In this document: piece after piece, positions 1 to 64,000 of the stretch | Numbering within the stretch: position 1 is the first letter of the stretch | Layout of the letters: each line of letters starts with the position of its first letter | Source of the DNA: a virus | DNA length: 64,000 bases | Virus record (IMG/VR): IMGVR_UViG_3300025645_004731 | Coordinates: 26,616 to 90,615 of that record | Strand: one strand, 5' to 3' | Translations under genes and position numbers: made by a program | The notes under the pieces: generated by a model | Databases searched by the model: none | What the model was told of the DNA's origin: nothing | The model's input: only the letters and a program-made list of their open reading frames with translations

Positions 1-617
1 CCTTTGCCAACTAAGGCAACAGGACGATCATTGGGTTTACCATTCATGTATTCCATTACGACAACATAACTGTCGCATTCTGAACCTTGACCTACACTTA
101 GTAGTAGATTAAGTCCCATCTCACGGAGTTGTGTTTCATGATATACTTTTACATTTACTCCAAGACCGGCTAGTTTTCGAGAAATACGAGCAGCGTATGT
201 TGTAGGATACAATACATTACCTGGCTCACTTACTAAATCACGAGCAAAAGCAATACTAGAAGCAATGCCAGCATCTTTGCCTACTTGTAGTTTAGAAATC
301 TTGCCATCTGTTTTGTATTTGTCAAATGTATATGACGCCATAGCGGCGCCTTCATTTACTTCCGTGATGTGACCTAGGTCTTCGTCGAATTCAATCGATA
401 CTGCCCTGTCTTTGTATTTGGTATACATATCACCGCCGAGATCACGAGCCTCCTGAGATGTTTTTGGCTTGTCTTTAACTACCGTGATGTAATCATAATC
501 TTTGTGTGCGAACGCAAGGTCTACACTTTTTTCCATATCTGTACTAGCACGGACAACCGCTGGTCCTAGTTTCTTTGCTTGCTTAGAATCGGCAAGCACG
601 ATGATTGATTTATTCAT
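1..617 (-). CDS. pepA: Leucyl aminopeptidase (M17 family), truncated by window edge
   Basis: Manual translation from ATG 617: ...FARDLVSEPGNVLYP...LLSVGQGS...PVALVGKG, the typical M17 sequence leading into the catalytic domain. Not in the ORF track because it runs off the window. Confidence 0.9.
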   Translation of the reverse strand, partial: MNKSIIVLADSKQAKKLGPAVVRASTDMEKSVDLAFAHKDYDYITVVKDKPKTSQEARDLGGDMYTKYKDRAVSIEFDEDLGHITEVNEGAAMASYTFDKYKTDGKISKLQVGKDAGIASSIAFARDLVSEPGNVLYPTTYAARISRKLAGLGVNVKVYHETQLREMGLNLLLSVGQGSECDSYVVVMEYMNGKPNDRPVALVGK

Positions 618-888
618 TGATTAAATTGCTCCATGTTTTTAGTTTGTTTCTCTTTATATTCACTCTAGCGCCCAGTTCGTCATTTGTCAAGAGATTATGT
701 TCTACCATTAGCTCAATCATACACAGGACATCGCCTGCTTCCTCGACTAGTTTATTATGCCACTTGTCGTCAATTTGATCTGAGGCATCGAACTTTCGTA
801 AATGCTTCATACACACTTGTGTCAGTTCTCCGCATTCTTCTGCTGCAATAGCGACGAGTTGTTGGTATGTATTAATAGGACTGGTCAT
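610..888 (-). CDS. MazG-like NTP pyrophosphohydrolase
   Basis: AEECGEL...LVEEAGDVL, the EExxE/EExxD pattern of the all-alpha NTP-PPase fold. Confidence 0.8.
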   Translation of the reverse strand: MTSPINTYQQLVAIAAEECGELTQVCMKHLRKFDASDQIDDKWHNKLVEEAGDVLCMIELMVEHNLLTNDELGARVNIKRNKLKTWSNLINE

Positions 889-891
889 TTT

Positions 892-1182
892 TTATCTCCC
901 ATGGTATTGCCACATTACCGCGTTACATTTAGCATGAACAGCGCCCTCTGTCATATCGGTATCATGATTGTGCTGTAAATGTACTGAATTTCTAAGAAAT
1001 CCTGGCGGAAATAGTTTTAAATTAATCTTTAATTTTTGAATATCATCGCGAGGTTTGTCGGCAAGTGGTTCGTGACACCAATAACATAGACCATGTTGCT
1101 CGGTGGTATATTGTTCTCTTACTTTTCTGCGCTGAGCAGATGTTATCTTACTGTAAGGCACTGGCAGAATATATTCTGTCAT
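892..1182 (-). CDS. HNH / endonuclease VII-like protein
   Basis: CYWC...VHLQHNHDT...GAVHAKCN, an endo-VII-type His-Me finger. Confidence 0.7.
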   Translation of the reverse strand: MTEYILPVPYSKITSAQRRKVREQYTTEQHGLCYWCHEPLADKPRDDIQKLKINLKLFPPGFLRNSVHLQHNHDTDMTEGAVHAKCNAVMWQYHGR

Positions 1183-1403
1183 TTTTTACCATCACTGATA
1201 CTAGATCCAATTTGTTTCTTACTGCCACAGCTTTTACAGTATGCGATTCTCACAGTGAAATCGAATTCTCCCGAACTCACAATAAAGAAATCATTCTCTA
1301 ATTTGAAATTCATGCAACAGTGCATAATACTCATTTTTGTATCCTCTTCGGCATATCTGCGGCGTATGTACGCATCGTATGGCTCCTGTGTTTCGATACT
1401 CAC
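1179..1403 (-). CDS. Hypothetical protein (CC/CxxC, possible Zn-binding)
   Basis: ORF with 4-bp overlaps to both neighbours. Confidence 0.55.
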   Translation of the reverse strand: MSIETQEPYDAYIRRRYAEEDTKMSIMHCCMNFKLENDFFIVSSGEFDFTVRIAYCKSCGSKKQIGSSISDGKK

Positions 1404-1630
1404 AATAAGCTTCGTTTCTCATTGATTGCTTCTTGTAAATCAATAATTTGCTCATTTTCAATTAATCGGATAATAGTATTAGTAACACCGATCTCTTGCT
1501 GTACCATTCCCAAGCGAAACATTAGTTTTTCTAGTTCTGCTTGGTAAAATTCTAATTCTTTTTCTTTAACAGCACGTTGCGCGTATATATCGCTGATATC
1601 TATGATAAGTTTTGTACTATTTTCATTCAT
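1400..1630 (-). CDS. Hypothetical coiled-coil phage protein
   Basis: Operon-packed ORF, heptad-like composition. Confidence 0.65.
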   Translation of the reverse strand: MNENSTKLIIDISDIYAQRAVKEKELEFYQAELEKLMFRLGMVQQEIGVTNTIIRLIENEQIIDLQEAINEKRSLL

Positions 1631-1633
1631 AAT

Positions 1634-2164
1634 TTAATCCCATAAGTTCTCAAAATAAGTTCCAAACAGTTTAAATCCGTTTGTCATTCGTTCTTGGTGT
1701 GCTTTTCGTCCTGCATGGTCCTTACACACAAGTTTTGATCCGCCAAAGAAACCGTCGTAATTTTTTTCATCTGGACTTAGTACATGATGTTCGTAGTAAT
1801 CACTTTCCCAATCATCACGACACTTTTGTTCAAACGCCCAAACCATTTCGTCTAGAATCCAATCCCAACGTTCGAAGTGCTTGGGATCAACATCGCCATT
1901 CTTGCCGTATGCGTCTAACTGCTTTTTAGTAGCACGTAGTTCTCGTGGAACATCTTTCATGTCTACCATAGGAGCACCGTGTTTAGTTTCTTTCAACTGT
2001 ACAAGCATAGGCAAGATAATAGGAGCAAGAGTATCGTCCATGCTCCATGTATCGTATTTGTGTATCTTTATACTTGTTCGTTGCTGTTGACTATAACCAA
2101 ACCAGTTATACAACCAGTTGTGATAGAACCTATGAGTAGGATATTTTCCAATCTTTACTCGCAT
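1634..2164 (-). CDS. Conserved phage hypothetical protein
   Basis: DTWSMDDTLAPIILPML...WDWILDEM...GFKLFG.YFENLWD pattern recalled from large myoviruses. Confidence 0.7.
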   Translation of the reverse strand: MRVKIGKYPTHRFYHNWLYNWFGYSQQQRTSIKIHKYDTWSMDDTLAPIILPMLVQLKETKHGAPMVDMKDVPRELRATKKQLDAYGKNGDVDPKHFERWDWILDEMVWAFEQKCRDDWESDYYEHHVLSPDEKNYDGFFGGSKLVCKDHAGRKAHQERMTNGFKLFGTYFENLWD

Positions 2165-2325
2165 TCGCTGTATCCAAAAATTGTTTCATCTATTATTTCA
2201 ACACTAAATGGATCTACTTCTTTACAGACAATATCATCACATGCCCACACTGCTGGTGAGCCATCTTCTAACTCTACAAAATAAACTTTTTTTGTAAGTT
2301 CAACAGTTTCTACTCTAACTTTCAT
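2155..2325 (-). CDS. Small hypothetical protein (56 aa, not in ORF track)
   Basis: MKVRVETVELTKKVYFVELEDG...GYSECE*; TAATG coupling with the upstream gene; fills the gap. Confidence 0.55.
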   Translation of the reverse strand: MKVRVETVELTKKVYFVELEDGSPAVWACDDIVCKEVDPFSVEIIDETIFGYSECE

Positions 2326-2585
2326 TATTCTGCCAACGTTTCTGAGGCAACACTACGGCAAAGATCATTAAACCATAGGTCTACGATTTCCTCGTCATTC
2401 TCGCCAGCATACCCTGCTTCACCAAGAAGTCCAACAAAGTCAGCATTCCAGTCTAGTTCAAAGTATCCACGTGTCGGATCATCCTTGTCAAAATGTACCT
2501 CGACAACAGTGACCCACGGACCCTTTGCTGTTTCTTTAGTTAATTTTTTACTACTCTTAAAAATATTCTTTAGTTTATCAAGCAT
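2325..2585 (-). CDS. Conserved phage hypothetical protein
   Basis: GYFELDWN..FV..L..AGY.G...EEIVDLWF motif. Confidence 0.65.
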   Translation of the reverse strand: MLDKLKNIFKSSKKLTKETAKGPWVTVVEVHFDKDDPTRGYFELDWNADFVGLLGEAGYAGENDEEIVDLWFNDLCRSVASETLAE

Positions 2586-2784
2586 CCGGATTCTCCTTCA
2601 AATATTTCACACGTTGCGTAATTTCAGTTACTTCAACGTACTTAGGTTCAGTGTATGAGGTAGTGCCTTTAACTGCCGCATTAATATACACATCATGTTT
2701 ATGTAACGCTGCCCAAGTTTTATTAATGGCAGCTACATCTTTATTGAACTGTTTTACAAGTTCTGTTACTTTAGGATCTTTCAT
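2578..2784 (-). CDS. Hypothetical protein
   Basis: Operon-packed ORF; start moved to ATG 2784, coupled to the upstream stop. Confidence 0.55.
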   Translation of the reverse strand: MKDPKVTELVKQFNKDVAAINKTWAALHKHDVYINAAVKGTTSYTEPKYVEVTEITQRVKYLKENPDA

Positions 2785-3083
2785 TAATACCATCCCATCA
2801 TCATACGAGTGTCTTCTGGAACCATTTCGATACTAAACGGAGGATCAAAAACTAGTTCTCTGTTTACAGTTTCGACACCCTCAAGTGCGCCAACTGCTGT
2901 TTCAATACCTTCACAAATCTCGTCTGCGAAAGGACACATCATGCTAGTCAGTGTATGCTTGATGTGTACCTCTGTATCTTTACAATTTACTTCGTAAATT
3001 AGTCCAAGCTCTTCTACGCTTAAACTGATTTCAGGATCATACACTTCTTTAAGTGCTTCCCTTACAATCTCTTCAGTTACCAT
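2784..3083 (-). CDS. DUF59 / SufT-PaaD-like Fe-S cluster assembly factor
   Basis: LKEVYDPEISLSVEELGLIY...TLTSMMCP...LVFDPP, the DPE-x-T-x-CP signature. Confidence 0.88.
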   Translation of the reverse strand: MVTEEIVREALKEVYDPEISLSVEELGLIYEVNCKDTEVHIKHTLTSMMCPFADEICEGIETAVGALEGVETVNRELVFDPPFSIEMVPEDTRMMMGWY

Positions 3084-4171
3084 CCTAATTTCTCCCAAGG
3101 TACATCTTTGTCACCAAAGTGTCCATATACGCAATTCGTACTATAATTAGTATAACTGAATAAATCGAATCTGTCAATGATTCCTTTTGGTGATAAGTCA
3201 ATTTCATTACGAATAAAACGCTCAATGCTGCGATTGTGTCCGTTACTGTCTACAAGAATACTAGTAGGTTGCTTAACACCAATAGCATAGCTCAACTGAA
3301 TGTTGCACCAATCTGCCATTTCATCTGCTACTACGTTCTTTGCTAACCAACGTGCCATGTAAGCAGCGGACCGATCAACCTTTGTTGGATCTTTGCCACT
3401 AAAAGCGCCACCACCGTGAGGAGCAAAACCCCCATAGGTATCAACAATAATCTTACGCCCAGTAACACCAGCGTCACCATCGGGCCCACCGATAACAAAG
3501 TTGCCAGTAGGATTAAGATGCCAGACAGTATTTTCATCAATTAAATCTCCCAGAGCATGGTGTGCTGCTTGTTTTGCAAGCACTCTCGCTGTTTCAATTT
3601 CGCCATCAGCATGTTGTGTGCTGATAACAATTTGGTCAATGCGCTTAACGATGCCTTCGCGCCTAGCACCTTCGTACTCCACACTCACTTGTGATTTAGC
3701 ATCAGGACCTAATACGCTGTCTAGTTTACGCAGTTCTTTTAGTTCTTTTAGAATTTCGTGACTGTAGTGAATAGGCGCTGGCATCATACTGTCTGTATGA
3801 TTACACGCATAGCCAAACATAATACCCTGATCACCAGCACCAAAGTCATCAGTGCCCAGCGCAATGTCAGCACTTTGTGAATGGATCTCGTTATAGATGT
3901 TTAGTTTATCCCAGTGAAATCCATCTTGCTCGTAACCAATGTCACGAACTTTGTTACGCACGATTTCTTTAACTTCGTCTCTGCTTACGTTAAAGTTTTT
4001 AACTTCGCCTGCTAACGTAACATGGTTAGTAGTTACAAGTGTTTCGACTGCTACTCGTGTTGTAGAGTCGCCAGCCTTTAATCCAGCATCTACCAGCGCA
4101 TCACTAATCTGATCCGCTACTTTATCTGGATGTCCGTCACTAACACTTTCGCTAGTAAAAATATAGTTCAT
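3077..4171 (-). CDS. metK: S-adenosylmethionine synthetase
   Basis: FTSESVSDGHPDK, GAGDQG, GRKIIVDTYGG, GGGAFSGKDPTKVDRSAAY. Confidence 0.98.
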   Translation of the reverse strand: MNYIFTSESVSDGHPDKVADQISDALVDAGLKAGDSTTRVAVETLVTTNHVTLAGEVKNFNVSRDEVKEIVRNKVRDIGYEQDGFHWDKLNIYNEIHSQSADIALGTDDFGAGDQGIMFGYACNHTDSMMPAPIHYSHEILKELKELRKLDSVLGPDAKSQVSVEYEGARREGIVKRIDQIVISTQHADGEIETARVLAKQAAHHALGDLIDENTVWHLNPTGNFVIGGPDGDAGVTGRKIIVDTYGGFAPHGGGAFSGKDPTKVDRSAAYMARWLAKNVVADEMADWCNIQLSYAIGVKQPTSILVDSNGHNRSIERFIRNEIDLSPKGIIDRFDLFSYTNYSTNCVYGHFGDKDVPWEKLGW

Positions 4172-4656
4172 AAATGTTTCCTTAATTTGTCGTCTAGGTT
4201 TTTAATCGGAGCCTTCATGGCCCGCTCGTGTTGTTCATTTTTATATCCAAGTTCTTTACGTATTTCCGCAGAGTGAAATGTGTAGTCTCCTGCCAACTCG
4301 TCATCCTTTTTCCATACTGTCATTAGTCTCTTGGTGAACGACACGATTACACTTTTCATTGCTTTCGTCCACTTAGACGAGATATATTGGATACTCAGCC
4401 CGGGAATTCCCATATTGCCGAACAGTTCGCCTACTCGCCGGATCGACGTGACCAATAGTGGTAGCAGAGTTGAAATGAAGATCGCCATCATCAACAAGAA
4501 AATACTTATGAGTAACGCCAGACTCAATAACATCATTTCGACTTTCGTCCGAAATAAAGAGATATCGGCGTCAACTCTGTGCGATTGTAATTCTGATATC
4601 GTATGTTTGATTATCAAAGAAACCGTTGTGTGAATATTTTTCAGTATTGTTTTCAT
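4168..4656 (-). CDS. Hypothetical membrane protein
   Basis: One long hydrophobic segment; first gene after a sigma70-like promoter. Confidence 0.45.
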   Translation of the reverse strand: MKTILKNIHTTVSLIIKHTISELQSHRVDADISLFRTKVEMMLLSLALLISIFLLMMAIFISTLLPLLVTSIRRVGELFGNMGIPGLSIQYISSKWTKAMKSVIVSFTKRLMTVWKKDDELAGDYTFHSAEIRKELGYKNEQHERAMKAPIKNLDDKLRKHL

Positions 4657-4662
4657 ATTACA

Positions 4663-4691
4663 ACTATACTACTTATCTGTGCCTTTGTCAA
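4663..4691 (-). promoter_or_regulatory. Sigma70-like promoter
   Basis: TTGACA-N17-TATAGT on the minus strand. Confidence 0.65.
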
Positions 4692-4771
4692 CCATTAAAT
4701 AAGCATATCTTCACTAAATACTACAGCATGAGCGAGATTATTAACACAACACACCACACGGAGAATCAGCC

Positions 4772-5743
4772 ATGGCATGGATAATAAGATATACAATCAA
4801 GTGGATAGTCCAGGGATGGATTATTGAAAAATTAGCAAAACGTTTAATAAATTGGATGATAGAGAAATATTCATTAGGAGAAAACTTCATACAAAGTTTC
4901 ACAAAGCCACACGAGGTTGATTGGAATAGTATACGATGGTTCGCAGTGTTTGCTAGAATGGCATATAAGAAAGATAACGATGTAATAAGAGCACATTACA
5001 AGGACTATGATGTTTACATTAATGAAATAAATGAAGTGAAATACATCGTCATTAGTGATTCGATAAAAAAAGAGCAATACATTTCTGTTCGTGGAACAAG
5101 TAACTCGCACAACGCATTACAAGACATCAACTTTCTTCGTAGCAAGAGCCGTAGACTTGGCATTTCTTTACACAGTGGATTTCACAGAACCGCCGAGTTA
5201 ATTGCTGATGATTTAATACCTAGACTAGATACAACATGGACCACATGGGTCACTGGACATTCACTTGGCGCAGCCGATGCGCTGATTGTTGGATGGTACC
5301 TTGACCACGCTGGGCACAGTGTAGCAGAGTGTATAAATTTCGGTCAACCTAAAGTAACAGACAGTCGCGGTATTCACAAGATGCGTGATAAAATAAAAAT
5401 TACTCGTGTTGTTAATGAAACAGATATAGTACCGTTAGTGCCGCCAAGTGGTACTCATGTACACAGATATGCCCATAATGGCGAGTTACTCAAGTTATTA
5501 GATAATGGCAAATATTGCTTCTTGGAAGAACCTGATAGCCTAAATTATGGCGTAAATAGTTTTTGGTTGTTTGCTGCCAGAGAAAGTTTCTCATTCTACG
5601 AGATTGGCAAAGAATTGCCTGACCACTTTATGGACAACTATATTGACAATATAGATGCCATCATAGCTGAAACAGAAGAAGTTAATTGGAAAGATAGACT
5701 AGGATATCTGGATAACTCCGGTATAGCAGGCGAATGGATCTAA
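4772..5743 (+). CDS. Class 3 lipase (alpha/beta hydrolase)
   Basis: SVRGT, HSGF, TGHSLG nucleophile elbow, NFGQPKV, NETDIVP, DHFMDNY; TAAATA upstream near 4715. Confidence 0.88.
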   Translation: MAWIIRYTIKWIVQGWIIEKLAKRLINWMIEKYSLGENFIQSFTKPHEVDWNSIRWFAVFARMAYKKDNDVIRAHYKDYDVYINEINEVKYIVISDSIKKEQYISVRGTSNSHNALQDINFLRSKSRRLGISLHSGFHRTAELIADDLIPRLDTTWTTWVTGHSLGAADALIVGWYLDHAGHSVAECINFGQPKVTDSRGIHKMRDKIKITRVVNETDIVPLVPPSGTHVHRYAHNGELLKLLDNGKYCFLEEPDSLNYGVNSFWLFAARESFSFYEIGKELPDHFMDNYIDNIDAIIAETEEVNWKDRLGYLDNSGIAGEWI

Positions 5744-5907
5744 TCTTTCTTGATTGATAGCGTAAATGAACCATTTTCGTTGTCGGTCCACACTATTGTG
5801 TCACCTTCTTTCCAATTCATCGTTTCTAACATATCGTCAGGAAATTCAAGAAACAACTCTCCGTTGTCGCTGTCTTCTTGTACGGTCAATGTGTTATTCT
5901 GGTCCAT
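5740..5907 (-). CDS. AbrB/MazE-like small DNA-binding protein (55 aa, not in ORF track)
   Basis: MDQNNTLTVQEDSDNGELFLEFPDDMLETMNWKEGDTIVW...GSFTL; AGGAG RBS. Confidence 0.65.
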   Translation of the reverse strand: MDQNNTLTVQEDSDNGELFLEFPDDMLETMNWKEGDTIVWTDNENGSFTLSIKKD

Positions 5908-5917
5908 GGTAACTCCT

Positions 5918-6841
5918 TTAGCATTTCCAAATATATATCTTGTCTTGTTTCTTTTTGCCTGTTTGTTGGCCTAGTTGTTGCTTCAGGTCCTCTTCATCGT
6001 CACATACTGGTAGTCCGTGCGCGACGGCATCATCATACATCTTAGGACTGATGTTAAAACACACATGCCCTCCTGCTTGTATATTATCAACACACTTTTG
6101 CCAAAGAGGAATAAAAAAGCCTTTATAAAATGCTTCGTCACTGTTCCACACTTCCATATGTTCATATATTTCTAAGTTAACATAAGGAGGGCTAGTTAGC
6201 ACAAAATCATAATCCAGTTTACTGAAATCAACGTCCAACGCACTTTGCCAAATCATTTGTAATTTACCAGACTGCTTTTCTTCTATTAGTGGATTATTGA
6301 ATTCACTATAGTTACCAAGATACTCCATCATACTGTCATATGCCGGCTTCATGTTGGTGTTTGTGTCAATGCCTGTGTAGCTGATATCCAACGCCCACGC
6401 ACCCAACATACGTCCGCCCCAACCTGCTGTAGGATCCAATACACTTTTAACTGAATACTTCTTATACAGATACTTAGCTGTTGTGCTTTTGAACATTACG
6501 ATACTGCCGAGATTAATTCTAAAGCATTCAAACACATTGCCAGCAGCAGTACGTCCGCCTCTGTTACGCTTACGTGCGCTATCTATAAGTTTACTCCACG
6601 CTGATTTATCAGCATAAAGTTCATAGATAGTTTTGCCCTTCTCACGTTTACAGTTAAGCAGATTCTTAAACTGGAAATGATATAGGAAAGGATTGCCATA
6701 AAAGTTATTGCGATTCTCAGTAGCATCAAAGTTCTTTAAGTTTTTAAGATCCCTATTCAAATCATCATTACTAATCAGCTTGTGATCTTCCACATCTGTT
6801 ATTGTAACGCTGTCTAGATTTTCATTAACTGGTTTAAGCAT
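5918..6841 (-). CDS. DNA amino-methyltransferase (m4C/m6A)
   Basis: Motif I LDPTAGWGGR, motif IV LTSPPY. Confidence 0.88.
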   Translation of the reverse strand: MLKPVNENLDSVTITDVEDHKLISNDDLNRDLKNLKNFDATENRNNFYGNPFLYHFQFKNLLNCKREKGKTIYELYADKSAWSKLIDSARKRNRGGRTAAGNVFECFRINLGSIVMFKSTTAKYLYKKYSVKSVLDPTAGWGGRMLGAWALDISYTGIDTNTNMKPAYDSMMEYLGNYSEFNNPLIEEKQSGKLQMIWQSALDVDFSKLDYDFVLTSPPYVNLEIYEHMEVWNSDEAFYKGFFIPLWQKCVDNIQAGGHVCFNISPKMYDDAVAHGLPVCDDEEDLKQQLGQQTGKKKQDKIYIWKC

Positions 6842-7521
6842 TATTGTCCTAGTAAATTTAATACATTGCCTTCACGTCGATCTCTCGCCACATGTGTAAA
6901 GTAGTTAGTCTTGATACCGCCGCCAGCTTGAAAGAATTGCTTACGACAAGTAACAATAAACCCACTCATAAACTCATCTGCGTCTTTAGCTAGATCGTTA
7001 AACGTAGCAGCAATCGCATTCATTTGTCCCACTGCGTCATTAAAGTGTGAAATTGTTTCTTTTGTGATTACGTCTTCGCCCATAAACATAGTAGTCGCAT
7101 TTGCTTTAGCACTGCTCATAATATAAACGGCGCCTAGTTTAGGTGTGCTATCATTCCACATAGGATGCGTACCCTTAGCACTTTTACATTCAACAGCAAC
7201 AATCTTGCCGTCAAAATCTTTTACTAAAATGTCTGGGAAACTTTGTGAACCGCCTGGTTGTAGAATATAACTACCGCACGGCATATCAGACAGTATGTCG
7301 TCTAGTTGATTGCCAAATTCATTGTCCCACCACTCTTTTAGATGCTTGCGCTGTAATTGCGGGAAGTCTGGTTGAACAAAGCCTTGAAAGCCACATTCTG
7401 ATAGCACTACTGCCACAGCATCTTCATGCCCTGGATTGTAATCACCACTACGGGCATTATCATTCTTATAATAACCCATCTGTAAGATAAGTTCACCTGC
7501 TGCTTTAAGTTGTGTTGACAT
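6841..7521 (-). CDS. PD-(D/E)XK restriction-type endonuclease
   Basis: HE...QPGGSQSFPDILV...VECKS; TAATG coupling to the MTase. Confidence 0.72.
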   Translation of the reverse strand: MSTQLKAAGELILQMGYYKNDNARSGDYNPGHEDAVAVVLSECGFQGFVQPDFPQLQRKHLKEWWDNEFGNQLDDILSDMPCGSYILQPGGSQSFPDILVKDFDGKIVAVECKSAKGTHPMWNDSTPKLGAVYIMSSAKANATTMFMGEDVITKETISHFNDAVGQMNAIAATFNDLAKDADEFMSGFIVTCRKQFFQAGGGIKTNYFTHVARDRREGNVLNLLGQ

Positions 7522-7554
7522 AGTATACTCCTGTACGTTTTTGTCTATAGAATA

Positions 7555-7583
7555 ATACTAACACAAGAGAATACCATTGTCAA
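7555..7583 (-). promoter_or_regulatory. Sigma70-like promoter of the endonuclease-MTase operon
   Basis: TTGACA-N17-TAGTAT. Confidence 0.55.
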
Positions 7584-7586
7584 CTG

Positions 7587-8735
7587 TTATTTTATTATAA
7601 GTTCTGGTATCCAAGGACAAATATCTTTTGTTTTTAGTCCTGGATTCATATCCCATACTTTAACGAAATCTGTCAGATATTCTCGTTCTGTATCGGTTAT
7701 ATTACGTTCCAGATTACATCCTTCGTTGAAAAATTTACGATAAGCTGGCTGATCTTTTTCTGGCAACCAAGATATATCCATTGACTGGACAATATCAATA
7801 AATTCTTGTCTATATTTGATTGGTACTAATTTGTATTCTAAGAACGATGAATCCTTTAATACATTACATCCGATACTGATATCGTCGAATTGTTTAAGCC
7901 ATTCTAGAAATTTAGGCATACCTAGTAAGTTCAACTGCGTAATACATGGCAATACACGTATACCAATATTGTCGTTATCTGTTGACAGTTTATGTAACGC
8001 ACGGAAGTTCTTTTCAATCGTTGACCATTTTGCGGGATATCGTTGAAACTCTAATGTCTCTTCTATTCCATCTATACTACATATGAAATAAACATGCTTG
8101 AACTTTTTTAGTTTTTCCATTAACTTTGGCTTAACACTGGTGACATTTGTGATGAAATATATAGTTACATTTGTCTTGTCTCTGGTTATCAATTCATCAA
8201 TAAACCATTCTACTTCAGGCATAACAAACGGCTCACCGCCCGCGAACTGAATAATTTCTAAATCATTCAATGTTAGAACTAATTCTAAAATCTTATTTTT
8301 ATTTTTGAAATCGACATACAATTCATGCTGTAGAGTAAAGTGATTACTGATGCCCTGATCTTTTAACTTAGTAACTACATTTTTTATTTGATCACTGCTA
8401 TTGACATCACACATTTTACATTGGAGATTACACTTATTGCTAAATCTAACTTCTATCTTTTTAATAGCAATTTCATCATCTACTGGATCTTTTCTTGCAC
8501 TTTGTAATCCATTATTTTCTAAATTCCAGCATCTCTTACAGTGATCATTCTGAATGCCATTAGCCAAATCATTTCTTATAGCATTGAATGGCTCAAATGT
8601 TTTATGCCATTCCGCAAGATCGGTAATATCGTTCCAGTCAGGAGCCTCCCAGCCTCTTCCTTGCATACAGCACTGAGCAATATTATTTTCTGTTCCTAAG
8701 AACAATTCCGTGTTTGCTATTTTACAACTAAGCAT
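7587..8735 (-). CDS. Radical SAM protein with N-terminal SPASM/twitch-like cysteines
   Basis: CNLQCKMC, FAGGEP, SIDG...RYP..W; N-terminal CC...CxxC. Confidence 0.88.
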   Translation of the reverse strand: MLSCKIANTELFLGTENNIAQCCMQGRGWEAPDWNDITDLAEWHKTFEPFNAIRNDLANGIQNDHCKRCWNLENNGLQSARKDPVDDEIAIKKIEVRFSNKCNLQCKMCDVNSSDQIKNVVTKLKDQGISNHFTLQHELYVDFKNKNKILELVLTLNDLEIIQFAGGEPFVMPEVEWFIDELITRDKTNVTIYFITNVTSVKPKLMEKLKKFKHVYFICSIDGIEETLEFQRYPAKWSTIEKNFRALHKLSTDNDNIGIRVLPCITQLNLLGMPKFLEWLKQFDDISIGCNVLKDSSFLEYKLVPIKYRQEFIDIVQSMDISWLPEKDQPAYRKFFNEGCNLERNITDTEREYLTDFVKVWDMNPGLKTKDICPWIPELIIK

Positions 8736-8738
8736 GAG

Positions 8739-9308
8739 TTAGGAGATATTTTCGTGGATACGGCCCATTTTCTTCCGAGTGTATTCCCATGGATACACAA
8801 CTGTCTTTCCTTCATCCGTGAGCAGATGAGCAGTATACGTGTCTTCGACAAACTCATTAGCATCATTATCGGTCAGCACGGCAAATCGTACATTATTGCC
8901 CCAGACTGTAGACCAACTATCTTGATTAGGGAAACATCCACTTTCCCAATCTTTTTTGATCCAGTTAAAGATATTGCCAGTATTATTAATGTTATCCACA
9001 ATAAGAATGTTCTTACGCAGTCCAATATCCCATCGTGCGCCAGTAATGCCAGTCTCTTCAGGATTGTTTACTCCAAACGCTTCCTCTGCCATCCAAAGAT
9101 TGCTTTCGCAACTGCTGTCATCTGGTAAATTTACGCTTAGTGATTCGCATCGAACATTTATAATATTACTAATGATAGTAGCAGGAATACTGCCACTGCC
9201 TGTAATGCCAACAATATAATCAGGCTTCCAATCGTCCTGGTACATTTGCGTGACAATATTCATGCTCATGTCTTCGACTTCTTTCCAACTGTAATAGTGA
9301 TTTTTCAT
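8739..9308 (-). CDS. Type I phosphoribosyltransferase-like protein (degenerate motifs)
   Basis: WKPDYIVGI, ILIVDNINNTG (PRPP loop), VVYPWE. Confidence 0.75.
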   Translation of the reverse strand: MKNHYYSWKEVEDMSMNIVTQMYQDDWKPDYIVGITGSGSIPATIISNIINVRCESLSVNLPDDSSCESNLWMAEEAFGVNNPEETGITGARWDIGLRKNILIVDNINNTGNIFNWIKKDWESGCFPNQDSWSTVWGNNVRFAVLTDNDANEFVEDTYTAHLLTDEGKTVVYPWEYTRKKMGRIHENIS

Positions 9309-9490
9309 TTGGCGTCCTTACTCTTTTTTTCATCTTTTGTAAGTTTTTGGTTCCATTGGTTATTACTAATGCCAAGTTCACTTGCCATTTTTTTAGTTTT
9401 GCCTTTGGTAATTTTGCCGCCTTTTTTAAGAAACTGTGCCACCAAATCTTCAGTGTCGTTATCTTTTTTAGGGCTATGATTCATCGCCAT
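9305..9490 (-). CDS. Small basic hypothetical protein
   Basis: FLKKGGKIT motif, common in phage small proteins. Confidence 0.6.
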   Translation of the reverse strand: MAMNHSPKKDNDTEDLVAQFLKKGGKITKGKTKKMASELGISNNQWNQKLTKDEKKSKDAK

Positions 9491-9893
9491 ATTGTTCTCC
9501 TGTTTTCTCTAATCTATCGGCAACTCTGATCCCACGATATACTTCCATGTATGTATCGTATGCTTCTTTAAGTTCTGGATAATTTTCTTCTAGGTTTATA
9601 TTACGTGAAGGCAACATCAATGCTTCACGTAGTTCGTCAATTTCGGCCATAACATCTCGTTCGTTAACCGTTAAATCGCCAGTTACATGAGTATTTCTTA
9701 TGCTGTTGATTGATATGATGTCATCAGCACCTAATATATCGTGTGCTGCTTGAAGTGGTGTCGTGTTGAGCTGTACCGATCCGGGCAATAATTCTGTTGT
9801 TGATGCCCAAGTATTATCTATATTTATGGTGTCACCGTTGTAGGTAATAACGCCGATAGGCAAATCGTCATAGTTATTGCTATAATCATTCAT
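9474..9893 (-). CDS. Hypothetical protein
   Basis: ...RNINLEENYPELKEAYD.Y; operon-packed. Confidence 0.6.
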   Translation of the reverse strand: MNDYSNNYDDLPIGVITYNGDTINIDNTWASTTELLPGSVQLNTTPLQAAHDILGADDIISINSIRNTHVTGDLTVNERDVMAEIDELREALMLPSRNINLEENYPELKEAYDTYMEVYRGIRVADRLEKTGEQYGDES

Positions 9894-10662
9894 CTTCTTC
9901 TCTTTCAATATCATCTTCGTGTAGTTCCGCGCCCATCCATACCTCGATTACCTTGGCTGAATGATTGCCTACATTAGTAGCACGATGCCATGTACATACT
10001 GGAATATCTATACTTTCACCAGGTCCGTATGTCTTTGATAGTTTATCGCCATTTGGATAAATCAGATCCAGTCGCGCCAATCCAGAAACTATACACCAAT
10101 GTTCGCTGCGTATAAAGTGTCTCTGATTACTTAGTGATTTGCCAATATCAATACTAAGCTCCTTGACTTGCCATAACTCTTGGCTGTCAAGAATGGTATA
10201 ATTTCCCCAGTGTCTGGACACATTTGGCTTTTGCCATTCTTTAAGTATCCAACTACTACTATTCTTTTTATCTTCGCCGCCTACTCCAAACACAAATTCT
10301 ACGTCCTTGGAATCGCCGTACATATTATATTCGGGAGTATTGATGTTTGTTCTGTCACCACCATTAGCAAATACTACTTTAGTATTGTTGCCGTTGGTTG
10401 ATAATATTCGCATGATAGCACCACACGCACTGTTGTCACTGTCATTAAATCCAATAATACTATCTACACATGACAGTTCTTGTATAATAGCAGACCGTTC
10501 TTTGAACGTCATGAATGGTCGTCCCTTCTTTCGGGATAACCATTCATCACTATTCAGACCCACGACGAGTTCATCTCCTAGTCGTCTCGCTTCTTTGAAG
10601 TATGCAATATGACCACTATGTAACGGATCAAATCCGCCAGTGACTATTACAATTTTCTTCAT
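9886..10662 (-). CDS. Cytidylyl/adenylyltransferase fused to a cupin (mannose-6-phosphate isomerase type II-like)
   Basis: TGGFDPLHSGH, FANGGDR, KNSSS; C-terminal R.WG.Y...LS.QRH..RSEHW...WHR..N...EDDIER. Confidence 0.88.
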   Translation of the reverse strand: MKKIVIVTGGFDPLHSGHIAYFKEARRLGDELVVGLNSDEWLSRKKGRPFMTFKERSAIIQELSCVDSIIGFNDSDNSACGAIMRILSTNGNNTKVVFANGGDRTNINTPEYNMYGDSKDVEFVFGVGGEDKKNSSSWILKEWQKPNVSRHWGNYTILDSQELWQVKELSIDIGKSLSNQRHFIRSEHWCIVSGLARLDLIYPNGDKLSKTYGPGESIDIPVCTWHRATNVGNHSAKVIEVWMGAELHEDDIEREEDE

Positions 10663-10979
10663 TTCTTGCGTGAGCCGTTGTATACGCCAACGTGAATTTT
10701 CAATTTCTTCACGCTGCGATCTTCACTCATCTTCACTGCGATGTCATAGGTGATAGCAGTATCACGAATCATGCTAGTGATGTTGTAATCACTAACCAGA
10801 TTAGCATATTTTAGGTCACTAAGATAGGACCAAAACAACCGCTTTACGGTACGTTCACTGCCGTCGGTTGATGCTAGGACACCATCATACGGATCGATAA
10901 TCTTAATCAAGTCCCATTTGATGTCATTGATACTCACTCGTCCTTGACGAAGAGCGCGGATATTAGTTTGTTCAGCCAT
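10659..10979 (-). CDS. Hypothetical protein
   Basis: ORF with GGAG RBS. Confidence 0.65.
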   Translation of the reverse strand: MAEQTNIRALRQGRVSINDIKWDLIKIIDPYDGVLASTDGSERTVKRLFWSYLSDLKYANLVSDYNITSMIRDTAITYDIAVKMSEDRSVKKLKIHVGVYNGSRKK

Positions 10980-11035
10980 TGTTATGTAGCTCCATGTTTG
11001 TCTGATTATCAGACGTTACGATTGATTGTGTAGAT

Positions 11036-11212
11036 TTAGTCTTCTGATTCTACGATAGAGAGTCTTTTTTCCATGCGTTGCATAGTTTGTAGAATTTCCC
11101 ATAGTTTCCAGTCCATGGATTTCATCATTTCAAATCCTTGGCGTTTCATGTCATCTTCTGTCAATACGACAGATGTATCGACTTCTTCCAATACTCTAAT
11201 TTTCTTTACCAT
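11036..11212 (-). CDS. Small hypothetical protein (58 aa, not in ORF track)
   Basis: MVKKIRVLEE...MKSMDWKLWEILQ...ESED*. Confidence 0.6.
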   Translation of the reverse strand: MVKKIRVLEEVDTSVVLTEDDMKRQGFEMMKSMDWKLWEILQTMQRMEKRLSIVESED

Positions 11213-11355
11213 TTCTTATGTTTCCTATAATGTCTCGTGATTAATTTCATCTACGAGACTTGATTTTTGTTTAAGGCCATTAATGCTATGCTTGTACTTA
11301 TACAGCACTTTGTGCCCGGTGTCAGGCATAATATGCCCGTGTTTTGAAAGTTAGT

Positions 11356-11781
11356 TTACCCATTACTTTTCTCTGTGGCACACACTCGGTGGCGTAAATC
11401 ACTTGTACTAAATCTGTGATCACGTTTATTGAAGTGTAGATGAATACCGCGTTTGCGACACACATCTTTACCACTAAACTCTTTTTCCCGATACTCTTCA
11501 CCTAGAAAACGTATATCAATTTGAAATAGTTCTAGAATGTCGAGTAGATCGGCTTCTGTCTGATATGGAATAATCTCGTCAACAAATTTTAGTGCGTTCA
11601 GTTGAGCATAACGCTCAACCAAACTTTGTACGGGTTTATTCTTCTCAGCTTTTCTATCTATGGTTGGATCAGTCTGTAATCCAACTATAAGATAATCGCA
11701 ATGCTCTCTGGCTTCACGCAACATCATGACATGACCGGCGTGGAGTAAATCAAAGGCACTACAGGTGAAACCCACTTCCAT
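11356..11781 (-). CDS. Glycerol-3-phosphate cytidylyltransferase-like (TagD family)
   Basis: FDLLHAGH, VGLQTDP, KNKPVQSLVER, R.H.FSTS.LR. Confidence 0.88.
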   Translation of the reverse strand: MEVGFTCSAFDLLHAGHVMMLREAREHCDYLIVGLQTDPTIDRKAEKNKPVQSLVERYAQLNALKFVDEIIPYQTEADLLDILELFQIDIRFLGEEYREKEFSGKDVCRKRGIHLHFNKRDHRFSTSDLRHRVCATEKSNG

Positions 11782-11784
11782 GAG

Positions 11785-12507
11785 TTAGACCGCTTGAGCA
11801 GGGAAAATGTATTCGTATACAGCCATGCCGTTGTCTACATCAATTTGTAGAGCACCCATGTCACTGAATTTCATTTTCTTATCGCCATTGAGATTAAGTA
11901 CAGATTGTACTTCCGCAATAGGATACTTCCAGCTTTGCTTTAGTTCGCCACCAACGTCTGCTTGGAATACAAAGTTACCTGTGTGACCACTATCGTCACC
12001 AAAGTAGAACTTCAGATTGCCTGCTTCTGTTTTAGCAATAAAGACAGTTTCTTCATTGTTAGCTTGGCTTTGGAACTTAAACCGTGTTTTGCTGGCATCA
12101 TGTGGTTCGATTTCCACATTCCATGTCGCGCCTTTGAAACGTACTTCTGGAATACGCTGAGTGACCAGGTCACGCGGCATTAAGCGATAATCGTTTTTGA
12201 AGTCGCCCGCAGCATTTTCAAAATGCATACTGAATGGCAATTCTTCGCCGTTGCGTTCACGCTTTTCAATAGCGATGTTAGCGTTAGTAGCATACTCTGG
12301 AATATTCAGAATAATATTGAGTTTGTCAAGATTGGGAAGTCCCAATACGCCAGACAACTCACCAATGGCACTTTTATATGTTGCCTTTACGATGACTTTG
12401 TTATCGTCATCCTTTGCTTCGACAGTTGTGCCGTTTGTGACTTTAACTGCGTCAATATTTCCGACACCTCGTGTATGTTTAACGATGTCGAGTAGATATT
12501 CTCTCAT
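11785..12507 (-). CDS. DNA polymerase sliding clamp (gp45-like)
   Basis: 240 aa, next to the polymerase, C-terminal G.AVYEYIFPA; resembles jumbo-phage clamps from memory. Confidence 0.7.
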   Translation of the reverse strand: MREYLLDIVKHTRGVGNIDAVKVTNGTTVEAKDDDNKVIVKATYKSAIGELSGVLGLPNLDKLNIILNIPEYATNANIAIEKRERNGEELPFSMHFENAAGDFKNDYRLMPRDLVTQRIPEVRFKGATWNVEIEPHDASKTRFKFQSQANNEETVFIAKTEAGNLKFYFGDDSGHTGNFVFQADVGGELKQSWKYPIAEVQSVLNLNGDKKMKFSDMGALQIDVDNGMAVYEYIFPAQAV

Positions 12508-12740
12508 GTGATCTTCCTTTTGATAAATTTAATTATGTAACTGCCTTGAGTACGACTTAATCTATATTCTCGTACCTTGGCATTTGAATGTAACCATATT
12601 TCTATTTCTTGTTTAATCAGGCCTTGTCCGCAAATGATTTCACAAGATTTATACTTACTATAATAGCATGTATTCAGGAAGATGTCAACCTTTTTCCACG
12701 CATTATGTAAAGTTAAACCATGTAAATCGAGTTTTTGCAT
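12504..12740 (-). CDS. Stand-alone Smr domain protein
   Basis: KLDLHGLT...A...EIICGQG. Confidence 0.82.
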   Translation of the reverse strand: MQKLDLHGLTLHNAWKKVDIFLNTCYYSKYKSCEIICGQGLIKQEIEIWLHSNAKVREYRLSRTQGSYIIKFIKRKIT

Positions 12741-12741
12741 A

Positions 12742-15441
12742 TTAGTTACCAAAGTCAAACAAGCTGGCAAAAGTGGTTTTGTCTTCTGCCGCACCAAGAT
12801 CCCAATTCATAACTCCTAGTAAGTTTTCAATCTTCTTGGTGATAATACTTTCTTCCATCAGATCAGTGTCGAATGGAAGTTCTTTGAACCACGTGGGAAT
12901 TCTTGTCACATCAGTTGGAATACCGATACTCGTAAATCCCATTGGGTTTTGTTTTAGCTTACACACGATAGTTTTCATGCCATCAGTAATGTCCATGCTA
13001 TACATGTCATTGTTGATTTGCTTGAGTCTATTGTAGTTGATAGCTGCTCGGACATGTCCTGGCATATTTGCTTTGCCTTTATAGGACGATTTGCCACTCT
13101 TCTTATCCTTGTCCCATTCTAGGCTGCCGTAATGTGTTAGCTTATTAACACGCTTTGGGCTTCCCATAGACCAAGGGTCCATACTTCTGAACTCACTTCT
13201 GAATTCAATGATACGATCAATAATCTCACGCTCTTTGCTGCCTGTCAGTGTTTTAAGCAGTATTTCTCCGAGAAAGTCTTGCATATATGCTGGCGTATCA
13301 CTGCGTTTTAGGTCAAGACCCATGGCTTTTACTTTGCCTGGCTTGCCATCAGTATCGGTGCGATAACCTTCGATATCGTATGTGAGAATTGCGTACTTTT
13401 TCTTCTTAACAAAGATACCAGTGAGGGCGCAGATTTCTCTACCCGCGGCAATAATCTCTCCCTGTACAGGATCAAGCACATTGTGCGCTTCTGCCATGTA
13501 AGTTGGAAAAGTTACGTTTGCTTGTTCACATACTTCATCGTAAATCGCTGTAACAGAATCTTTGTCCCATACGATTTCTCCAGAGTCAATTTGTTCCTTG
13601 AAAGCGCCAAACCCACTAAAGTATACGGAGTCAGTATCGCCGTATATGATAGAATCACCCTTGTAATCGTATTTGCCAGTGAATAGTTCGTTGACCTTGG
13701 CAGACATATGACGAGCAATACAGCGACCCGTAAGAGTTGTACTTTGGCCCATGCGCGGATCATTAAATCTACTGCCTGGGTTAAGTAACGCACCATACAA
13801 ACTGTTCAAGTTAATCTTTTTAACAAGTTGTAGTTTATCCCAATACGCAAATTTATCTGCGTCAACACCCTGTAACTCTTTGGCTTGCTTTTGCATAACC
13901 TTGCGTTCAGCATACCATCGTTCTAACAATCCAGGAATAATGCCTTTTTTGTTTTGATTAACAATCGTGCCGTTGGCTGTTAATACCCATGGCTGGTCAC
14001 TATTGAAGATGATGTTATAGATTTCTTCTCCGTTAGCCATAAGTTCTTCGCCATTTTCGAAGTCAATCCACAAATCAATATGGGTATCTTTTTCTAACAC
14101 TAGTTCGTATTCTGGACAGGCAAACTTGCCATCCCACGCCTTTGCTGCTTCCCACTTAAAGTCATCTAACATAGGCACGGTTAATGTATGACGAATCTGT
14201 CCAACAATCGTTTCCGTGCTTAGATTTAGACTTCGCAGAATACTTGGATAAAGACTGTTCAAATCCATTGAGCCAATCCACTCATGTCTGCCTTTCTTGG
14301 GTGTAGCAACATATGCGCCAGCGGCAGATACAGGCTGTGGATAATACTTTTGTAATTTATCGTGCTGTTTGTCAGGAACAATCAATCCGCGACTATGCGC
14401 TTCATTAATAATCGCCTGATCAGTAACAGCAACCGCGCCCATTGTTGTCTGAATTAGCACCGTATTATCATGCGCAATAACATTCGCTAGATCGATAAAC
14501 TGTAACTTTGCGTCTAGTCTTACTAGAAGATCAACATCCTGGATAGAATAGTCGATAAACTTTTCAAAGTCTTCGTTGTACAGTTTATCAAGTGAGCCTT
14601 CATACTCTACCTTGCGTTCACCAAGTTCATATTCAGAGATAGCATCAAGACTATAGCTGTGCATCTCGTGATATGTGTACTTTTGATAAAGCAACATCAA
14701 GTCCATATGAAGCCGCCCGATTGTATCAAACGTCTCCTGCTCTTTGCCGAATTTCTCGAATGACCGTTTCTTTGGATACTTGCCCCATAGACAGAACTTT
14801 CGAGTATAATCTTTGCCTAGCACTCGGCCAATACGATTAACCATGTATGGAATATCAAAGCCTTCGCTGTTCCATCCGCTTAGTACATCGGCATCGTCAA
14901 TCAATTCCAGAAATAACTCCAGCATTTCTTCTTCGGTGTCTAGTAGTATAGCGTTTGGAAATCTTCCAGCGATTGTTAGGGCATCTTCTTTGCCAATGGT
15001 ATCAGGCTTGATCACTAGACAAATTGTTTTATCTAGCGAGGCAAGATTTATTGAAATTGCTGTTACTTTATTGAACGGATCTTCTGGAGGAGCAAAGCCT
15101 AGCGCCTTGTCATAGTCGACCTCAATATCGAAAAACGCAATGTTTAGTTTTGGTGTTGTTACGCCAAGATAGTTATCAGCCAGGCACCGAAATACTGGGT
15201 TAATATCACTCTCGAACAATTTCTTGTCTCTGCGCATTTTCTTTTCACGAGCAAAATTCTTGCTGCTGGTACATACAATCTGATCCAACTTATCGCCAAA
15301 AATACTTTCGTATTTCCCACGTGGGTCAGGATAATATAACAGATAACGAGCAGGATAGTCTTTGAAAACTCTCTTGCCGTTAACACGTTCTACCACGTGG
15401 ATAATGTCTTTGTCTTTATCGAGGATTGCATCTACATACAT
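12742..15441 (-). CDS. Family B DNA polymerase (gp43-like)
   Basis: Exonuclease FFDIE, GWNSEGFDIPY, YSIQD; polymerase DLNSLYPS, KINLNSLYG, YGDTDS; start taken at MYVDA (15441). Confidence 0.97.
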   Translation of the reverse strand: MYVDAILDKDKDIIHVVERVNGKRVFKDYPARYLLYYPDPRGKYESIFGDKLDQIVCTSSKNFAREKKMRRDKKLFESDINPVFRCLADNYLGVTTPKLNIAFFDIEVDYDKALGFAPPEDPFNKVTAISINLASLDKTICLVIKPDTIGKEDALTIAGRFPNAILLDTEEEMLELFLELIDDADVLSGWNSEGFDIPYMVNRIGRVLGKDYTRKFCLWGKYPKKRSFEKFGKEQETFDTIGRLHMDLMLLYQKYTYHEMHSYSLDAISEYELGERKVEYEGSLDKLYNEDFEKFIDYSIQDVDLLVRLDAKLQFIDLANVIAHDNTVLIQTTMGAVAVTDQAIINEAHSRGLIVPDKQHDKLQKYYPQPVSAAGAYVATPKKGRHEWIGSMDLNSLYPSILRSLNLSTETIVGQIRHTLTVPMLDDFKWEAAKAWDGKFACPEYELVLEKDTHIDLWIDFENGEELMANGEEIYNIIFNSDQPWVLTANGTIVNQNKKGIIPGLLERWYAERKVMQKQAKELQGVDADKFAYWDKLQLVKKINLNSLYGALLNPGSRFNDPRMGQSTTLTGRCIARHMSAKVNELFTGKYDYKGDSIIYGDTDSVYFSGFGAFKEQIDSGEIVWDKDSVTAIYDEVCEQANVTFPTYMAEAHNVLDPVQGEIIAAGREICALTGIFVKKKKYAILTYDIEGYRTDTDGKPGKVKAMGLDLKRSDTPAYMQDFLGEILLKTLTGSKEREIIDRIIEFRSEFRSMDPWSMGSPKRVNKLTHYGSLEWDKDKKSGKSSYKGKANMPGHVRAAINYNRLKQINNDMYSMDITDGMKTIVCKLKQNPMGFTSIGIPTDVTRIPTWFKELPFDTDLMEESIITKKIENLLGVMNWDLGAAEDKTTFASLFDFGN

Positions 15442-15442
15442 A

Positions 15443-16141
15443 TTAGCTAACAAACGCCCTTTCTTGTACAAACGTACCTTGTGTTTTCTTATTGCCTTCA
15501 TTAAATCCTAAGGCATTAAAGTGATCTCGTAGATCATTGTTAAATGATATACTTCCACATAACATTATACGCTGATTGACAGAATTGTCAATACTTATTG
15601 TGCCGTCTGTCATAAACTGCTGAATACGTCCGTGTAGTTCTGCTGGTTCTTGTGTTACAGTACTAACGTATTCAACGGGCATCTCATTTAAGAAATCCCT
15701 ATAACAATCCTGTTCAGCATGGAGCCTAGTTGTCCACGTAACAGTGACTTTTTCAAACAAGTCGTATACTTCTGGATCTCGCAGTAAACTAATAAATGGT
15801 GTGATACCAGTGCCGCTAGCCATCATTACCAAGTGTCCACCTAGTTCTAGATTAGCAAGTATAAGTGTGCCAGTTGGCTTTTCCCCTACACGGATAGTCT
15901 CTCCAACTTTGACATGTTGTAGTTTACTTGTGAGTGGACCGTCTTGTACTTTGATACTATAAAATTCCAAGTAGTCATCATATGGACCACTGGCAATACT
16001 GTATGCTCGGTTGGGCGCATCTTCTAGACCAATCATAACAAACTCCCCCGCAGTAAATCTATAACTGCGAGGTCGTTCTGTTCTAATTCGAAATAATTTG
16101 TCAGTGTAATGCTGGACCTCTATAACTTTTAAGTCTAGCAT
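15443..16141 (-). CDS. fpr: Ferredoxin/flavodoxin-NADP+ reductase
   Basis: RAYSIAS, LEFYSIKVQDGPLTS, GTGITPF, MLCGS, ERAFV. Confidence 0.92.
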   Translation of the reverse strand: MLDLKVIEVQHYTDKLFRIRTERPRSYRFTAGEFVMIGLEDAPNRAYSIASGPYDDYLEFYSIKVQDGPLTSKLQHVKVGETIRVGEKPTGTLILANLELGGHLVMMASGTGITPFISLLRDPEVYDLFEKVTVTWTTRLHAEQDCYRDFLNEMPVEYVSTVTQEPAELHGRIQQFMTDGTISIDNSVNQRIMLCGSISFNNDLRDHFNALGFNEGNKKTQGTFVQERAFVS

Positions 16142-16399
16142 TCAATGATCTTTGCCAATCGCAGCAAGCACACTCTCAACTTCGTCAAAGCCCTCTTGTA
16201 CTTTGGCAAATTCGTTTTTATAAGCAATACGGATGGCCTTGTTAATCGTTGCAGGCTTCATATCAAGTTCTTCGGCAATTGCCTTTACTGTGTCAGATAA
16301 GCCGCCTTTGAGTGTTTCTAGCTCACCAGTGATTGAAATTCCTTCATTGATGATTTGCTTTAATTTTGTGATTTCGCTGTCGCTGAATCCTCGTGACAT
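16142..16399 (-). CDS. Small dsDNA-binding protein (DsbA/GapR-like)
   Basis: L..TVKAIAEELDMKPA.INKAIRIAYK helical pattern. Confidence 0.6.
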   Translation of the reverse strand: MSRGFSDSEITKLKQIINEGISITGELETLKGGLSDTVKAIAEELDMKPATINKAIRIAYKNEFAKVQEGFDEVESVLAAIGKDH

Positions 16400-16434
16400 A
16401 TTGTGTAACTCCTATTTGTGTTAATGATACATTC

Positions 16435-16463
16435 ATACTACATTAGTTTAGTTAGTTTGTCAA
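16435..16463 (-). promoter_or_regulatory. Sigma70-like promoter of the replication operon
   Basis: TTGACA-N17-TAGTAT. Confidence 0.55.
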
Positions 16464-16471
16464 GATAAAAA

Positions 16472-17332
16472 TTAAGAAATCCCCATTTTAGCTAATGTAG
16501 CGGGTCCAACAATACCGTCAGCAATCAGTCCATTTTCAGCCTGCCAATGCTTCACAGCTCGTTCAGTACCAGGACCAAAATCACCATCAGCATCCAGACC
16601 TAGAACTTCTTGCATCTTCTTGACGAGACTGCCTTTACTGCCTTTTTTAAGAAGAGTGGTGCCACTTGGAGCAGAATGCCTTGCTGTTCCTGCTGGCTTC
16701 TTTCCAGTGAACAATTCCATAGCGTGTTCCCAGTGTTCCACACGATCTTCCAGTCCGATAGTTCCGCCATTCACTCTTTTGGAAAGCCTGACAATATCGT
16801 TTCTATCGCAGTATTTGTTTAGGTCGTTAGTTTTCCAAAACCAACATGCACTTTCTAGGGCGCCTTCTGGGGTGCGAACATAATCAGTTGCCTGTTCTGC
16901 TCTCATCCTAACAGACTGGCCGAATTGAGTATAATTGTATCTGCCTGTAAGTTGTAGAATACCACCGCCGCGGAATCTCCAACCATCTCCGGAATCGGTA
17001 TCGCCATTGTCCATTCTGCCTGCGTAAATAACATTAGCAATTTTTTCAGGCTGTCTATGATAATCATTAGCATCTCTGCCTGCTCTGGCAAAGTATTTTG
17101 AAAATAAGCTATTAAGCGCCTTAGCACTATAGTTTAGATTTTCAGTCAATACTCGGTAACCATTAGATTCGTGACCAGTCTGAGCAATAAACCCTGCTAC
17201 TCTTTCTGGTGTATTAATATCGTATTTTGGAAGAATTTCTACCATGGCATTATGCCATTCGATAGCCATATCTTTCTTCATGTCCAGAATTTCTGATACC
17301 TGTCTTGCCTTAAATTCAAATGTAAAACTCAT
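16472..17332 (-). CDS. GH19 endolysin with C-terminal peptidoglycan-binding domain
   Basis: FIAQTGHES, ENLNYS, DGWRFRGGG.LQLTGR.NY, NGG.IGLEDR; DGDFGPGTE...DGIVGPAT. Confidence 0.93.
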   Translation of the reverse strand: MSFTFEFKARQVSEILDMKKDMAIEWHNAMVEILPKYDINTPERVAGFIAQTGHESNGYRVLTENLNYSAKALNSLFSKYFARAGRDANDYHRQPEKIANVIYAGRMDNGDTDSGDGWRFRGGGILQLTGRYNYTQFGQSVRMRAEQATDYVRTPEGALESACWFWKTNDLNKYCDRNDIVRLSKRVNGGTIGLEDRVEHWEHAMELFTGKKPAGTARHSAPSGTTLLKKGSKGSLVKKMQEVLGLDADGDFGPGTERAVKHWQAENGLIADGIVGPATLAKMGIS

Positions 17333-17373
17333 TTTATACTATTCCTTATGTTAGTTGATGTTATTTATTGTGT

Positions 17374-17976
17374 TTATTTGACGAATGCGCCAATTCTGCC
17401 GTGTATGTCAGGATAATCCCTGTAAGTGTATCCGTCTGGTGGAGTAGTATCATCACCTTCCCATACTGGAATAAAATGATTAATACCGCCGATAAAATCC
17501 ATGTTAGGGCGAAAGTGTATCTCTACTAGTTTATCTACTATATATTCGCAGTTAACCCATGGATAACGACTAGTTGCTACTATATCTAGTAGTATTTTGG
17601 GAAGAGGTATACTATGCTGTATTCTTCGCCATTCGTCCCATTTGACAAAGGTATCGGTAGTTTTAATACCTTGAACACATAATCGCTGTATACTCAGATT
17701 ATAATCTACGCTATAATGTTCGCCTTCGAATACTTCACATCAAAAATGCCCAGTTGGCAAATGGTCGGTATTGTCTTCGATATAGATTTTCTGTGTGTCT
17801 AATCCTAATCCTAATCCAAGAGCATTGATACATGGTCGAACAATATAATAATCAGGAGCAGGCACAGATGTACCAACTGGTCCACAAATATATCCCATTT
17901 TACGACTGACAATAAGTTTATCCATTGCCCAAATATCATCAGGGTGTATAGATTTCCATACTTGTTCTTCAGTCAT
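17374..17976 (-). pseudogene. Conserved phage protein (ATP-grasp-like) interrupted by an in-frame TGA at 17740-17742
   Basis: Frame continues past the stop: GHF*CEVFEGEHYSVDY...WVNCEY...EIHFR...RIGAFVK*; the stop sits where F-W-C-E is expected. Confidence 0.7.
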
Positions 17977-18140
17977 TAAAGGCCCTGTTCGCAGCCACTA
18001 TCTTGCCACACCCAAGTATCATCATTGGTACTGTTACAATGTTCACATTTACAGTTAACGCATACATCATTACTACATTTGCTACATTCACTGTCACAAT
18101 GACAGTCACATTTACAATTTTCACATTTACAGTTTGTCAT
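17976..18140 (-). CDS. Metallothionein-like Cys-rich protein (54 aa, 13 Cys; not in ORF track)
   Basis: MTNCKCENCKCDCHCDSECSKCSNDVCVNCKCEHCNSTNDDTWVWQDSGCEQGL*; AAGGA RBS; TAATG coupling to the next gene. Confidence 0.75.
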   Translation of the reverse strand: MTNCKCENCKCDCHCDSECSKCSNDVCVNCKCEHCNSTNDDTWVWQDSGCEQGL

Positions 18141-18152
18141 ATTATGTCCTTT

Positions 18153-19640
18153 TTATGTTTTGGTATTGGAGTCTTTGTCACCTTCGAAGAATGTCGAATC
18201 GGTATCTAGTGCGTTTGGAGCAACGCCCTTGCGTCGAACCATGTTATTTTTGTCAACTGGCTTCGCAACACTAGCGATAGAACCAGAACTAGTTGAACCA
18301 GCGCTTGATGTTTCTTCTAGTGGCTTATCATTATTATCTGTGCTGGAATAAAGAGAACTGTATGATTTTCTTATATCATAATCCGCCACTTTATTAAGCG
18401 CCGCGCCTATACCGGCAGCAGCGCCTCTTCCGATTCTGCCTGGGGTTGCTTTAATACTTGCCTTACCAGCCGATACTTTATTCGCTACCGCAGATTTCGC
18501 TCTACTACCAAGACTGGGCTTTTCTGGCTGAGTGGCACTAGGAGGTGTACTAACTTTAACTTTAGTAGGTGTTGTTTTTGTGGATGCTTTATTGAGGTCC
18601 GCGCCAAGCTCTTTATTGACACTGCCTGTGCTTCCACGTGAGCCATCACTTTTAATAGGCGCCCACATAGCACCCTGGTATTCATACTTTTGACCATTCT
18701 TGGTGACTGTCGCGCCTTTTGCTGGTTTGCCTTCGTCTAAATTGCTGTCATCTTTATCGGCAACATCATCATCTTCAACGCCACGCTTGGCTTTACTGTC
18801 ATCGATAGCTCTACTCATAATTGAACGCAATCTTTGTTGTGCTCTCATATTGTGACCTGGTTTTGTTTTGGCTTCATCAACCGAATCATCTTCTGGCAAT
18901 TCTGGCAATCTTGAGAATCCACGAGTACTTCCAGTTTTCTGGCCATTTGGTGCGGTTTCAATACTGCCTATATTACTGGATGGTCTTGCTTTTGGGCGAA
19001 GACTTGTCGCAGGAGCACTTGAACCCATTGCTTGACCAACCGCATTGTTAATTGCGTCTTTGTCAACAGCATATTCGTTCACCACACTAGTGACTAACTG
19101 AGTAGTACTCATAGTTGGTGCTTCCATAATAGTCAACATACGAACACGAGATTCGTCTTGTTTAATAAGAACTGGATATGCTTCCATAACTCTCTTCCAA
19201 GTTTTCAATCGTGCCACATCATGAAGATCACGTTCATTCAGATTACGATTAAAGTATTGGTTACTATGCTCTTGCGCAACACTTTCGCTGATTTGTTTTT
19301 TGACAACAATATTGCTTATCATTTTTTGTTCACTAATAACTCTGTATTCGTCTAGTGGAGATTTCCATTCACGTAACACACGCTCATATTCTTCGAAAGC
19401 ACGAGACTTCTCTTGGAGATAAAGAGATTTATCATCAGCATAAAGTCCTGCGTATTCGGTTAGACTGCGATGATACATTGTTTGTACTTGATCCCATCCA
19501 ATAATACCGTGAGCATAGCATTCAAATATGCTGTACATATGTGCCTGAATCATATCGAATTTAGTGTTAGTAATTTCGTAATGTTCTCTTAGTTTTCTGC
19601 TTGCGCTTACTATCTCGTATGCTACTTGAATTGGTGTCAT
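18153..19640 (-). CDS. Putative virion/head-associated modular protein
   Basis: Several hydrophobic-x-E linkers (IMEA, VNEY, VDEA, LDEG, LEET); ETSSAGSTSSGSIASV motif. Confidence 0.6.
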   Translation of the reverse strand: MTPIQVAYEIVSASRKLREHYEITNTKFDMIQAHMYSIFECYAHGIIGWDQVQTMYHRSLTEYAGLYADDKSLYLQEKSRAFEEYERVLREWKSPLDEYRVISEQKMISNIVVKKQISESVAQEHSNQYFNRNLNERDLHDVARLKTWKRVMEAYPVLIKQDESRVRMLTIMEAPTMSTTQLVTSVVNEYAVDKDAINNAVGQAMGSSAPATSLRPKARPSSNIGSIETAPNGQKTGSTRGFSRLPELPEDDSVDEAKTKPGHNMRAQQRLRSIMSRAIDDSKAKRGVEDDDVADKDDSNLDEGKPAKGATVTKNGQKYEYQGAMWAPIKSDGSRGSTGSVNKELGADLNKASTKTTPTKVKVSTPPSATQPEKPSLGSRAKSAVANKVSAGKASIKATPGRIGRGAAAGIGAALNKVADYDIRKSYSSLYSSTDNNDKPLEETSSAGSTSSGSIASVAKPVDKNNMVRRKGVAPNALDTDSTFFEGDKDSNTKT

Positions 19641-22600
19641 TTCTTTCCTCCAGGAATGTATTGTTGTGATCTTTTTAGTTGTAGTGGGTCGTATACTTGT
19701 ATTGCCTTAAAGTCTAAATTCTTTTTGGCTGCAGAGCCAATTCCAGCAAGTGCTCCCATACCAATCGCTTTTGCGATATTCTTCGTAGTGTTGCTTTTCG
19801 TATCGGTTTTCGTATCTGGCGTTATTTGTACCCGGGACTGAGTAGTAGCAACAGGAGCAGTTTGTGTAACTGTTTTACTTATGTCATTTAATGCAGTAGT
19901 GTCTGTCTGGCTAGGAGGAATAACAGGCTGAGACATTGCCGTATCTTCCGCATCTAACTCTTTTTGTAACTCTGCTTGAGCCTGAGCATCTGCTTTAGCT
20001 TTTGCTGTATCTGATACCGTTTTAGCTTTTCTGGCAGCTACTTCCGCATTACCATCCGCATTACCACGACCTTGTGTGGACACTGCTGGAGTAGAAATCG
20101 CGGTATCAATCGATGGCGCCGATACATCTAACTCTGGCGCACCTAACTTTGATGGAGATGTGATATTAATGTTAGGATCTATCTCGGAGGTTGATGGTGT
20201 ACTAGCATCTGTTGGCAGTTCTGGTGTCTGTAGCTCGGGCGATTTAGTATCAATATCGGTCCGAGTGCCTACATCTGGCGCGGTAAATTCTGTATCTGTC
20301 TTTGGAACAGATAGTTGTTCAGGTCCATCAGTAGTATTCGTGGTGTCGTTGAATGGATTAAATGACTGCCCCGATGTGTCGTCAGCTTCTGGAGCTGTCG
20401 GCTCTTCTATGCGTGTTGTTGTTTCTGGCTCTGGTGCTGTTCGTGTGATACTATCAGAAGGTTCGCCTTCTATTTCGATCTTCTGTGGACCATCAGGAGT
20501 CTTAATCGTAACAACACCATCCTCGAATCCGTTATACTCGCCATCCAATGTAATACCAGTGGTGGCATCTGTGTATGTGATTTTTGCTCCGTCTTCGAGG
20601 TCAGACATAACAACAGGACCTTTTTCGAGCGGCGCAGGCTCAGGAGTAAACTCTTGCTCTGGATCTAGGTCTACTTGCGGTCCATCAGCAGGAGTTTTAT
20701 CAATTTCGCTGTCGACCTCACTACCAGTTACATCAGAAGTTTCGTCGTCTGCTGATGGTTCAGTCAGTGTAGGAGTCCCTCCATCAAACTCTGGCGGTCT
20801 GCCGTCTGGGCTGTCAAATTCTGTATCTAATTCTGGTGCTACTAATTCTGGACCAGTGGCACTGGCTGTGGTATCGGCGAAGGGTCCATCTTTCATGCCA
20901 GATGTGTCGTCGACCTCAGGAGTTGTTGGCTGAGATGTACTCGCCTGCGCTTCTGTATCTTCGGGAGACGTTATCTCAATACTGTCAGATGGATCACCCT
21001 CTACTTCGATTGTCTGTAGACCATCTGGAGTTTCAATAGTAAGAACACCGTCCTCGAATCCGCTGTATTCGCCATCTAATGCAATACCAGTAGTCGGATC
21101 TGTGTATGTGATTTTTGCTCCGTCTTCGAGGTCAGACATAACATCAGGACCTTTTTCTAGAGGACCGGGTTCTGGAGTAAACTCTTGTTCTGGATCTAGG
21201 TCTACTTGCGGTCCATCAGCAGAAGTTTTATCAATTTCGCCGTCAACCTCACTACCAGTTACACCAGAAGTTTCATCGTCAACCGCTGGACTGACTGGTT
21301 GGTCTGTGTCTGTAGATACTGTAGGAGACTCATCGCCGGGCGGAGTATTCGCTGCTGGAGGTGTCCAGTCGCCGGTATCGGTATCTGTATTATCGCCATC
21401 ATCTACGCTTCCGTCTGGCATTGGCACGACAGGAGCTAATGTTCTCTCTTTAGTTGTGCCATCCTTATTCGGAGTGACTAAAGTTCCCTGTGAGGTTGGA
21501 TCAATATTCTCATCTTGCCACTGTGACGTTAGGGCATCATGATTTTGATGTCCTGTACTACCAAGGGATCCATCTTCTTTAACCGGCGCCCACATTTGTC
21601 CCTGAAATTTGTACTCTTGACCATTAAAAGTAGTAGTGGAATCTTTAGGTGGTTTGCCGCTTAGGACAGGTGACGGAACTACGATATCTTCTTGTTGTAA
21701 GTCTGCTTCTACTTCTGATAAATTATCGTCATTGATATTTTCAACACCATTTGGTAGAATTTCACTAATAATGCCATCATACTGAGCATTTAGATTTTTC
21801 AGATATGCTTCTGCTTCACGAGCAGACATAGTGCCACTAGCGATTAGCTGTTTTGATAGCGCAACGGCACTATCTTTATTTGGTACTACCGGCGGAGTGA
21901 CGGTTTTGACTGTATCTCTATCTCTGGCATCTAGTTCAATATTACCATCGCCTCTGCCACTGCCAACAACTGGCTGAGTGATCTTAGCAACACCACTCTT
22001 GTTATGAGTGTCGCCGTACTCATGTTCCCAGAACGCTTGATCACCAATTAGATTATCTTTTAATATCTGCTGTTCTCTTGTCTGAGCACTAACTGCCGCC
22101 CTTGCTCCTGTAAAGTTATACGGATCACCGGGGGTATCTTCGCTTGGTCTTGCTCCGTTGGCACCATCTATGCTATCATCAGGTCCCAGTGGCTGTCCAT
22201 CTGGATCTTTAGGACTACCATCTGGATTATGCGTGTCGCTGAACTTCGCATCCCATGATTTTTGGTCAGTCTCAAGCTGGTTTCTGGCTTGAGTCATTCC
22301 CATGCTGAAGTCTATTTGCTGTTGTAGCATTGCTAATTCTTGAGTAGTGCCGGTATTATCCGCAGTCGGAAACGCATCTGTGTTATCTACGAGATTTGCG
22401 ATATTGTCCGGAATACTGTCATTGTTTTGTCTGCTGCTAAAAAGTACTTGATCTCTGGACCACGTCTGGTTTCCTCTATCAGCGTCATTAATGAATTTAA
22501 TTTGTCCTGTGCTGATATACTCTTGCTGCTGTCTTGCGTTGAGATCAGTCCATACCGGAGCTTCTAAATTGCTTTTGCCCGTAATACGAGCATCGAATTT

Positions 22601-24439
22601 TCTAACATCTTCTAGACTTGCCATGACATCATTAAGATCGCCCTCGCTATCAAGTCCTAGAAGAGCCGCTGTTTCTCTCAAATCTTCTTCATTTTCGAAG
22701 TTAACGATAGCCATGTTTTCGTTGGTATCAATACTAACATCGTCCATCAATTCGAGTAATCTTATTGATCTGCTATTTTTTTCTAAATCCTCTAGTGTGT
22801 ATCTTACGCCATCAATCTCGACATCATCTTGTCTATAAAACCCAACTGTACTATTCATTCTTGCAAGTACTTCTGGATCAACATCGGCTGTTGTCTTTAG
22901 TCCGCGTTCTTTTACCAACTCGGCTAATCTCAGCTTTCCATTTTCGTCCACCGCATATTGTCTTAGAGTGTTTGGATCCATTTCTAGGATGTTAATCAAA
23001 GACTGTACATCTGTTTCGCCGCCCATAAAGAACTGTCGGTACATTGCTCTACCGGCTTTTTGTGCCTTATCGCCAGTGCCAATTGTATCGGCAATCATAC
23101 TAGTAGCAACAGCGGCATTGCCAGCTATAATTCCGTTATACGCCGCATTGAATACACCTTCGCCCGCTGTTGTTATTTCTCCAGCTGCGTTCATAACTCC
23201 TAAGTTGGTAAGTAACTGTTCCACCCCTTCACTCACACCTTCAGCAGCAAGACCGGTTAACTTTTTTCCTGTGTATGTGACTGGCGATATTACGGCTTTT
23301 AATAATGCCGCGCCAAGATTTCTCGGCCTGATAGGACTTTTGCCATATAGTATCTTATTCTGGACAGTATCCAGAACGCCACCTGACGCAGCCACCATGT
23401 AGAATGCGTTGCTTATTGCGCTGTGTGTGATTTGTTCTCTTGCTAAATTCTCTGCTGCGCTTTCTAAATCTTCTGCGCTACCGGTAAACCCATCACCATC
23501 ATTAGTCAACTGTGTTCGTGCTGCTTCTAGGGCAATTGCCCATTGTGGCTGCTGTTGTAGCCTTCCATCATCATACGCAGAATCAATACTTTTTTGAATT
23601 TCCGCGGCTGCTGCGCCGCCTGCTTCCATACCATTTAGCGCAGTACTAGCTGCTGCTCCGGCAATTGGAGATAGCATTGTCATAAGTGCGACATCTACGA
23701 TTTCACTGGGCAGTTCTTCGGCCATTATGCCAAAGACGCCTTCCCAATTAGCACCGCTCATGCCTGTCATTAATAATGCCAGATCACCTAAATTATTCAC
23801 TGCTCCAGCTGTTGAGTCTACGCTATCTCGGAATTTTTGATCTGTTCTATCTTTTAAGAAACTTTCGAAGTCATCCATCCACATGTCATCGTACACACGC
23901 TTGCCAGTTTCTGGATCAATACTGCTTGATGCTAATGTTGCTGGTAGAAAAATAGGCTCAACTGCGCCATTGGTGACAAAACCCAGAACATCATCTGCTA
24001 CCTTGGCTGTGCCTTTGGTAACAGCGCTTGCCTGCTGAACTATACCACCAGCAGCGGTCCATGCTAAATTTTCTAATGCGCCATTTGTATCATATGGCTT
24101 GACTTCTCCATTTTCGTCTAGGAGTAACCCTGGCATACGACCGCCATCAATCCACTTTTGTTGTGCTGCTGCCGTAGCCGCTGGAACCTGACCTTCGCCT
24201 TCTCCTATCTCCATCACTCTTGGCTCAAACCATCCTTCTGGCTGAGTAAGTCTGTCTCCTGGCCCTTCTACCTGAGGGAATGGCTGACCAATCATCAGAT
24301 ATACATCGGCAGGAGACATAGTGATAGTTCTCGGAGCAACCGATGACTCGTTATCCGCAGAAGGCTCAGCTTCGAAAACCAATTCTGTTTCGAAGTCTTT
24401 ACTTTCAGTAAGTTGATTTATAAAATCAGTAAATTTCAC
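19637..24439 (-). CDS. Very large (~1600 aa) acidic virion/ejected protein with internal duplication
   Basis: GTG start with GAGG RBS; KFTDFINQLTE leader; Ala/Gly hydrophobic helices, then D/E/P/T-rich repeats. Confidence 0.7.
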   Translation of the reverse strand: MKFTDFINQLTESKDFETELVFEAEPSADNESSVAPRTITMSPADVYLMIGQPFPQVEGPGDRLTQPEGWFEPRVMEIGEGEGQVPAATAAAQQKWIDGGRMPGLLLDENGEVKPYDTNGALENLAWTAAGGIVQQASAVTKGTAKVADDVLGFVTNGAVEPIFLPATLASSSIDPETGKRVYDDMWMDDFESFLKDRTDQKFRDSVDSTAGAVNNLGDLALLMTGMSGANWEGVFGIMAEELPSEIVDVALMTMLSPIAGAAASTALNGMEAGGAAAAEIQKSIDSAYDDGRLQQQPQWAIALEAARTQLTNDGDGFTGSAEDLESAAENLAREQITHSAISNAFYMVAASGGVLDTVQNKILYGKSPIRPRNLGAALLKAVISPVTYTGKKLTGLAAEGVSEGVEQLLTNLGVMNAAGEITTAGEGVFNAAYNGIIAGNAAVATSMIADTIGTGDKAQKAGRAMYRQFFMGGETDVQSLINILEMDPNTLRQYAVDENGKLRLAELVKERGLKTTADVDPEVLARMNSTVGFYRQDDVEIDGVRYTLEDLEKNSRSIRLLELMDDVSIDTNENMAIVNFENEEDLRETAALLGLDSEGDLNDVMASLEDVRKFDARITGKSNLEAPVWTDLNARQQQEYISTGQIKFINDADRGNQTWSRDQVLFSSRQNNDSIPDNIANLVDNTDAFPTADNTGTTQELAMLQQQIDFSMGMTQARNQLETDQKSWDAKFSDTHNPDGSPKDPDGQPLGPDDSIDGANGARPSEDTPGDPYNFTGARAAVSAQTREQQILKDNLIGDQAFWEHEYGDTHNKSGVAKITQPVVGSGRGDGNIELDARDRDTVKTVTPPVVPNKDSAVALSKQLIASGTMSAREAEAYLKNLNAQYDGIISEILPNGVENINDDNLSEVEADLQQEDIVVPSPVLSGKPPKDSTTTFNGQEYKFQGQMWAPVKEDGSLGSTGHQNHDALTSQWQDENIDPTSQGTLVTPNKDGTTKERTLAPVVPMPDGSVDDGDNTDTDTGDWTPPAANTPPGDESPTVSTDTDQPVSPAVDDETSGVTGSEVDGEIDKTSADGPQVDLDPEQEFTPEPGPLEKGPDVMSDLEDGAKITYTDPTTGIALDGEYSGFEDGVLTIETPDGLQTIEVEGDPSDSIEITSPEDTEAQASTSQPTTPEVDDTSGMKDGPFADTTASATGPELVAPELDTEFDSPDGRPPEFDGGTPTLTEPSADDETSDVTGSEVDSEIDKTPADGPQVDLDPEQEFTPEPAPLEKGPVVMSDLEDGAKITYTDATTGITLDGEYNGFEDGVVTIKTPDGPQKIEIEGEPSDSITRTAPEPETTTRIEEPTAPEADDTSGQSFNPFNDTTNTTDGPEQLSVPKTDTEFTAPDVGTRTDIDTKSPELQTPELPTDASTPSTSEIDPNINITSPSKLGAPELDVSAPSIDTAISTPAVSTQGRGNADGNAEVAARKAKTVSDTAKAKADAQAQAELQKELDAEDTAMSQPVIPPSQTDTTALNDISKTVTQTAPVATTQSRVQITPDTKTDTKSNTTKNIAKAIGMGALAGIGSAAKKNLDFKAIQVYDPLQLKRSQQYIPGGKK
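20320..21285 (-). repeat. Intragenic tandem duplication (~400-bp similar blocks, about 530 bp apart) in the 1600-aa gene
   Basis: DDETSxVTGSEVDxEIDKTxADGPQVDLDPEQEFTPEP...MSDLEDGAKITYTD.TTGI.LDGEY.GFEDGV occurs twice with high DNA identity. Confidence 0.9.
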
Positions 24440-24917
24440 CAGTAGTATCCTCGCCTGGTAATGCCATTGGCAGGTCATCAACTACGACGGTTTCTTCGCC
24501 ATCAATACCGTGTGGGTTAACATCTAGGTATTCCATATAATGCTTTACGCTACCGATATAATCGCTTGCTTTTGTGATTTTACTTTGAACCCATGGCTCT
24601 AAGCTATCATTGTCACTGATCATACCGTGAAGAGCAATAGCATACTTCGCAAGTTTATACAACTCACTCTTTGCCATCCATCCATCATCGTCGGTATCAT
24701 CTAGAACACCTTCCATGATTTCACTTGTATAAACCACTGGTGTTTTGCCTTCTTTAAGTTCAGGCAGATGACGCTTGAGATAGCTTTTTGCTACATCAAT
24801 ATCTTCGAAAACCTTTACTTGTACTTTGTTAACATCACATACTACATAACCTTCAGCAATTTTCACAACTGATGGTCTAGTGATTTCTTTTTTAGTTTCA
24901 ATTTTGTCTAATCTCAT
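24426..24917 (-). CDS. Conserved head-associated protein
   Basis: MAKSELYKLAKYA..LH.MI...LEPWVQSKITKA.DYI.SV.HYMEY motif; late TAAATA upstream. Confidence 0.65.
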   Translation of the reverse strand: MRLDKIETKKEITRPSVVKIAEGYVVCDVNKVQVKVFEDIDVAKSYLKRHLPELKEGKTPVVYTSEIMEGVLDDTDDDGWMAKSELYKLAKYAIALHGMISDNDSLEPWVQSKITKASDYIGSVKHYMEYLDVNPHGIDGEETVVVDDLPMALPGEDTTGEIY

Positions 24918-24981
24918 GGGAGTTCTCCGGGTATGTTATATATACTTATTTATCGTTCAATTTAAGATTTGTTATTAGCGA

Positions 24982-25848
24982 TTATTGTTCTCGGCGGCGT
25001 TGCTCTTCGTGGAACAATCCTTCGATATATTTGTAATCTTTGTCGTATAATTCAACATCTTTCCTTAGCAGAGTACACCCAAATGCCGTGGGCCACACCA
25101 CGCTTATTGATAGCCAATCAGTTTTACTATACACACTGTATCGACTCCATAACCAATGCTCAAATGGAATTTCTGGATTTACTAGAAAATCACTTAATAG
25201 ATGCTTGTCGGTAGATGATAACTTTATTAATTCATTATCCATATTCTTTAAGAAATTATGCATCAGGTCTGGTTTTCCAATAAAACAAAAATCTCCGAAA
25301 AACGGCAGACCATTTTTAATTTTCAACCAAGGAGTAAAGATATTATCGCTAAACACTGAGTTTTTATACATATTATTAAACAACTGTAGCCATTGTCGTT
25401 CTGGGATATTATTAAATATGTTGTCTGTTCTTGTCTTGATAACAATGTCATATTCACTGAGTGGACCAGCCATTCTGGCGCCTCTTGCGCTAGCTAGATA
25501 CATACCTGGAAAATTATACGCATAGTTATCGTAATTTTCTCCTTGATAGCATACCAGATGCCGAATGTTCTCGGATGTTAGATCCCAGTCTGTGGCATCA
25601 GCGTTTGCCTGCCTAACTTGATGTCTATGACTATGAAACGCCTCGTCGTAGTTGCCAATTTCAAACTTTACTGGATCATATGCGTTAACAATTCGGTCGG
25701 CAAGATCATCTGACCCATCGTCCCACAAATAAACATAATAATCTACTTTTAGATTACCACAGGTTTTCGGAAAAACCTTTTCTCTATTCCAGAATCCTGA
25801 CTGCTGTACGTGCCTAGCTTGTCCCGTAATTAGTACAGCTATTCTCAT
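24982..25848 (-). CDS. Glycosyltransferase-like hypothetical protein
   Basis: MRIAVLITGQAR...YDIVIKTRTD...D.CF.G pattern. Confidence 0.55.
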   Translation of the reverse strand: MRIAVLITGQARHVQQSGFWNREKVFPKTCGNLKVDYYVYLWDDGSDDLADRIVNAYDPVKFEIGNYDEAFHSHRHQVRQANADATDWDLTSENIRHLVCYQGENYDNYAYNFPGMYLASARGARMAGPLSEYDIVIKTRTDNIFNNIPERQWLQLFNNMYKNSVFSDNIFTPWLKIKNGLPFFGDFCFIGKPDLMHNFLKNMDNELIKLSSTDKHLLSDFLVNPEIPFEHWLWSRYSVYSKTDWLSISVVWPTAFGCTLLRKDVELYDKDYKYIEGLFHEEQRRREQ

Positions 25849-25861
25849 TTGTGCGTGCCTT

Positions 25862-26500
25862 TTATCCTATAGGTAGTTCAGTGTCTGGCGTATGAAAGTT
25901 TTTCTTACGCATTACTGTTTTTGCAACCAAGTCCAATTCTTTATTATTATTGTCCCAGTTTAACACAAACGGTACATTAACGTCACTGCGCATGTCTTTG
26001 ATAACAGCCTCGGCATCTGGACCCATCTGTGCGATTTGCTTTCCATACTTAGTATAAGCGTCTTTGAACAAAATAGCAAGCTCTTTTAACGTGATTTGTT
26101 GTTTATTTCGTGTATCATTCGCTCTGTCCAAGAAGTGCCTGGTGAACTCAACGTCCATGCCAAGATTCTTAAACAACGCATCAAGATACTCTTCTAACTT
26201 GTTTAGCATAATCTGTGTGATTTCTTTAGCATTTGCTTCATCTTCTGTGACTGAGAATTCATCACGATACATTTTCTCTAATTCTTTTGGGTTAAATCCA
26301 AACTCACGAGAAATTTGAAATGCGTAGCCGCCAATGCCCTGTCGATTACCGTCCGAACTCACTAGATCATGTAATGATTGTAACATACTGTTAATAAATC
26401 GCTGTTTTTGCGCAGCATTTAATTTATTAATCAGTTCATCTTTACTGATGGCTTCTGATAGTTCTGGAATATTATTTTCGATAAGTTCTGATAGTTTCAT
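25862..26500 (-). CDS. Putative head-internal modular protein (MKLSELIE leader)
   Basis: C-terminal module DVEFTRHFLDRAND.RN...LVAKTVMRKKNF. Confidence 0.65.
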   Translation of the reverse strand: MKLSELIENNIPELSEAISKDELINKLNAAQKQRFINSMLQSLHDLVSSDGNRQGIGGYAFQISREFGFNPKELEKMYRDEFSVTEDEANAKEITQIMLNKLEEYLDALFKNLGMDVEFTRHFLDRANDTRNKQQITLKELAILFKDAYTKYGKQIAQMGPDAEAVIKDMRSDVNVPFVLNWDNNNKELDLVAKTVMRKKNFHTPDTELPIG

Positions 26501-26511
26501 AGTCATTGTCC

Positions 26512-26661
26512 TTAGCCGTGTTCAAATCTTGCTGCTGATTGTGGTACATTATTGATGTTCTCACAATACTGTTTCCAGTAAGCATTTCTTTCGTTAGTAC
26601 TCGCTCTGCGGTCCTCGTGCTCTTTACATTTCTTTATATAATGTACCCTATCTATTGTCAT
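26512..26661 (-). CDS. Small hypothetical protein (49 aa, not in ORF track)
   Basis: MTIDRVHYIKKCKEHEDRRASTNERNAYWKQYCE...; fills the gap. Confidence 0.5.
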   Translation of the reverse strand: MTIDRVHYIKKCKEHEDRRASTNERNAYWKQYCENINNVPQSAARFEHG

Positions 26662-26860
26662 TATTTAACTCCAATATTTTGGCAAGTTCTCTGATCTTGT
26701 CACTTGCGTATGTTTCAAAGTAACGAGGAGCAAACATGTGAACAAGTATCGCTAGTTCTGCTTTTTTAAGTTCGACTAGGAACCCAAAGGCAAACTTAAA
26801 ATGTTGCCACCGTGACATATTTACATCTTCCAGATGTGATTTGCATTTCTTACTGAACAT
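26648..26860 (-). CDS. Small hypothetical protein (DUF6356-like)
   Basis: HL..V.MS.WQHF.FA...H.FAP..FETYAS. Confidence 0.6.
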   Translation of the reverse strand: MFSKKCKSHLEDVNMSRWQHFKFAFGFLVELKKAELAILVHMFAPRYFETYASDKIRELAKILELNNDNR

Positions 26861-29019
26861 TATAATTCCTTCATCAACTTACTAAGACGTGGTTTGAATA
26901 ATTTCTGATCGCCTTTGGTAGTCTTCAATACTGGTTGATTATGGTCATCTTTGCTAAAGCCTTTGACTTCTGCTTTACGGTTCTTAAACTTACCAACCAT
27001 CACTTCGTCGCCCACACTAATCTTTGGTAGCGTTAGTGTGTCTTCTGCTTCTGCTACTGTTGATTCAGACTTGGATGCGTCAGAGTAATCAACGACCTTC
27101 TTGCCATTATTATCCCATGCGCTCATTTTCATGACTTGTTCTTTGGCATACCATTTAGGACTATATGTCTCGTGCCATTCCCAATTTTCACTTTGTGGAT
27201 CCCATTCAAACACTAACCATGCGCCTTTGTGACCGATGTCGCCAGTTTTCATATTCGTATCATAAAACTTTTCAATACGAAATTTACGAGTAGGAAAGGC
27301 AATCTCCATCTCTCCGTCATTGCCAACTCTTTTCCATCTCGGCATTGCGTTGGTTGTTGCTTCCGCTACACTTTCATTATACTCCGCAGGTATCTCACCA
27401 TTTGGTCCTAGTTTGCCGTCGTCTAGTGCGTCAAAATAACCAGCTGGGCGCTCTACTGGTTTAGGATTTACCAAGTTAAAGAATTCGGTAGTGTCGTTGC
27501 CTGTACTACTTTGCTGTAAACTCCAGCCTAGCTGACTAGCAAGTTTTTTAGCAAATCTCGAATACAGTCTTGCTCTGCCGTCACTAGCATGTTCTTCTTT
27601 ATTAGCAGCAAAATCAAAAGCTTCTACATGTTCAATGCCTACTACACTGATCCACTTATTCATCATTGCAACTACAGTAGCAAATACTCTAAACTGGTCG
27701 CCAGCATCTGTTTTGCCCATTTCATTTCCAATTGCAAAATCAATACTAAAGTCATCATATCCACCATCAAACTCCATAACTAACTCGCCGTTTGGTGTTT
27801 GCGCTTTTGCAAAATAGGTGTTGTCCGTATTTGGGCCACTTAATTTGAATGGATAGGGATTGTCCAATGCTTCTGTAACTGTTGCTTCTTGTACTTTTTT
27901 GACCAGTGTAAAGTCATCTCTGTTGCCAGCATCTTGTACATCAACTGTATATCCTAAACCACCTGCAAAACGCTGTACTATTTTTTGATACAAGTTTGTT
28001 CTACTGTTGCCAGCATCTTTAGCGGCATCAAAGTAAATCTCTTTTGGTGAGTGATCTTGGATAAACTTCTTTAGCATTGCAAGCACTGTAGTCATTGTGC
28101 GTTGTCCGTCGCCTTTGCCTGTTAAGTCGTATGTGGTGTTATTGGGAGTGTCTGCATTTGCTGTTTTAAAATCTATACCCCAGCCAGTGTCAACATTTGT
28201 TGCTAGGAAAGAAATAATTATGTTATTATCTGTTACTGCTTGCGCTTGCCATCTGTTATTATTGTTTTCAGTGACTTTAAACTTATATGGATTGTCAAAT
28301 GCTTCGTTAAATGCTGTAGTTGCTGCGGCGTTAGCACTTGCGCCCTTGGGGTGTTTTGGATTAATGCCAACAACTTCACCATTCATTAGTTCACTGATAT
28401 TAGCACTCTTGCTAATCTTATCTAGTAACTTATGTAGCTTGTCATCTGCGTCATATCCGTTAGTTTCGTATCCTGCTTTGCCACGAACCTCAGTACGTTT
28501 GCCAGTTACTGTATCAGTAATGTTTAACACCATCATATCAGTGTCACGCTCTAACTGTAGCTTATAACCTTCGTTGATGCCTTCGTTCGTTTGTGGGTAG
28601 CGGATCATTGTTTCTCTAAAGCGGAAGTCTTTGTTGCGACCTTTGTTTGGTACAAAACCAAAACGCTTGTAAAACTTGATTAATCTATTCTTGTTTCCAC
28701 CGAATGCGTCATCTGGTGTTAGCGCAATAACTGCGCCTTCCCTATCCATTCTATCAACAATGTCTTGCATTGCTTGAGTACCCTGACCAGCATTACGCTC
28801 ATCGCCTGATACTTCAATCTTAGATAGTGTATAGCCTTTTTCAGCATCGCCATATAGTGATACTTCTACTTCTTCATTTAATGATTCTTTCAAGTATGGT
28901 AAACTAAACCACAACTTAAACCATTCAGGAGTACCAGGCTCGACATTCTTTTCACGTTCAATATCATGAATGCGCTTGCTTGTGTAGCTGATATTTTCTG
29001 CTATTTCGTTAATCTTCAT
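26860..29019 (-). CDS. Multi-module polyprotein: GNAT domain, duplicated DNPY domain, SH3/KOW-like C-terminus
   Basis: MKINEIAE leader; GNAT LSKIEV...RNAGQGT...LIKFYKRFGF; modules separated by LNE/INE/FNE/VTE/VAE. Confidence 0.7.
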   Translation of the reverse strand: MKINEIAENISYTSKRIHDIEREKNVEPGTPEWFKLWFSLPYLKESLNEEVEVSLYGDAEKGYTLSKIEVSGDERNAGQGTQAMQDIVDRMDREGAVIALTPDDAFGGNKNRLIKFYKRFGFVPNKGRNKDFRFRETMIRYPQTNEGINEGYKLQLERDTDMMVLNITDTVTGKRTEVRGKAGYETNGYDADDKLHKLLDKISKSANISELMNGEVVGINPKHPKGASANAAATTAFNEAFDNPYKFKVTENNNNRWQAQAVTDNNIIISFLATNVDTGWGIDFKTANADTPNNTTYDLTGKGDGQRTMTTVLAMLKKFIQDHSPKEIYFDAAKDAGNSRTNLYQKIVQRFAGGLGYTVDVQDAGNRDDFTLVKKVQEATVTEALDNPYPFKLSGPNTDNTYFAKAQTPNGELVMEFDGGYDDFSIDFAIGNEMGKTDAGDQFRVFATVVAMMNKWISVVGIEHVEAFDFAANKEEHASDGRARLYSRFAKKLASQLGWSLQQSSTGNDTTEFFNLVNPKPVERPAGYFDALDDGKLGPNGEIPAEYNESVAEATTNAMPRWKRVGNDGEMEIAFPTRKFRIEKFYDTNMKTGDIGHKGAWLVFEWDPQSENWEWHETYSPKWYAKEQVMKMSAWDNNGKKVVDYSDASKSESTVAEAEDTLTLPKISVGDEVMVGKFKNRKAEVKGFSKDDHNQPVLKTTKGDQKLFKPRLSKLMKEL

Positions 29020-29636
29020 AGCTTGTTCTCCCATAATGGTCCGTTAACTACCACGTCATCCTGGCTAATCAGATGCTTCTTTATAAACGATTCTATCTCG
29101 GGTGTCAAGTGTCTCGCACGATTAACACTGTTGCTATTGAAAAATAAATGTACTTCAACCGACTCATCACCGAATGCTTTCATAATAGCCAACATACGAT
29201 TGCGTCCTTCATGTCCAGTAACTTGTGCTGGTTCATCTGTTCCATCAACTTTAATAGATAGAAACGGACTAGCAATAGATCCACCATTTTTAATATAGTC
29301 AATCATTTCGTCTTTTGGTTCTCTGCCTAGTTTAGATGCCAACGCAATAAATGTACTGGGCTTCATCTTAACACGCATACCAAAGTAGTCTACCTGGGCG
29401 TTATTAGGTGTTGCGCCTCTGCCGTCTTTGTTATCAATGTTAACACTTTCATTCGTCATGCCTAGATTAAATGCCGTATTTGGACTAGCACCGGGAACAC
29501 CAAGTGGCTTGGGTTTGCCATTGCCACCAAAGAACTTTTTGGCTTGACGTTCTGTTTCGCCAGGCTTAACATCTACCGTGGTGTTAACGCCTTTTACAAT
29601 ACGCCCATCTTCATTTATGATATCAGTTATCTTCAT
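29016..29636 (-). CDS. Head-targeted protein with ParB/Srx-like domain
   Basis: MKITDIINE leader; PFL...VTGHEGRNRM resembles the ParB-N (D/E)G.(H/N)R motif. Confidence 0.55.
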   Translation of the reverse strand: MKITDIINEDGRIVKGVNTTVDVKPGETERQAKKFFGGNGKPKPLGVPGASPNTAFNLGMTNESVNIDNKDGRGATPNNAQVDYFGMRVKMKPSTFIALASKLGREPKDEMIDYIKNGGSIASPFLSIKVDGTDEPAQVTGHEGRNRMLAIMKAFGDESVEVHLFFNSNSVNRARHLTPEIESFIKKHLISQDDVVVNGPLWENKL

Positions 29637-29644
29637 AGTGATAT

Positions 29645-31261
29645 TTATGCCTTCTTCGTCACTGATGGCAACGCGGCGATAAGATTTGGTTTATCTTTTG
29701 GCGTTGCTCTCGCTAAAGTAGGCGATGGCGCTGGAGAAGATAATGCCGGATCATTCAATACTGGACCCATTGGAGCAGATGCCGGAGGAGTAACCGGAGT
29801 AACTGGCTGTGGTGCTGCTACTGGTGCTGCCGGAGTAACTGGTTTTGGTGCTGCCGGAGTAACTGGTTTTGGTGCTGCCGGAGTAACTGGTTTTGGTGCT
29901 GCCGGAGTAACTGGTTTTGGTTTTGGTGCTGCTACTGGCGGAGTAACTGGTTTTGGTGCTGCTACTGGCGGAGTAGTCGGAGTAGATACGGGCGGAGTAG
30001 TCATGGGTGTTGCTCCTTTAGTATCAAATCTTTTCGTGGGTATTGTCGGAGGAGTAGACGCTAATGCACCAGCCTTTGGGGCGATTGTCGCTGGCGCTGT
30101 GCCGCCTGTTGCTACAGATGACCCTGGTCCACTGTATGATGGAGGAGTAGATGCCAATGCGCCTGCTTTTGCTATTGTCGGCGATGTCGTGACACTTGGA
30201 GTATCTAACGCACCTGCTGTCGGGGTACTCGGCGTGGCAGGAGTAACTGGCGTTGTTGTCGCCTGGGACGTAAAGATATTCTTCATCGCTCCGATTGTTT
30301 GATTGCCTGCTATCGCATCCTGCTGTAATCCAAAGTCGCTCTGAAATTGTTTTACTGCTGCTGCGGTATTTTTACCATATCTGCCATCGGCTCCTGTACT
30401 ACCAATATCATAGCCCAGCGATGTCAGCCCCTGTTGTAAATTTGTTACATTTGGGCCACTGGAGCCTTGTTTCATATTGAAATTACTTGTGCCTACTTTT
30501 CCCAATGTTCCGATACTAGCGGTACTGCGGTCAATCGCGGTAGTAGGAGCAGTGAATAATGGAGGCTTGGTGATTGGTGCGACGGTTGGTGACGGAGTAA
30601 AGGATGCTGGCTTAGGATCTAACGCGCCAGCCTGTGTACTAAAATCGGTCATTGTGTTGCTTGGTCCAGTGAGACTAGCATACTGTGTGTTGTTCGGCAT
30701 TGGTGAACCAGATGGGTCGAATGGCTCCGCCTTTAGTGATGTATCAAGAATATTGGCAAAGTCGCTTCTGTTTTTTAATCCGGCGGATCTGTATTGTGGA
30801 TCATTTAGTCTCCATCTGATATAGTCGTTGCCCAATACATTAGTGGCAGTAGCATCATCAATATTAGGATTATTCAAGAATTCATTCTTTGTGTCGGCAT
30901 ATGACGGATTATTTTCAATTTCGCTGCGAACAAATCCAGCCTGTGCGTCTAGTGTTGCCTGCCCTGGTATCATATTACCAGTATCGTCTAATACGCCAGC
31001 GTTTCCTAAAAAGTTCATAAGCTCGGGTTTGCGATCCCCCTGCCAACTAATCATTCCCACATTTTGTGCGTTATTTGCTGGATCACTGTGTGTGCCATAA
31101 ATTAAATCAGCGTTCATTGAATTTTCTCTGCCTACCTCAGCAGTAAATGCTCTAGCTTGAGCATCGCTAAATCCATTATTTCTGAATGCGTTGTATATAC
31201 CACGAGCCATAGATTGCTGCCGCGCTGTTCCTGCTTCACTGAGTAATTCGTGTAGTCTCAT
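29645..31261 (-). CDS. Virion muralytic enzyme (phage tail lysozyme-like) with PG-binding domain and Pro/Ala/Thr-rich tail
   Basis: MRLHELLSE leader; GFSDAQARA..AEVGREN...GMISWQGDR...TLDAQ; V..LQ..L..LGY...DG.YG..T..AV..FQ...GL..D.IAG..T. Confidence 0.8.
   Translation of the reverse strand: MRLHELLSEAGTARQQSMARGIYNAFRNNGFSDAQARAFTAEVGRENSMNADLIYGTHSDPANNAQNVGMISWQGDRKPELMNFLGNAGVLDDTGNMIPGQATLDAQAGFVRSEIENNPSYADTKNEFLNNPNIDDATATNVLGNDYIRWRLNDPQYRSAGLKNRSDFANILDTSLKAEPFDPSGSPMPNNTQYASLTGPSNTMTDFSTQAGALDPKPASFTPSPTVAPITKPPLFTAPTTAIDRSTASIGTLGKVGTSNFNMKQGSSGPNVTNLQQGLTSLGYDIGSTGADGRYGKNTAAAVKQFQSDFGLQQDAIAGNQTIGAMKNIFTSQATTTPVTPATPSTPTAGALDTPSVTTSPTIAKAGALASTPPSYSGPGSSVATGGTAPATIAPKAGALASTPPTIPTKRFDTKGATPMTTPPVSTPTTPPVAAPKPVTPPVAAPKPKPVTPAAPKPVTPAAPKPVTPAAPKPVTPAAPVAAPQPVTPVTPPASAPMGPVLNDPALSSPAPSPTLARATPKDKPNLIAALPSVTKKA
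29785..29980 (-). repeat. 24-bp coding tandem repeats (PAAPKPVT)n
   Basis: ggtgctgccggagtaactggtttt repeated about 4 times, plus degenerate copies. Confidence 0.95.
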
Positions 31262-31262
31262 A

Positions 31263-32075
31263 TTATCTTCCTTGAGTTAACATTGTCATTAGCTGTAATA
31301 GGACATGTGGCGATAGTGTTTTTCTAGCAGCGCCCAATGATGATATCGCATTGCGAATCTGGTCAGCATATTCTGGAGTAAATTGTTGCTTGCTTTCCAT
31401 GTCGTTAACAAAATTTAATATTGCGTTAGCGTCTATTGGCATTATCTCTTCTTGTGGTTGAGGAGCTTGTGCCATTGGTTGTTCTTCAGCTTCAGTATGT
31501 ACTTCTGGATGTAACGCCTGTCCACTAATATCTTTGAATGGCACATTTGCTCTTGTCAATATCGCTGTTAGCTTGTCAACTTCTTCCTGATTGGAAAGTG
31601 TTATCATCATGTCACTTTCGCTCTGTCCAAATTCCTCTGGCGGTTGTTGATTTAATGTAGGAAAATGCTGACCGATCTTACTCCAATCTAATTCTCCAGG
31701 CGTATCAATAACAAGAGTGAATTGTGGATTCGACAACAGAGTTTGCTGACCCGAGAAATCAGTGTCGCTGACATCACTGGCATCTTCACCCATAACTTTA
31801 TCTGATAAAGCAACTCCAGCCCTCTTGGCTATTTTTCTAAGAGAATTAATACCTTTGCCAGTTTTGACCGCTGCTTTAATCATTGCCATCATAACTGGCG
31901 CAGCAAGTCCGGCAACTGCCGCCATTGCGGCAATATCAGATAAGCCCGCAACATCTTCGCTGACATCACTAGCATCTTCTTCGATGGGAGTTGGCTCAAA
32001 TCTAGCCTTTTTGGCGAATGAGAGACCGAAGTTCTCCTCGGATAAAGCTGAAGTGAACTCGTTAATCTTGACCAT
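31263..32075 (-). CDS. Putative head-internal modular protein
   Basis: MVKINEF leader; EDASDVS repeated twice. Confidence 0.6.
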   Translation of the reverse strand: MVKINEFTSALSEENFGLSFAKKARFEPTPIEEDASDVSEDVAGLSDIAAMAAVAGLAAPVMMAMIKAAVKTGKGINSLRKIAKRAGVALSDKVMGEDASDVSDTDFSGQQTLLSNPQFTLVIDTPGELDWSKIGQHFPTLNQQPPEEFGQSESDMMITLSNQEEVDKLTAILTRANVPFKDISGQALHPEVHTEAEEQPMAQAPQPQEEIMPIDANAILNFVNDMESKQQFTPEYADQIRNAISSLGAARKTLSPHVLLQLMTMLTQGR

Positions 32076-32186
32076 GATGAAATCCTTATCTTATATTATA
32101 TACTAATATTTATGCGATATTACTTGACACGTGGGTTCTCTTGTGATATACTATAATAGTAAGGTGCTTTGGATGACAAATAATGC

Positions 32187-32246
32187 TTGACAAGCAAGGC
32201 GCCATGGTGTATAATATATGTACAGCAACAAAGAAAACGAATCAGC
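32187..32246 (+). promoter_or_regulatory. Cassette promoter-leader repeat, plus-strand copy driving the homing endonuclease
   Basis: TTGACA agcaaggcgccatggtg TATAAT atatgtacagcaacaaagaaaacgaatcagc ATG. Confidence 0.85.
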
Positions 32247-32903
32247 ATGAATATCTATCCCTCTTATACCTATCATATTTCCTGGACAAAGCAGGACAAA
32301 CACTATTATGGTGTTCGTGTAGCGAATCAATGTCAGCCAGAAGAAGACTTATGGATAGAGTATCATACTTCCTCCAATATTGTCAAGTCATTTCGTGAAG
32401 AATACGGCGAACCAGATATTATTCGTATAGACCAGACATTTGACACCCGTGAGGCAGCAGGCGAATATGAGATTCAATTCCTAACCGAGAATGAGTGTGT
32501 GTTCTCACCGAAATGGCTGAATATGGCAGCCTGGCCGATGGTTGACAATCGCGGTGAAAATCATTACCTGTATGGAAAAACTCGTTCCAAAGAAACCAAA
32601 AGAAAAATGTCTGAGGCGAAGAAGGGAAAAAATCATCCCATGTATGGAAAAACTCATTCCGAAGAAGCCAAAAGAAAACAGTCCGAGGCGAAGAAGGGAA
32701 AAACTCCTTCCGAAGAACACAGAAGAAAATTATCTGAGGCGAGCAAGGGTAAACCACAATCCGAAGAACACTCAAGAAAAATATCTGAGGGGCTGATGGG
32801 AAAACCACAAGAAAAAGTTACATGCCCCCACTGTAAGAAGACAGGTGGTGTTTCCGGTATGACAAGATATCATAACGATAACTGTAAGAAAAAAGTCAAG
32901 TAG
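32247..32903 (+). mobile_element. Free-standing homing endonuclease (GIY-YIG-like N-terminus, NUMOD3 repeats, Zn ribbon)
   Basis: YTY...YYGVR...Y.TSS; [22 protein letters not shown]-type repeats; CPHC...RYH.DNC; opposite strand to its neighbours. Confidence 0.82.
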
Positions 32904-32922
32904 AGAAAGATTCTACTTGACA
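32896..32922. terminator. Hairpin between convergent genes
   Basis: GTCAAGTAGA-N7-TCTACTTGAC perfect 10-bp stem. Confidence 0.6.
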
Positions 32923-32938
32923 ATTAGGCATTAGTGTG

Positions 32939-33427
32939 TTACCACTTCTTACATGACCAATAACGCGCGGCTGTTTTGGGTCCTGGGTTCTCGCAGTTGT
33001 GTCTGGCTCGAAAACTTTTCCGAGCAGCAGGATTATCTTTGCGGATTCTCATAGTCTTTTCATTACCCTTGCCCTGATGTCCAAATCTGACCATCTTGAC
33101 CTTGTCACCATCTTTGACATATACTTTGAATTTCTTCGATTCGTCTTTTCCGGTGGAAATAGGCTTATTTAATTTTACAGTGCGTCCGCGATATTCCGCT
33201 TCAAATAAATCATTTTCATCTTCGCTGTAGCCCAAATATCCAAACTCCTCGTGGAAGCATTGGTCGTCTTCTAGTACAATCTCTTCTTCAGCGACACAGT
33301 TATTAACACGAGTGTCGCCCTTACTGTTCATTTTGGTTTTCGGCTCTCCGATTTTATATCCGTCTTGACAGCTAGGATCCAGCCTTGTTTTGGTCTTCTT
33401 TGCTTCGATTACTTCATTAATTTTCAT
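32939..33427 (-). CDS. Head-associated protein (DUF6321-like)
   Basis: MKINEVIE leader; EAEYRGRTVKLNKP...KKFKVYVK...RKSFRARHNC...ARYWSCKKW. Confidence 0.7.
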   Translation of the reverse strand: MKINEVIEAKKTKTRLDPSCQDGYKIGEPKTKMNSKGDTRVNNCVAEEEIVLEDDQCFHEEFGYLGYSEDENDLFEAEYRGRTVKLNKPISTGKDESKKFKVYVKDGDKVKMVRFGHQGKGNEKTMRIRKDNPAARKSFRARHNCENPGPKTAARYWSCKKW

Positions 33428-33902
33428 TGTTATATTCCCATACATCTTGTGCTGTCTGTTCTAACCACGGGAATTTATTAAAGAATTCCTTATTAGTGAC
33501 TTTATATATTGTAAGTGGTAAATTCTTTTGGTCTACATATTGCTTGATGGCATTCATTACTTTAGAACCAGTGCCACCACCACGCTCGGAGGTAGATATT
33601 TGTGACATTAGGATTTTATTTGGACGATAGCTTGCTGCCGCATCTAATAGTATATGTCCAAAGTCACCCTTTAGCATATATGTGCCGCCACCACCTATCA
33701 TTTCTGTACCTGACCACGGAACGCCTACTTTGCCCCAACTGGTCCAGCTAGTGGCGCCAATGGCATTGCCTACATGCTTAATGAGAGGATAATCATCATC
33801 CAATGGCCACCATTTCTTATCAAACTCGATATCAACGTATCCATTTTGGATAGCATCGAATTCTTCTTTTGAAACTTCTGATATAATTTCTTCGATTAGC
33901 AT
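33417..33902 (-). CDS. Head-targeted GNAT-like protein
   Basis: MLIEEIISE leader; ISTSERGGGTGSKVM...FFNKF resembles the acetyl-CoA binding motif. Confidence 0.55.
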   Translation of the reverse strand: MLIEEIISEVSKEEFDAIQNGYVDIEFDKKWWPLDDDYPLIKHVGNAIGATSWTSWGKVGVPWSGTEMIGGGGTYMLKGDFGHILLDAAASYRPNKILMSQISTSERGGGTGSKVMNAIKQYVDQKNLPLTIYKVTNKEFFNKFPWLEQTAQDVWEYNNEN

Positions 33903-33989
33903 CCACAAAAAATCCCTGATAAAACTCTATAATATTATTAATATTTATACGTTTACCAGGGATGAAGTTTGTTGTATTGTCGTTTCTTA

Positions 33990-34607
33990 TTATAGTTCGC
34001 CGCCCGGCACTTCCTGCATGCCATTGCCGACTAGGACAGTTCCTGCTAGACGTACAGTACCTGTGCCTACTACGATTGCGTTCTTCATAACAAATGTATC
34101 TCCGACTGAATACGGACTGTTGTCGCCGCTCAGATCATAAAATTTCCACTCAGTATCTCCTAGTGATACAATTTCGTATTCACGCGCGGGTAATGCATCT
34201 ATTAAGCCAATTTCTGCGCCGCCCGCTTCTTCAGTCTGGGCCGCACCGTCAAAATTACTTGCCTCGAATGTCCAAGGATACATTTCACCGTCGTCGGCTC
34301 GTACTTTATGAGCTGAAATCTTTTCAACTTGTACAGCGTTTTGCGCATCGGTGAGAATTGTTATTGTCATTTCGCCTATCGCAGCATCTTCTGGTGCGTT
34401 TGGATGCGAAGCGGCAACTGCGCCGTCTTTGTTTGACAACATGCATTCAAACTCATTTGTGCCGTCTGTACAGAGGAATTTTTTACTGCCTGTTTGCTTT
34501 ATAATCCAGCCTTGTACACTAGCGAAGCCGTTCCAGAATGTTACTCTAATCTCGTTTCCAGCATCCGTTGGTGGGCCGAAATATCTTTTGTTTAATGGTC
34601 TACCCAT
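33990..34607 (-). CDS. Conserved structural protein (MGRPLNKRYFG family)
   Basis: MGRPLNK.YFG...IIKQ.G..KF; late promoter and AAGGAG RBS. Confidence 0.65.
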   Translation of the reverse strand: MGRPLNKRYFGPPTDAGNEIRVTFWNGFASVQGWIIKQTGSKKFLCTDGTNEFECMLSNKDGAVAASHPNAPEDAAIGEMTITILTDAQNAVQVEKISAHKVRADDGEMYPWTFEASNFDGAAQTEEAGGAEIGLIDALPAREYEIVSLGDTEWKFYDLSGDNSPYSVGDTFVMKNAIVVGTGTVRLAGTVLVGNGMQEVPGGEL

Positions 34608-34611
34608 TTGT

Positions 34612-34694
34612 TTTCTCCTTCAAGAAGTCCTATGCGGGTTCAAGCCGCTACGGGGTGGTGTCCCCATAAACTCTATTGAGCATAACAGTATTTA
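34612..34694 (-). promoter_or_regulatory. Late promoter (TAAATA) plus GC-rich structured 5' leader
   Basis: ATGGGG-acacca-CCCCGT and GCGG-cttgaac-CCGC hairpins closed by GAGTTTAT/ATAGGACTT, just before the RBS. Confidence 0.55.
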
Positions 34695-34697
34695 TCA

Positions 34698-35510
34698 CTA
34701 TTCAAGGAAGAAATTCTTGACATGTAGATGAGAACTCTCGCCGATGATGTTTATCCCCATCTTGGATTTAACAACATTAATTTCTACACCTTCATTAATC
34801 ATTCGGGAAAACTGTTGTAGAAACGGACTATGTTTTCGTTCGACTGTTATCTGGACGGCTCCTATTTCGCTACTACAAATAAAGCAATGTACCAGTTTAT
34901 GTGAATAACTGAATTCATTTTTCACAACAATTTTTCTATTTGCGTAATGACTTGAATCAAATCTGGTAGTATAATCTGCCATATTGTTATCGTCTAATGA
35001 ATGATTTGGCTTAACATCTTTGCCAAGATCCATCACAGAGTTATTAAAATAACTAACGTAGTTGTTATAAGGAAGAATCCCCAACAAATGGTCTGCTTTT
35101 CGTTCCATCTCTCGTGGTGTCATATCCCCATTAATGCGTTGAACACTGGTATCCACCCGATACATCAATTCGAGATATCTAGACAGTTTAATGCCCTCAA
35201 TAATAGTTCTTTTAGTATGAGATACATCGCCGCCTATAAATTCACTAAGACTTGTCCTGAATGGCGTCAGCATTGTTTTTGCTAATTTTGCCTGAATAAA
35301 GAGTTGCCGATAATACTGCCAGATTACATTACACTGTCCAGCTGTTAGTTCAGGATTACATAAACAAAATATTTCAAAGCTGGAAGTATATTTTGGAGCA
35401 CACTCGAATTTTCTATCGTTACTCTTATCGAAAACGAATTCGCGTGACAATTCGCCAGTAGTTGGGTCTACAATATCAGAGTCAAAGTCATAGTCATGCG
35501 GGGTTCTCAT
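34698..35510 (-). CDS. Hypothetical protein
   Basis: 270-aa ORF with ATGA coupling. Confidence 0.6.
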   Translation of the reverse strand: MRTPHDYDFDSDIVDPTTGELSREFVFDKSNDRKFECAPKYTSSFEIFCLCNPELTAGQCNVIWQYYRQLFIQAKLAKTMLTPFRTSLSEFIGGDVSHTKRTIIEGIKLSRYLELMYRVDTSVQRINGDMTPREMERKADHLLGILPYNNYVSYFNNSVMDLGKDVKPNHSLDDNNMADYTTRFDSSHYANRKIVVKNEFSYSHKLVHCFICSSEIGAVQITVERKHSPFLQQFSRMINEGVEINVVKSKMGINIIGESSHLHVKNFFLE

Positions 35511-35944
35511 CGGGTGTCTTCTACAAACTCACCATCAACGATTTTCATAACCTTACAGGGAACACTCAAGTCTCCAGCACGTTTGAAGTATGATCTACCA
35601 CCATCTACTGCGCAATCGCCAACGTGTCGATAGTCATGTCTATGCTGTGAATACTCCCAACCATTAGGACCTTCAAGCATACCAAACTCAAGTGTTTCAA
35701 TCATATCCGCATCGGTGATCATAATACCACCACGAACGCCACCATAGTTGTTTGCATTATACAATCCAAAGTAGCGATTGCCAAACTCGGGATGCGGTGT
35801 CTCACGATAGAAGATGTCTGCCGCATAATCAGCATGTTCATTCGGTGCAGAAGTGCAGACATACTTTACTGACACTCCATCCTTTTCACTGTAGAGTTTT
35901 TCTGCTCTTGCTGTGTCAAAAATTGGGTGGTGTTTAATGTTCAT
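35507..35944 (-). CDS. Conserved phage hypothetical protein
   Basis: DIFYRETPHPEFGNRYFG...YS.HRHDY...VDGGRSY. Confidence 0.7.
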   Translation of the reverse strand: MNIKHHPIFDTARAEKLYSEKDGVSVKYVCTSAPNEHADYAADIFYRETPHPEFGNRYFGLYNANNYGGVRGGIMITDADMIETLEFGMLEGPNGWEYSQHRHDYRHVGDCAVDGGRSYFKRAGDLSVPCKVMKIVDGEFVEDTR

Positions 35945-36969
35945 TGTGTTTCCTCTTCGAATGGAATACTTGCTAGATTTTTACATTTTGATTCGCACAT
36001 TATGTCCGCGATTTCACGAAAACTGCCTGCCCATTCATTTACTGCTTTATTCCACATATAGTCACTGTGTGCTCGTAGCTTGCCTTTTTTGTATCCATTT
36101 TCATAAAGATGTTTGAAGTCTGGAGCTGTGTTAGGGTCTTGATCTGGCAAATGCTCTTCTCTGCTCTGACTATAGTGTATAGCTGGTCGAACACCACGCC
36201 AACTGTCAATCACACGCTTAACACGGTCATCATCTGGCATAATATATTCGGCTTCGCGGCAAACATGGTGATGAATATCTAGCACAAGCGCCACGTCTTT
36301 AGCCAACTCGAGGCTGTCACTAATTCCCCACTTGTTTTCGTCGTTTTCAATAGTGATACAGTTTCGTGCTTCTGGTGACAATCGTTGAAGCGCTGCTTTG
36401 ATACCGGCTGGACCTTGTCGGCCCGAGATGTGGACGTTACACTTGAAGTCTTGCCACTTCTTACCGTAACCCATGTACCTGATGATATCCGTGTGATATT
36501 CAAACTCCTCAATGCTACTTTCTACGATGGATGGTGTATCACTTGCTAGGACGACAAACTGACCTGGGTGCATAGATAGCCGAACATCTAGTTGTCTTGC
36601 TTTCTCGCCAACCTTTGCTAGTTCTCGTTCACAGTAATCAACCACATGAGACTGGCGCCAAAAGTCACGCCAATCAGGGTGAGTATAGACTGGAAAAACT
36701 TCGCTGCCCAATCGGACCATGCGAAGTTGTGGTGCTAAGCTGCCAACATAACCAATCAGATTGCCAAGACTAGAGATATTATGTACCATAATATCCCACA
36801 GGCGTTCTTCGGCAACAGCACGATCCTGGCGATTAAGCCATTGTACCGTGGTAGATCGACCGTTGAATGGACGTTGGATTTCTTCTAGTAATTTTTTCTT
36901 GAGTGATTGGTCATTGTGCATATACTTACATGCGAAGCCCACTCGACGGATATCATTATCAAACATCAT
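35941..36969 (-). CDS. uvsE: UV-damage endonuclease
   Basis: RVGFAC, RLSMHPGQF.VLAS, NVH, IENDE, VLDIHHH, HYSQSR, RAHSD, MCE.K.K. Confidence 0.93.
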   Translation of the reverse strand: MMFDNDIRRVGFACKYMHNDQSLKKKLLEEIQRPFNGRSTTVQWLNRQDRAVAEERLWDIMVHNISSLGNLIGYVGSLAPQLRMVRLGSEVFPVYTHPDWRDFWRQSHVVDYCERELAKVGEKARQLDVRLSMHPGQFVVLASDTPSIVESSIEEFEYHTDIIRYMGYGKKWQDFKCNVHISGRQGPAGIKAALQRLSPEARNCITIENDENKWGISDSLELAKDVALVLDIHHHVCREAEYIMPDDDRVKRVIDSWRGVRPAIHYSQSREEHLPDQDPNTAPDFKHLYENGYKKGKLRAHSDYMWNKAVNEWAGSFREIADIMCESKCKNLASIPFEEETQ

Positions 36970-37211
36970 GTCATTTCTTCTACTTCGCAACCTTCTGCGA
37001 ACAACATCAACTCTGCTGCCAAGTTACGAGCCTGCTCTTTAGTCAACTGTAGGCTATCGAAGAAACGGGCAGATGTGGACAACGGTTTGTCGCTGTCACG
37101 CTTTTGTGTTATCTGTATACAGGACAAACGATCCTTGCCACCCCAGAAACGTGTCTGAGTCAATTGATTCTGTGCCTCACAGTTTGGAACATTACGCAGT
37201 TGAGTTGACAT
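36966..37211 (-). CDS. Hypothetical protein, first gene of a cassette
   Basis: TRFWGGKDR..CIQIT...QLT.EQA..LA. Confidence 0.7.
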   Translation of the reverse strand: MSTQLRNVPNCEAQNQLTQTRFWGGKDRLSCIQITQKRDSDKPLSTSARFFDSLQLTKEQARNLAAELMLFAEGCEVEEMT

Positions 37212-37271
37212 ATTGATTCGCTTTCTTTGTTGCTATACGTATAATATACACCAAGGCATCTTGGTTGTCAA
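37212..37271 (-). repeat. Cassette promoter-leader repeat copy
   Basis: TTGACA accaagatgccttggtg TATATT...AAAGCGAATCAAT ATG. Confidence 0.9.
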
Positions 37272-37571
37272 GTGTTAATTTACCTAAAACCCAGAGTTTT
37301 CGGGTTGGTCATCAAAACACGCGGTGATATCTGCTACTTCTATCATCTGCTTCATGTGTATTTCGGTGACCAAGCTGCCAACGGATACTGGGTCACTGAA
37401 ATGGGCAATAAAATCGTGGACCATGTCCGCCAGCACTCGCGGGCTTAAAGGCGATATCGGCGACAGACATTGCGCCGGCTGGCGAATTTTTATTGTCTCC
37501 TGGTCCGCATACTAAAACATTAATCATTGTTATTTCTTTCTATTAGTTTTTCTAGTTGGGTGAGCGATGTA

Positions 37572-37943
37572 TTAAGATAAGAAATCTGCTTTCAAGCGAT
37601 CAATCATTGCGACCGCTTCGCCACGAGCCTCGTCAACGGCTTCTTCTACCATATCTGCTAGGTAACCGCCGATGCCGTTGTTGATATCTTCTTCTGCTGA
37701 ACAATCAAGAGCATAGCACGAACCTAGGCTAGACAAGCCCATAAGGTTGTCGTCGTATGATACTCGGGTCACTACCATATAGTGAGTGTCGATGCCTGCT
37801 TCTAGGCGGCGTTCCATCTCGACAAAATCTTCTTCAGTTTCATCATGAAGATCACGAACTGATTCGTTTTCATACGCCCATGACACCTCTACGTCGAACT
37901 GGTCTACTTTGAAATTCTTTACTACTATGAATTGATTAAACAT
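37572..37943 (-). CDS. Acidic hypothetical protein (cassette gene)
   Basis: True start follows the repeat; MYSNREKRI in the ORF track is translated repeat. Confidence 0.7.
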   Translation of the reverse strand: MFNQFIVVKNFKVDQFDVEVSWAYENESVRDLHDETEEDFVEMERRLEAGIDTHYMVVTRVSYDDNLMGLSSLGSCYALDCSAEEDINNGIGGYLADMVEEAVDEARGEAVAMIDRLKADFLS

Positions 37944-38004
37944 GATGATTCTCTTTTCTCTGTTGCTATACATATAATATACACTAAGGCATATTGGTTG
38001 TCAA
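37944..38004 (-). repeat. Cassette promoter-leader repeat copy
   Basis: TTGACA accaatatgccttagtg TATATT atatgtatagcaacagagaaaagagaatcatc ATG. Confidence 0.9.
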
Positions 38005-38023
38005 GCATTAAATTAAAAAAGAG

Positions 38024-38578
38024 TTAAAATTTAGATTTATTTTTTGCGTAATGATCCAGTAGTTCTTTATCTTCTACTGCTCGTACACGGCGATAACTTT
38101 CTGGTAGATCGTCCCATGGTCTCATCGCAGGATGTGTATGTTCAGTCAAATCTAAATTTAATCCGTAACGCCATCCCTTGTTTTGTTGTTCTGTTATCCA
38201 GATATTATGGTGATGTCTTGCTAGATCCTGGTGGATTATTTCTCTAGCACCTTCGTCCATGCGAATGTCATATTCAAACGGATGACCAAAGTCGGCATCA
38301 GCACGATATACATTGCTTGCTTCAATAGAGAAATCATGCTCTGTTACTCGCATATATCCTTCGACAATACGTTCAGCCTCGTGTGATTCCAGATGTCTTG
38401 TTAATGGTAGGATATACAAATAATCTTCTTCTTGCATTCCCAACATTAACAAATCAGTATCATCATCTCCTGCGAGAATACCGCTGGGTGCTAGCATTTC
38501 AACTGTTTGGTACCATTTACGAGCCCCCAACGCATCTATCGGTTGCTCTACTCTCTGAAGGATATAAAAATCTTGCAC
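38024..38578 (-). CDS. RyR-domain protein
   Basis: LA..HHN.W......GWRYG......THP.MRPWDDLPE. Confidence 0.75.
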   Translation of the reverse strand: MQDFYILQRVEQPIDALGARKWYQTVEMLAPSGILAGDDDTDLLMLGMQEEDYLYILPLTRHLESHEAERIVEGYMRVTEHDFSIEASNVYRADADFGHPFEYDIRMDEGAREIIHQDLARHHHNIWITEQQNKGWRYGLNLDLTEHTHPAMRPWDDLPESYRRVRAVEDKELLDHYAKNKSKF

Positions 38579-38598
38579 TGTGTTTCCTCAATCTTATG

Positions 38599-38997
38599 TT
38601 ATTTATTTCTTCGGCTTGACCCTACATATAGACCGAACCAAGCTGCGCCTGCTCCAACAACTATACTTACTAGTCCGCTTTGTTCCATGTTTGGATCAGG
38701 CAATGTCATAAACCATATTACTACTTTATATAACAAAATAATATAAACAGTAATAAAGGCTCTTGGAAAAATTCTCCAGCTATCAATTGCTTTTGCCAAA
38801 TGTATCCATTTAACAAACGGGTTTGGTCCTAGATCCTTGGTAGTAGTATCGATTTCCAGGTCTAGTTTAACTTTTTTTGTAGTGCCATTTTCATTCATTG
38901 TGATTACTGTGCCAGCATCGTAATCATCGTTCTTAGCACTACTACTTTTTGCTACGGGCTCGTCATTCCATTCATCGTCGTCGTACTTATCTGCCAT
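38599..38997 (-). CDS. Two-TM membrane protein, holin candidate
   Basis: DSWRIFPR, two TM helices, basic C-terminus; late TAAATA upstream. Confidence 0.55.
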   Translation of the reverse strand: MADKYDDDEWNDEPVAKSSSAKNDDYDAGTVITMNENGTTKKVKLDLEIDTTTKDLGPNPFVKWIHLAKAIDSWRIFPRAFITVYIILLYKVVIWFMTLPDPNMEQSGLVSIVVGAGAAWFGLYVGSSRRNK

Positions 38998-39052
38998 TAG
39001 GTTACCTCCAAGCACTCTCACATGCTAACAGTATTTAGTTGGATTTAGGCAA

Positions 39053-39078
39053 CAAAAAAGGGTCCAATGGACCCTTTG
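39053..39078 (-). terminator. Rho-independent terminator
   Basis: AAAGGGTCC-ATT-GGACCC followed by a T run. Confidence 0.75.
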
Positions 39079-39100
39079 ATGCTTTAACTATGAGTTAAGT

Positions 39101-39418
39101 TTACTCTTCAAATGTTGCTGTAAGTTCTACAGTTGCGGCAGCAAAGTAATCACCAGTTACAACTGATGGAGCGCCTGTGCCTTGAAGTGCTACGAGAACA
39201 GATGTAGAAACGTCTGCTTCAAACGCAGCAATACCTGCTACTGTGAATGCGTCAGGTGTTGTGTCGCCAGTTACCAAAGATGCACCAGAAGTTACACCGG
39301 CAAGAAAGCCGTCTAGTTGTGCCTGTGTGATTGCTCCGCCGCCAACTGCGAAAGTTACGACCATTGTTTTTCCGCCAAGGCCATTGCCTGCACGATTTGT
39401 TGCTGTTGTAGTTACCAT
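39101..39418 (-). CDS. Small Ala/Thr/Val-rich structural protein
   Basis: Late promoter, AGGAG RBS, own terminator. Confidence 0.6.
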   Translation of the reverse strand: MVTTTATNRAGNGLGGKTMVVTFAVGGGAITQAQLDGFLAGVTSGASLVTGDTTPDAFTVAGIAAFEADVSTSVLVALQGTGAPSVVTGDYFAAATVELTATFEE

Positions 39419-39474
39419 TTTATTTTCTCCTAATAATGGGTTTGCGTTATGCACGCATATACTTATTTATCAAA

Positions 39475-41496
39475 TTAATGTGTGATGACTACGGTTTTGA
39501 CAAAGCCTGTCCAGCGAATTGTATCATTATTACCAGTCACCGTAACGGCAATAGCATCATTGATATCATCTGCTGTAACGGATACTACCCATGTAGCGTC
39601 TGTTTGTGCCACTACTGTTTCGTTGACTGTGTTGATTACTACCGTGGTTGCGTTGGTCTTGTCAATAACACCCTGTAATCTAAAGGCACAATGATCTGTG
39701 CCAGTACTTTCTCTACCAACAATATCTGCTTCAAACATCATTGTGGTATCGTCGGTCAATGTAATGCGTGTACTAGCACCATCGGAGAATAGTTCCGTCG
39801 GAGTATTATCTGTTGTTGTGTTATACAATACATGAAGTTTATAAGATGCGAAGGTACTCGCGCCATTTTCCACTGTGAGCGTACCTTGGCTGAATACACT
39901 ATCTTCGGATGACCCTGATCCACCGTTAGAGCCGCCATCAAAATAAATCGCCTGAGTACCGCTTAACTTAAAGAATACTGGAATCCTGCGTTCGCTCAGT
40001 GTCGGTAGTGTGTCTGTTACTTTGCCAGGATTGTTATTGTCGAAATAATAATATGGTCCTGTTCCTGCGATTACTGTGTCAATCAACTCACCGGCTGGAT
40101 TAATTTTAAAGGTATCAGGTGCGATAATCTCGGCTACTGTACCAAGAATTAGCTCATCGGTCGTTTCGAATAATTTATATTTTCCAGTAACAATATCATA
40201 TGTGATCAAGTCACCGAGTTGAGGAGTTAATAAGTCAGGCACCCCCTGTACGATTGTCACTAGTTCAGGTGCGGAATCAACAGTAATGGTATCTGCTGTA
40301 CTGGTAAGTGTTACGCCTCTACCAGCAACTATTGATTTGAATTCTAAGTCATAGTCAGTTTTCTGCGCAAATACAGCTTCACCTGCGCCCAAGTTACTAG
40401 CTGTGTTAATTTCTGCTGTATTGAGAAATTTAATCTCATTATTGTCAGTTGTTACAGTAAGATTGATATTGCCTGTTGCTGTAGTCAAGCTGCGGAATTC
40501 TAAGTCATAGTCAGTTTTTTGAACAAATACAGCTTCGCCCGCACCTAAGTTACTAGCTGTGTTAATTTCTGCTGTATTAACGAATTCAATCTCGTTGTTG
40601 TCAGTTGTTACAGTAAGATTGATATTATTTGTGCCAGTAGTCAAGCTGCGGAATTCTAAGTCATAGTCAGTTTTCTGCGCAAATACAGCTTCGCCAGTAC
40701 CTACATTACTAGCTGTGTTAATTTCTGCTGTATTAACGAATTCAATCTCGTTGTTGTCAGTTGTTACAGTAAGATTGATATTATTTGTGCCAGTAGTTAA
40801 ACTGCGAAATTCTAAGTCATAGTCAGTTTTTTGAACAAATACAGCTTCGCCTGCGCCTACATTACTAGCTGTGTTAATTTCTGCTGTATTGACGAATTTA
40901 ATCTCATTATTGTCAGTTGCTACGGTGAGATTGATATTATTTGTACCAGTAGTTAAACTGCGGAATTCTAAGTCATAGTCAGTTTTTTGAACAAATACAG
41001 CTTCGCCTGCGCCTACATTACTAGCTGTGTTGATTTCTGCTGTATTAACGAATTCAATTTTGTCACCGTTTTGCGATACAGTGAGATTGATATTATTTGT
41101 GCCAGTAAATAGAGTGCGGAATTGAAATTCATCAACTACCTTGCCCGAAAACACTTCCACGCCGCCAGCTAAATTGGAAGCAGTCATTGACTGATCTGCT
41201 GCGGTGATTGTTAATTCTGTACCTGTACTAGTTAATGTGACATAATCGCCAGCAACTATTGATTTGAATTCTAAAACATTCGCAGGATTTTCACGAATAA
41301 AAATATTCTCGCCGGTGCCTAAACTAATACCGCCTAATACAAAGTCGGCGTTCGCAAGAGAGAGTTGTTGATTTTCAAACTTACCAGTTGTTGCGTTGTA
41401 CTGTAAAACTTGATCTTGGGTCAGCGTTGTGTGATCTACATCTACCAGTGGTATTGTAAGATTTCTTAGTGTTGAACTTTGGGCATATATCGGCAT
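39475..41496 (-). CDS. Fibre/virion protein with 51-aa tandem repeats
   Basis: QVLQYNATTGKFEN fibre-type motif; repeated INTASNxGAGEAVFxQKTDYDLEFRSL. Confidence 0.75.
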   Translation of the reverse strand: MPIYAQSSTLRNLTIPLVDVDHTTLTQDQVLQYNATTGKFENQQLSLANADFVLGGISLGTGENIFIRENPANVLEFKSIVAGDYVTLTSTGTELTITAADQSMTASNLAGGVEVFSGKVVDEFQFRTLFTGTNNINLTVSQNGDKIEFVNTAEINTASNVGAGEAVFVQKTDYDLEFRSLTTGTNNINLTVATDNNEIKFVNTAEINTASNVGAGEAVFVQKTDYDLEFRSLTTGTNNINLTVTTDNNEIEFVNTAEINTASNVGTGEAVFAQKTDYDLEFRSLTTGTNNINLTVTTDNNEIEFVNTAEINTASNLGAGEAVFVQKTDYDLEFRSLTTATGNINLTVTTDNNEIKFLNTAEINTASNLGAGEAVFAQKTDYDLEFKSIVAGRGVTLTSTADTITVDSAPELVTIVQGVPDLLTPQLGDLITYDIVTGKYKLFETTDELILGTVAEIIAPDTFKINPAGELIDTVIAGTGPYYYFDNNNPGKVTDTLPTLSERRIPVFFKLSGTQAIYFDGGSNGGSGSSEDSVFSQGTLTVENGASTFASYKLHVLYNTTTDNTPTELFSDGASTRITLTDDTTMMFEADIVGRESTGTDHCAFRLQGVIDKTNATTVVINTVNETVVAQTDATWVVSVTADDINDAIAVTVTGNNDTIRWTGFVKTVVITH
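40335..41125 (-). repeat. About five near-identical 153-bp coding tandem repeats
   Basis: NTAEINTASN...QKTDYDLEF unit repeated five times at DNA level, plus two degenerate upstream units. Confidence 0.95.
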
Positions 41497-41531
41497 GAAT
41501 TTTCCTATAAACTGTTGGTATTATGCAGTAT

Positions 41532-41945
41532 TTATAGGTTTAAGAGAATCTTGTTGATCTTGCCATGTAGCGATATATCATATTCCGCAGGAATTGGAAC
41601 AATCGCACTACGGTCCACTCGGGCCCGCAACCACAAGATATTAGCACGGAATGTCCATGCCTCTACTGTAGTGTCGCCTAGTCCGTTTGTGCCGCTTGGG
41701 GCTAAATCAACAGGATACTGTCTAAAACTATTACCGCTGGTTAGATAGATCGGGAACCAATCGCCTTCTGTTGGCTCAGTAGCAAGGCTGGCTTCAAGAT
41801 GAAGACGCCCAACAAAATTTGTTAAACTTGCGCTTACCGTATGTAGACCATCAGTCTGGCCGTAATACCCATCTGCTTTAACTTTTTCACCTGAATAACT
41901 AAGTTCTTCGATGTGAGTTAATATTGTTACACTTGTTGCGCTCAT
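41532..41945 (-). CDS. Conserved structural protein
   Basis: KADGYYG..DGLHTV...F.G...EASLA..P...DWF...LWLRA. Confidence 0.65.
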   Translation of the reverse strand: MSATSVTILTHIEELSYSGEKVKADGYYGQTDGLHTVSASLTNFVGRLHLEASLATEPTEGDWFPIYLTSGNSFRQYPVDLAPSGTNGLGDTTVEAWTFRANILWLRARVDRSAIVPIPAEYDISLHGKINKILLNL

Positions 41946-42106
41946 TCTACTATAATTTCTACCAATTTGCCCGCTCCAACTAACTCTTGGATGACTTGTT
42001 CAATACTATTTATTGTTTCCGCATCAAGAATTTGCGCTGCTTCGGAATCATCCTTTAATAGTTCACTTACTTTTACGACGATCATGCTCTCATTTAATTT
42101 TGCCAT
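41942..42106 (-). CDS. Small conserved protein (54 aa, not in ORF track)
   Basis: MAKLNESMIVVKVSELLKD...EQVIQELVGAGKLVEI; AGGAG RBS, TAAATA upstream. Confidence 0.65.
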   Translation of the reverse strand: MAKLNESMIVVKVSELLKDDSEAAQILDAETINSIEQVIQELVGAGKLVEIIVE

Positions 42107-42137
42107 TGCTATTTGCTCCTAAATATAGTAGTATTTA

Positions 42138-42809
42138 TTACAATTCTTCAATTAATATTATTTTTGTGGAAGAGTCAATGTGTTCTTTGTACATTAGATG
42201 TAACATACATACATCATCGTAATTCTTTAAGTATACCGTTCCAGTAGCTCTCCATGGCAATACTGGCCAATGCCGCATTGAGGACAAACTTCGTCCAACA
42301 TTCGCAGAATCTATTTCGTTTAATCGTCTGTAACTGCGTAAGGCACTATTACATCGGTATATGTTAGCATCAAACGAATCTAAAATAAAATCATGAACCT
42401 CGCCAAATACTTCCATATCACGACGATATTTCATCATGCTAATTTTATATCTAAATTCACCGTAATATAATCTGTCACGCAATATGGTGGTTTCATCATT
42501 TACCAGCAGTGACGCATGAGATGGAGTCGCTGGTCCCATAATTTCAATAACAGCACCGCCAAACGAGTTCAATAAATCGGACACTGCCTCGGGTGTTTGG
42601 AGATATATACAGAAATTATGTCCGCCCCACCGAGATTTATACGGATGCTGGTTCTGTATCAATAGTGCTGCATATTTGTTAATATGAAGTCTCTCGAATA
42701 AGTTATCTCCGTCAAACTTAATTCGATAGGTGTAGTTTCGGTACCATGCCCGTGATGTGACATGGTACCGTGAGTCTGATTTAAGTTGTGTGAATAACAA
42801 TTTTGTCAT
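42138..42809 (-). CDS. Hypothetical protein
   Basis: ORF overlapping the clpA end. Confidence 0.6.
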   Translation of the reverse strand: MTKLLFTQLKSDSRYHVTSRAWYRNYTYRIKFDGDNLFERLHINKYAALLIQNQHPYKSRWGGHNFCIYLQTPEAVSDLLNSFGGAVIEIMGPATPSHASLLVNDETTILRDRLYYGEFRYKISMMKYRRDMEVFGEVHDFILDSFDANIYRCNSALRSYRRLNEIDSANVGRSLSSMRHWPVLPWRATGTVYLKNYDDVCMLHLMYKEHIDSSTKIILIEEL

Positions 42810-45015
42810 CCACTATCTCAATCTTTACACTAGTTACATTATCGCCAAACAACAGTGTTTTTGCGAGTGGCTTCTTGATTTGTTCGTTAATCAATCTTGC
42901 CATTGGTCTAGCTCCCATTGTTTCCGTAAAGCCATTATCGGTGAGCCATGTCAATACTTTAGCACTATACGCCAGTTTGATACTGCGAGGCTTTAGCATA
43001 TCCGACAAATCACCCATAAACTTCTTGGTAACCCGCTTCATAAGTGTTTTATCCAACTTGTCGAATTTCACCGTAGCATCCAACCGATTGCGGAATTCAG
43101 GGCTAAAGTAACGCTTTACCGCATCATCGCTTGCGCTTGTGTTTGTATTATCACCAAAGCCAATCATATTCTTCTCGGCATCACGGGCGCCAAGATTACT
43201 GGTTAGGATAAGAATAGCATTACGAGCACTAACACTTTTACCTTCACTGTTGGCAATCATTCCATTATCCATTAATGCGAGTAATACATTACTGATATCT
43301 GGGTGAGCTTTTTCGATTTCATCAAACAATAGAATACAGTTGGGATGTTCTTCCAGTTTATTAACCAATAGACCAGATCCTTGACCACCACTGCCGTATC
43401 CAACATAGCCAGGAGGAGCACCGATTAGTTTAGCAACACTATGGCTCTCTTGGTATTCACTCATATCAAAGCGAACAAGTTCCATACTCATTGCTTCACT
43501 AAGTTGCTTAGCAGTTTCAGTTTTACCAACACCAGTAGGTCCAGTAAACAGGTAACAACCAACAGGCTTTTGTGGATCTTTAAGTCCTGCTTTGGCGATA
43601 TAAATGCTGTCGGCAAGTCTAGTAATGGCATCATCTTGGCCAAATACTTTCTTCTTAACAACTGCCTCGATATCAACAGGCTTTTCTTTTTTGTATTCGC
43701 TGTCCTTGGTCAGTACAAGTTGATCAACTGGAATACGGGTCATTTTTGCGACTTCGTATCGTACTTCATCCAGACTAATAATGCTTTTACGATCCTCTTG
43801 TGGTAGTAACTGTTGACGAGCAGCGGCGGCATCTAATACATCAAATGCTTTGTCTGGCAACTGTCTGTTATGCCAATATTGGTGAGTAAGGTCAACAGCA
43901 CCGTCCATGGCTTGTTTCTCGAATACTAGTTCGTGAAACAATTCATATGCGGGAATAGTTGCTCGGACAATGCGCTTGGCATCTTCTACACTTGGCTCAG
44001 CGATGTCCACTTTATGGAAGCGACGATTAAGAGCCTTATCTTTTTCAAACTTTTCTCTGTATTCTTCATATGTTGTTGAACCGATACAGCGCAGATTGCC
44101 CTTTTGTAACGCAGGCTTTAGTAGATTAGCAATATCCATGCCGCCACTTCCAGCACTACCGGCTCCCATGATCATATGAATTTCATCAATAAACAAGATA
44201 GCATCGCCGCGTGTTTCAAGAGCATCCAATACTTCTTTAAGACGCTCTTCGAAGTCACCTCTGAATTTGGTACCAGCAAGCAGTGCGCCGATGTCTAGGC
44301 TATAGATTGTGTTATGTGCGATAACTTCAGGAACACGATCTTCATTGATAAGACAGGCAAGACCTTCGGCGATTGCTGTTTTACCAACTCCACTTTCGCC
44401 AACCAGAATAACATTGTTTTTCTTACGGCGGGCAATAGTCTGTACAAGTGCTTCCAGTTCTGGCTCACGACCGATGATTGGATCAATTTTGCCATGAAAA
44501 GCAAGCTCATTCAGATTGTCACAATATTTGTTCAGAATCCTGTCTTGTTTGTTTGGCTTGTGGTCAACACTGGTACCAGGAGTATCGAAATCATCCATCG
44601 ACTGTGATAGATTAACTGCTTGGTCACGGGTAATACCATCAAGAAAATGTAGCGCAGGAGTATTTTCCTCTGATAGAATACTAAGGAAGATGTCAAGTGG
44701 TGTCAAATCGTGTCTACCGCTAAACATTGCCTGAGTGAGTGCTCGTTGGAATACTCGTTCTAGCATTGCTGTTTTCTTTGGCTGAATGTTATTTGAATCA
44801 CCATCCATTTTGTCAATTTCTTTTTCTAAAAAGAGTTCGACGTTTTCTAAAATAACTCTTGGATCTTTTTCTAAGTCAATCAGCAAGTCTTCGATTTCTT
44901 CGTCACGGATCAACACAAGCAATAGATGCTCAAGTGTTACGTATTCGTGTTTATATCCGCGTGTCAGTTCGAAAAGCTCTTCTACTAATTGGTTAATTCT
45001 GGCGTTTTTGGACAT
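42781..45015 (-). CDS. clpA: ATP-dependent Clp protease ATPase subunit
   Basis: HEYVTLEHLL N-domain; GESGVGKT/FIDEIH; GPTGVGKT, RFDMSEYQE.HSV, GAPPGYVG, PEFRNRLD, GARP; no ClpB M-domain. Confidence 0.93.
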   Translation of the reverse strand: MSKNARINQLVEELFELTRGYKHEYVTLEHLLLVLIRDEEIEDLLIDLEKDPRVILENVELFLEKEIDKMDGDSNNIQPKKTAMLERVFQRALTQAMFSGRHDLTPLDIFLSILSEENTPALHFLDGITRDQAVNLSQSMDDFDTPGTSVDHKPNKQDRILNKYCDNLNELAFHGKIDPIIGREPELEALVQTIARRKKNNVILVGESGVGKTAIAEGLACLINEDRVPEVIAHNTIYSLDIGALLAGTKFRGDFEERLKEVLDALETRGDAILFIDEIHMIMGAGSAGSGGMDIANLLKPALQKGNLRCIGSTTYEEYREKFEKDKALNRRFHKVDIAEPSVEDAKRIVRATIPAYELFHELVFEKQAMDGAVDLTHQYWHNRQLPDKAFDVLDAAAARQQLLPQEDRKSIISLDEVRYEVAKMTRIPVDQLVLTKDSEYKKEKPVDIEAVVKKKVFGQDDAITRLADSIYIAKAGLKDPQKPVGCYLFTGPTGVGKTETAKQLSEAMSMELVRFDMSEYQESHSVAKLIGAPPGYVGYGSGGQGSGLLVNKLEEHPNCILLFDEIEKAHPDISNVLLALMDNGMIANSEGKSVSARNAILILTSNLGARDAEKNMIGFGDNTNTSASDDAVKRYFSPEFRNRLDATVKFDKLDKTLMKRVTKKFMGDLSDMLKPRSIKLAYSAKVLTWLTDNGFTETMGARPMARLINEQIKKPLAKTLLFGDNVTSVKIEIVDDKIVIHTT

Positions 45016-45053
45016 TATAATTCTCTTTGCTTATTTAAGTAAGTTGTTCTTAT

Positions 45054-45082
45054 ACTATACTGTATAATTTCATGTTTGTCAA
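45054..45082 (-). promoter_or_regulatory. Sigma70-like promoter of clpA
   Basis: TTGACA-N17-TATAGT. Confidence 0.6.
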
Positions 45083-45084
45083 TA

Positions 45085-45864
45085 CTAAATTAAATCTTTT
45101 AGTGGCTTGTCTAAGTCTTCTGTGGTTAACGCTGGAATAGTTACATGTATTTCCACATATAGATTTCCTTTAGTATTAGATTGATGCGCTAGTCCACTAT
45201 CTGGTATTCGTAATCTTGTACCACTTTGTGTGCCAGGTTTAATATGTAGTTTTAGGGTTCTGTTATCAAGTGTGTGTATGGTTCGCTCTGTGCCTACCAT
45301 TGCTTCTAGTATACTAATACTTAACACTTTTGTCAAGTCATATTCTGAAACTTTGTATTCAGGATGTGCATTAATCTTAAATGTAACGAATAAGTTACCT
45401 GCTTGTCCAGGTCTGGTATTGTCGCCAAAGCCCGCGAATCTAACTTTGGCATCGTGTGTTGCTCCTTTCGGAATAGTTATTTCTACTTGGCGAGTATTGC
45501 CGTTACCTAGATTAATACTGATTGTTTTTGATGAACGATGATACACATCTTCTAGATCGGCATATACTGTAACACTCACATCTCTGTTGCGTGGTGTTCT
45601 GCCAAACTGATGAGAGAACATATCTTCAAATTTGAATCCAGCATGATGTGCTTGTCGATGTGCTTGATGAGTTTGTGCTTGCTGAAATTCTGATCTGGCA
45701 TCTGCGCTTTTGATAGTGTCATACGCAGCATTGATCTGGGCAAACCTCTCGCCGTCGCCGCCGGTGTCAGGATGATGTTCCTTTACCAACTTACGATAAG
45801 CAGATTTTATCTCCGCCTCACTTGCGCCAGGAGTTACTCCGAGCATACTGTATGGATCTGTCAT
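45085..45864 (-). CDS. DnaJ/CbpA-type co-chaperone (no Zn finger)
   Basis: J-domain HHPD; C-terminal PGTQSG...GNLYV. Confidence 0.92.
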   Translation of the reverse strand: MTDPYSMLGVTPGASEAEIKSAYRKLVKEHHPDTGGDGERFAQINAAYDTIKSADARSEFQQAQTHQAHRQAHHAGFKFEDMFSHQFGRTPRNRDVSVTVYADLEDVYHRSSKTISINLGNGNTRQVEITIPKGATHDAKVRFAGFGDNTRPGQAGNLFVTFKINAHPEYKVSEYDLTKVLSISILEAMVGTERTIHTLDNRTLKLHIKPGTQSGTRLRIPDSGLAHQSNTKGNLYVEIHVTIPALTTEDLDKPLKDLI

Positions 45865-46256
45865 TAATTCACTGTTTGATTGTATTCGTCTAGTGTATCT
45901 TCCGCATCCTTATAGTAGCGGTCGTATGCTGCCATGATTGCTTGCTGTTGCTGAATGTATGCCCTAAGATCACTTAGATTGAGACTGATATTTTCATATC
46001 CTTCGTCCGTTAGCGCAAATAATACAACAGGTCGGCCCGACTTTTCAATATCGGCTAACACTTGTTCTACATTGTCAGCGGTTACAACAACCCAATCAAC
46101 ATCACGCAAGTTGAGTTCTTGTGCCATAGGCAATACAAGTTCTGGCTTATCAATAGGACTAGCACTAACTTCTAATAATTTTGGTTGATTAAGGCTGCAA
46201 CCCATTAGAAATAACGAGGTCATTGTAAAGGTAAGGACATTCACTGTTGAACGCAT
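45864..46256 (-). CDS. Outer-membrane lipoprotein, o-spanin candidate
   Basis: Lipobox LFLMGC; overlaps the end of the i-spanin gene. Confidence 0.65.
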   Translation of the reverse strand: MRSTVNVLTFTMTSLFLMGCSLNQPKLLEVSASPIDKPELVLPMAQELNLRDVDWVVVTADNVEQVLADIEKSGRPVVLFALTDEGYENISLNLSDLRAYIQQQQAIMAAYDRYYKDAEDTLDEYNQTVN

Positions 46257-46659
46257 TTTCATTTTTAGCATCTCTTTCTGTTGTTGTAAGTTCCGCACCT
46301 GATAGTAACTCAAAGCATCTTAGCGCCTTAGCACTCGCACGATCAATGATTCTTTCAACTAGTGCTGGCTTTGCTTCGCCCAATAATCCGATATCATGAT
46401 CTCTTAGTTTGTCTTCTAACACGCTATTTTGTCTACGAATGGTAGCAAATTCCGTGTTTACTTGGGCGAGTTCTTCATTTATTTTTTTCTGGTCTTCTTT
46501 TAGGCTAGTAACTGCCTGTTCACTGAGTTGAATAGCTGTTTCTAGCTTGGCGTTATTAAAGGTAAGGGCTGATATTTTTGCCTGACTTGAACTATAGTAC
46601 CAGTAACCTATTCCTAGTAACACTAGTATAACACATAATAATATTCCCGCAAGTCTCAT
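46189..46659 (-). CDS. Inner-membrane i-spanin candidate
   Basis: N-terminal TM followed by a long coiled coil. Confidence 0.65.
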   Translation of the reverse strand: MRLAGILLCVILVLLGIGYWYYSSSQAKISALTFNNAKLETAIQLSEQAVTSLKEDQKKINEELAQVNTEFATIRRQNSVLEDKLRDHDIGLLGEAKPALVERIIDRASAKALRCFELLSGAELTTTERDAKNENAFNSECPYLYNDLVISNGLQP

Positions 46660-46820
46660 TTTAAATATTTATCCACTAATTTCTTTCCAACATATAACAC
46701 TGATACTACTGTTATCAATATGCCGGCTTCTAAGTAAAGATTACCAGTACTACTGTCTACTGATATTCCATCGGTGCTTATTTCAATCCGACATGTTTGG
46801 CAATCTGTTTCAGATAGCAT
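46656..46820 (-). CDS. Small single-TM protein (54 aa, not in ORF track)
   Basis: MLSETDCQTCRIE...GILITVVSVLYVGKKLVDKYLK*; coupled on both sides. Confidence 0.55.
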   Translation of the reverse strand: MLSETDCQTCRIEISTDGISVDSSTGNLYLEAGILITVVSVLYVGKKLVDKYLK

Positions 46821-47290
46821 CAGATGCCAGCAAGATGCCTAATGCGATTTATGGCTTCGTTTGTTGTTTCAGCATTGTTTCTCATTACATATTCGTCTTT
46901 GTCTGTAATGATAAATTCTTCTAGATTTTCCTCAGTTAGGTCGACTGTCTCGTTGCCCTTGAAGTAGTTGAATTTCCATTCTGTAATACCAGTAACATTA
47001 CTTACTGTTCTGACAATTCCAGCAATCTTTTCATTTAATTCTTCATTGCGTTCAAATTCTACAAACACAAGATACTTGCCGTCCTCATCTGGACCAGTGC
47101 TGATATCAACGTCTAGATTTTCAACTACGTCTGTCTCAATAAGATTGCTTAAATCCTTTGCTGAACGCTCGAAAGAAACTTCGAATGCTAATACCACATT
47201 CTCATTCTCTTCGCCGATTTTTGGCGTATATTGATCAATGCTAATAACTGGGGTTACGAGATTTTCCATCTCACCATATTTTACTGTCAT
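46820..47290 (-). CDS. Conserved jumbo-phage hypothetical protein
   Basis: ISIDQY.PKIG...VVLAF.V...A.DL...D.D.S.G...GKYLVFVEFER. Confidence 0.65.
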   Translation of the reverse strand: MTVKYGEMENLVTPVISIDQYTPKIGEENENVVLAFEVSFERSAKDLSNLIETDVVENLDVDISTGPDEDGKYLVFVEFERNEELNEKIAGIVRTVSNVTGITEWKFNYFKGNETVDLTEENLEEFIITDKDEYVMRNNAETTNEAINRIRHLAGI

Positions 47291-47829
47291 TCTAACTCGT
47301 CCATTATTTCGTTTTTGTCAGGAGCAATATCGTTGTCCTGGTCTGAATCATATGCGCCGTCTACTTCGCTCATGTCAATGTCTACGCCGTTGATAGTGAT
47401 CTTGTCACTTTCAAATTCGTCAACAAATTCTCTTGGCATTTCGATAACTACGACCCACACTTTTGATTTCTTCATCTTGGGTTTACGTCGACCTGTTTTT
47501 GGATCAGCTGGACCCAAATCTTCTGGCTTCGTAATTTTAATACCTTCTTCTAATTCGTCCTGATAAAAGAACACCCGCGCTCCATGCTTGATTAAGCGCA
47601 ATGCTCCATCTGGGTCAGGCATCTTCTTATACGGATAAAGCAGAGACACCGTGATCCAATAACGTGTCACTTCTGGACCAGCCAAAATTTCGCCATCTGC
47701 CCAGTTTGCGTAACTGTATACGTGCAGAGCATCAAGGACCTCTTCGAATTCCATCAGAACATCTAGGTTACTGCTGGAGTCTACGATGCTGTCTAATGCG
47801 TCTTTGATTTGCTGGAGTTCTACGCTCAT
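47287..47829 (-). CDS. Conserved jumbo-phage hypothetical protein
   Basis: L.EFE.VLD.L.VY...NW..GE...GP...RYW...MPDP.G..RL; TAAATA upstream. Confidence 0.65.
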   Translation of the reverse strand: MSVELQQIKDALDSIVDSSSNLDVLMEFEEVLDALHVYSYANWADGEILAGPEVTRYWITVSLLYPYKKMPDPDGALRLIKHGARVFFYQDELEEGIKITKPEDLGPADPKTGRRKPKMKKSKVWVVVIEMPREFVDEFESDKITINGVDIDMSEVDGAYDSDQDNDIAPDKNEIMDELE

Positions 47830-47979
47830 GTGGTGTCTTCCTTCGTTATACAAGTATTTATCACTGCGGTTACTCTTTCTAATTCTGGAGCCGTTTCTGC
47901 GCTTTTTCGTCCAGGCCTGATAAGTATTAGTGTACGACGACTAGGGCGCAAACAATAACACAACCTTGGAGTAAATATA

Positions 47980-48714
47980 TTGACCAAACGTGCAAGAAAA
48001 ACAAAAGATAAAGACAAAAAGCGTGGATTTGACAATTCAGTTGTTGAATTTAAGAACTATCAGAATAAAACCAAAAAAATAACTATTCTGCCTAGAAATG
48101 TTCACCAAGAAGATTATATCGATCTTCTCTCAGATTCCAACAAAAGCATAGTATTCGCTACTGGTCCAGCAGGCACCGGTAAAACAATGCTTGCTGTTCA
48201 AATGGGTATCAAACAGTTCGACGAAGGCATTGTTAAGAAAATTGTGATAACTCGTCCAGCAGTGAGTGTGGACGAACAACATGGTTTCCTACCGGGAACA
48301 CTTGAGCAAAAAATGGCTCCGTGGACCCGCCCTGTATTCGATCTTCTCGAAGAGCACTACGGTGTGAAACGTGTAGAGCAAATGATCGAAAACAAAGAAC
48401 TTGAAATAGCACCACTTGCGTATATGCGTGGTAGAACATTCAAGGAGTGCTGGATCGTCGCTGACGAGATGCAGAACGCAACACCAGAACAAATGAAAAT
48501 GCTTCTAACTCGCATTGGCACTGGATCTAAAATAGTTGTAACCGGTGACCTAGCACAGCATGATCGAGGCTTCGATGGCAATGGTTTGAAAGATTTCACA
48601 ATCAGAATTTCTAATAAAAATTCCCGATCTATCGGGTGTGTACACTTTGACAGGCAAGATGTTGAAAGACATCACGCCGTGATCGAAGTACTCAATCTCT
48701 ACGACGACGAATAA
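47980..48714 (+). CDS. phoH: PhoH-family ATPase
   Basis: GPAGTGKT, TRPAV, GFLPG, PLAYMRGRTF, DEMQN, LTRIG, GD..Q.D. Confidence 0.95.
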   Translation: MTKRARKTKDKDKKRGFDNSVVEFKNYQNKTKKITILPRNVHQEDYIDLLSDSNKSIVFATGPAGTGKTMLAVQMGIKQFDEGIVKKIVITRPAVSVDEQHGFLPGTLEQKMAPWTRPVFDLLEEHYGVKRVEQMIENKELEIAPLAYMRGRTFKECWIVADEMQNATPEQMKMLLTRIGTGSKIVVTGDLAQHDRGFDGNGLKDFTIRISNKNSRSIGCVHFDRQDVERHHAVIEVLNLYDDE

Positions 48715-48760
48715 TTTAAGAAATCGTCTTCAGCCACCTGCGCCCTGGTTGTCTACATTT

Positions 48761-49288
48761 TTAACTCTTTCGCTTCCCTCGACTCTTTGGGTTGTTAGCC
48801 CAGTATACCGTATTCGGCGGCAATATTCCCCACATAAACCACGCATTACCAAAGTGCGGTGCTCCACCGCCGGTAAAGTCCACTCGGTTATTGTACACCA
48901 ATGTAGACATACCATAATCCATAAACATCTGCCCACGTTTGCCACCTTGGAATGATGCTACAGGTAGGAATAACGCAAATGGTTTTTTCAATGAATAGCA
49001 ATGCGCAATAAATTTATCCTTTAGACTGTATGGTGGATTTGTGATGATCCCGTCATGTACATCCTCGCTGGTACACTCAAAGAAATCTTTGCCGTTGCTG
49101 CCCACCATATTATAGCCGTGCTTGTGGAACCCGTCAAGTACATTAGACGAAATTCCACTGGTTGCCTCATAGTAGGTCTTGTCTTTGTCAAGATATTCCA
49201 ATAGAGGAATTACTTGGTCAGATGGCGTATAGCATTCATCACTTTCAGCATTCCGTGATGTGCGCTTTATCATTTCGAGGTTACTCAT
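48761..49288 (-). CDS. Small phage N6-adenine DNA methyltransferase
   Basis: DECYTP, DFF, IITNPPYS.K. Confidence 0.78.
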   Translation of the reverse strand: MSNLEMIKRTSRNAESDECYTPSDQVIPLLEYLDKDKTYYEATSGISSNVLDGFHKHGYNMVGSNGKDFFECTSEDVHDGIITNPPYSLKDKFIAHCYSLKKPFALFLPVASFQGGKRGQMFMDYGMSTLVYNNRVDFTGGGAPHFGNAWFMWGILPPNTVYWANNPKSRGKRKS

Positions 49289-49290
49289 GA

Positions 49291-49881
49291 TTATCCCTCG
49301 AATACAATATGATTATACAACTCTTTCCAGGTTGTAACTTTTTTCATACCATCTGGTACTACTTCACTCATATTCCAGCCATGTTCGATCAGAATAGGGT
49401 TCATGCCCACAGCCTGTCCTGCGACAGCGTTGGAAAACTTATCTTCAATCCAGTAGTAACCTGTATCACGATATTTCTCAAGTGCCTCTTCTTTATCAGC
49501 ACCAGTGTCCAAGCATTCCAATACCGGAAACGCGGTGACACCAAACAGTTTGTCTAGGTTCATCTGCCGTAGTTTTTTGGCATTTGGATCAAGGCTCATA
49601 CTAGTCACACAATGAAACACATAACCATGCTCCTCGTGTAGCCGTTTTACATAATAACGGGCGTCACGCAATGCTGGCAAAAAGCCCATCGCAGCGCTCT
49701 CGTTAAAGATAATAACCTTCGCAATAGCCTCGTCTAGACTAATACCAAATCGTTTACCGATGTTATACTCCATGTTACCATTTTCGATTTGAGTATAACC
49801 GTGCTGTTCCATATAGCAGCAAAAGGCGTATTCCCAATTCAAGAGAACGCCGTCACAGTCTGTTACGATAATTTTTTTCAT
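49291..49881 (-). CDS. HAD-family 5'-nucleotidase-like protein (T4 30.2-like)
   Basis: TDCDGVLLNW, WIEDK..NA. Confidence 0.82.
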   Translation of the reverse strand: MKKIIVTDCDGVLLNWEYAFCCYMEQHGYTQIENGNMEYNIGKRFGISLDEAIAKVIIFNESAAMGFLPALRDARYYVKRLHEEHGYVFHCVTSMSLDPNAKKLRQMNLDKLFGVTAFPVLECLDTGADKEEALEKYRDTGYYWIEDKFSNAVAGQAVGMNPILIEHGWNMSEVVPDGMKKVTTWKELYNHIVFEG

Positions 49882-49896
49882 TCTTATATTCCTTTA

Positions 49897-50124
49897 TTAA
49901 ACTTTATGATTAGTGTATACAGTTTCCATATCTTTTTTACAAGATAGGATAAACTTACGCTCAAATTCGCTGAAGTCTTTCCACTTTTTACCAAAGGGAA
50001 GACCAACTGATTCTAGGTCGTCTGAGATACGGCACAACACATTCGCAAGTTCGTAGTTGCCATTGCTGCTAGTGCTATGCGATAATTCGCTCATATAACG
50101 AGCGACTGCTGGGGCATTAATCAT
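49897..50124 (-). CDS. Hypothetical cassette gene
   Basis: Directly follows a repeat leader. Confidence 0.65.
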   Translation of the reverse strand: MINAPAVARYMSELSHSTSSNGNYELANVLCRISDDLESVGLPFGKKWKDFSEFERKFILSCKKDMETVYTNHKV

Positions 50125-50216
50125 TGTGATTCTCTTTCTTTGTTTCTATACTGCAGTTATACACCAAGGCGCATTGAATGTCAAGCAAAAAGCGCAACAA
50201 ATAATGCTGCGCTTTC
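50125..50216 (-). repeat. Terminator hairpin + cassette promoter-leader repeat
   Basis: AAAGCGCAGCA-N5-TGTTGCGCTTTTT, then TTGACA-N17-TATAAC TGCAGTATAGAAACAAAGAAAGAGAATCACA ATG. Confidence 0.9.
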
Positions 50217-50239
50217 AATTGATTATAAAATAGTTTAGG

Positions 50240-50887
50240 TTAGCTCTTTGATGGTGCCGCTAGCTTATATGAAAGATAGAACCAAATAAACGGGTTAAGC
50301 AATAACGTTCTGGTCACCGAGTGGTATTTCTCCTTGTCTGCCTCATTCTTGGCAGAAATTATTTCTTTTTTCTCTGGCGATTTGAGTGCCCAGCGCACAA
50401 GTGTGTACACGAATAATATCAGGGTCACTGCTAGATAAATTTTTCCAAAGGTAGCGTGAGCAATAACAAATTCAGATATCATCTTAGGCAGATAGGAATG
50501 AGAAATTAGATATACCATCATATCCCAAAAGGAGTCTACTACAGCGAAAATTGGATCAAAGATAAAGATTGGACCAATCTCTAACTTGTGGCTATTCGGG
50601 ATGATATAATTTCTTATATCTTCTGCCTCCCAAAAATAACACAGTGCCCAGAAATGATAATAGAAGAATATAATTCCGGTAAGGTATCCACCAGAGTGGC
50701 GAATAATCCATTTGCTAAACTGCCAGCCTAGATATAATGGAAAAATAATAAAGAAGAAAAACAGCACAAAACTACCTGCCGTTTCTTTAAAGCCATTTGG
50801 CTCAGGAATTGGATTGTAATTTGGATCATCGTTTTGTGCTTGCCACTGGGCAATCGACCGTGTGTCTAGTCCACTATAATTACTCAT
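50240..50887 (-). CDS. Multi-TM membrane protein (cassette gene)
   Basis: About four hydrophobic segments; own promoter. Confidence 0.65.
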   Translation of the reverse strand: MSNYSGLDTRSIAQWQAQNDDPNYNPIPEPNGFKETAGSFVLFFFFIIFPLYLGWQFSKWIIRHSGGYLTGIIFFYYHFWALCYFWEAEDIRNYIIPNSHKLEIGPIFIFDPIFAVVDSFWDMMVYLISHSYLPKMISEFVIAHATFGKIYLAVTLILFVYTLVRWALKSPEKKEIISAKNEADKEKYHSVTRTLLLNPFIWFYLSYKLAAPSKS

Positions 50888-50947
50888 CTGTGATTCTCCT
50901 TCTTGTGTCTATACGTATAATATACACCAAGGCGCCTTACTTGTCAA
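50888..50947 (-). repeat. Cassette promoter-leader repeat copy
   Basis: TTGACA agtaaggcgccttggtg TATATT...AAGGAGAATCACAG ATG. Confidence 0.85.
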
Positions 50948-51165
50948 GCAAATAATTCACTATTTTGAAAAATAATTTCAGTATCAACTGAGGTAATATC
51001 ATCGCCCCAGTCCTCTACCATCTGTAATGCTGCATCAAATTTTGGATGATTGTAATCTTGTAGAATTTCGGCAAGTGCGCCAATCGTCGCGCCGATTGTG
51101 GTGGATTCGATTTCATTAATTTTCACTTGTATTTCCTTCAAGTTTGTTGATGATAAGGTTTTCAC
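50944..51165 (-). CDS. Hypothetical protein
   Basis: ORF within the cassette operon. Confidence 0.5.
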   Translation of the reverse strand: MKTLSSTNLKEIQVKINEIESTTIGATIGALAEILQDYNHPKFDAALQMVEDWGDDITSVDTEIIFQNSELFA

Positions 51166-51361
51166 GGCGCTGTTCTAGCAACCGTGTTTCTGGTTCGTAT
51201 GCGCTACATTTGGCGAGTTTTGCTTCAATGTACCAATACAGTTCGTATAAATCTTTCTTACATTTCCACTTGGCATAACCATCCATGCGTGGGTCAGATT
51301 CGGCCCAGGCGATTTTATCCACCTCGGCCGCAATAATTGGAACATTCCAATCAATTATCAT
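51116..51361 (-). CDS. Conserved phage hypothetical protein
   Basis: DW.V........DPRMDGY..W.CKKDLY. Confidence 0.6.
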   Translation of the reverse strand: MIIDWNVPIIAAEVDKIAWAESDPRMDGYAKWKCKKDLYELYWYIEAKLAKCSAYEPETRLLEQRRENLIINKLEGNTSEN

Positions 51362-51528
51362 CAGAACATAGTTTCCAGTTCATTCTCGAAGTCCTCTACC
51401 TCGCGAACTTTTGCTTTGAGCATTTTGCGCAGGCTATGAAGTGCTGCCCGCTTCTCGTCACTGGCACCCTCATCCAATGCTACAAGAACATTCTGTAGTG
51501 TTTCGATATCCTTAAAAGTGTCGATCAT
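51361..51528 (-). CDS. Hypothetical protein
   Basis: ALDEGASDEKRAA; coupled ORF. Confidence 0.55.
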   Translation of the reverse strand: MIDTFKDIETLQNVLVALDEGASDEKRAALHSLRKMLKAKVREVEDFENELETMF

Positions 51529-51710
51529 TCTAATTCTCCTTCTTCTGCCCATTTAATTTTTGTAATAGTATATTGGTCGACGCTCCATTTTTCAGGAGCA
51601 CCGTATTTTACAATGGATTTAGAAATTACTTGTGTTTCATCCATAGCATATTCGTAACCTAGGAAATTAGTATCTGCGCTTACCATCCATGTTCGTTCTA
51701 TAGCAAACAT
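51525..51710 (-). CDS. Hypothetical protein
   Basis: Coupled ORF. Confidence 0.5.
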   Translation of the reverse strand: MFAIERTWMVSADTNFLGYEYAMDETQVISKSIVKYGAPEKWSVDQYTITKIKWAEEGELE

Positions 51711-52219
51711 TATTGTACCGCCTTTACTGCTGCCGTATAGATTGGAGTATCTTTAACTTTGTCCATTACATCAAGCAGCATAGCCATCTCTTTGCGGTAT
51801 AATACATTGAAGCTAGGATCATTGGCACCAATGTCACCTGCGTTGTCTATGATGTCGGCACACTTAACGAACTGGGCCTCGTATGTTGCCTCCGCGCTAT
51901 GCTCTCTGTCCATTGCTTTACGTACTGCACGATTGCCGTCTTCAGGCACACTAACATCAGTAAGACCATCAACAATAAGTGCTACATCTGGACCAAACAT
52001 ATCTTGTATGTCTTCTATGCTTACGCCAGTATCTTCAACAACATCGTGCAAGTATGCAGCAGAAATCATATCATCCGTACCGCCACACTTTGAAACGGTT
52101 ACTGCGACACGAGCAGGGTGTACAATGTACGGCTCGTCCGTGTACTTACGCCGTTGACCAACAGCAGCGTGAGCCGCAGTTGCGTATGCGTATGCTGTTA
52201 GTGCTTGGAGTTCTATCAT
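51710..52219 (-). CDS. HD-domain (p)ppGpp hydrolase-like protein (SpoT-HD/Mesh1 type)
   Basis: AH..Q.RKY..EPYIVHP, AAYLHDVVEDT, V.GLT, VK.AD..DN. Confidence 0.85.
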   Translation of the reverse strand: MIELQALTAYAYATAAHAAVGQRRKYTDEPYIVHPARVAVTVSKCGGTDDMISAAYLHDVVEDTGVSIEDIQDMFGPDVALIVDGLTDVSVPEDGNRAVRKAMDREHSAEATYEAQFVKCADIIDNAGDIGANDPSFNVLYRKEMAMLLDVMDKVKDTPIYTAAVKAVQ

Positions 52220-52221
52220 GT

Positions 52222-52593
52222 TTATACAGTCTCCATTTCTACTTTTTTGAAACCCATAACTGCGACTTTGTAGACAACGCCATCAGCAACGAAGCGGTCA
52301 TTCATCATTGAACTACGCTGACCCATGCCGTCTGGACGCTGGCGAAGAACGGTAACATTCTCATTGTAGTCGCCGTTGTGGGCTGGCTCACCTTTGCGAG
52401 TAGGTAAATACTCTTCTTTGATTGACCAAGAACCCATTACATTGTTTGTCCAACGATAAGCATATTCAAGGCACTCTGTTTGGGTGCCGAATGCTGAGAT
52501 TTCTACGGGGATAGCAACTTCTGCTACTGGTGTGTAACCAAGAACTGTGCCTGTTTGATTGTCGAAGTCGGCGTGTTGTACGATGATTTTCAT
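52222..52593 (-). CDS. Hypothetical cassette gene
   Basis: LEYAYRWTNN..GSWS...RSSM..D...Y.V..MGF. Confidence 0.7.
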   Translation of the reverse strand: MKIIVQHADFDNQTGTVLGYTPVAEVAIPVEISAFGTQTECLEYAYRWTNNVMGSWSIKEEYLPTRKGEPAHNGDYNENVTVLRQRPDGMGQRSSMMNDRFVADGVVYKVAVMGFKKVEMETV

Positions 52594-52654
52594 AGTGATT
52601 CTCTTTTCTCTGTTGCTATACATATAATATACACCAAGGCGCCTTAGATGTCAA
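52594..52654 (-). repeat. Cassette promoter-leader repeat copy
   Basis: TTGACA tctaaggcgccttggtg TATATT atatgtatagcaacagagaaaagagaatcact ATG. Confidence 0.9.
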
Positions 52655-52669
52655 GCACTAAATCACATA

Positions 52670-53524
52670 TTAATCATTTCTTTCTCCAACGCCCCAGCAT
52701 TTGTTTTCATGTTGTCTTAGATTTCCCTTACCTAAAATTTCTTTATTACAACAACTACAAATATAAGTGTTATCTGCTATCCACTCTGGACTATTCCTAG
52801 TATTAATGCGTTTTTGGTCTGCTTTTTGCCTAATCGATAAACCATCTTCTTCAGAAATGCTCATTGAATGAGCACCTTTGCGAGACGCGGCTTGATGAAT
52901 GGTTAACCCATTTTCTTGAATTTGAGATTTGGTTTTTTCACCTTTGATAGAAGATCGTTCGGCATTTGTTAACCCGTCGGGTCCAACCGTCATTTTAGTT
53001 ATTGAACATTTTTTACTTGCTTTTTCCATTGAAGTCGTCCCATCTTCGTCTGTTAAACGTTTTGTCATGACGCCCTTTTGCGCTGAAATTTTCCTCCCCA
53101 CTTCGCCCATAGTTTCTATTTGTTTTTTTCTACCTCTTTGAAATGAATTCAATCCATCTTTTCCTATAAGAAGTTTTTTCTCTATTATGCGATTCATTAT
53201 TTTAGGATTTTGCGCTGGATTTTCAATACCCCAATTATTGTTAGATTCGTTATAAAATAATGGGTTCATTGCTGCGTTTATTTTTTGAAGAAATCTTGTT
53301 TCAAAAGAAAGAGCATTATTCATATGTATTAATTTACAAACTTCGAATCTTTCGGTTCCATGTTCTTGAATAAGATCATTAATAATCGAAGATGAAGTGA
53401 AATAACCGTTTTCTTTCCAAAATAACGACGAATTTGCGTCCTTTCCATATTTTGAACCAGAATAATACTGACCTGTTACGATGTCACGTATTCTATAATA
53501 GTATTGAGAATAAATATTAGACAT
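52670..53524 (-). mobile_element. Free-standing GIY-YIG-like homing endonuclease
   Basis: YYY.I.D..TG.YY.GS...YFTSS...E..FL....A..NP.FYN; DG(L/T)T repeats; C-terminal CxxC; AT-rich; next to the ligase gene. Confidence 0.7.
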
Positions 53525-53600
53525 AATGCATATACCTCCGTGTTTGCATTGTGGTGAAAGGAGATGTTACTTGGCGGTTCATCTCCTTTCTCTTATTTAT
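53525..53600 (-). promoter_or_regulatory. Late promoter plus two hairpins (one enclosing the RBS) upstream of the endonuclease
   Basis: ATAAATA; GAAAGGAGATG-N13-CATCTCCTTTC; AATGCA-(GGAGG)-TGCATT-ATG. Confidence 0.65.
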
Positions 53601-54758
53601 TCAATAATCTCTTACACCAACGCCCCACGCGATCACAACTGGAAATCGAGGAATTCCATCGGGTGTGGGAGTAAAGTAACGCAGTGTGGCCCATGTTGGT
53701 TTTTCGTCTGATTCGAATAGTTCCTTCAACTTTTTCTGTGTACCCTTGACACCAGCGCCGACAAATCTGCCGTCCGGCATTTCAAGAACAAACCGCTTAA
53801 CGCAGCCAGACCAATTTCCCTGACCTTCTTCTACGCTAATAACTTTGAATTCTTCAGTGATAAACTCTTTCCGTTTTAGCAGACTGCCGCTGCGTTTGTT
53901 TGGTTCATACACCTTATTTCGGCGCAACATTTGGCCTTCCCAGCCACTTTCAAGATAGTCGGCATAAAGAGAATTACAGTGGTCGTCGTCCATTACAAAG
54001 ACGGTAGGCACCTCAATCACCATCTTATTACTTTTTTTACTATGACCAATCATTATTACGATTTTCTTATGGCGTTCACTGAATTCAATATCTGGATTTT
54101 GCTTGTCGTACATATCATAAACATGATACTGTACCAGCTTTGCCGTCGTTTCGAAGAATTCATCGGTCAACTTGGTAGTCCGTCGAACCATGCTAGTGAT
54201 CTCGTTGAAGTTATCTTTGTAGACATGATTATAAAGTTCGCCATCTAGAATCAAGTCGGGGTGTTCTTCGAAGATAGGAGCAAGTTCCTGTTCAATATGT
54301 GGAATACTAATAATACGTTTACCGCTGCGTGACCATACTCCGTCGGCACGGGCGATACAGCGAATACCATCCAACTTGGGCTGAGAATAAATCTTCTTCT
54401 CGGTATACTGAAGAGGCTCTTTTAGTTTAGCATAATCAGCCGCCAACATAGGCTCAAACTTGGTGTAACTATCAACGGCGGCGACATCATCAAAGTATTC
54501 TTTTTCGATATTGATATCCCAAACACTTTGTGCCTCGGATTGTGCCTGTCGGTGACTATTCGTGGCATTTGATCGACCAACGTTTTTGGCTTCACTCAAA
54601 TTCCATACACTAGTAACTTTCTTGCCATCAACAAGTCCAGAGATGGTACGAGTACCAGCAATATCATCGTCGTCCCATCCAACCTGTACGGTCCATTCTC
54701 GTACCTTGCCTTTTGAATCTCGTTTATAGAGTGTCGGCAATGAAGAAATATTCATCAT
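53601..54758 (-). CDS. ATP-dependent DNA ligase
   Basis: PMLA, QPKLDGIRC, LDGELY, VYD, EGQMLR, LLKRK, PRFP. Confidence 0.93.
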   Translation of the reverse strand: MMNISSLPTLYKRDSKGKVREWTVQVGWDDDDIAGTRTISGLVDGKKVTSVWNLSEAKNVGRSNATNSHRQAQSEAQSVWDINIEKEYFDDVAAVDSYTKFEPMLAADYAKLKEPLQYTEKKIYSQPKLDGIRCIARADGVWSRSGKRIISIPHIEQELAPIFEEHPDLILDGELYNHVYKDNFNEITSMVRRTTKLTDEFFETTAKLVQYHVYDMYDKQNPDIEFSERHKKIVIMIGHSKKSNKMVIEVPTVFVMDDDHCNSLYADYLESGWEGQMLRRNKVYEPNKRSGSLLKRKEFITEEFKVISVEEGQGNWSGCVKRFVLEMPDGRFVGAGVKGTQKKLKELFESDEKPTWATLRYFTPTPDGIPRFPVVIAWGVGVRDY

Positions 54759-54761
54759 ATC

Positions 54762-55205
54762 TTATGATCCTGTTTCTAGTGACAATGTGCCGTCGTCTTG
54801 AAGCTCAAAGTTTTCGATGTAATGGTGATGTGTGCCGCTCTGCTTGATACAGCTATTAGCAGCCGCCCAAAGGTCTTGAACACTACCGCTTGCTGCGAAT
54901 GCTGATACTTCTGCTTCTGTACGCTTGCCGCTATCCATCAGGTCAGCCCACAGGTCGTCTTGTGTAGAACCAGGACGAACAAATGTATATACTACACGGT
55001 ACTGCTTATTGCCTAACAACATCTTATCAGCAGACATACAGCCACCATCCCAAATGCTCCAAGTGCTGTCCATGTTGAGTTCATCACGGAGTTCGTCGAA
55101 GTGTCTCATAGCAAGTGTGTCAGCATCTACATCTGTGAATACAACATCTTCCATTGCGATTGTTTCTGCGTCTACATCTGTGAATTGTACATTCGAATCA
55201 AACAT
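54762..55205 (-). CDS. Hypothetical cassette gene with short N-terminal duplication
   Basis: FTDVDAETIAM / FTDVDADTLAM; DLW.AA..CI.QSG.HH.YIE.F. Confidence 0.7.
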   Translation of the reverse strand: MFDSNVQFTDVDAETIAMEDVVFTDVDADTLAMRHFDELRDELNMDSTWSIWDGGCMSADKMLLGNKQYRVVYTFVRPGSTQDDLWADLMDSGKRTEAEVSAFAASGSVQDLWAAANSCIKQSGTHHHYIENFELQDDGTLSLETGS

Positions 55206-55268
55206 TATATTACCTCGTTTTGTTTCTGTCTATACTGCAGTTATACACCAAGGCACCTTGGTTGTCAA
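55206..55268 (-). repeat. Cassette promoter repeat copy
   Basis: TTGACA accaaggtgccttggtg TATAAC tgcagtatag. Confidence 0.9.
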
Positions 55269-55296
55269 GTGTTAATTTGCCTTTTAGCGAATTAAT

Positions 55297-55692
55297 TTAC
55301 GCTGCTTTCTCTGTGAACATATGGGGCGCGTTGATCATGCCAATAGCAACATCAAACAAGCCCAGGGCAACTCGTGTGCGCTGCGGAACATTGTGTTCTA
55401 CTAAGTGTGCGCTAGTGTCACGCATAAAGCATTTAATTGGGTCTTTGTGATCGTTGGTAAGATCGGTGCTATATTTCTTGTCAATTAAGTTTTCATAAGC
55501 CCGCCGCGCTTTAAACATTTCTTTCAAGTGTGTCCTATTCAGACGCTTGTTGCTGATCAACTCCTTGGATGCAAGAAGCATATCTTCTTCTGCTGAACTA
55601 ACATTATAGTTGGCATTTGAGTTCAATTCAATTACAACTTCAGCTAGTTTAACAAATACGTTTACGGTGGCGTTTGTGTTAAGTTTTGACAT
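55297..55692 (-). CDS. Hypothetical cassette gene
   Basis: Single gene between two repeats. Confidence 0.7.
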   Translation of the reverse strand: MSKLNTNATVNVFVKLAEVVIELNSNANYNVSSAEEDMLLASKELISNKRLNRTHLKEMFKARRAYENLIDKKYSTDLTNDHKDPIKCFMRDTSAHLVEHNVPQRTRVALGLFDVAIGMINAPHMFTEKAA

Positions 55693-55765
55693 GGTGATTC
55701 TCTTTTCTATGTTGTTCTGTTTGTTTCTATACTGCAGTTATACACCAAGGCACCTTGGTTGTCAA
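55693..55765 (-). repeat. Cassette promoter-leader repeat copy
   Basis: TTGACA accaaggtgccttggtg TATAAC tgcagtatagaaac...aaaagagaatcacc ATG. Confidence 0.9.
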
Positions 55766-55791
55766 GTGTTAATTTGCGTTTTTTGAAATTA

Positions 55792-56157
55792 TTATAAGCC
55801 AGCCCAGCTAATCTTGTATTTGCTGAAGATATTGCCACGAGAAAAGTTGCGAACTGGTGAATTAAATCCAGCAGGTTTAAGAATATCACCACGCTTGAAT
55901 TTCGCATCATTGTCACAGTTGACAACAAAACCCCAAACACATCCTCCATTACGTTGAGTAATTTTGATGTACTTTTTGCCTTCTGAGAAACCAATATCTG
56001 TATTAAATTCTTCGATCATTTTCAGGCGAATATCACTCACAGATTTGCCAGAACGCAAGGACCAAGTTGAATAATCTTCTTTAATAGCCTCTATCAATTC
56101 TTGAACTGCTACTTCGGTTACAATTTCAACTGCTTCTGGTGTCATGATATGTGTCAT
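55792..56157 (-). CDS. Conserved phage hypothetical cassette gene
   Basis: GKKYIKI...VWGFV...GDILKPA.F..P..N..RGNI. Confidence 0.72.
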   Translation of the reverse strand: MTHIMTPEAVEIVTEVAVQELIEAIKEDYSTWSLRSGKSVSDIRLKMIEEFNTDIGFSEGKKYIKITQRNGGCVWGFVVNCDNDAKFKRGDILKPAGFNSPVRNFSRGNIFSKYKISWAGL

Positions 56158-56218
56158 AGTGATTCTCTTTTCTCTGTTGCTATACATATAATATACACCA
56201 AGGTATCTTGGTTGTCAA
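56158..56218 (-). repeat. Cassette promoter-leader repeat copy
   Basis: TTGACA accaagataccttggtg TATATT atatgtatagcaacagagaaaagagaatcact ATG. Confidence 0.9.
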
Positions 56219-56274
56219 GTGAAAAGCGCCCCGAAAGGCGATTTTATGTAAAAATTATTCAATCCGAAGGGCGA

Positions 56275-57081
56275 TTATTTTATACCATTCCACACCGCGA
56301 ATATCTCAGATGCTTTTTTCCTAGACCCAGCAGAAGCAGAGATACTTCTAGTTACCGAAATTTGTTGAAACTTTGCGCCCTTATACAATGTTCGTGCCAT
56401 CGGAACATCGTGATTGGAAACAACGACTCTGACACCATTGCTTGCCAATGATTGGCAAATATCTGCCAACTCTTCTTGCTGTTCCATGCTAAATCCTTCT
56501 TTGGTGTAAGCAGTGAAATTCGCAGTCTCAGACGCGGGAAGATACGGAGGGTCAAAATAAACAACATCTCCTTCACCCAAATCGGTGTAATAAGATGGAT
56601 CATTGAACGATGTATTTTTGAATGTTACACCACTAAACTTGTTCTTGAAATTTTTTATTTCTTCTTCTGGGAAATGTACTTTGTCATACGCACCAAATGG
56701 TGAATTGTAATTTCCACTTTTATTATATCGTGTTAGTCCGTTGAAACAATGTCTGTTCAAATACAAAAACAAGTAAGGTGAACGAGTTTCATTGAACTCG
56801 TCTCGTATCTTATTGAACTTTTCTCGGTCTATGCCATTAATGTAATACTGCTTGGCGGTGTCTATAAAATTCTCGTCAAATAAAACCGCATTGTATAAAT
56901 CGATGATGTCAGAGTTAATATCTCCAATTCTATATTCAGTTGCGGAGGTGTTCAAGGACACGACAAAAGAACCGCCAAACGGTTCAACAAATGTATTTGG
57001 GTTGCCGATGTGTTGCTGCAACGCATCCATAACACGAATTTTATTGCCTAGCCATTTTAGTATTGATTTTTTATATGTCAT
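56275..57081 (-). CDS. dam: Dam-family (alpha class) DNA adenine methyltransferase
   Basis: LKWLGNK, FVEPFGG, DIN, YLNRHCFNGL.RYN..G.YN.PFG, YFDPPY, SN. Confidence 0.92.
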   Translation of the reverse strand: MTYKKSILKWLGNKIRVMDALQQHIGNPNTFVEPFGGSFVVSLNTSATEYRIGDINSDIIDLYNAVLFDENFIDTAKQYYINGIDREKFNKIRDEFNETRSPYLFLYLNRHCFNGLTRYNKSGNYNSPFGAYDKVHFPEEEIKNFKNKFSGVTFKNTSFNDPSYYTDLGEGDVVYFDPPYLPASETANFTAYTKEGFSMEQQEELADICQSLASNGVRVVVSNHDVPMARTLYKGAKFQQISVTRSISASAGSRKKASEIFAVWNGIK

Positions 57082-57148
57082 AAAGTTAGTATACCCTATA
57101 TAATGCATTTTTGCAATGGTATTTATTTACGTTCAAGATCATAGTCAT

Positions 57149-57241
57149 AGTGATTCTCTTTTCTCTGTTGCTATACATATAATATACACTAAGTTACCTC
57201 GGTTGTCAAGCAAAAAGCGCAACAATAAATGCTGCGCTTTC
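57149..57241 (-). repeat. Terminator hairpin + cassette promoter-leader repeat
   Basis: Same hairpin as at 50189 and 63902; the leader opens only a 20-codon ORF before dam. Confidence 0.9.
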
Positions 57242-57266
57242 AATAACTTATAAAATAGTCTGAGAT

Positions 57267-57740
57267 TTATTCGAATAAACTATTAAAGTGTTCCTGTTTT
57301 TGTTGTTCTTTCACTTCATCGTCGTATGGATGCGAATCGTCAAAGCGATAATGATAGCGTAGTCCGTCGGCACACACAATATTCTGCTCCACGATATGGC
57401 GTAGATCCTCTCGCCCACATAGCAATCTGTCCTGACACAATTTAACATTGTCTGGCATTAGGTCTACGCCATAAGTGGTGCTTAACGCAGTTTCAAAGTC
57501 ATGCTCGTTTTGTAGTTTGCGATATAACACACTAGCGAGAAACTGACCGTCACCACACGCTGGGTCTAGGAATGTTTTGGTAGAATCAATAAACAATTCA
57601 GCATCCATCTTGTCTAGTATTTCTTCTACAAGAGGAGTAGGTGTAAACACCTCGCCAGTTGCCTTAACACGACTATGCTCACGGTCTGTGCCGCTCATAT
57701 ATTCTCTGTCGAATAAGTGACTGTGTATATCAGTAATCAT
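57267..57740 (-). CDS. N-terminal (SAM-binding) half of a gamma-class N6-adenine MTase
   Basis: TGEVFTP (X), FLDPACGDGQFL (I), YGVDL (II), NIVCADGL (III); no NPPY. Confidence 0.85.
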   Translation of the reverse strand: MITDIHSHLFDREYMSGTDREHSRVKATGEVFTPTPLVEEILDKMDAELFIDSTKTFLDPACGDGQFLASVLYRKLQNEHDFETALSTTYGVDLMPDNVKLCQDRLLCGREDLRHIVEQNIVCADGLRYHYRFDDSHPYDDEVKEQQKQEHFNSLFE

Positions 57741-58524
57741 AGTTATCCATTCTGATGCTTTTCATTGCTCCTAGTGTCATGTTATTCATTCCTCCACATG
57801 CGCCCAATGCTTGACTTACAAATTCGGGCGTTTTCATATATTCAGTCAGATATTTTGCTTCTTCGTGTGTGTCCACAAACGCCAGGTTTACTCCATTAGT
57901 AGCTACTGCTGTTCCGTCACATATCACGATTTCAGTATTTGTCCAACCATCACGCTGAATCTGTTGTGGCATAATGACAGCATAACCATCCTGCGGAAAA
58001 AACTTCAACGTAGAAATATTTTCACTTGTCGTTGACTGTGTTAATCCTTTGCCGTTTATTTTATGGTAAACAGTATAAGGACCAGGCGTATCAGTCAACA
58101 AGTGCTTTTCTGTTGTCACGTTTACTTTGCCTTTCGCCCATTTAACTTTTTGTTCTGGAAGTTCTTTCAAATCTGCCCAGTCGATGTGCTCAACGTTAGT
58201 CTCGCTATTATCTTTTATTAAGCACCACGTTGATATATTGACATCAAACGTGCCATCATCTACTGACATTATCTTATTCGTGTTCTCTCGGATAAAGGAG
58301 TTAAATATGGTGTGCTGTCTACTAGTGTTCGGCACAATCATTATCACAGTATCCGCCATTGCTGTCGCCATTTTGTAAAACGCCGGGTATAGGTTGGGCG
58401 CTCTGCCTTTTTTACCAGTTTTATTTCCTGCTAAACTATAGGGTGGGTTGGCTACTATTGCATCGAATTGTACGTCCTTCAAATCAAAAAACTCCTGGTA
58501 TGTAATGTAGTTTATATCTAACAT
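57730..58524 (-). CDS. C-terminal half of a gamma-class MTase (catalytic motif IV + TRD), copy B
   Basis: MLDINYIT...FDAIVANPPY, LYP.F, MIVP, F.V; no motif I. Confidence 0.8.
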   Translation of the reverse strand: MLDINYITYQEFFDLKDVQFDAIVANPPYSLAGNKTGKKGRAPNLYPAFYKMATAMADTVIMIVPNTSRQHTIFNSFIRENTNKIMSVDDGTFDVNISTWCLIKDNSETNVEHIDWADLKELPEQKVKWAKGKVNVTTEKHLLTDTPGPYTVYHKINGKGLTQSTTSENISTLKFFPQDGYAVIMPQQIQRDGWTNTEIVICDGTAVATNGVNLAFVDTHEEAKYLTEYMKTPEFVSQALGACGGMNNMTLGAMKSIRMDNYDY

Positions 58525-58795
58525 AATTTTCAAACAACTCCTTAACTTCGTCATTAGTCCATTTTTTATTTTTATCAAACGGCGGAACATATTTTAAAGC
58601 ATCATTAAACCCTGTATTATATAATTTTTTCCACTTATCCATGTGATCTAAAAAATACTGGCTGAATAAAAATGATTTAATGTTTTCTATCTGCTCGTCG
58701 TTTTCTATTTCTATAATAACATATTGTGTTTCAAAGTCTAAGTGCGATATTTGAATAATCTCTTCTTTAAAACTTTTACTTCTAGAAATGCTCAT
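58484..58795 (-). CDS. Distal TRD fragment of MTase copy A (out of frame with 58792-59547)
   Basis: E..ENIKSFL.S..F...GFN....VP..D..K.WT.DE...F, typical of TaqI/Eco57I-like MTase C-termini. Confidence 0.65.
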   Translation of the reverse strand: MSISRSKSFKEEIIQISHLDFETQYVIIEIENDEQIENIKSFLFSQYFLDHMDKWKKLYNTGFNDALKYVPPFDKNKKWTNDEVKELFENYVRYKLHYIPGVF

Positions 58796-59547
58796 TTTTT
58801 CTTACCAGTAAACCACGGCTCTCTTTTACTGTACGCACTTAGTATTAGTTCGTCGTCTTTTACTTTATATGCAGGATAGATATGATCTGCTGTTTTTGTT
58901 TTATTATAAGCAGGTCCGTGATTGTTCTGTTTAAATGCTCTATCTGCAATAGGTAATTTTCCTAAAGCCTGTGCTAGTTCTGCAAACTTAATATCAGTTA
59001 CTGAAGGATCAAATACAGAAGTACCAAATTTGACATAATCAACACCAGCATCTGAAATTACTTTGATGTCGCCGCTATATGTTTTGTCTACGATCCAGCT
59101 ACATATTTTTGCTCCAACATTAAAATGTTTATCGGCAGTAAAGTCAATTTCTTTTACACCGTGCGTTTCTGTTAATGCAAATCTTTTAGAAAGATTAGCT
59201 ACAGCAACAGGAGTAACAAAGTTAACTGTGCCTGTTTCACTTACAAGCTCTATTGCTTTTTTAGAAAACTGGTTATAAATTTTATTTTGCTGATTGTCTT
59301 TGATGCTGTTATCCTGATAGGGTGGATTGCCGATCACTGCGTCAAATTGTACGTCCTTCAAATCAAAATACTCCTGTTGTGTAATGTAGTTTATATTCAA
59401 TGCCGATTCGTCAATGCCGTTTGCCCGAAAATACATGGACCAACGTTTCTGTGATAATCTATTTTCCAAATACACCCAGTCGCCAAGTTTGATAGTTTTC
59501 ACTTGGGCCTTAATGTGCAGATTGCTATAAACATGTAGTGTTTTCAT
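58792..59547 (-). CDS. C-terminal half of a gamma-class MTase (motif IV + proximal TRD), copy A
   Basis: FDAVIGNPPYQ, IYNQF, FVTP, HFNVG; no motif I. Confidence 0.8.
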   Translation of the reverse strand: MKTLHVYSNLHIKAQVKTIKLGDWVYLENRLSQKRWSMYFRANGIDESALNINYITQQEYFDLKDVQFDAVIGNPPYQDNSIKDNQQNKIYNQFSKKAIELVSETGTVNFVTPVAVANLSKRFALTETHGVKEIDFTADKHFNVGAKICSWIVDKTYSGDIKVISDAGVDYVKFGTSVFDPSVTDIKFAELAQALGKLPIADRAFKQNNHGPAYNKTKTADHIYPAYKVKDDELILSAYSKREPWFTGKKK

Positions 59548-59584
59548 GGCCACTTATCTCTTGATAATTTTTACTTACTACTAT

Positions 59585-59613
59585 ACTATACACCAAGGCA
59601 CCTCGGTTGTCAA
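59585..59613 (-). repeat. Promoter-only copy of the cassette repeat
   Basis: TTGACA accgaggtgccttggtg TATAGT. Confidence 0.85.
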
Positions 59614-59646
59614 GTGTTATTTGATATGTGATTCAATGTATTTTAT

Positions 59647-60750
59647 TCATTTTACCATGCCCCGTCTATCAATCTTGCCAATGGTTTCTTTTTCGGTGTC
59701 GCTTAGTTTATAAATATCCATGATTTCATCATCTGTCATTTCTACAGTCACCTCGGGATGTAAATACAATGCTGACCAGAAATTATGATACCATCTTTTA
59801 TCTAGAACAACAAATCCATCCCACGCAACTCGCGCAAACATATTGGTTTTTAACAAACGCTTTAATTTTTCGGGTTCATCATGTGTCCAATATAAGTTGG
59901 TATCTTTCGCAGTGTTATCAAACGTTAGGTAGCCATATCTTGAAGTGGAAAATCCCTTAGTTGTTAAATCTTTATCACGCGCAATTGAAATAGGGGCTTT
60001 ATTATTAATAATTTTTTCTGCAACTGATTGTAGTTCACATTCGTTGGTATAAAATCCAACATCATTAAAATTGGTCATCTTATTGTTAATAGTTGCGCCC
60101 ACAATATCCTCTGTTTTAATTCCAATAAAATAACAGATTTTAATACCTACTGTAAAGTAGCTAGAAACATCTGTTTCGGCTTTTAAAATATTGATACCTT
60201 TCATACCAGAAATAGCAGTGCCACATTGACCATAAACAGTTGTTTTGAATATAGCGGACGGCACAACTAACGCAACAATTCCGTCATCTTTTAATAAATT
60301 CGATATTTTTTCCATAACAGAAACATACATCTTTTTTCCGCCACCTTGGTTCGTTTTTTTGTTGGCACGAACTGGATTCTGGTACGGAGGATTACCAACT
60401 ACAGCATCAAATTTCATATTCATTAATTCCTTAATCATAATATACTTATATCCTAGATGCTCCGTGATTTTTTTTGTTTCTGGACAAAAATTCTCAGTAG
60501 CAACAGTGACATTTTTTGCTCCTCGGTCGAATAATTCAGCCGCGAATTCAACAGCGAACAACACCAAGAAACTTTCGTGTTTGTGACTGATCGAATCTAA
60601 CATTCTACGAACAAGTCGGCTGGGCGTATATGGCACCGGATTATTGGTGAATGTCGGGCCCTTTGCACCAGATCTCAATGTACAAATGACCCCACCCTCT
60701 TCATTGCTAATTATATTTCTAAACTTGCTTTTCTCAGATAATAGGCCCAT
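59647..60750 (-). CDS. Gamma-class MTase-TRD with degenerate SAM-binding motif, copy C
   Basis: PYTP..LV.RML (X-like); FLVLFAVEF in place of DPxxGxG; FDAVVGNPPYQ; GIVALVVP; TRD tail. Confidence 0.78.
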   Translation of the reverse strand: MGLLSEKSKFRNIISNEEGGVICTLRSGAKGPTFTNNPVPYTPSRLVRRMLDSISHKHESFLVLFAVEFAAELFDRGAKNVTVATENFCPETKKITEHLGYKYIMIKELMNMKFDAVVGNPPYQNPVRANKKTNQGGGKKMYVSVMEKISNLLKDDGIVALVVPSAIFKTTVYGQCGTAISGMKGINILKAETDVSSYFTVGIKICYFIGIKTEDIVGATINNKMTNFNDVGFYTNECELQSVAEKIINNKAPISIARDKDLTTKGFSTSRYGYLTFDNTAKDTNLYWTHDEPEKLKRLLKTNMFARVAWDGFVVLDKRWYHNFWSALYLHPEVTVEMTDDEIMDIYKLSDTEKETIGKIDRRGMVK

Positions 60751-60810
60751 AGTGATTCTCTTTTTTTGTTTCTATACTGCAGTTATACACCAAGGCACCT
60801 CGGTTGTCAA
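60751..60810 (-). repeat. Cassette promoter-leader repeat copy
   Basis: TTGACA accgaggtgccttggtg TATAAC tgcagtatagaaacaaaaaaagagaatcact ATG. Confidence 0.9.
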
Positions 60811-60823
60811 GCGAAAAATAAAA

Positions 60824-61588
60824 TTAAAGCTTGGCTAATAGATCATCTTCTTCTTTTAATTTATTCTGCATAGTTTCCCATTCTGGATCCTTGGGTCCGT
60901 TAATAAGTAATGGCATTATGCCGAGTTTTTTACGGAATTCATTCCAAAAGAATGGATTTCCATTAATTTTTTTACTAATTTTCTTGTAGTTTATCACTTC
61001 GATATCGCCGAAGGTATTCGCTTCTAGTTTATAATGTAATCCTTTGGCAGTAGTAAAAAGAATATAACGAGCAAAGCATCCTTGACCAGACATTCTGGCA
61101 TGTCCTTGGGCATTGCCGAAAAAGTTCATGACTCTGCTGCCATCATTGGTGGTATGCTCTTTTGTTGGATTTAAGCTACCCTTAACTTGAAGATATACTG
61201 GGCTTCCAGATTTCGAAATCTTGCGAATTCTTTTACCATAAGATTTTTCTTGGGATGTATTTGCTGTTGCGTCATATCCCGTGTCTTCTAGATCCTCGTC
61301 GATTGTATCCATACTGATATAACTTCCTAAATTATAATCACTGAGTCCGAAAGTTTCAAAGAATACTTCACTCAATGCCTCTACCCCTGCTCCGAAATAT
61401 CTTGGTGCCTTGATGCTTTTATTATCCTCGTCTGTATGTGACATCCGTAAATCCTCACGATACGGAATTAATGCATCAATATTGTTTGATTGTTTTTTTA
61501 GAGCAAGAAGGAACTTATCTAATTTCTGAATTTTATCGAATGCGGTAGTATCAATACAATACTTAAACCAACTATGTTTATTTGACAT
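60824..61588 (-). CDS. Mrr-like PD-(D/E/Q)XK endonuclease candidate
   Basis: G..VEALSE.FF...DTGYDA...YLQVK...ILFTTA, the E..D..QxK pattern; coupled to the helicase by TAATG. Confidence 0.6.
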   Translation of the reverse strand: MSNKHSWFKYCIDTTAFDKIQKLDKFLLALKKQSNNIDALIPYREDLRMSHTDEDNKSIKAPRYFGAGVEALSEVFFETFGLSDYNLGSYISMDTIDEDLEDTGYDATANTSQEKSYGKRIRKISKSGSPVYLQVKGSLNPTKEHTTNDGSRVMNFFGNAQGHARMSGQGCFARYILFTTAKGLHYKLEANTFGDIEVINYKKISKKINGNPFFWNEFRKKLGIMPLLINGPKDPEWETMQNKLKEEDDLLAKL

Positions 61589-63000
61589 TATTGTACTTCC
61601 TTCGCTGATGTATCAAACAATTCCCAGAATAATGCGTCCTGGCCTTCTGTTACTAGAATATCGGTTGCTTCCTTATAAATTGCATCATCACGATCCATCA
61701 ACTCACCGCCTGGCGTCGGCATATTATGTTGATCCTCAACATCTGCCCAGAACTCAGCAAGATCATAGCCACCTTGCTCAAACATGGCAGCATAGGTAGA
61801 TAAATTGGAATCACCTGCCCATTCTCCGTTGAATCTGGCAATAGTAACAATACATTCTGTCTTGATTCGATTCTTGCGAAGTTCTCCGGCAAGAGCACCA
61901 GACTTGATAATATCAGCGTTTGCCGCACGGCACCCACGGCCGATTGTCTGAATTGCTTTTACCATGCCAAGACCGCGCAAGATCAACACTCCGCCGATGC
62001 CGTCAACATCAATGCCTTCGGCTAATGTATCACAATGCATGATGATAGAAGGATTAGGATTTTTAGCAAAGTCGGCAACTAGCGCATCTCGGTCCATCTG
62101 TAGGCTACCGTTCTTCACTGCTGTATCAGCAGTAACATAATAAAGATCAATATCGTTATTTCCTACAATATTGCGAATCTCACTCAATTCGTTCGCAATA
62201 TCCGAAAAGTTCATGGTATTGGGCATTGCTACCAACATCTTATGAACGAAATCCTTATGCGCAAATGTCAGTTGGTCCTTAAACGCCGCGGCGATAGCAG
62301 ATACATAATCTTCGGTATTGCCGTTATCAGTACTGAGAACATTTACAGTACGAATTCGCGGGCGGACAATATATCCGTTAGGAATAAGTTCTTTTGGCGA
62401 TACATCAGCAATCACTGGTCCAAATAGTTCAACATTATCCATACTCGCTTCTGCTGCTGCCATACGAACGGGCGTACCAGTATAGAACAGTGTCTTTGAT
62501 TTAAACAGATGCATATTCTCGCGCAGGTCAGATTGTACTAGATAGTGCGCTTCATCACAGATGATAAGATCAAAGTTCATAGCAGCGATACGATGTAAAC
62601 TTTTATAACTTGAAAATGTTATATGCGCTCCATTATGAGAATTCATAATTTCTTGCAACACGTTCGTATCTGTAGTGGATACATTCTTCTTATCGTTCAG
62701 AGTATGCGTCTTTGCTTGACCGCTATGAAAGTTCGTAAACTCAATTCCCATGCCGGCGAATGTTTTAGCAAAACGATTTTGCTGATTCTGGCTTAGTGCT
62801 ATACGTGGATGAACTACAAGAATACGTGCTGCGCCGTGAGACATAGCAGTAACTACTTTCATAATTAAATCTTGAAAAACTTCTGTTTTGCCGCCGCCAG
62901 TAGCACATAAAATAGTGCCACGGGTAGCATCAGGATCAGACATGAATTTATCTTGTGCCTGTATCATGCGAACTTGGTATGGTCTAAACTTCATAGTCAT
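61588..63000 (-). CDS. SF2 helicase/ATPase (Type ISP / ResIII-like)
   Basis: RPYQ, ATGGGKT, VHPRIALSQ, FSSYKS, IICDEAH, YTGTP, LAEGIDV, QTIGRGCR. Confidence 0.9.
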   Translation of the reverse strand: MTMKFRPYQVRMIQAQDKFMSDPDATRGTILCATGGGKTEVFQDLIMKVVTAMSHGAARILVVHPRIALSQNQQNRFAKTFAGMGIEFTNFHSGQAKTHTLNDKKNVSTTDTNVLQEIMNSHNGAHITFSSYKSLHRIAAMNFDLIICDEAHYLVQSDLRENMHLFKSKTLFYTGTPVRMAAAEASMDNVELFGPVIADVSPKELIPNGYIVRPRIRTVNVLSTDNGNTEDYVSAIAAAFKDQLTFAHKDFVHKMLVAMPNTMNFSDIANELSEIRNIVGNNDIDLYYVTADTAVKNGSLQMDRDALVADFAKNPNPSIIMHCDTLAEGIDVDGIGGVLILRGLGMVKAIQTIGRGCRAANADIIKSGALAGELRKNRIKTECIVTIARFNGEWAGDSNLSTYAAMFEQGGYDLAEFWADVEDQHNMPTPGGELMDRDDAIYKEATDILVTEGQDALFWELFDTSAKEVQ

Positions 63001-63061
63001 AACGATTCTCTTTTCTTTGTTTCTATACTGCAGTTATACACCAAGGCGCATTGGTTGTCAA
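63001..63061 (-). repeat. Cassette promoter-leader repeat copy
   Basis: TTGACA accaatgcgccttggtg TATAAC tgcagtatagaaacaaagaaaagagaatcgtt ATG. Confidence 0.9.
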
Positions 63062-63090
63062 GTGTTAAATGACATTATTATTAAAAAAAG

Positions 63091-63498
63091 TTATACTGCT
63101 TCCTTTGATGAAACAATCTCTTTGCCGAACTTGCTAGTCCCAATAAGAGTATAGTTATTGCGGATATTCTCTGGTGTTGCTGGAACGCCGTCGAAGTAAC
63201 TTACGCCATCTACATACCAGTCTAATGGAAACTCATACGTCTCGACAACCATATTGTCGTTCATGCCTCCAGCATCGGCGACACTACAAATAGCATCTTT
63301 GATTGACTGGTCGTTCAACTTATCAAACACACGCTGATGAACAATAAACTCTACGGCGCATCCGCCATCTGCGTCATGTGTGATATTAGGACTGATACGC
63401 AACCCAGTCTGTTCTAGTAGGGCAGAATATACTTCGTGAATGTCGCGGTAGCATTCGGCTGCTGTTGTGTAAATCTTAACTTGTTTTGTAGTAGTCAT
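63091..63498 (-). CDS. Hypothetical cassette gene
   Basis: Single gene between two repeats. Confidence 0.7.
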   Translation of the reverse strand: MTTTKQVKIYTTAAECYRDIHEVYSALLEQTGLRISPNITHDADGGCAVEFIVHQRVFDKLNDQSIKDAICSVADAGGMNDNMVVETYEFPLDWYVDGVSYFDGVPATPENIRNNYTLIGTSKFGKEIVSSKEAV

Positions 63499-63559
63499 AG
63501 TGATTCTCTTTTCTTTGTTTCTATACTGCAGTTATACAGTAAGGCATCTTGGTTGTCAA
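63499..63559 (-). repeat. Cassette promoter-leader repeat copy
   Basis: TTGACA accaagatgccttactg TATAAC tgcagtatagaaacaaagaaaagagaatcact ATG. Confidence 0.9.
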
Positions 63560-63568
63560 GTGTTAATT

Positions 63569-63838
63569 TTAACTTACTGGAGATAACATGCTAGCTGTTA
63601 CCTTCCATGTAACTGTGCCGGCATCGACAACTACTGTCTTTTGATTGACTTTGGTAATACGTCCACGCACTGTCTGACCATCACGTTTCCGGAATTGTAC
63701 CATGTCGCCTTTGACCATTTCGTTAGCTGCTTGACGAGCAAGGTATGTGCGGCGCAATTTAATTGCGTCTACAGCACGGTTCAGTTCTTCTGCGTTCATA
63801 CGACCAATTTGATCTACTACTGTGTTTAACATTGCCAT
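63569..63838 (-). CDS. Small SH3/KOW-like cassette protein
   Basis: GD.V.F....G....G.I.KVN.KTVVV.....WKV..S.L. Confidence 0.7.
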   Translation of the reverse strand: MAMLNTVVDQIGRMNAEELNRAVDAIKLRRTYLARQAANEMVKGDMVQFRKRDGQTVRGRITKVNQKTVVVDAGTVTWKVTASMLSPVS

Positions 63839-63931
63839 GGTGATTCTCTTTTCTCTGTTGCTATACATATACAATACACCAAGGCGCATTGGATGTCAAG
63901 CAAAAAGCGCAACAATAAATGCTGCGCTTTC
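63839..63931 (-). repeat. Terminator hairpin + cassette promoter-leader repeat
   Basis: Hairpin identical to the 57212-57241 copy, then TTGACA-N17-TATTGT and the leader. Confidence 0.9.
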
Positions 63932-64000
63932 AAGTACTTGTAATTTAGTTTATGCTATTTACTCTGGTAGTGCGTCTATCAAAGTTTTGAAATCAGCAAA

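Follow-up and report, generated by a model that had tools for sequence, protein, structure and literature searches.

A block of minus-strand genes in a large uncultured freshwater phage (IMG/VR record IMGVR_UViG_3300025645_004731; the window analysed is the 64,000-nucleotide stretch from position 26,616 to 90,615 of that record) may encode a phage-borne, multi-subunit, ATP-driven restriction-modification-like machine. This reading, to which we assign a probability of roughly one half, comes from gene content and predicted structures, and has four components: a helicase-like motor, a nuclease, a methylase body with a TRD, and a stand-alone SAM-binding half-methylase (SAMh). Restriction-modification usually serves cell defence, whereas here a conserved motor, nuclease and methylase set travels in phages of lytic type, cultured marine cyanophages among them. 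Should the cassette prove to cut DNA that lacks its mark, phages would have in it a weapon against the genomes of hosts or rivals. No description of the cassette was found in the literature searched.

Organization of the locus

The contiguous, co-oriented series of helicase, nuclease, methylase and SAM-half genes listed by a first-pass annotation of the sequence was confirmed with two corrections, which concern A and B. Each gene block (helicase, A, B and dam) is preceded by its own promoter-like repeat, a 28-nt minus-strand element with a TTGACA-like start that has eight matches when up to three mismatches are allowed, with none expected by chance (100 shuffles). The copies lie 5′ of the helicase gene (63035..63062), of methylase A (60784..60811, an exact match), of methylase B (59587..59614, also exact) and of dam (57183-57210). 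The Dam-type methylase itself (56275..57108, minus strand; PF02086, 8.6e-52) is the next gene in line, as the annotation had said, and is treated as a neighbour whose membership of the cassette is not established. Genes of DNA metabolism (ligase, UvdE and a 5′-3′ exonuclease) are also neighbours, both here and in the related locus L003. RNA-library contigs from two studies match pieces of every cassette gene at 100%, which is not proof of transcription and gives a hint of expression.

The nuclease and its coupled helicase

The start of the nuclease gene (60824..61588, minus strand; 254 aa) shares a single nucleotide with the stop of the helicase gene. Pfam and PDB sequence-profile searches with the nuclease returned no match. 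The E...D...QxK pattern noticed earlier is real, with E70, D102, G104, D106, Q134 and K136 invariant in 30 relatives and also in 16 diverse relatives. Motifs of Mrr and LlaGI are described as a Glu that follows a small residue, a DxGxD, and a QxK replacing ExK (PMC2790908). The cassette protein has G66 ahead of E70 for motif I (both invariant in the 16 diverse members), D102-x-G104-x-D106 for motif II and Q134-x-K136 for motif III, and this correspondence places it in the Mrr family. An AF2 model (pLDDT 90.5) contains the alpha-beta-beta-beta-alpha-beta core of restriction-endonuclease-like folds. Compared with 48,161 chains (VIA), the model came closest to residues 12-169 of LlaBIII (Z 9.8, rmsd 3.5, 136 residues aligned), with MspJI (8.9), AspBHI (8.7) and R.BspD6I (8.0) next; Foldseek matches are weak, and nearly all are PD-(D/E)XK nucleases. 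The fold that the annotation had made decisive for this gene is thus present in the model, and the 254-aa protein is, by fold and motif, an Mrr-family PD-(D/E)XK nuclease.

The adjoining gene (61588..63000, minus strand) encodes a 470-aa SF2 helicase-like ATPase with a Walker A motif around K38 and DEAH at residues 149-152. It matches Pfam ResIII (7.7e-18), DEAD (1.1e-12), Helicase_C and SWI2_SNF2 (1.3e-8; 35.3 bits against a cut-off of 26.7). The motifs quoted in the annotation are found in the translation, the SF2 motifs are conserved in a nine-sequence alignment, and a C-terminal extension of about 80 aa is conserved as well. A specific assignment to the Type ISP subfamily is not supported: a PDB profile search gave no match to LlaBIII, and the best matches are weak and spread across restriction and repair helicases (PbeA, HsdR, a Dnd restriction enzyme, XPB, SauUSI and a 1646-aa PADLOC Type IIG model, the last at 1.6e-11 alongside PbeA, HsdR and others). 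With the NCBIfam models for HsdR the score is about 38-40 bits, where the cut-offs are 550-729.

Methylases A, B and C

Methylase A (59647..60750, minus strand; 367 aa; Pfam Eco57I, 8e-13) has a gamma-class, TaqI/CamA-like fold with a TRD, and carries motifs X, I-III, IV-VIII and the TRD in that order in one chain, with NPPY at 120-123 as motif IV. The AF2 model shows beta1-alphaA-beta2-alphaB-beta3-beta4 at residues 61-119 (pLDDT >90). CamA is the match in Foldseek (1.8e-10), VIA gives CamA 16.4, M.TaqI 15.8 and the LlaBIII MTase 13.3, and alignments with CamA, M.TaqI and M.BseCI reach Z 15.5-16.4 over 269-294 residues; HsdM structures also rank among the best fold matches. In 71 relatives, N120 and P122 never vary. 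A glycine-rich motif I was not found in 148 of 150 A-family representatives; in A the loop after beta1 consists of two residues with no Gly, and in the family consensus an invariant-like Glu, at the start of a helix, takes the place of the SAM motif. By model and sequence, the fold of A is that of a whole TaqI/CamA-like methylase, including a Rossmann half in which SAM motifs I-III are degenerate. The beta1-beta3 strands of A contradict any reading of it as a half awaiting a SAM module.

The gene for B had been read as one ORF (58484-59547), and in fact occupies two frames. A first part of 253 aa (58792..59553, minus strand; Pfam Eco57I, 1.6e-11) contains NPPY and the start of the TRD, and a 103-aa ORF in the -1 frame (58484..58795, minus strand) holds the remainder of the TRD; the two meet at an A6 run, where an ATG overlaps the TGA. 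The parts align to residues 1-166 and 192-281 of P0077, a one-piece homologue. The junction is crossed without gaps by a DNA contig from another study and by an RNA-library contig, and the independent DNA contig shows that the frame break is not an assembly slip. Methylase C (57730..58524, minus strand; 264 aa; Pfam Eco57I, 3e-7) is, like A, an NPPY and TRD protein as annotated. It lacks beta1-beta2, beginning at motif III/IV, and ends in an 11-nt overlap with SAMh. A start at the ATG that has AAGGAG 13 nt upstream is plausible, the longest ORF reaching 58590.

Two copies of an 80-nt direct repeat, 86% identical, lie in the motif III-IV regions of C and B (58438..58517 and 59317-59396), and the three-methylase array resembles the product of a partial tandem duplication at this repeat. 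The interrupted B and the N-terminally incomplete C would be partial duplicates produced by recombination there. Relatives of the locus have a single methylase gene, and the "three alternative TRDs" are thus peculiar to this phage. A single SAM half serving all three is not supported, given the one methylase of relatives, the Rossmann half of A and the interruption of B.

An interrupted B, a C without its N-half and an A without SAM motifs, together with a stop within the helicase gene of one relative (L010), might suggest that the cassette is decaying here and has lost most or all of its function. This is very improbable: among relatives, the helicase, nuclease and SAMh share 40-70% identity and keep the catalytic residues without exception, and over the helicase and nuclease a strain related to this phage, from a 2024 metagenome, shows 4 changes in 2239 bases.

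The half-methylase SAMh

SAMh (57267..57740, minus strand; 157 aa) was correctly annotated as a SAM-binding-only half: motifs X, I, II and III are the only ones in it, with key residues invariant across relatives. Pfam N6_Mtase matches at positions 22-97, and the protein aligns to residues 11-104 of M.BseCI. One-piece methylases with a circularly permuted order have the same domain at their C-terminus. Neither domain libraries nor the literature yielded an assigned function for SAMh. Of the 79 loci surveyed, 35 have a stand-alone copy next to a phage methylase, and the adjacent methylase ORFs comprise 16 that have a normal N-half, without nuclease or helicase, versus 11 that are atypical. The occurrence of SAMh beside ordinary methylases in loci without the nuclease implies a role that is not specific to restriction.

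A tentative proposal, with the odds against it, is that SAMh is an exchangeable cofactor subunit that docks on methylase bodies, even SAM-dead ones, and supplies or gates SAM in trans. If so, one small protein could serve several target-reading bodies (A, B and C), and could decide between methylation and cutting by a motor-nuclease complex; it would represent a new way to build and regulate restriction enzymes and DNA methyltransferases, one with a wide distribution among phages, and SAMh may indicate an unrecognised subunit of adenine methyltransferases. In the model of A, beta1-beta3 are its own, which leaves the supply of SAM to the site of A by SAMh unexplained.

The state of A also bears on a modification-dependent (Type IV-like) alternative, in which a SAM-less A would read methylated adenine and steer the motor-nuclease to methylated host DNA. 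The retained adenine pocket and missing SAM motifs of A fit such a role, the second and third fold matches of the nuclease (MspJI and AspBHI) are modification-dependent enzymes, and Mrr itself is described as methyl-directed (PMC2790908). Yet the phage has Dam and further adenine methylases next to the cassette, which would leave its own DNA exposed; the conserved SAMh of the cassette has intact SAM motifs, and LlaGI has the same nuclease motif and, by the same account, is not methyl-directed (PMC2790908). We consider this alternative highly unlikely.

Co-occurrence in other phages

Linkage of the parts, which the annotation had named as a check on its proposal, is seen in related loci, in an IMG/VR survey and in cultured cyanophages. 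Among 19 related metagenome and IMG/VR loci, counted only where the flank suffices, the helicase is upstream of the nuclease in 14 of 15 with room, an A-like gene is downstream of the nuclease in 13/13, and SAMh follows the A-like gene in 10/10. In the locus L020, where the nuclease is partial, no helicase match lies within about 1.2 kb upstream. A second set comprised 79 IMG/VR loci picked by methylase, 14 of them with the nuclease; in these 14 the gene orders vary, and a helicase (14/14), an atypical methylase (12/14) and a stand-alone SAMh (12/14; L031 and L079 are without it) accompany the nuclease. Three more orders of the full set of four are found in the cultured cyanophages ACG-2014f, Bellamy and S-CAM7. 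Each part has an ORF of its own in this phage and throughout its relatives, with the one exception of a 734-aa fusion in L048 (nuclease at residues 52-199, then helicase at 208-629, the Type ISP order).

Two independent sets of neighbours, namely a helicase-nuclease for replication, recombination, repair or host-DNA breakdown and orphan methylases that only protect phage DNA, would accord with the adjoining ligase, UvdE and exonuclease genes (here and in L003), with one promoter-like repeat per block and with XPB among the best helicase matches. A related helicase also occurs in about 400 cyanophage records, most of which (S-H9-1, for example) are without the other parts. We nevertheless regard independence as improbable: in distant phages the four parts remain linked while their order varies in several ways, no member of the nuclease family was without a helicase in the survey (0/14), and the methylase of its loci is mostly of the atypical kind.

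A DarB-like translocating methylase for anti-restriction, whose motor would move the methylase over the phage genome to mark it rapidly against host restriction, with the nuclease as a nicking or loading accessory that leaves foreign DNA alone, is likewise unlikely. The methylase-SF2 helicase fusion is reported as a common dyad in phage polyvalent proteins, of which P1 DarB is the archetype; the cassette helicase passes Pfam SWI2_SNF2, and proteins of about 1140-1160 aa with a C-terminal A-type methylase, then SAMh, exist. Some phages, such as P-SSM2, have a helicase, a split methylase and Dam (in P-SSM2, dam lies two genes after the helicase) but no nuclease. The nuclease, however, has a catalytic signature that is invariant across distant members, and its constant association with the helicase, fused in one case, is the build of a restriction subunit; the degenerate SAM motifs of A would poorly suit a dedicated fast methylase.

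A possible mode of action

Under the restriction-modification-like reading, the helicase and Mrr-type nuclease would together be the counterpart of a Type I HsdR subunit, or of the nuclease and motor portion of a Type ISP enzyme, made as two translationally coupled proteins. A would read its DNA target through the TRD, having kept the NPPY pocket for a flipped adenine while its SAM-binding motifs decayed; SAMh carries just the motifs that A has lost and nothing more. We infer that A, probably with SAMh, marks the phage's own DNA, and that on unmarked host or rival-phage DNA it may recruit the motor-nuclease for ATP-driven translocation and cutting, which would yield nucleotides or shut out competitors. 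Chloroviruses are thought to degrade host DNA by means of virus-encoded restriction enzymes (PMC7019647). The pair C and SAMh resembles a split circularly permuted methylase and may add a second methylation specificity. Counting against the whole are the weak and scattered helicase matches, the beta1-beta3 that A already possesses, the interruption of B, the presence of SAMh beside ordinary methylases, the absence of a stand-alone SAMh from L031 and L079, and the lack of a helicase match in L020.

Comparison with known systems

Type ISP enzymes (LlaBIII and LlaGI) are described with the same ingredients, an Mrr-family nuclease, an SF2 ATPase and a gamma-class adenine methylase with a TRD (PMC4666363; PMC2790908); the LlaBIII nuclease domain is the best fold match of the cassette nuclease, and the L048 fusion follows the Type ISP order. 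The cassette differs in being four or more proteins of variable order and not one chain, in a methylase body without SAM motifs, in an extra half-methylase, in a helicase without a LlaBIII match in the PDB search, and in its carriers, which are lytic-type phages and not a plasmid defending a cell.

In HsdR, a PD-(D/E)XK nuclease is N-terminal and the SF2 motor follows. Type I systems (HsdR, HsdM and HsdS) share with the cassette a multi-subunit build, and HsdR and HsdM are among the best matches of the helicase and of the fold of A, respectively; the cassette has its R function in two pieces and its TRD within A. Membership of the Type I family was rejected on HsdR scores far under the cut-offs and on the lack of a separate S gene. 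Type III Res/Mod was also rejected: the methylases match Pfam Eco57I and N6_Mtase with gamma-class folds, not the beta-class N6_N4_Mtase of Mod, and the helicase-then-nuclease gene order fits Res, but the L048 fusion has the nuclease first.

MANTIS (Gao_RL) is described as a methylation-based system that joins an accessory-dependent methylase to a separate helicase-nuclease effector (bioRxiv 10.64898/2026.09.23.753747); compared by that description, it differs in an AAA+ ATPase, a PLD nuclease, a bacterial setting and the lack of a half-methylase. P1 DarB is likewise reported as phage-borne, with an EcoKI/TaqI-like adenine methylase and an SF2 motor (PMC5512222), but is one giant, nuclease-free virion protein that protects DNA. 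Permuted or split phage methylases (phrog_11371 in Aeromonas phage phiAS5; P-SSM2 genes 036/037) have the layout of C plus SAMh, motif IV and TRD followed by X and I-III, and P-SSM2 gene 036, which starts at motif IV with the SAM half next, is comparable to C; in the conserved cassette, by contrast, the neighbour of SAMh is A, whose fold is complete. Chloroviruses also combine virus-encoded restriction with self-methylation (PMC7019647), but with small, motor-less Type II pairs of a eukaryotic virus. The split and fused natural forms of the cassette show how single-chain Type ISP and multi-subunit Type I enzymes can relate.

Genomic setting and gene layout

The window is the final 64 kb of a 90.6-kb IMG/VR record with a CheckV completeness of 24%, and the record is therefore a fragment of a large phage. 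DNA polymerase, ligase, ATP-dependent protease and similar genes are encoded in it; the 744-aa protease (42781-45015) matches phrog_4871 at E 5e-237, and a tRNA-Ile gene with anticodon TAT lies at 9-102. Metagenomes of freshwater and, in some cases, marine origin (13 studies) contain near-identical DNA, and megablast found no match to the region among 50,697 phage records.

The genes considered here are all on the minus strand. The SF2 helicase (470 aa, 61588-63000) is followed by the nuclease (254 aa, 60824-61588), the start of which shares one base with the helicase stop, by the methylase-like gene A (59647-60750; Pfam Eco57I), by the methylase-like gene B (58792-59553) and a 103-aa ORF (58484-58795), and by a third methylase-like gene, C (57730-58524, or to 58590). 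The SAM-binding half-methylase SAMh (157 aa, 57267-57740), which has the N-terminal methylase motifs only, and Dam (56275-57108) complete the series. A 28-nt promoter-like repeat has 8 matches in the window (37245-63062, minus strand; 0 expected) and heads many genes of the accessory region. Its position 5′ of the helicase, A, B and Dam suggests four units, namely helicase-nuclease, A, B-103-aa ORF-C-SAMh, and Dam.

The nuclease and the helicase

The first-pass annotation proposed a nuclease candidate with an E...D...QxK pattern at 60824-61588, and its assignment as a PD-(D/E)XK nuclease stands. Residues G66, E70, D102, G104, D106, Q134 and K136 are invariant in 16 members of the family, down to 19% identity. 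The Mrr/LlaGI group is defined by a motif I Glu behind a small residue, an extra Asp four residues ahead of the catalytic Asp with a Gly link, and QxK replacing ExK (PMC2790908). The invariant residues match that definition exactly, which settles the family assignment. The AlphaFold2 model (pLDDT 90.5, 30-sequence alignment) gave no Foldseek matches at E <= 0.001, and the list of weaker matches consists almost entirely of PD-(D/E)XK nucleases. The top match in an alignment against 48,161 chains with VIA-align was LlaBIII, in its N-terminal nuclease domain (4xqk_A 12-169; Z 9.8, rmsd 3.5 Å, 136 residues), ahead of MspJI (8.9), AspBHI (8.7) and the R.BspD6I small subunit (8.0). No more than three chains reached Z 8; because Z values of 7-8 are common according to the tool's own warning, the LlaBIII fold match alone is moderate evidence.

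All 53 clusters of the first search for the nuclease family were unnamed, as were all 71 clusters from a profile search of 5.8 billion proteins, and a sequence search of the PDB with the nuclease profile (alignment A7) found no matches. Of 50,697 phage records, only 17 contain the nuclease; tblastn against phage records gave no matches, and the cyanophage homologues came to light through phrog_7683 and hhalign alone. The genomes of 185,579 cellular species yielded no relatives in two pattern scans, one with nuclease alignment A1 and one with A8; this is weak evidence of absence since the patterns are subfamily-specific.

Every SF2 motif is present in the helicase, which matches the Pfam families ResIII, DEAD and SWI2_SNF2. 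The sequence alone found no matches in the PDB, and a nine-sequence profile retrieved XPB-II (3e-7), SauUSI (7clg), Rad25, RadD and one HsdR, with LlaBIII absent from the matches. SauUSI is also named in the MANTIS preprint (bioRxiv 10.64898/2026.09.23.753747). PADLOC matches were to PbeA, a Type I enzyme and a Type IIG model of 1646 aa, and NCBIfam matches, all far under the cut-off, were to a Dnd restriction enzyme, HsdR and XPB. Given this spread, the protein is best described as a probable restriction- or repair-type SF2 motor, with no finer placement.

Conservation of the gene set across phages

That the genes would co-occur in relatives was also anticipated, and is clear from close relatives, a wider survey and cultured cyanophages. 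The close-relative set comprises 19 related loci, with L006 omitted as the same phage. Of the 15 loci with enough room, 14 have the helicase upstream of the nuclease (the exception is L020); an A-like gene comes after the nuclease in 13 of 13, with SAMh behind it in 10 of 10. Close relatives have one methylase gene apiece. In most relatives the start of the nuclease touches or overlaps the stop of the helicase, and A and SAMh adjoin in the same way; one helicase copy, in L010, has an internal stop.

The wider survey covered 79 IMG/VR loci picked by methylase motif (best 80 of 96 confirmed). Among these best 80 of 96, the nuclease occurs in 14 of the 79 loci, two of them near-duplicates, and the 14 have a helicase in every case, a stand-alone SAMh in 12 and an atypical methylase in 12. 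Gene order varies: helicase-nuclease-methylase-SAMh, nuclease-helicase-methylase-SAMh, nuclease-methylase-helicase-SAMh, helicase-methylase-nuclease-SAMh and methylase-helicase-nuclease are all found. At locus L048 nuclease and helicase are fused in a 734-aa protein, with the nuclease part at 52-199 (hhalign 94.5%, E 7e-8) and the helicase part at 208-629 (98.4%, E 7e-15). The likeness to the nuclease at the N-terminus of a 709-aa helicase protein (L074) was not significant.

Cultured cyanophage ACG-2014f carries the set in gp051-054, which run SAMh, nuclease (hhalign 97.1%, E 6e-11), methylase, helicase; Bellamy has it in genes 85-88 and S-CAM7 in genes 054-057 (gene 055 unscored). The helicase neighbourhood of S-H9-1 was rejected, its neighbours being other genes. 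Genes 036-041 of Prochlorococcus phage P-SSM2 bring together a permuted methylase divided between 036 and 037, a helicase and dam, along with a 462-aa protein of no assigned family, and have no nuclease homologue; genes 036 and 038 were considered as such and dismissed, the comparison not being significant.

Methylase A and its SAM-binding companion

A sequence search of the PDB with A found no matches. The A-family profile recovers 3472 proteins at E <= 0.001, and in 148 of the best 150 of them the glycine-rich motif I before NPPY (motif IV) is missing. In the AlphaFold2 model (71 sequences; pLDDT 77 overall, >90 over residues 40-125) a motif X helix is followed by beta1-alphaA-beta2-alphaB-beta3-beta4, and A is thus predicted to hold a complete Rossmann half, in which the loop behind beta1 is two residues long and has no Gly. 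The best folds are CamA, M.BseCI and M.TaqI, stand-alone gamma-class enzymes with a C-terminal target-reading part (TRD); the LlaBIII methylase reaches Z 13.3. P0204 is a methylase of 360 aa in which motif I is normal and glycine-rich; its TRD and that of A share 52% identity, indicating that TRDs move between types of N-terminal half. Three related proteins of about 1120-1175 aa (P0094, P0186, P0213) carry the methylase at the C-terminus behind a region of about 860 aa that has no helicase or nuclease HMM match and no Pfam family; such proteins precede a stand-alone SAMh at loci L028, L035, L039 and L106.

SAMh aligns with the first ~100 residues of M.BseCI and keeps the invariant residues of motifs X, I, II and III. 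In circularly permuted one-piece methylases starting at motif IV, such as ORF0215 of Aeromonas phage phiAS5, the same domain lies at the C-terminus, and P-SSM2 has a split form (gene 036 from motif IV onward, then 037). A division of labour in which A would supply the adenine pocket and TRD and SAMh the SAM motifs fits the atypical methylases of 12 of the 14 nuclease loci; against it stands the fold of A, which is already complete. Sequence leaves homology between the N-terminal half of A and SAMh unsupported, as hhalign aligned the two families over 18 columns of motif X only (probability 6.6%). Complex prediction for A with SAMh scored 0.15 and 0.29 (mark 0.32), a 'no answer' verdict that weighs neither way.

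A stand-alone SAMh is present in 35 of the 79 surveyed loci (best 80 of 96 confirmed), mostly without a nuclease, and its neighbours there are 16 methylase ORFs with a normal N-terminal half versus 11 atypical ones. The domain is also fused to unrelated domains in P0056, P0058 and P0064, either N-terminal to unrelated parts or within a protein of 944 aa whose long N-terminal region is of low complexity. Its occurrence beside both kinds of methylase and in fusions argues that SAMh probably accompanies this family of methylases in general and is more than just an absent half. In L003, a 333-kb relative, an A-like gene and SAMh are in frame (10799-12388), split by TAA and one codon. Locus L013 has a second SAMh-like gene end 5′ of the helicase (2-385; 68% identity over residues 98-138), unlike its downstream copy.

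B, C and the interrupted reading frame

The second NPPY gene had initially been read as a single ORF, which it is not: the frame is broken, and the TGA of B overlaps the ATG of the 103-aa ORF, which lies in the -1 frame relative to B, with the junction directly 3′ of a run of six A. Alignment with the one-piece homologue P0077, which spans B, then the 103-aa ORF, then SAMh, indicates that B and the ORF are one gene, interrupted or requiring a -1 shift. An assembly error is ruled out, as the same letters are found in an independent DNA contig (run X6, 57669-59557, no gaps) and in an RNA-library contig (X11, 58604-58892). B and C have in common an 80-nt repeat over motifs III-IV (86% identity), their TRDs are unrelated, and the end of the B TRD is cut off at the start of C; the arrangement looks like a partial tandem duplication. 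Together, C and SAMh resemble the split permuted form of P-SSM2 036/037.

Variation among strains

Over the helicase and nuclease, a related strain from a 2024 metagenome has 4 differences in 2239 bases. In one contig of that strain the match to A runs to motif IV and picks up again at the A stop (joint 59647 to 60389, side 33), and this single short-sided joint hints at a possible replacement of the A TRD at the motif IV boundary. Several bins have no depth in single runs, including, in X9, B and most of the A TRD. Many contigs break or join at the 28-nt repeats, all with short-sided joints, and one in run X6 skips 59619-60765, exactly gene A. These joints may reflect gain and loss of the cassette or assembly ambiguity; they are treated as assembly ambiguity or strain differences and are not counted as findings.

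Relationship to known restriction systems

Cassette genes in phage records are labelled hypothetical, methyltransferase or helicase, and no account of the cassette or of a stand-alone half-methylase was found in the literature searched. A Type III reading, based on the order helicase then nuclease, was rejected on the class of the methylase and the order of the natural fusion. From the parts of the cassette, their catalytic motifs and their linkage, all of which are observed, we infer methylation, a choice between self and non-self, translocation and cleavage: A would read the target site, the phage DNA would carry methylation, and unmarked DNA would lead to loading of the motor-nuclease and to cleavage. 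With a probability of roughly one half, the cassette encodes an enzyme of several subunits that is related to Types ISP and I and is used by the phage.

Follow-up and report, generated by a model that had tools for sequence, protein, structure and literature searches.

Two overlapping genes in a 64,000-nucleotide window of an aquatic phage genome (IMG/VR record IMGVR_UViG_3300025645_004731), one for a 157-aa protein and one for its partner B, probably encode a single N6-adenine DNA methyltransferase in two subunits. B would supply strands β4–β7 with the NPPY adenine pocket and the target-recognition domain (TRD), the 157-aa protein would supply motif X and strands β1–β3 with the SAM pocket, and the two chains would join by β1–β4 pairing at the switch point of a Rossmann-like sheet. 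The B and SAM-half genes would share one transcript with coupled translation, since the small gene has its start codon among the last codons of its partner, in a conserved TATG. A family of γ-like sequence would in this way have reached the class-β order. A and C are paralogs of the catalytic/TRD kind, their genes lying in a stack ahead of the one gene for the SAM half. The analysis shows the anatomy of the locus, its conservation, the selection on it, the fused relatives and the predicted interface; we infer assembly of the halves, m6A activity and a possible sharing of the SAM half. If that sharing is true, the constant cofactor subunit with its variable partners could serve as a natural model for the design of split methyltransferase tools.

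The SAM-binding half and partner B

57267–57740, minus strand: SAM-binding half (157 aa), with motifs X, I, II and III and without motif IV or a TRD
57730–58524, minus strand: partner B (264 aa from the ATG at 58524; ORF open from 58590), with a β3 remnant INYIT, motif IV FDAIVANPPY, the remaining catalytic half and a TRD
58538–58543, minus strand: AAGGAG, candidate ribosome-binding site of B (putative role), 13 nt 5' of the proposed B ATG
57213–57241, minus strand: intrinsic terminator, a hairpin followed by a U run, 3' of the SAM half (-18.5 kcal/mol, z -3.7, 0 of 200 shuffles as good)
59585–59613, minus strand: promoter of the A/103-aa/B/SAM-half unit, TTGACA-17-TATAGT (11/12 match)
60782–60810, minus strand: promoter of C, TTGACA-17-TATAAC

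The 157-aa protein carries motifs X (GEVFTP), I (DPACGDG), II (YGVD) and III (NIVCADG) and ends just past motif III, as the first-pass annotation of this DNA had read it. Pfam N6_Mtase (PF02384) covers it over profile positions 22–97 of 311 alone (E 6.6e-7; 29.4 bits against a cutoff of 20.4), and it has the SAM motifs of the γ class. Residues D59, P60, G63, D64 and G65 are invariant in the family alignment of 54 sequences, and among proteins of solved structure the nearest in sequence is M.BseCI, whose N-terminal residues 10–93 the N-half profile matches (E 1.3e-8). Judged by its sequence, the ORF is the SAM-binding part, and nothing more, of an N6-adenine methyltransferase, and a genome-wide look found this one SAM-half gene alone in the whole 90.6-kb genome. 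The family at present carries the labels 'hypothetical protein' or 'type I methylase subunit', and aquatic-phage methylome predictions therefore miss it.

Partner B matches the later part of the Pfam Eco57I profile (PF07669) alone (E 3e-7, above the 25.3-bit cutoff). Its start is probably the ATG at 58524, 25 residues ahead of NPPY, because the homologue in locus L005 (69% identity, with an identical junction arrangement) and the AAGGAG 13 nt upstream both point there. The stop of B and the start of the 157-aa ORF share 11 nt, and contigs from RNA libraries span this junction (57502–57970) without differences; such libraries can contain DNA, and hence the contigs are no proof of transcription. 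The promoter and terminator that had been proposed to bracket the A/B/SAM-half unit were both borne out by the scores listed above, and the promoter lies in a 28-nt cassette identical to a cassette before C.

Conservation of the split in viral loci and databases

We surveyed the split in 72 related IMG/VR viral loci. The SAM half was a standalone ORF in 69 of them, and in 66 of these 69 another ORF ended between -250 and +150 nt from its start. The partner began less than 20 aa before motif IV in 45 of the 66 loci, and the ATG of the SAM half sat within TATG in 55. Junction offsets ranged from -35 to +4 nt and were never in frame, with both frame offsets and small gaps occurring. An upstream partner with its own canonical glycine loop was found in 5 of the 66 loci, and one with a long N-terminal domain in 9 more. 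Where the loop is intact (these 5 loci; the A-type partner of L078 retains it), the small protein would not be needed for the fold, which leaves room for another role.

Database proteins of 86–275 aa that match the 157-aa protein (E<=1e-3) numbered 6065, the best 120 of which are 143–182 aa long and 75–92% identical to it, and longer matching proteins (276–2000 aa) numbered 27 only. Nineteen of these 27 are single chains with motif IV at residues 7–9 and the N-half at the C-terminal end, and one, P0127, has the opposite order (I then IV). In P0001, a 415-aa protein of an Aeromonas phage, a region colinear with B precedes one colinear with the 157-aa protein. Substitution patterns point to purifying selection on both halves: pN was 0.15–0.20 and pS 0.75–0.91 for the 157-aa protein against five relatives, with saturated synonymous sites, and pN was 0.20 and pS 0.74 for B against its L005 homologue. 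The N, P and P of motif IV are invariant in alignments A2 and A4. Both checks named at the first pass, a split point kept in homologues and purifying selection, thus came out positive, the latter for B and the 157-aa protein. The split appears to be real and old, with separate halves as the normal state of a large aquatic-phage family, and the comparisons support a conserved two-gene enzyme rather than wreckage. Literature searches found no published description of this split adenine methylase family.

A programmed frameshift in the 11-nt overlap could instead join B to the 157-aa frame in one chain of class-β order. Fused relatives exist, and most loci read the downstream gene in the +1 frame with respect to its partner. 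This explanation is nevertheless extremely unlikely given the variation in overlap length and frame offset and the small gaps; moreover, no shared slippery sequence was seen among the junctions listed, and the small ORF keeps its own ATG, usually after a purine-rich stretch derived from the partner's EE codons.

Modelled complex of B and the 157-aa protein

We modelled the complex of B and the 157-aa protein together with three controls. The pair reached an ipSAE of 0.79, and the best of the three controls 0.00; a mark of 0.79 was attained by most solved complexes (58 of 80) and by few mismatched pairs (2 of 110), a calibration that holds roughly only, as our own alignments were used. Contact agreement between runs was at least 79%, and partner pLDDT was at least 80. 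The lowest-error contacts connected B residues 20–25 (FDAIVA, β4) to residues 55–60 of the small protein (KTFLDP, β1). The reconstituted Rossmann sheet expected at the first pass was therefore obtained for B with the 157-aa protein, which is the pair that was modelled, although the score may stem from likeness to solved single-chain methyltransferases.

The predicted interface also bears on whether the small protein might bind SAM independently, as a regulator, as a SAM sensor or as a domain that other proteins employ, next to inactive truncated partners. Its domain occurs without a catalytic half, fused to unrelated regions, in P0124, P0126, P0129, P0132 and P0142, and it persists downstream of partners with an intact motif I. 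We nevertheless consider such autonomy very unlikely, since the 45 of 66 partners that start at β4 are conserved though unable alone to bind SAM or fold the full sheet, the 19 single-chain relatives unite exactly these two parts, and the interface of the model is the canonical β1/β4 pairing.

Partner A, paralog C and the single SAM half

58792–59547, minus strand: partner A (251 aa from the ATG at 59547), with a degenerate β1–β3 leader lacking motif X and the glycine loop, motif IV FDAVIGNPPY and the first part of the TRD; truncated by a frameshift
58795–58803, minus strand: frameshift site AAG AAA AAA (A6 run 58795–58800), directly before the TGA of A
58484–58795, minus strand: 103-aa ORF, the C-terminal part of the TRD of A (IENIKSF... 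KKWTNDEVKELFENY); its 3' end overlaps the start of B, and it aligns in the same frame with A in L076–L079
59317–59396, no strand: 80-nt direct repeat, copy over β3 to motif IV of A (86% identity to the second copy)
58438–58517, no strand: second copy of the 80-nt direct repeat, at the 5' end of B (β3 to motif IV)
59647–60750, minus strand: paralog C (367 aa), a γ-order single chain with motif X, β1–β3, NPPY and a TaqI/CamA-like TRD; glycine loop deleted

As an open frame, A extends over 58792–59553 (253 aa) and matches the later part of the Eco57I profile alone (E 1.6e-11, above the 25.3-bit cutoff). It had been taken for an intact partner, a reading that has to be abandoned, as a frameshift at the A6 run cuts it into ORFs of 253 and 103 aa. 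The -1 frame at this run is open from that site onward only, the ATG of the 103-aa ORF overlaps the TGA of A (ATGA), and the site has a 4-nt gap relative to L079; in L076, L077, L078 and L079, both parts form one ORF in one frame. Two further DNA samples and an RNA library yielded contigs in which A is broken in the same way, with 0 gaps, and RNA-library contigs across the A/103-aa junction (58604–58892) showed no differences, DNA being possible in such libraries.

That the locus consists of functionless fragments of a once-intact methyltransferase can be given hardly any credence. A is frameshifted, and dN/dS against L079 (0.51 for A and 0.33 for the 103-aa ORF) is higher than for B and the small protein, but B and the 157-aa protein have thousands of same-length homologues, a conserved junction, saturated synonymous sites and a pN of ~0.2. 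Homologue counts, junction and pN contradict decay for these two proteins, and decay is possible for A alone.

Approximately 65 residues lie ahead of motif IV in A, and in the model of the intact A-type relative from L076 these residues form β1-αA-β2-αB-β3 (pLDDT 82–90 there, 63 overall). The first-pass statement that both A and B start just before motif IV accordingly stands for B, whose ATG lies 25 residues before NPPY, and fails for A; A-type proteins, as modelled, keep their own β1–β3 but without the SAM loop.

Paralog C also matches the later part of the Eco57I profile alone (E 8e-13, above the 25.3-bit cutoff). It reads FLVLFAVEF at the position of its relatives' glycine loop, where the alignment of 10 sequences has a 9-residue deletion common to six members, which confirms the decay of motif I described earlier. 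The N-half profile aligned with C residues 26–115 (hhalign, Prob 93%, E 2.6e-7), and the AF2 model of C (pLDDT 84.5) contains its own β1–β3 and matches CamA, M.TaqI and M.BseCI (Foldseek E 4e-10 to 1e-8). Most of the best 150 C representatives have at least 90 residues before motif IV and lack a canonical glycine loop, and among relatives of C the N-terminal remnant varies through all lengths, some proteins starting at motif X and others as late as β4. One AAGGA lies 4 and 10 nt ahead of two internal start codons of C (M110 and M112), just before KFDAVVGNPPY. The complementarity of the halves that had been claimed for all partners holds for B, A and C in profile coverage, and for B in the sheet model as well; simple completion of the sheet does not extend to A-type proteins or C, because these already have their own β1–β3 and the 157-aa protein cannot simply fill a missing half in them.

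The single SAM subunit might still serve B, A and C in turn and give one phage several methylation motifs, either by displacing the degenerate β1–β3 of A and C or by pairing with their internal-start isoforms. One SAM half is present against three NPPY/TRD genes in the genome, and each type of partner lies directly upstream of a SAM half in other loci (A-type in L006, L076, L077 and L078; B-type in L005; C-type in L007, L015, L023 and L027), L079 having three partner genes in tandem upstream of one. The TATG junction of the downstream gene is the same after the 103-aa ORF and after B, the graded N-terminal loss among C relatives agrees with a trans-acting half having rendered that part dispensable, and the AAGGA precedes internal ATGs of C. 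The models of C and the A-type protein, however, have their own β1–β3 packed in place, the leader kept by most C representatives looks maintained and not vestigial, and A is frameshifted in this phage population; overall, we regard the sharing as possible but doubtful. If true, a constant cofactor subunit with variable catalytic/recognition subunits would be a new route to phage self-methylation diversity against host restriction.

Comparison with known methyltransferase classes

The locus had been described as a simple split γ-class enzyme, which did not hold, as the gene order is IV-TRD-I and 19 of the 27 longer relatives are built likewise. The catalytic/TRD gene comes first and the SAM half second, and the layout is therefore the class-β order, the family appearing γ-like in sequence affinity alone (M.BseCI, M.TaqI and CamA). 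Those γ-class enzymes have the same motifs X, I–III and NPPY and the same fold, but each is one chain in the order X-I-III-IV-VIII-TRD, whereas the parts are here divided over two ORFs in reverse order, the gene for B coming first and the SAM part being made as a protein of its own from the gene that follows. C has kept the γ order and lost the glycine loop. The class-β order, IV-VIII/TRD then X-I-III, is given for M.PvuII, M.RsrI and CcrM in PMC7544214; a division of labour within a dimer is also described for this class. The genes here and the 19 fused relatives match the order as IV-TRD-I; unlike in class β, motif IV is NPPY/NPPF, the TRD is TaqI-like and the break in the chain falls between TRD and motif X. 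The β-class Pfam family N6_N4_Mtase was absent among the Pfam matches at E<=0.1 for all proteins of the locus.

Naturally bisected C5-cytosine methyltransferases include M.EcoHK31I. Another is M.AquI, composed of α and β subunits and cited in PMC5944983. As in M.AquI, one DNA methyltransferase fold is predicted to arise from two separately encoded polypeptides. Unlike M.AquI, the locus encodes an amino-methyltransferase (NPPY) that is cut at the β1/β4 switch point, separating X-I-III from IV-VIII-TRD, with the gene order reversed and a cofactor half much more conserved than its partners.

To our knowledge, DNA methyltransferases are a textbook case of circular permutation whose intermediates have been argued from models and not seen. 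Permutation reportedly proceeds via duplication and truncation in the 1999 model of Jeltsch and is said to involve fragmentation and reshuffling in that of Bujnicki (2002). The forms that such models need all occur in this one family, as a series ordered by form, without a rooted tree, and not as a history: a full γ gene with a downstream SAM half, a dead-loop γ gene with the half, N-truncated genes with the half, fused IV-TRD-I chains and one fused I-IV chain. Tentatively, and with considerable reserve, the operon and its relatives may be read as preserving stages from γ to β via a trans-acting SAM half, now a constant subunit for catalytic/TRD cassettes inserted at TATG. The stages would be C (full chain, dead SAM loop), A (N-terminally shortened) and B (cut to β3), followed by relatives that start at β4 or are fused as IV-TRD-I. 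If this is true, phages would multiply methylation specificities by cassette insertion at the conserved TATG junction. Coupled separate halves, fused relatives in both orders and graded N-terminal loss make the permutation question testable with natural sequences.

Neighboring genes

60824–61588, minus strand: 254-aa protein, a probable Mrr-like nuclease that matches the L023 protein by BLASTP (E 6e-10)
61588–63000, minus strand: SF2 helicase (ResIII, DEAD; Pfam)
56275–57108, minus strand: Dam-type (D12) adenine methyltransferase

Type ISP enzymes such as LlaGI and LlaBIII combine a nuclease, a helicase-like motor, a methyltransferase and a TRD in one polypeptide. The neighborhood may hold comparable parts, a probable Mrr-like nuclease, an SF2 helicase and a γ-like adenine methyltransferase with a TRD, but as separate ORFs, in another order and with several promoters. 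The helicase, the putative nuclease, the methyltransferase/TRD genes and the SAM half could thus form a phage restriction-like module, a Type ISP system taken apart, which we consider unlikely. The order of helicase, Mrr-like protein, C-type methyltransferase and SAM half recurs in L015 and L023/L026, and the L023 protein matched by the 254-aa protein and its L015 counterpart match Pfam Mrr_cat_2 above the cutoff, although the 254-aa protein itself had no Pfam and no PADLOC match. The helicase weakly matches Type I and IIG restriction helicase models, all far under the curated cutoffs. Among cultured phages, its relatives come from 398 records of T4-like cyanophages, where they are named 'DNA helicase' and may serve replication or recombination. 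In such a module, methylation would protect the phage's own DNA, which is compatible with the two-subunit explanation. On the other side of the operon, the Dam-type gene has its own promoter at 57181–57209.

Organization of the methyltransferase locus

The window forms the last 64 kb of a 90,615-bp virus record in which phage genes are present. The genes for the three catalytic/TRD partners (C, A, and B, each with motif IV), the 103-aa ORF, and the 157-aa ORF encoding the SAM half (N-half) all lie on the minus strand between 57.2 and 60.8 kb.

Features of the methyltransferase locus
60784-60811, 28-nt promoter cassette ahead of C, identical to the copy ahead of A
59647-60750, minus strand, gene C, 367 aa
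59585-59613, promoter TTGACA-17-TATAGT
58792-59553, minus strand, gene A, 253 aa as listed (probable start, the ATG at 59547)
58484-58795, minus strand, 103-aa ORF
57730-58590, minus strand, gene B, 286 aa as listed
57267-57740, minus strand, 157-aa ORF
57213-57241, hairpin followed by a U run (-18.5 kcal/mol, z -3.7)

Megablast comparison with the phage collection gave zero matches to positions 56000-61600. By Pfam, the 157-aa protein corresponds to positions 22-97 of the 311-position N6_Mtase profile, and A, B, and C match only the later part of the Eco57I methylase profile, all above the curated cutoffs; the methyltransferase motifs cited in the first-pass annotation were confirmed at the locus. 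A Dam-type methyltransferase (Pfam) is encoded downstream of the small gene. The proposal that a promoter at 59585-59613 and a terminator bound a unit of A, B, and the SAM half was borne out by the detection of both signals, the hairpin 3' of the small gene having been missed by a simple terminator scan and revealed by folding. The extended promoter word TTGACAACCRAGGT has 14 matches in the window compared to 0.79 expected; these sites span positions 55255-63559 and head many minus-strand genes (e.g., 57196-57209, 59600-59613, and 60797-60810).

Conservation of the split

A word-indexed search with the 157-aa protein returned 6065 related proteins of 86-275 aa, the best 120 of which have lengths of 143-182 aa and share 75-92% identity with it, and only 27 matches among proteins of 276-2000 aa. 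In IMG/VR, a relative is encoded at 72 loci and is a stand-alone ORF in 69 of them; an upstream ORF ends -250 to +150 nt from the N-half start in 66 of these 69 loci. The partner/N-half junction has an offset of -35 to +4 nt in the IMG/VR tally and is in frame in 0 cases. The ATG of the N-half lies within TATG at 55 of the 66 loci, and this TATG supplies the tyrosine codon of the conserved C-terminal helix of the partners (...LTxEExxYV). Forty-five of the 66 partners start fewer than 20 residues ahead of motif IV. Judged from these sequences, being split is normal for this large family. Gene neighborhoods were compared across loci from IMG/VR and JGI.

Comparison of the small gene with relatives of 73-80% amino-acid identity gave pN values of 0.15-0.20 and pS values of 0.75-0.91, and comparison of B with the partner at locus L005 gave a pN of 0.20 and a pS of 0.74, indicating strong purifying selection with saturated synonymous sites. 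The first-pass annotation had set against its own reading one of decaying fragments, with homologues always fused and dN/dS near 1; the homologues proved to be unfused at 69 of the 72 loci, and pN is far below pS. Pseudogene decay of B and the small protein was ruled out by the same-length homologues, the conserved junctions, and the pN/pS values. Conservation is sharply unequal between the two halves, being much higher for the N-half (38-89% identity to the window protein across alignment A1) than for the partner genes (16-22% identity to B, except for 69% in L005).

Predicted complex of B and the 157-aa protein

The products of the two conserved and coupled genes, B and the small gene, jointly contain exactly one methyltransferase fold. 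For the complex model, alignments of relatives were supplied for both the 157-aa protein and B, the latter taken from its ATG at 58524. The first-pass annotation had expected such a model to restore the methyltransferase sheet, and the canonical beta1/beta4 interface was indeed predicted, with an ipSAE of 0.79 versus 0.00 for the best of three controls. In the benchmark, 58 of 80 solved complexes scored this high, as did 2 of 110 mismatched pairs; these counts hold only roughly here since author-made alignments were used. The runs showed at least 79% contact agreement and a partner pLDDT of at least 80. The lowest-error contacts connect B residues 20-25 (FDAIVA, strand beta4) with small-protein residues 55-60 (KTFLDP, strand beta1), a pairing located at the methyltransferase sheet's switch point (as described in PMC7544214). 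The model may mirror learned single-chain methyltransferases.

Residues 1-20 of B (LDINYITYQEFFDLKDVQ) correspond to the beta3 region of an A-type gene, and A and B share an 80-nt stretch at 86% identity, the remainder of both proteins being far more diverged. The start codon of B lies within TATG at the '...ELFENYV' end of the 103-aa ORF, a junction of the type that elsewhere precedes the N-half. At locus L079, the same type of junction is followed by two more partner genes. The position of the B start and the tandem partners of L079 thus suggest that catalytic/TRD cassettes have been stacked at the TATG junction.

Permuted order of the two halves

The catalytic/TRD gene precedes the SAM gene at this locus. 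Among the 27 longer relatives, 19 consist of one chain in which motif IV occupies residues 7-9 and the N-half is C-terminal, one (P0127) has its N-half ahead of NPAF, and seven are without a credible catalytic half. Aeromonas phage avDM12-TAAL encodes a 415-aa protein that begins with FDYMIANPPY, carries the N-half at its end, and is colinear with B and the 157-aa protein joined in that order. An order of motif IV, then the TRD, then motif I defines class beta (PMC7544214). The N-half profile matches M.BseCI and Type I M subunits, and the structure model of C matches CamA, M.TaqI, and M.BseCI. Based on this gamma-like sequence and fold and the IV-TRD-I order, we concluded that the family is gamma-like, arranged in beta order, and cut between the TRD and motif X. 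The earlier gamma-class assignment therefore stands for sequence and fold affinity but not for the order of the parts, which is that of class beta.

Two further arrangements of the SAM half were observed. In the T4-like cyanophage ACG-2014f (L001, KJ019037.1 35896-38212), its homologue (134 aa, annotated as hypothetical) comes first; a 200-aa ORF and genes for a 393-aa 'DNA methyltransferase' and a helicase come after it, so that the halves are non-adjacent and their order is not reversed. The domain also occurs inside long Pro/Ala-rich proteins that have no catalytic half (P0129, 788 aa; P0132, 944 aa; L017 and L018).

Gene C and its missing SAM loop

The N-half profile aligns to residues 26-115 of C (hhalign probability 93%, E 2.6e-7). 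Motif I of C had been described as decayed, and the alignment of 10 C-type partners specifies this as a 9-residue deletion of the glycine loop common to 6 of the 10, C included, with a DPxxGxG-like loop kept in 4. Most of the 150 best C representatives from the full-library search have motif IV at approximately residues 90-165 with no canonical loop before it, and about a dozen have the loop; these counts are approximate because the regular expression misses glycine-loop variants such as DPAMAGG in L024. Nine of the 150 start at motif IV and others at intermediate points.

The AF2 model of C (mean pLDDT 84.5) places its own strands beta1 (61-64), beta2 (81-85), and beta3 (102-105) beside beta4 (114-119). 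C is thus predicted to be a complete gamma-order fold from which the SAM loop is gone, and on this model the small protein would not be needed to complete its sheet. C is probably unable to bind SAM in the usual way. AAGGA lies 4 and 10 nt ahead of the internal ATGs M110 and M112 of C (window 60415-60431), shortly before KFDAVVGNPPY, and initiation there would produce a beta4-start isoform resembling the short partners.

In contigs of two other DNA samples (X5 and X8), position 59619 is joined to 60765, an arrangement that would lack gene C between the two identical promoters. As this joint has 24 nt on one side and falls in the repeated promoter, it may be a repeat artefact and was given no weight. 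Contigs of the same samples diverge from the window at 57253-57269, 59582-59619, and 60748-60761, at the small-gene ends and both ends of C, suggesting that different cassettes occupy these boundaries in related phages of the same waters.

Gene A and its frameshift

The claim that A begins just upstream of motif IV was not upheld: about 65 well-conserved residues (MxTLHVYSNRHIK...) precede the motif, and the region of L078 aligned with them has an intact motif I (ILNVACGHG). In the model of the A-type partner of L076, the N-terminal residues fold as beta1-alphaA-beta2-alphaB-beta3 with a pLDDT of 82-90, compared to 63 overall; only the N-terminal 80 residues were used, the TRD being poorly modeled (pLDDT <50, residues 186-281). 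By this fold, A is predicted to have the full sheet, without motif X and without the glycine loop. The proposed complementarity of the halves is accordingly retained for B and the 157-aa protein, which are predicted to form one joint fold, but not for C and the A-type model, which have their own beta1-beta3.

A and the 103-aa ORF overlap at ATGA, directly after AAG AAA AAA. The A and 103-aa parts form one ORF in a single frame in L076, L077, and L078, which are 43-50% identical to A, and in L079, where identity is 71% and 78% for the A and 103-aa parts, respectively. Relative to L079, the window is 4 nt shorter at the frameshift site. The assignment of the 103-aa ORF to the TRD of A is based on L076-L079; its BLASTP comparison with the partner in L006 gave no significant match (E 0.099). 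Contigs from X5 (57669-59557), X8 (58565-59165), and the RNA library X9 (58604-58892) carry the identical gap-free A sequence, and sequencing error was rejected on these grounds. Since the sequence recurs in two DNA samples and one RNA library, the frameshift characterizes the phage population and did not arise in assembly, although a minority intact form of A may exist, as contigs drop rare variants. The -1 frame at the site is open from only 6 nt upstream of the 103-aa ATG; with putative slippage at the lysine codons, A would be made as one continuous protein.

A broken partner that resembles A and the 103-aa ORF was also seen at L066:1803-2722, where a 162-aa ORF (NPPF) and a 144-aa ORF are followed downstream by an intact SAM half.

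Proposed function and expression

We propose that B and the small protein would act as a heterodimeric m6A methyltransferase marking phage DNA, and that the constant, highly conserved SAM subunit could in principle serve further partners. The window brings together, in one place, three partners of three truncation grades with a single SAM half, and a population-wide frameshift in one of the partners. Sharing of the SAM half with C and A is a tentative and rather doubtful extension, since both keep a degenerate half of their own, which would have to be displaced or bypassed by an internally initiated isoform. Most of the stretch, both gene junctions included, is covered by contigs from two metatranscriptome libraries with a freshwater label; as RNA libraries can contain DNA, this coverage lends weak support to expression.

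In Type I enzymes, the recognition subunit is separate from the methyltransferase, and the fold itself is undivided. Our search, confined to mostly open-access literature, found no description of a naturally split N6-adenine methyltransferase in phages, and none of an amino-methyltransferase that is cut at the beta1/beta4 switch point and has its gene order reversed. Split enzymes are not a subject of the available text of the preprint 10.1101/2023.12.13.571470.

Neighboring genes

Upstream of C are genes for an SF2 helicase and for a 254-aa protein whose relatives match Mrr_cat_2. A helicase and an Mrr-like nuclease candidate lie directly upstream of methyltransferase genes in the window (60824-63000), in L015:635-2705, and in L023/L026 (L023:2805-4792). 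The region might represent a Type ISP-like or other restriction-like system in pieces, a reading that is compatible with a split methyltransferase of B and the small protein and is favored by the recurrence of the order helicase, Mrr-like protein, C-type methyltransferase, N-half in L015 and L023/L026. However, the helicase has its cultured relatives in 398 T4-like cyanophage records, under the name 'DNA helicase', and its restriction-family matches are all far below the cutoff; we therefore regard this reading as improbable. The helicase and Mrr-like pair could be a restriction-like module or just replication genes.

At L037:3979-5100, L029:3979-5100, L019:4012-5124, and approximately 10 more IMG/VR loci, a conserved ORF of ~374 aa lies directly upstream of a short-type partner. 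This ORF gave zero matches in Pfam, PHROGs, PADLOC, and NCBIfam. Its KGDF...SLKNYK pattern is similar to a PD-(D/E)xK nuclease motif, which makes the product a candidate for the restriction endonuclease in an R-M unit that a phage carries and that includes a split methylase.
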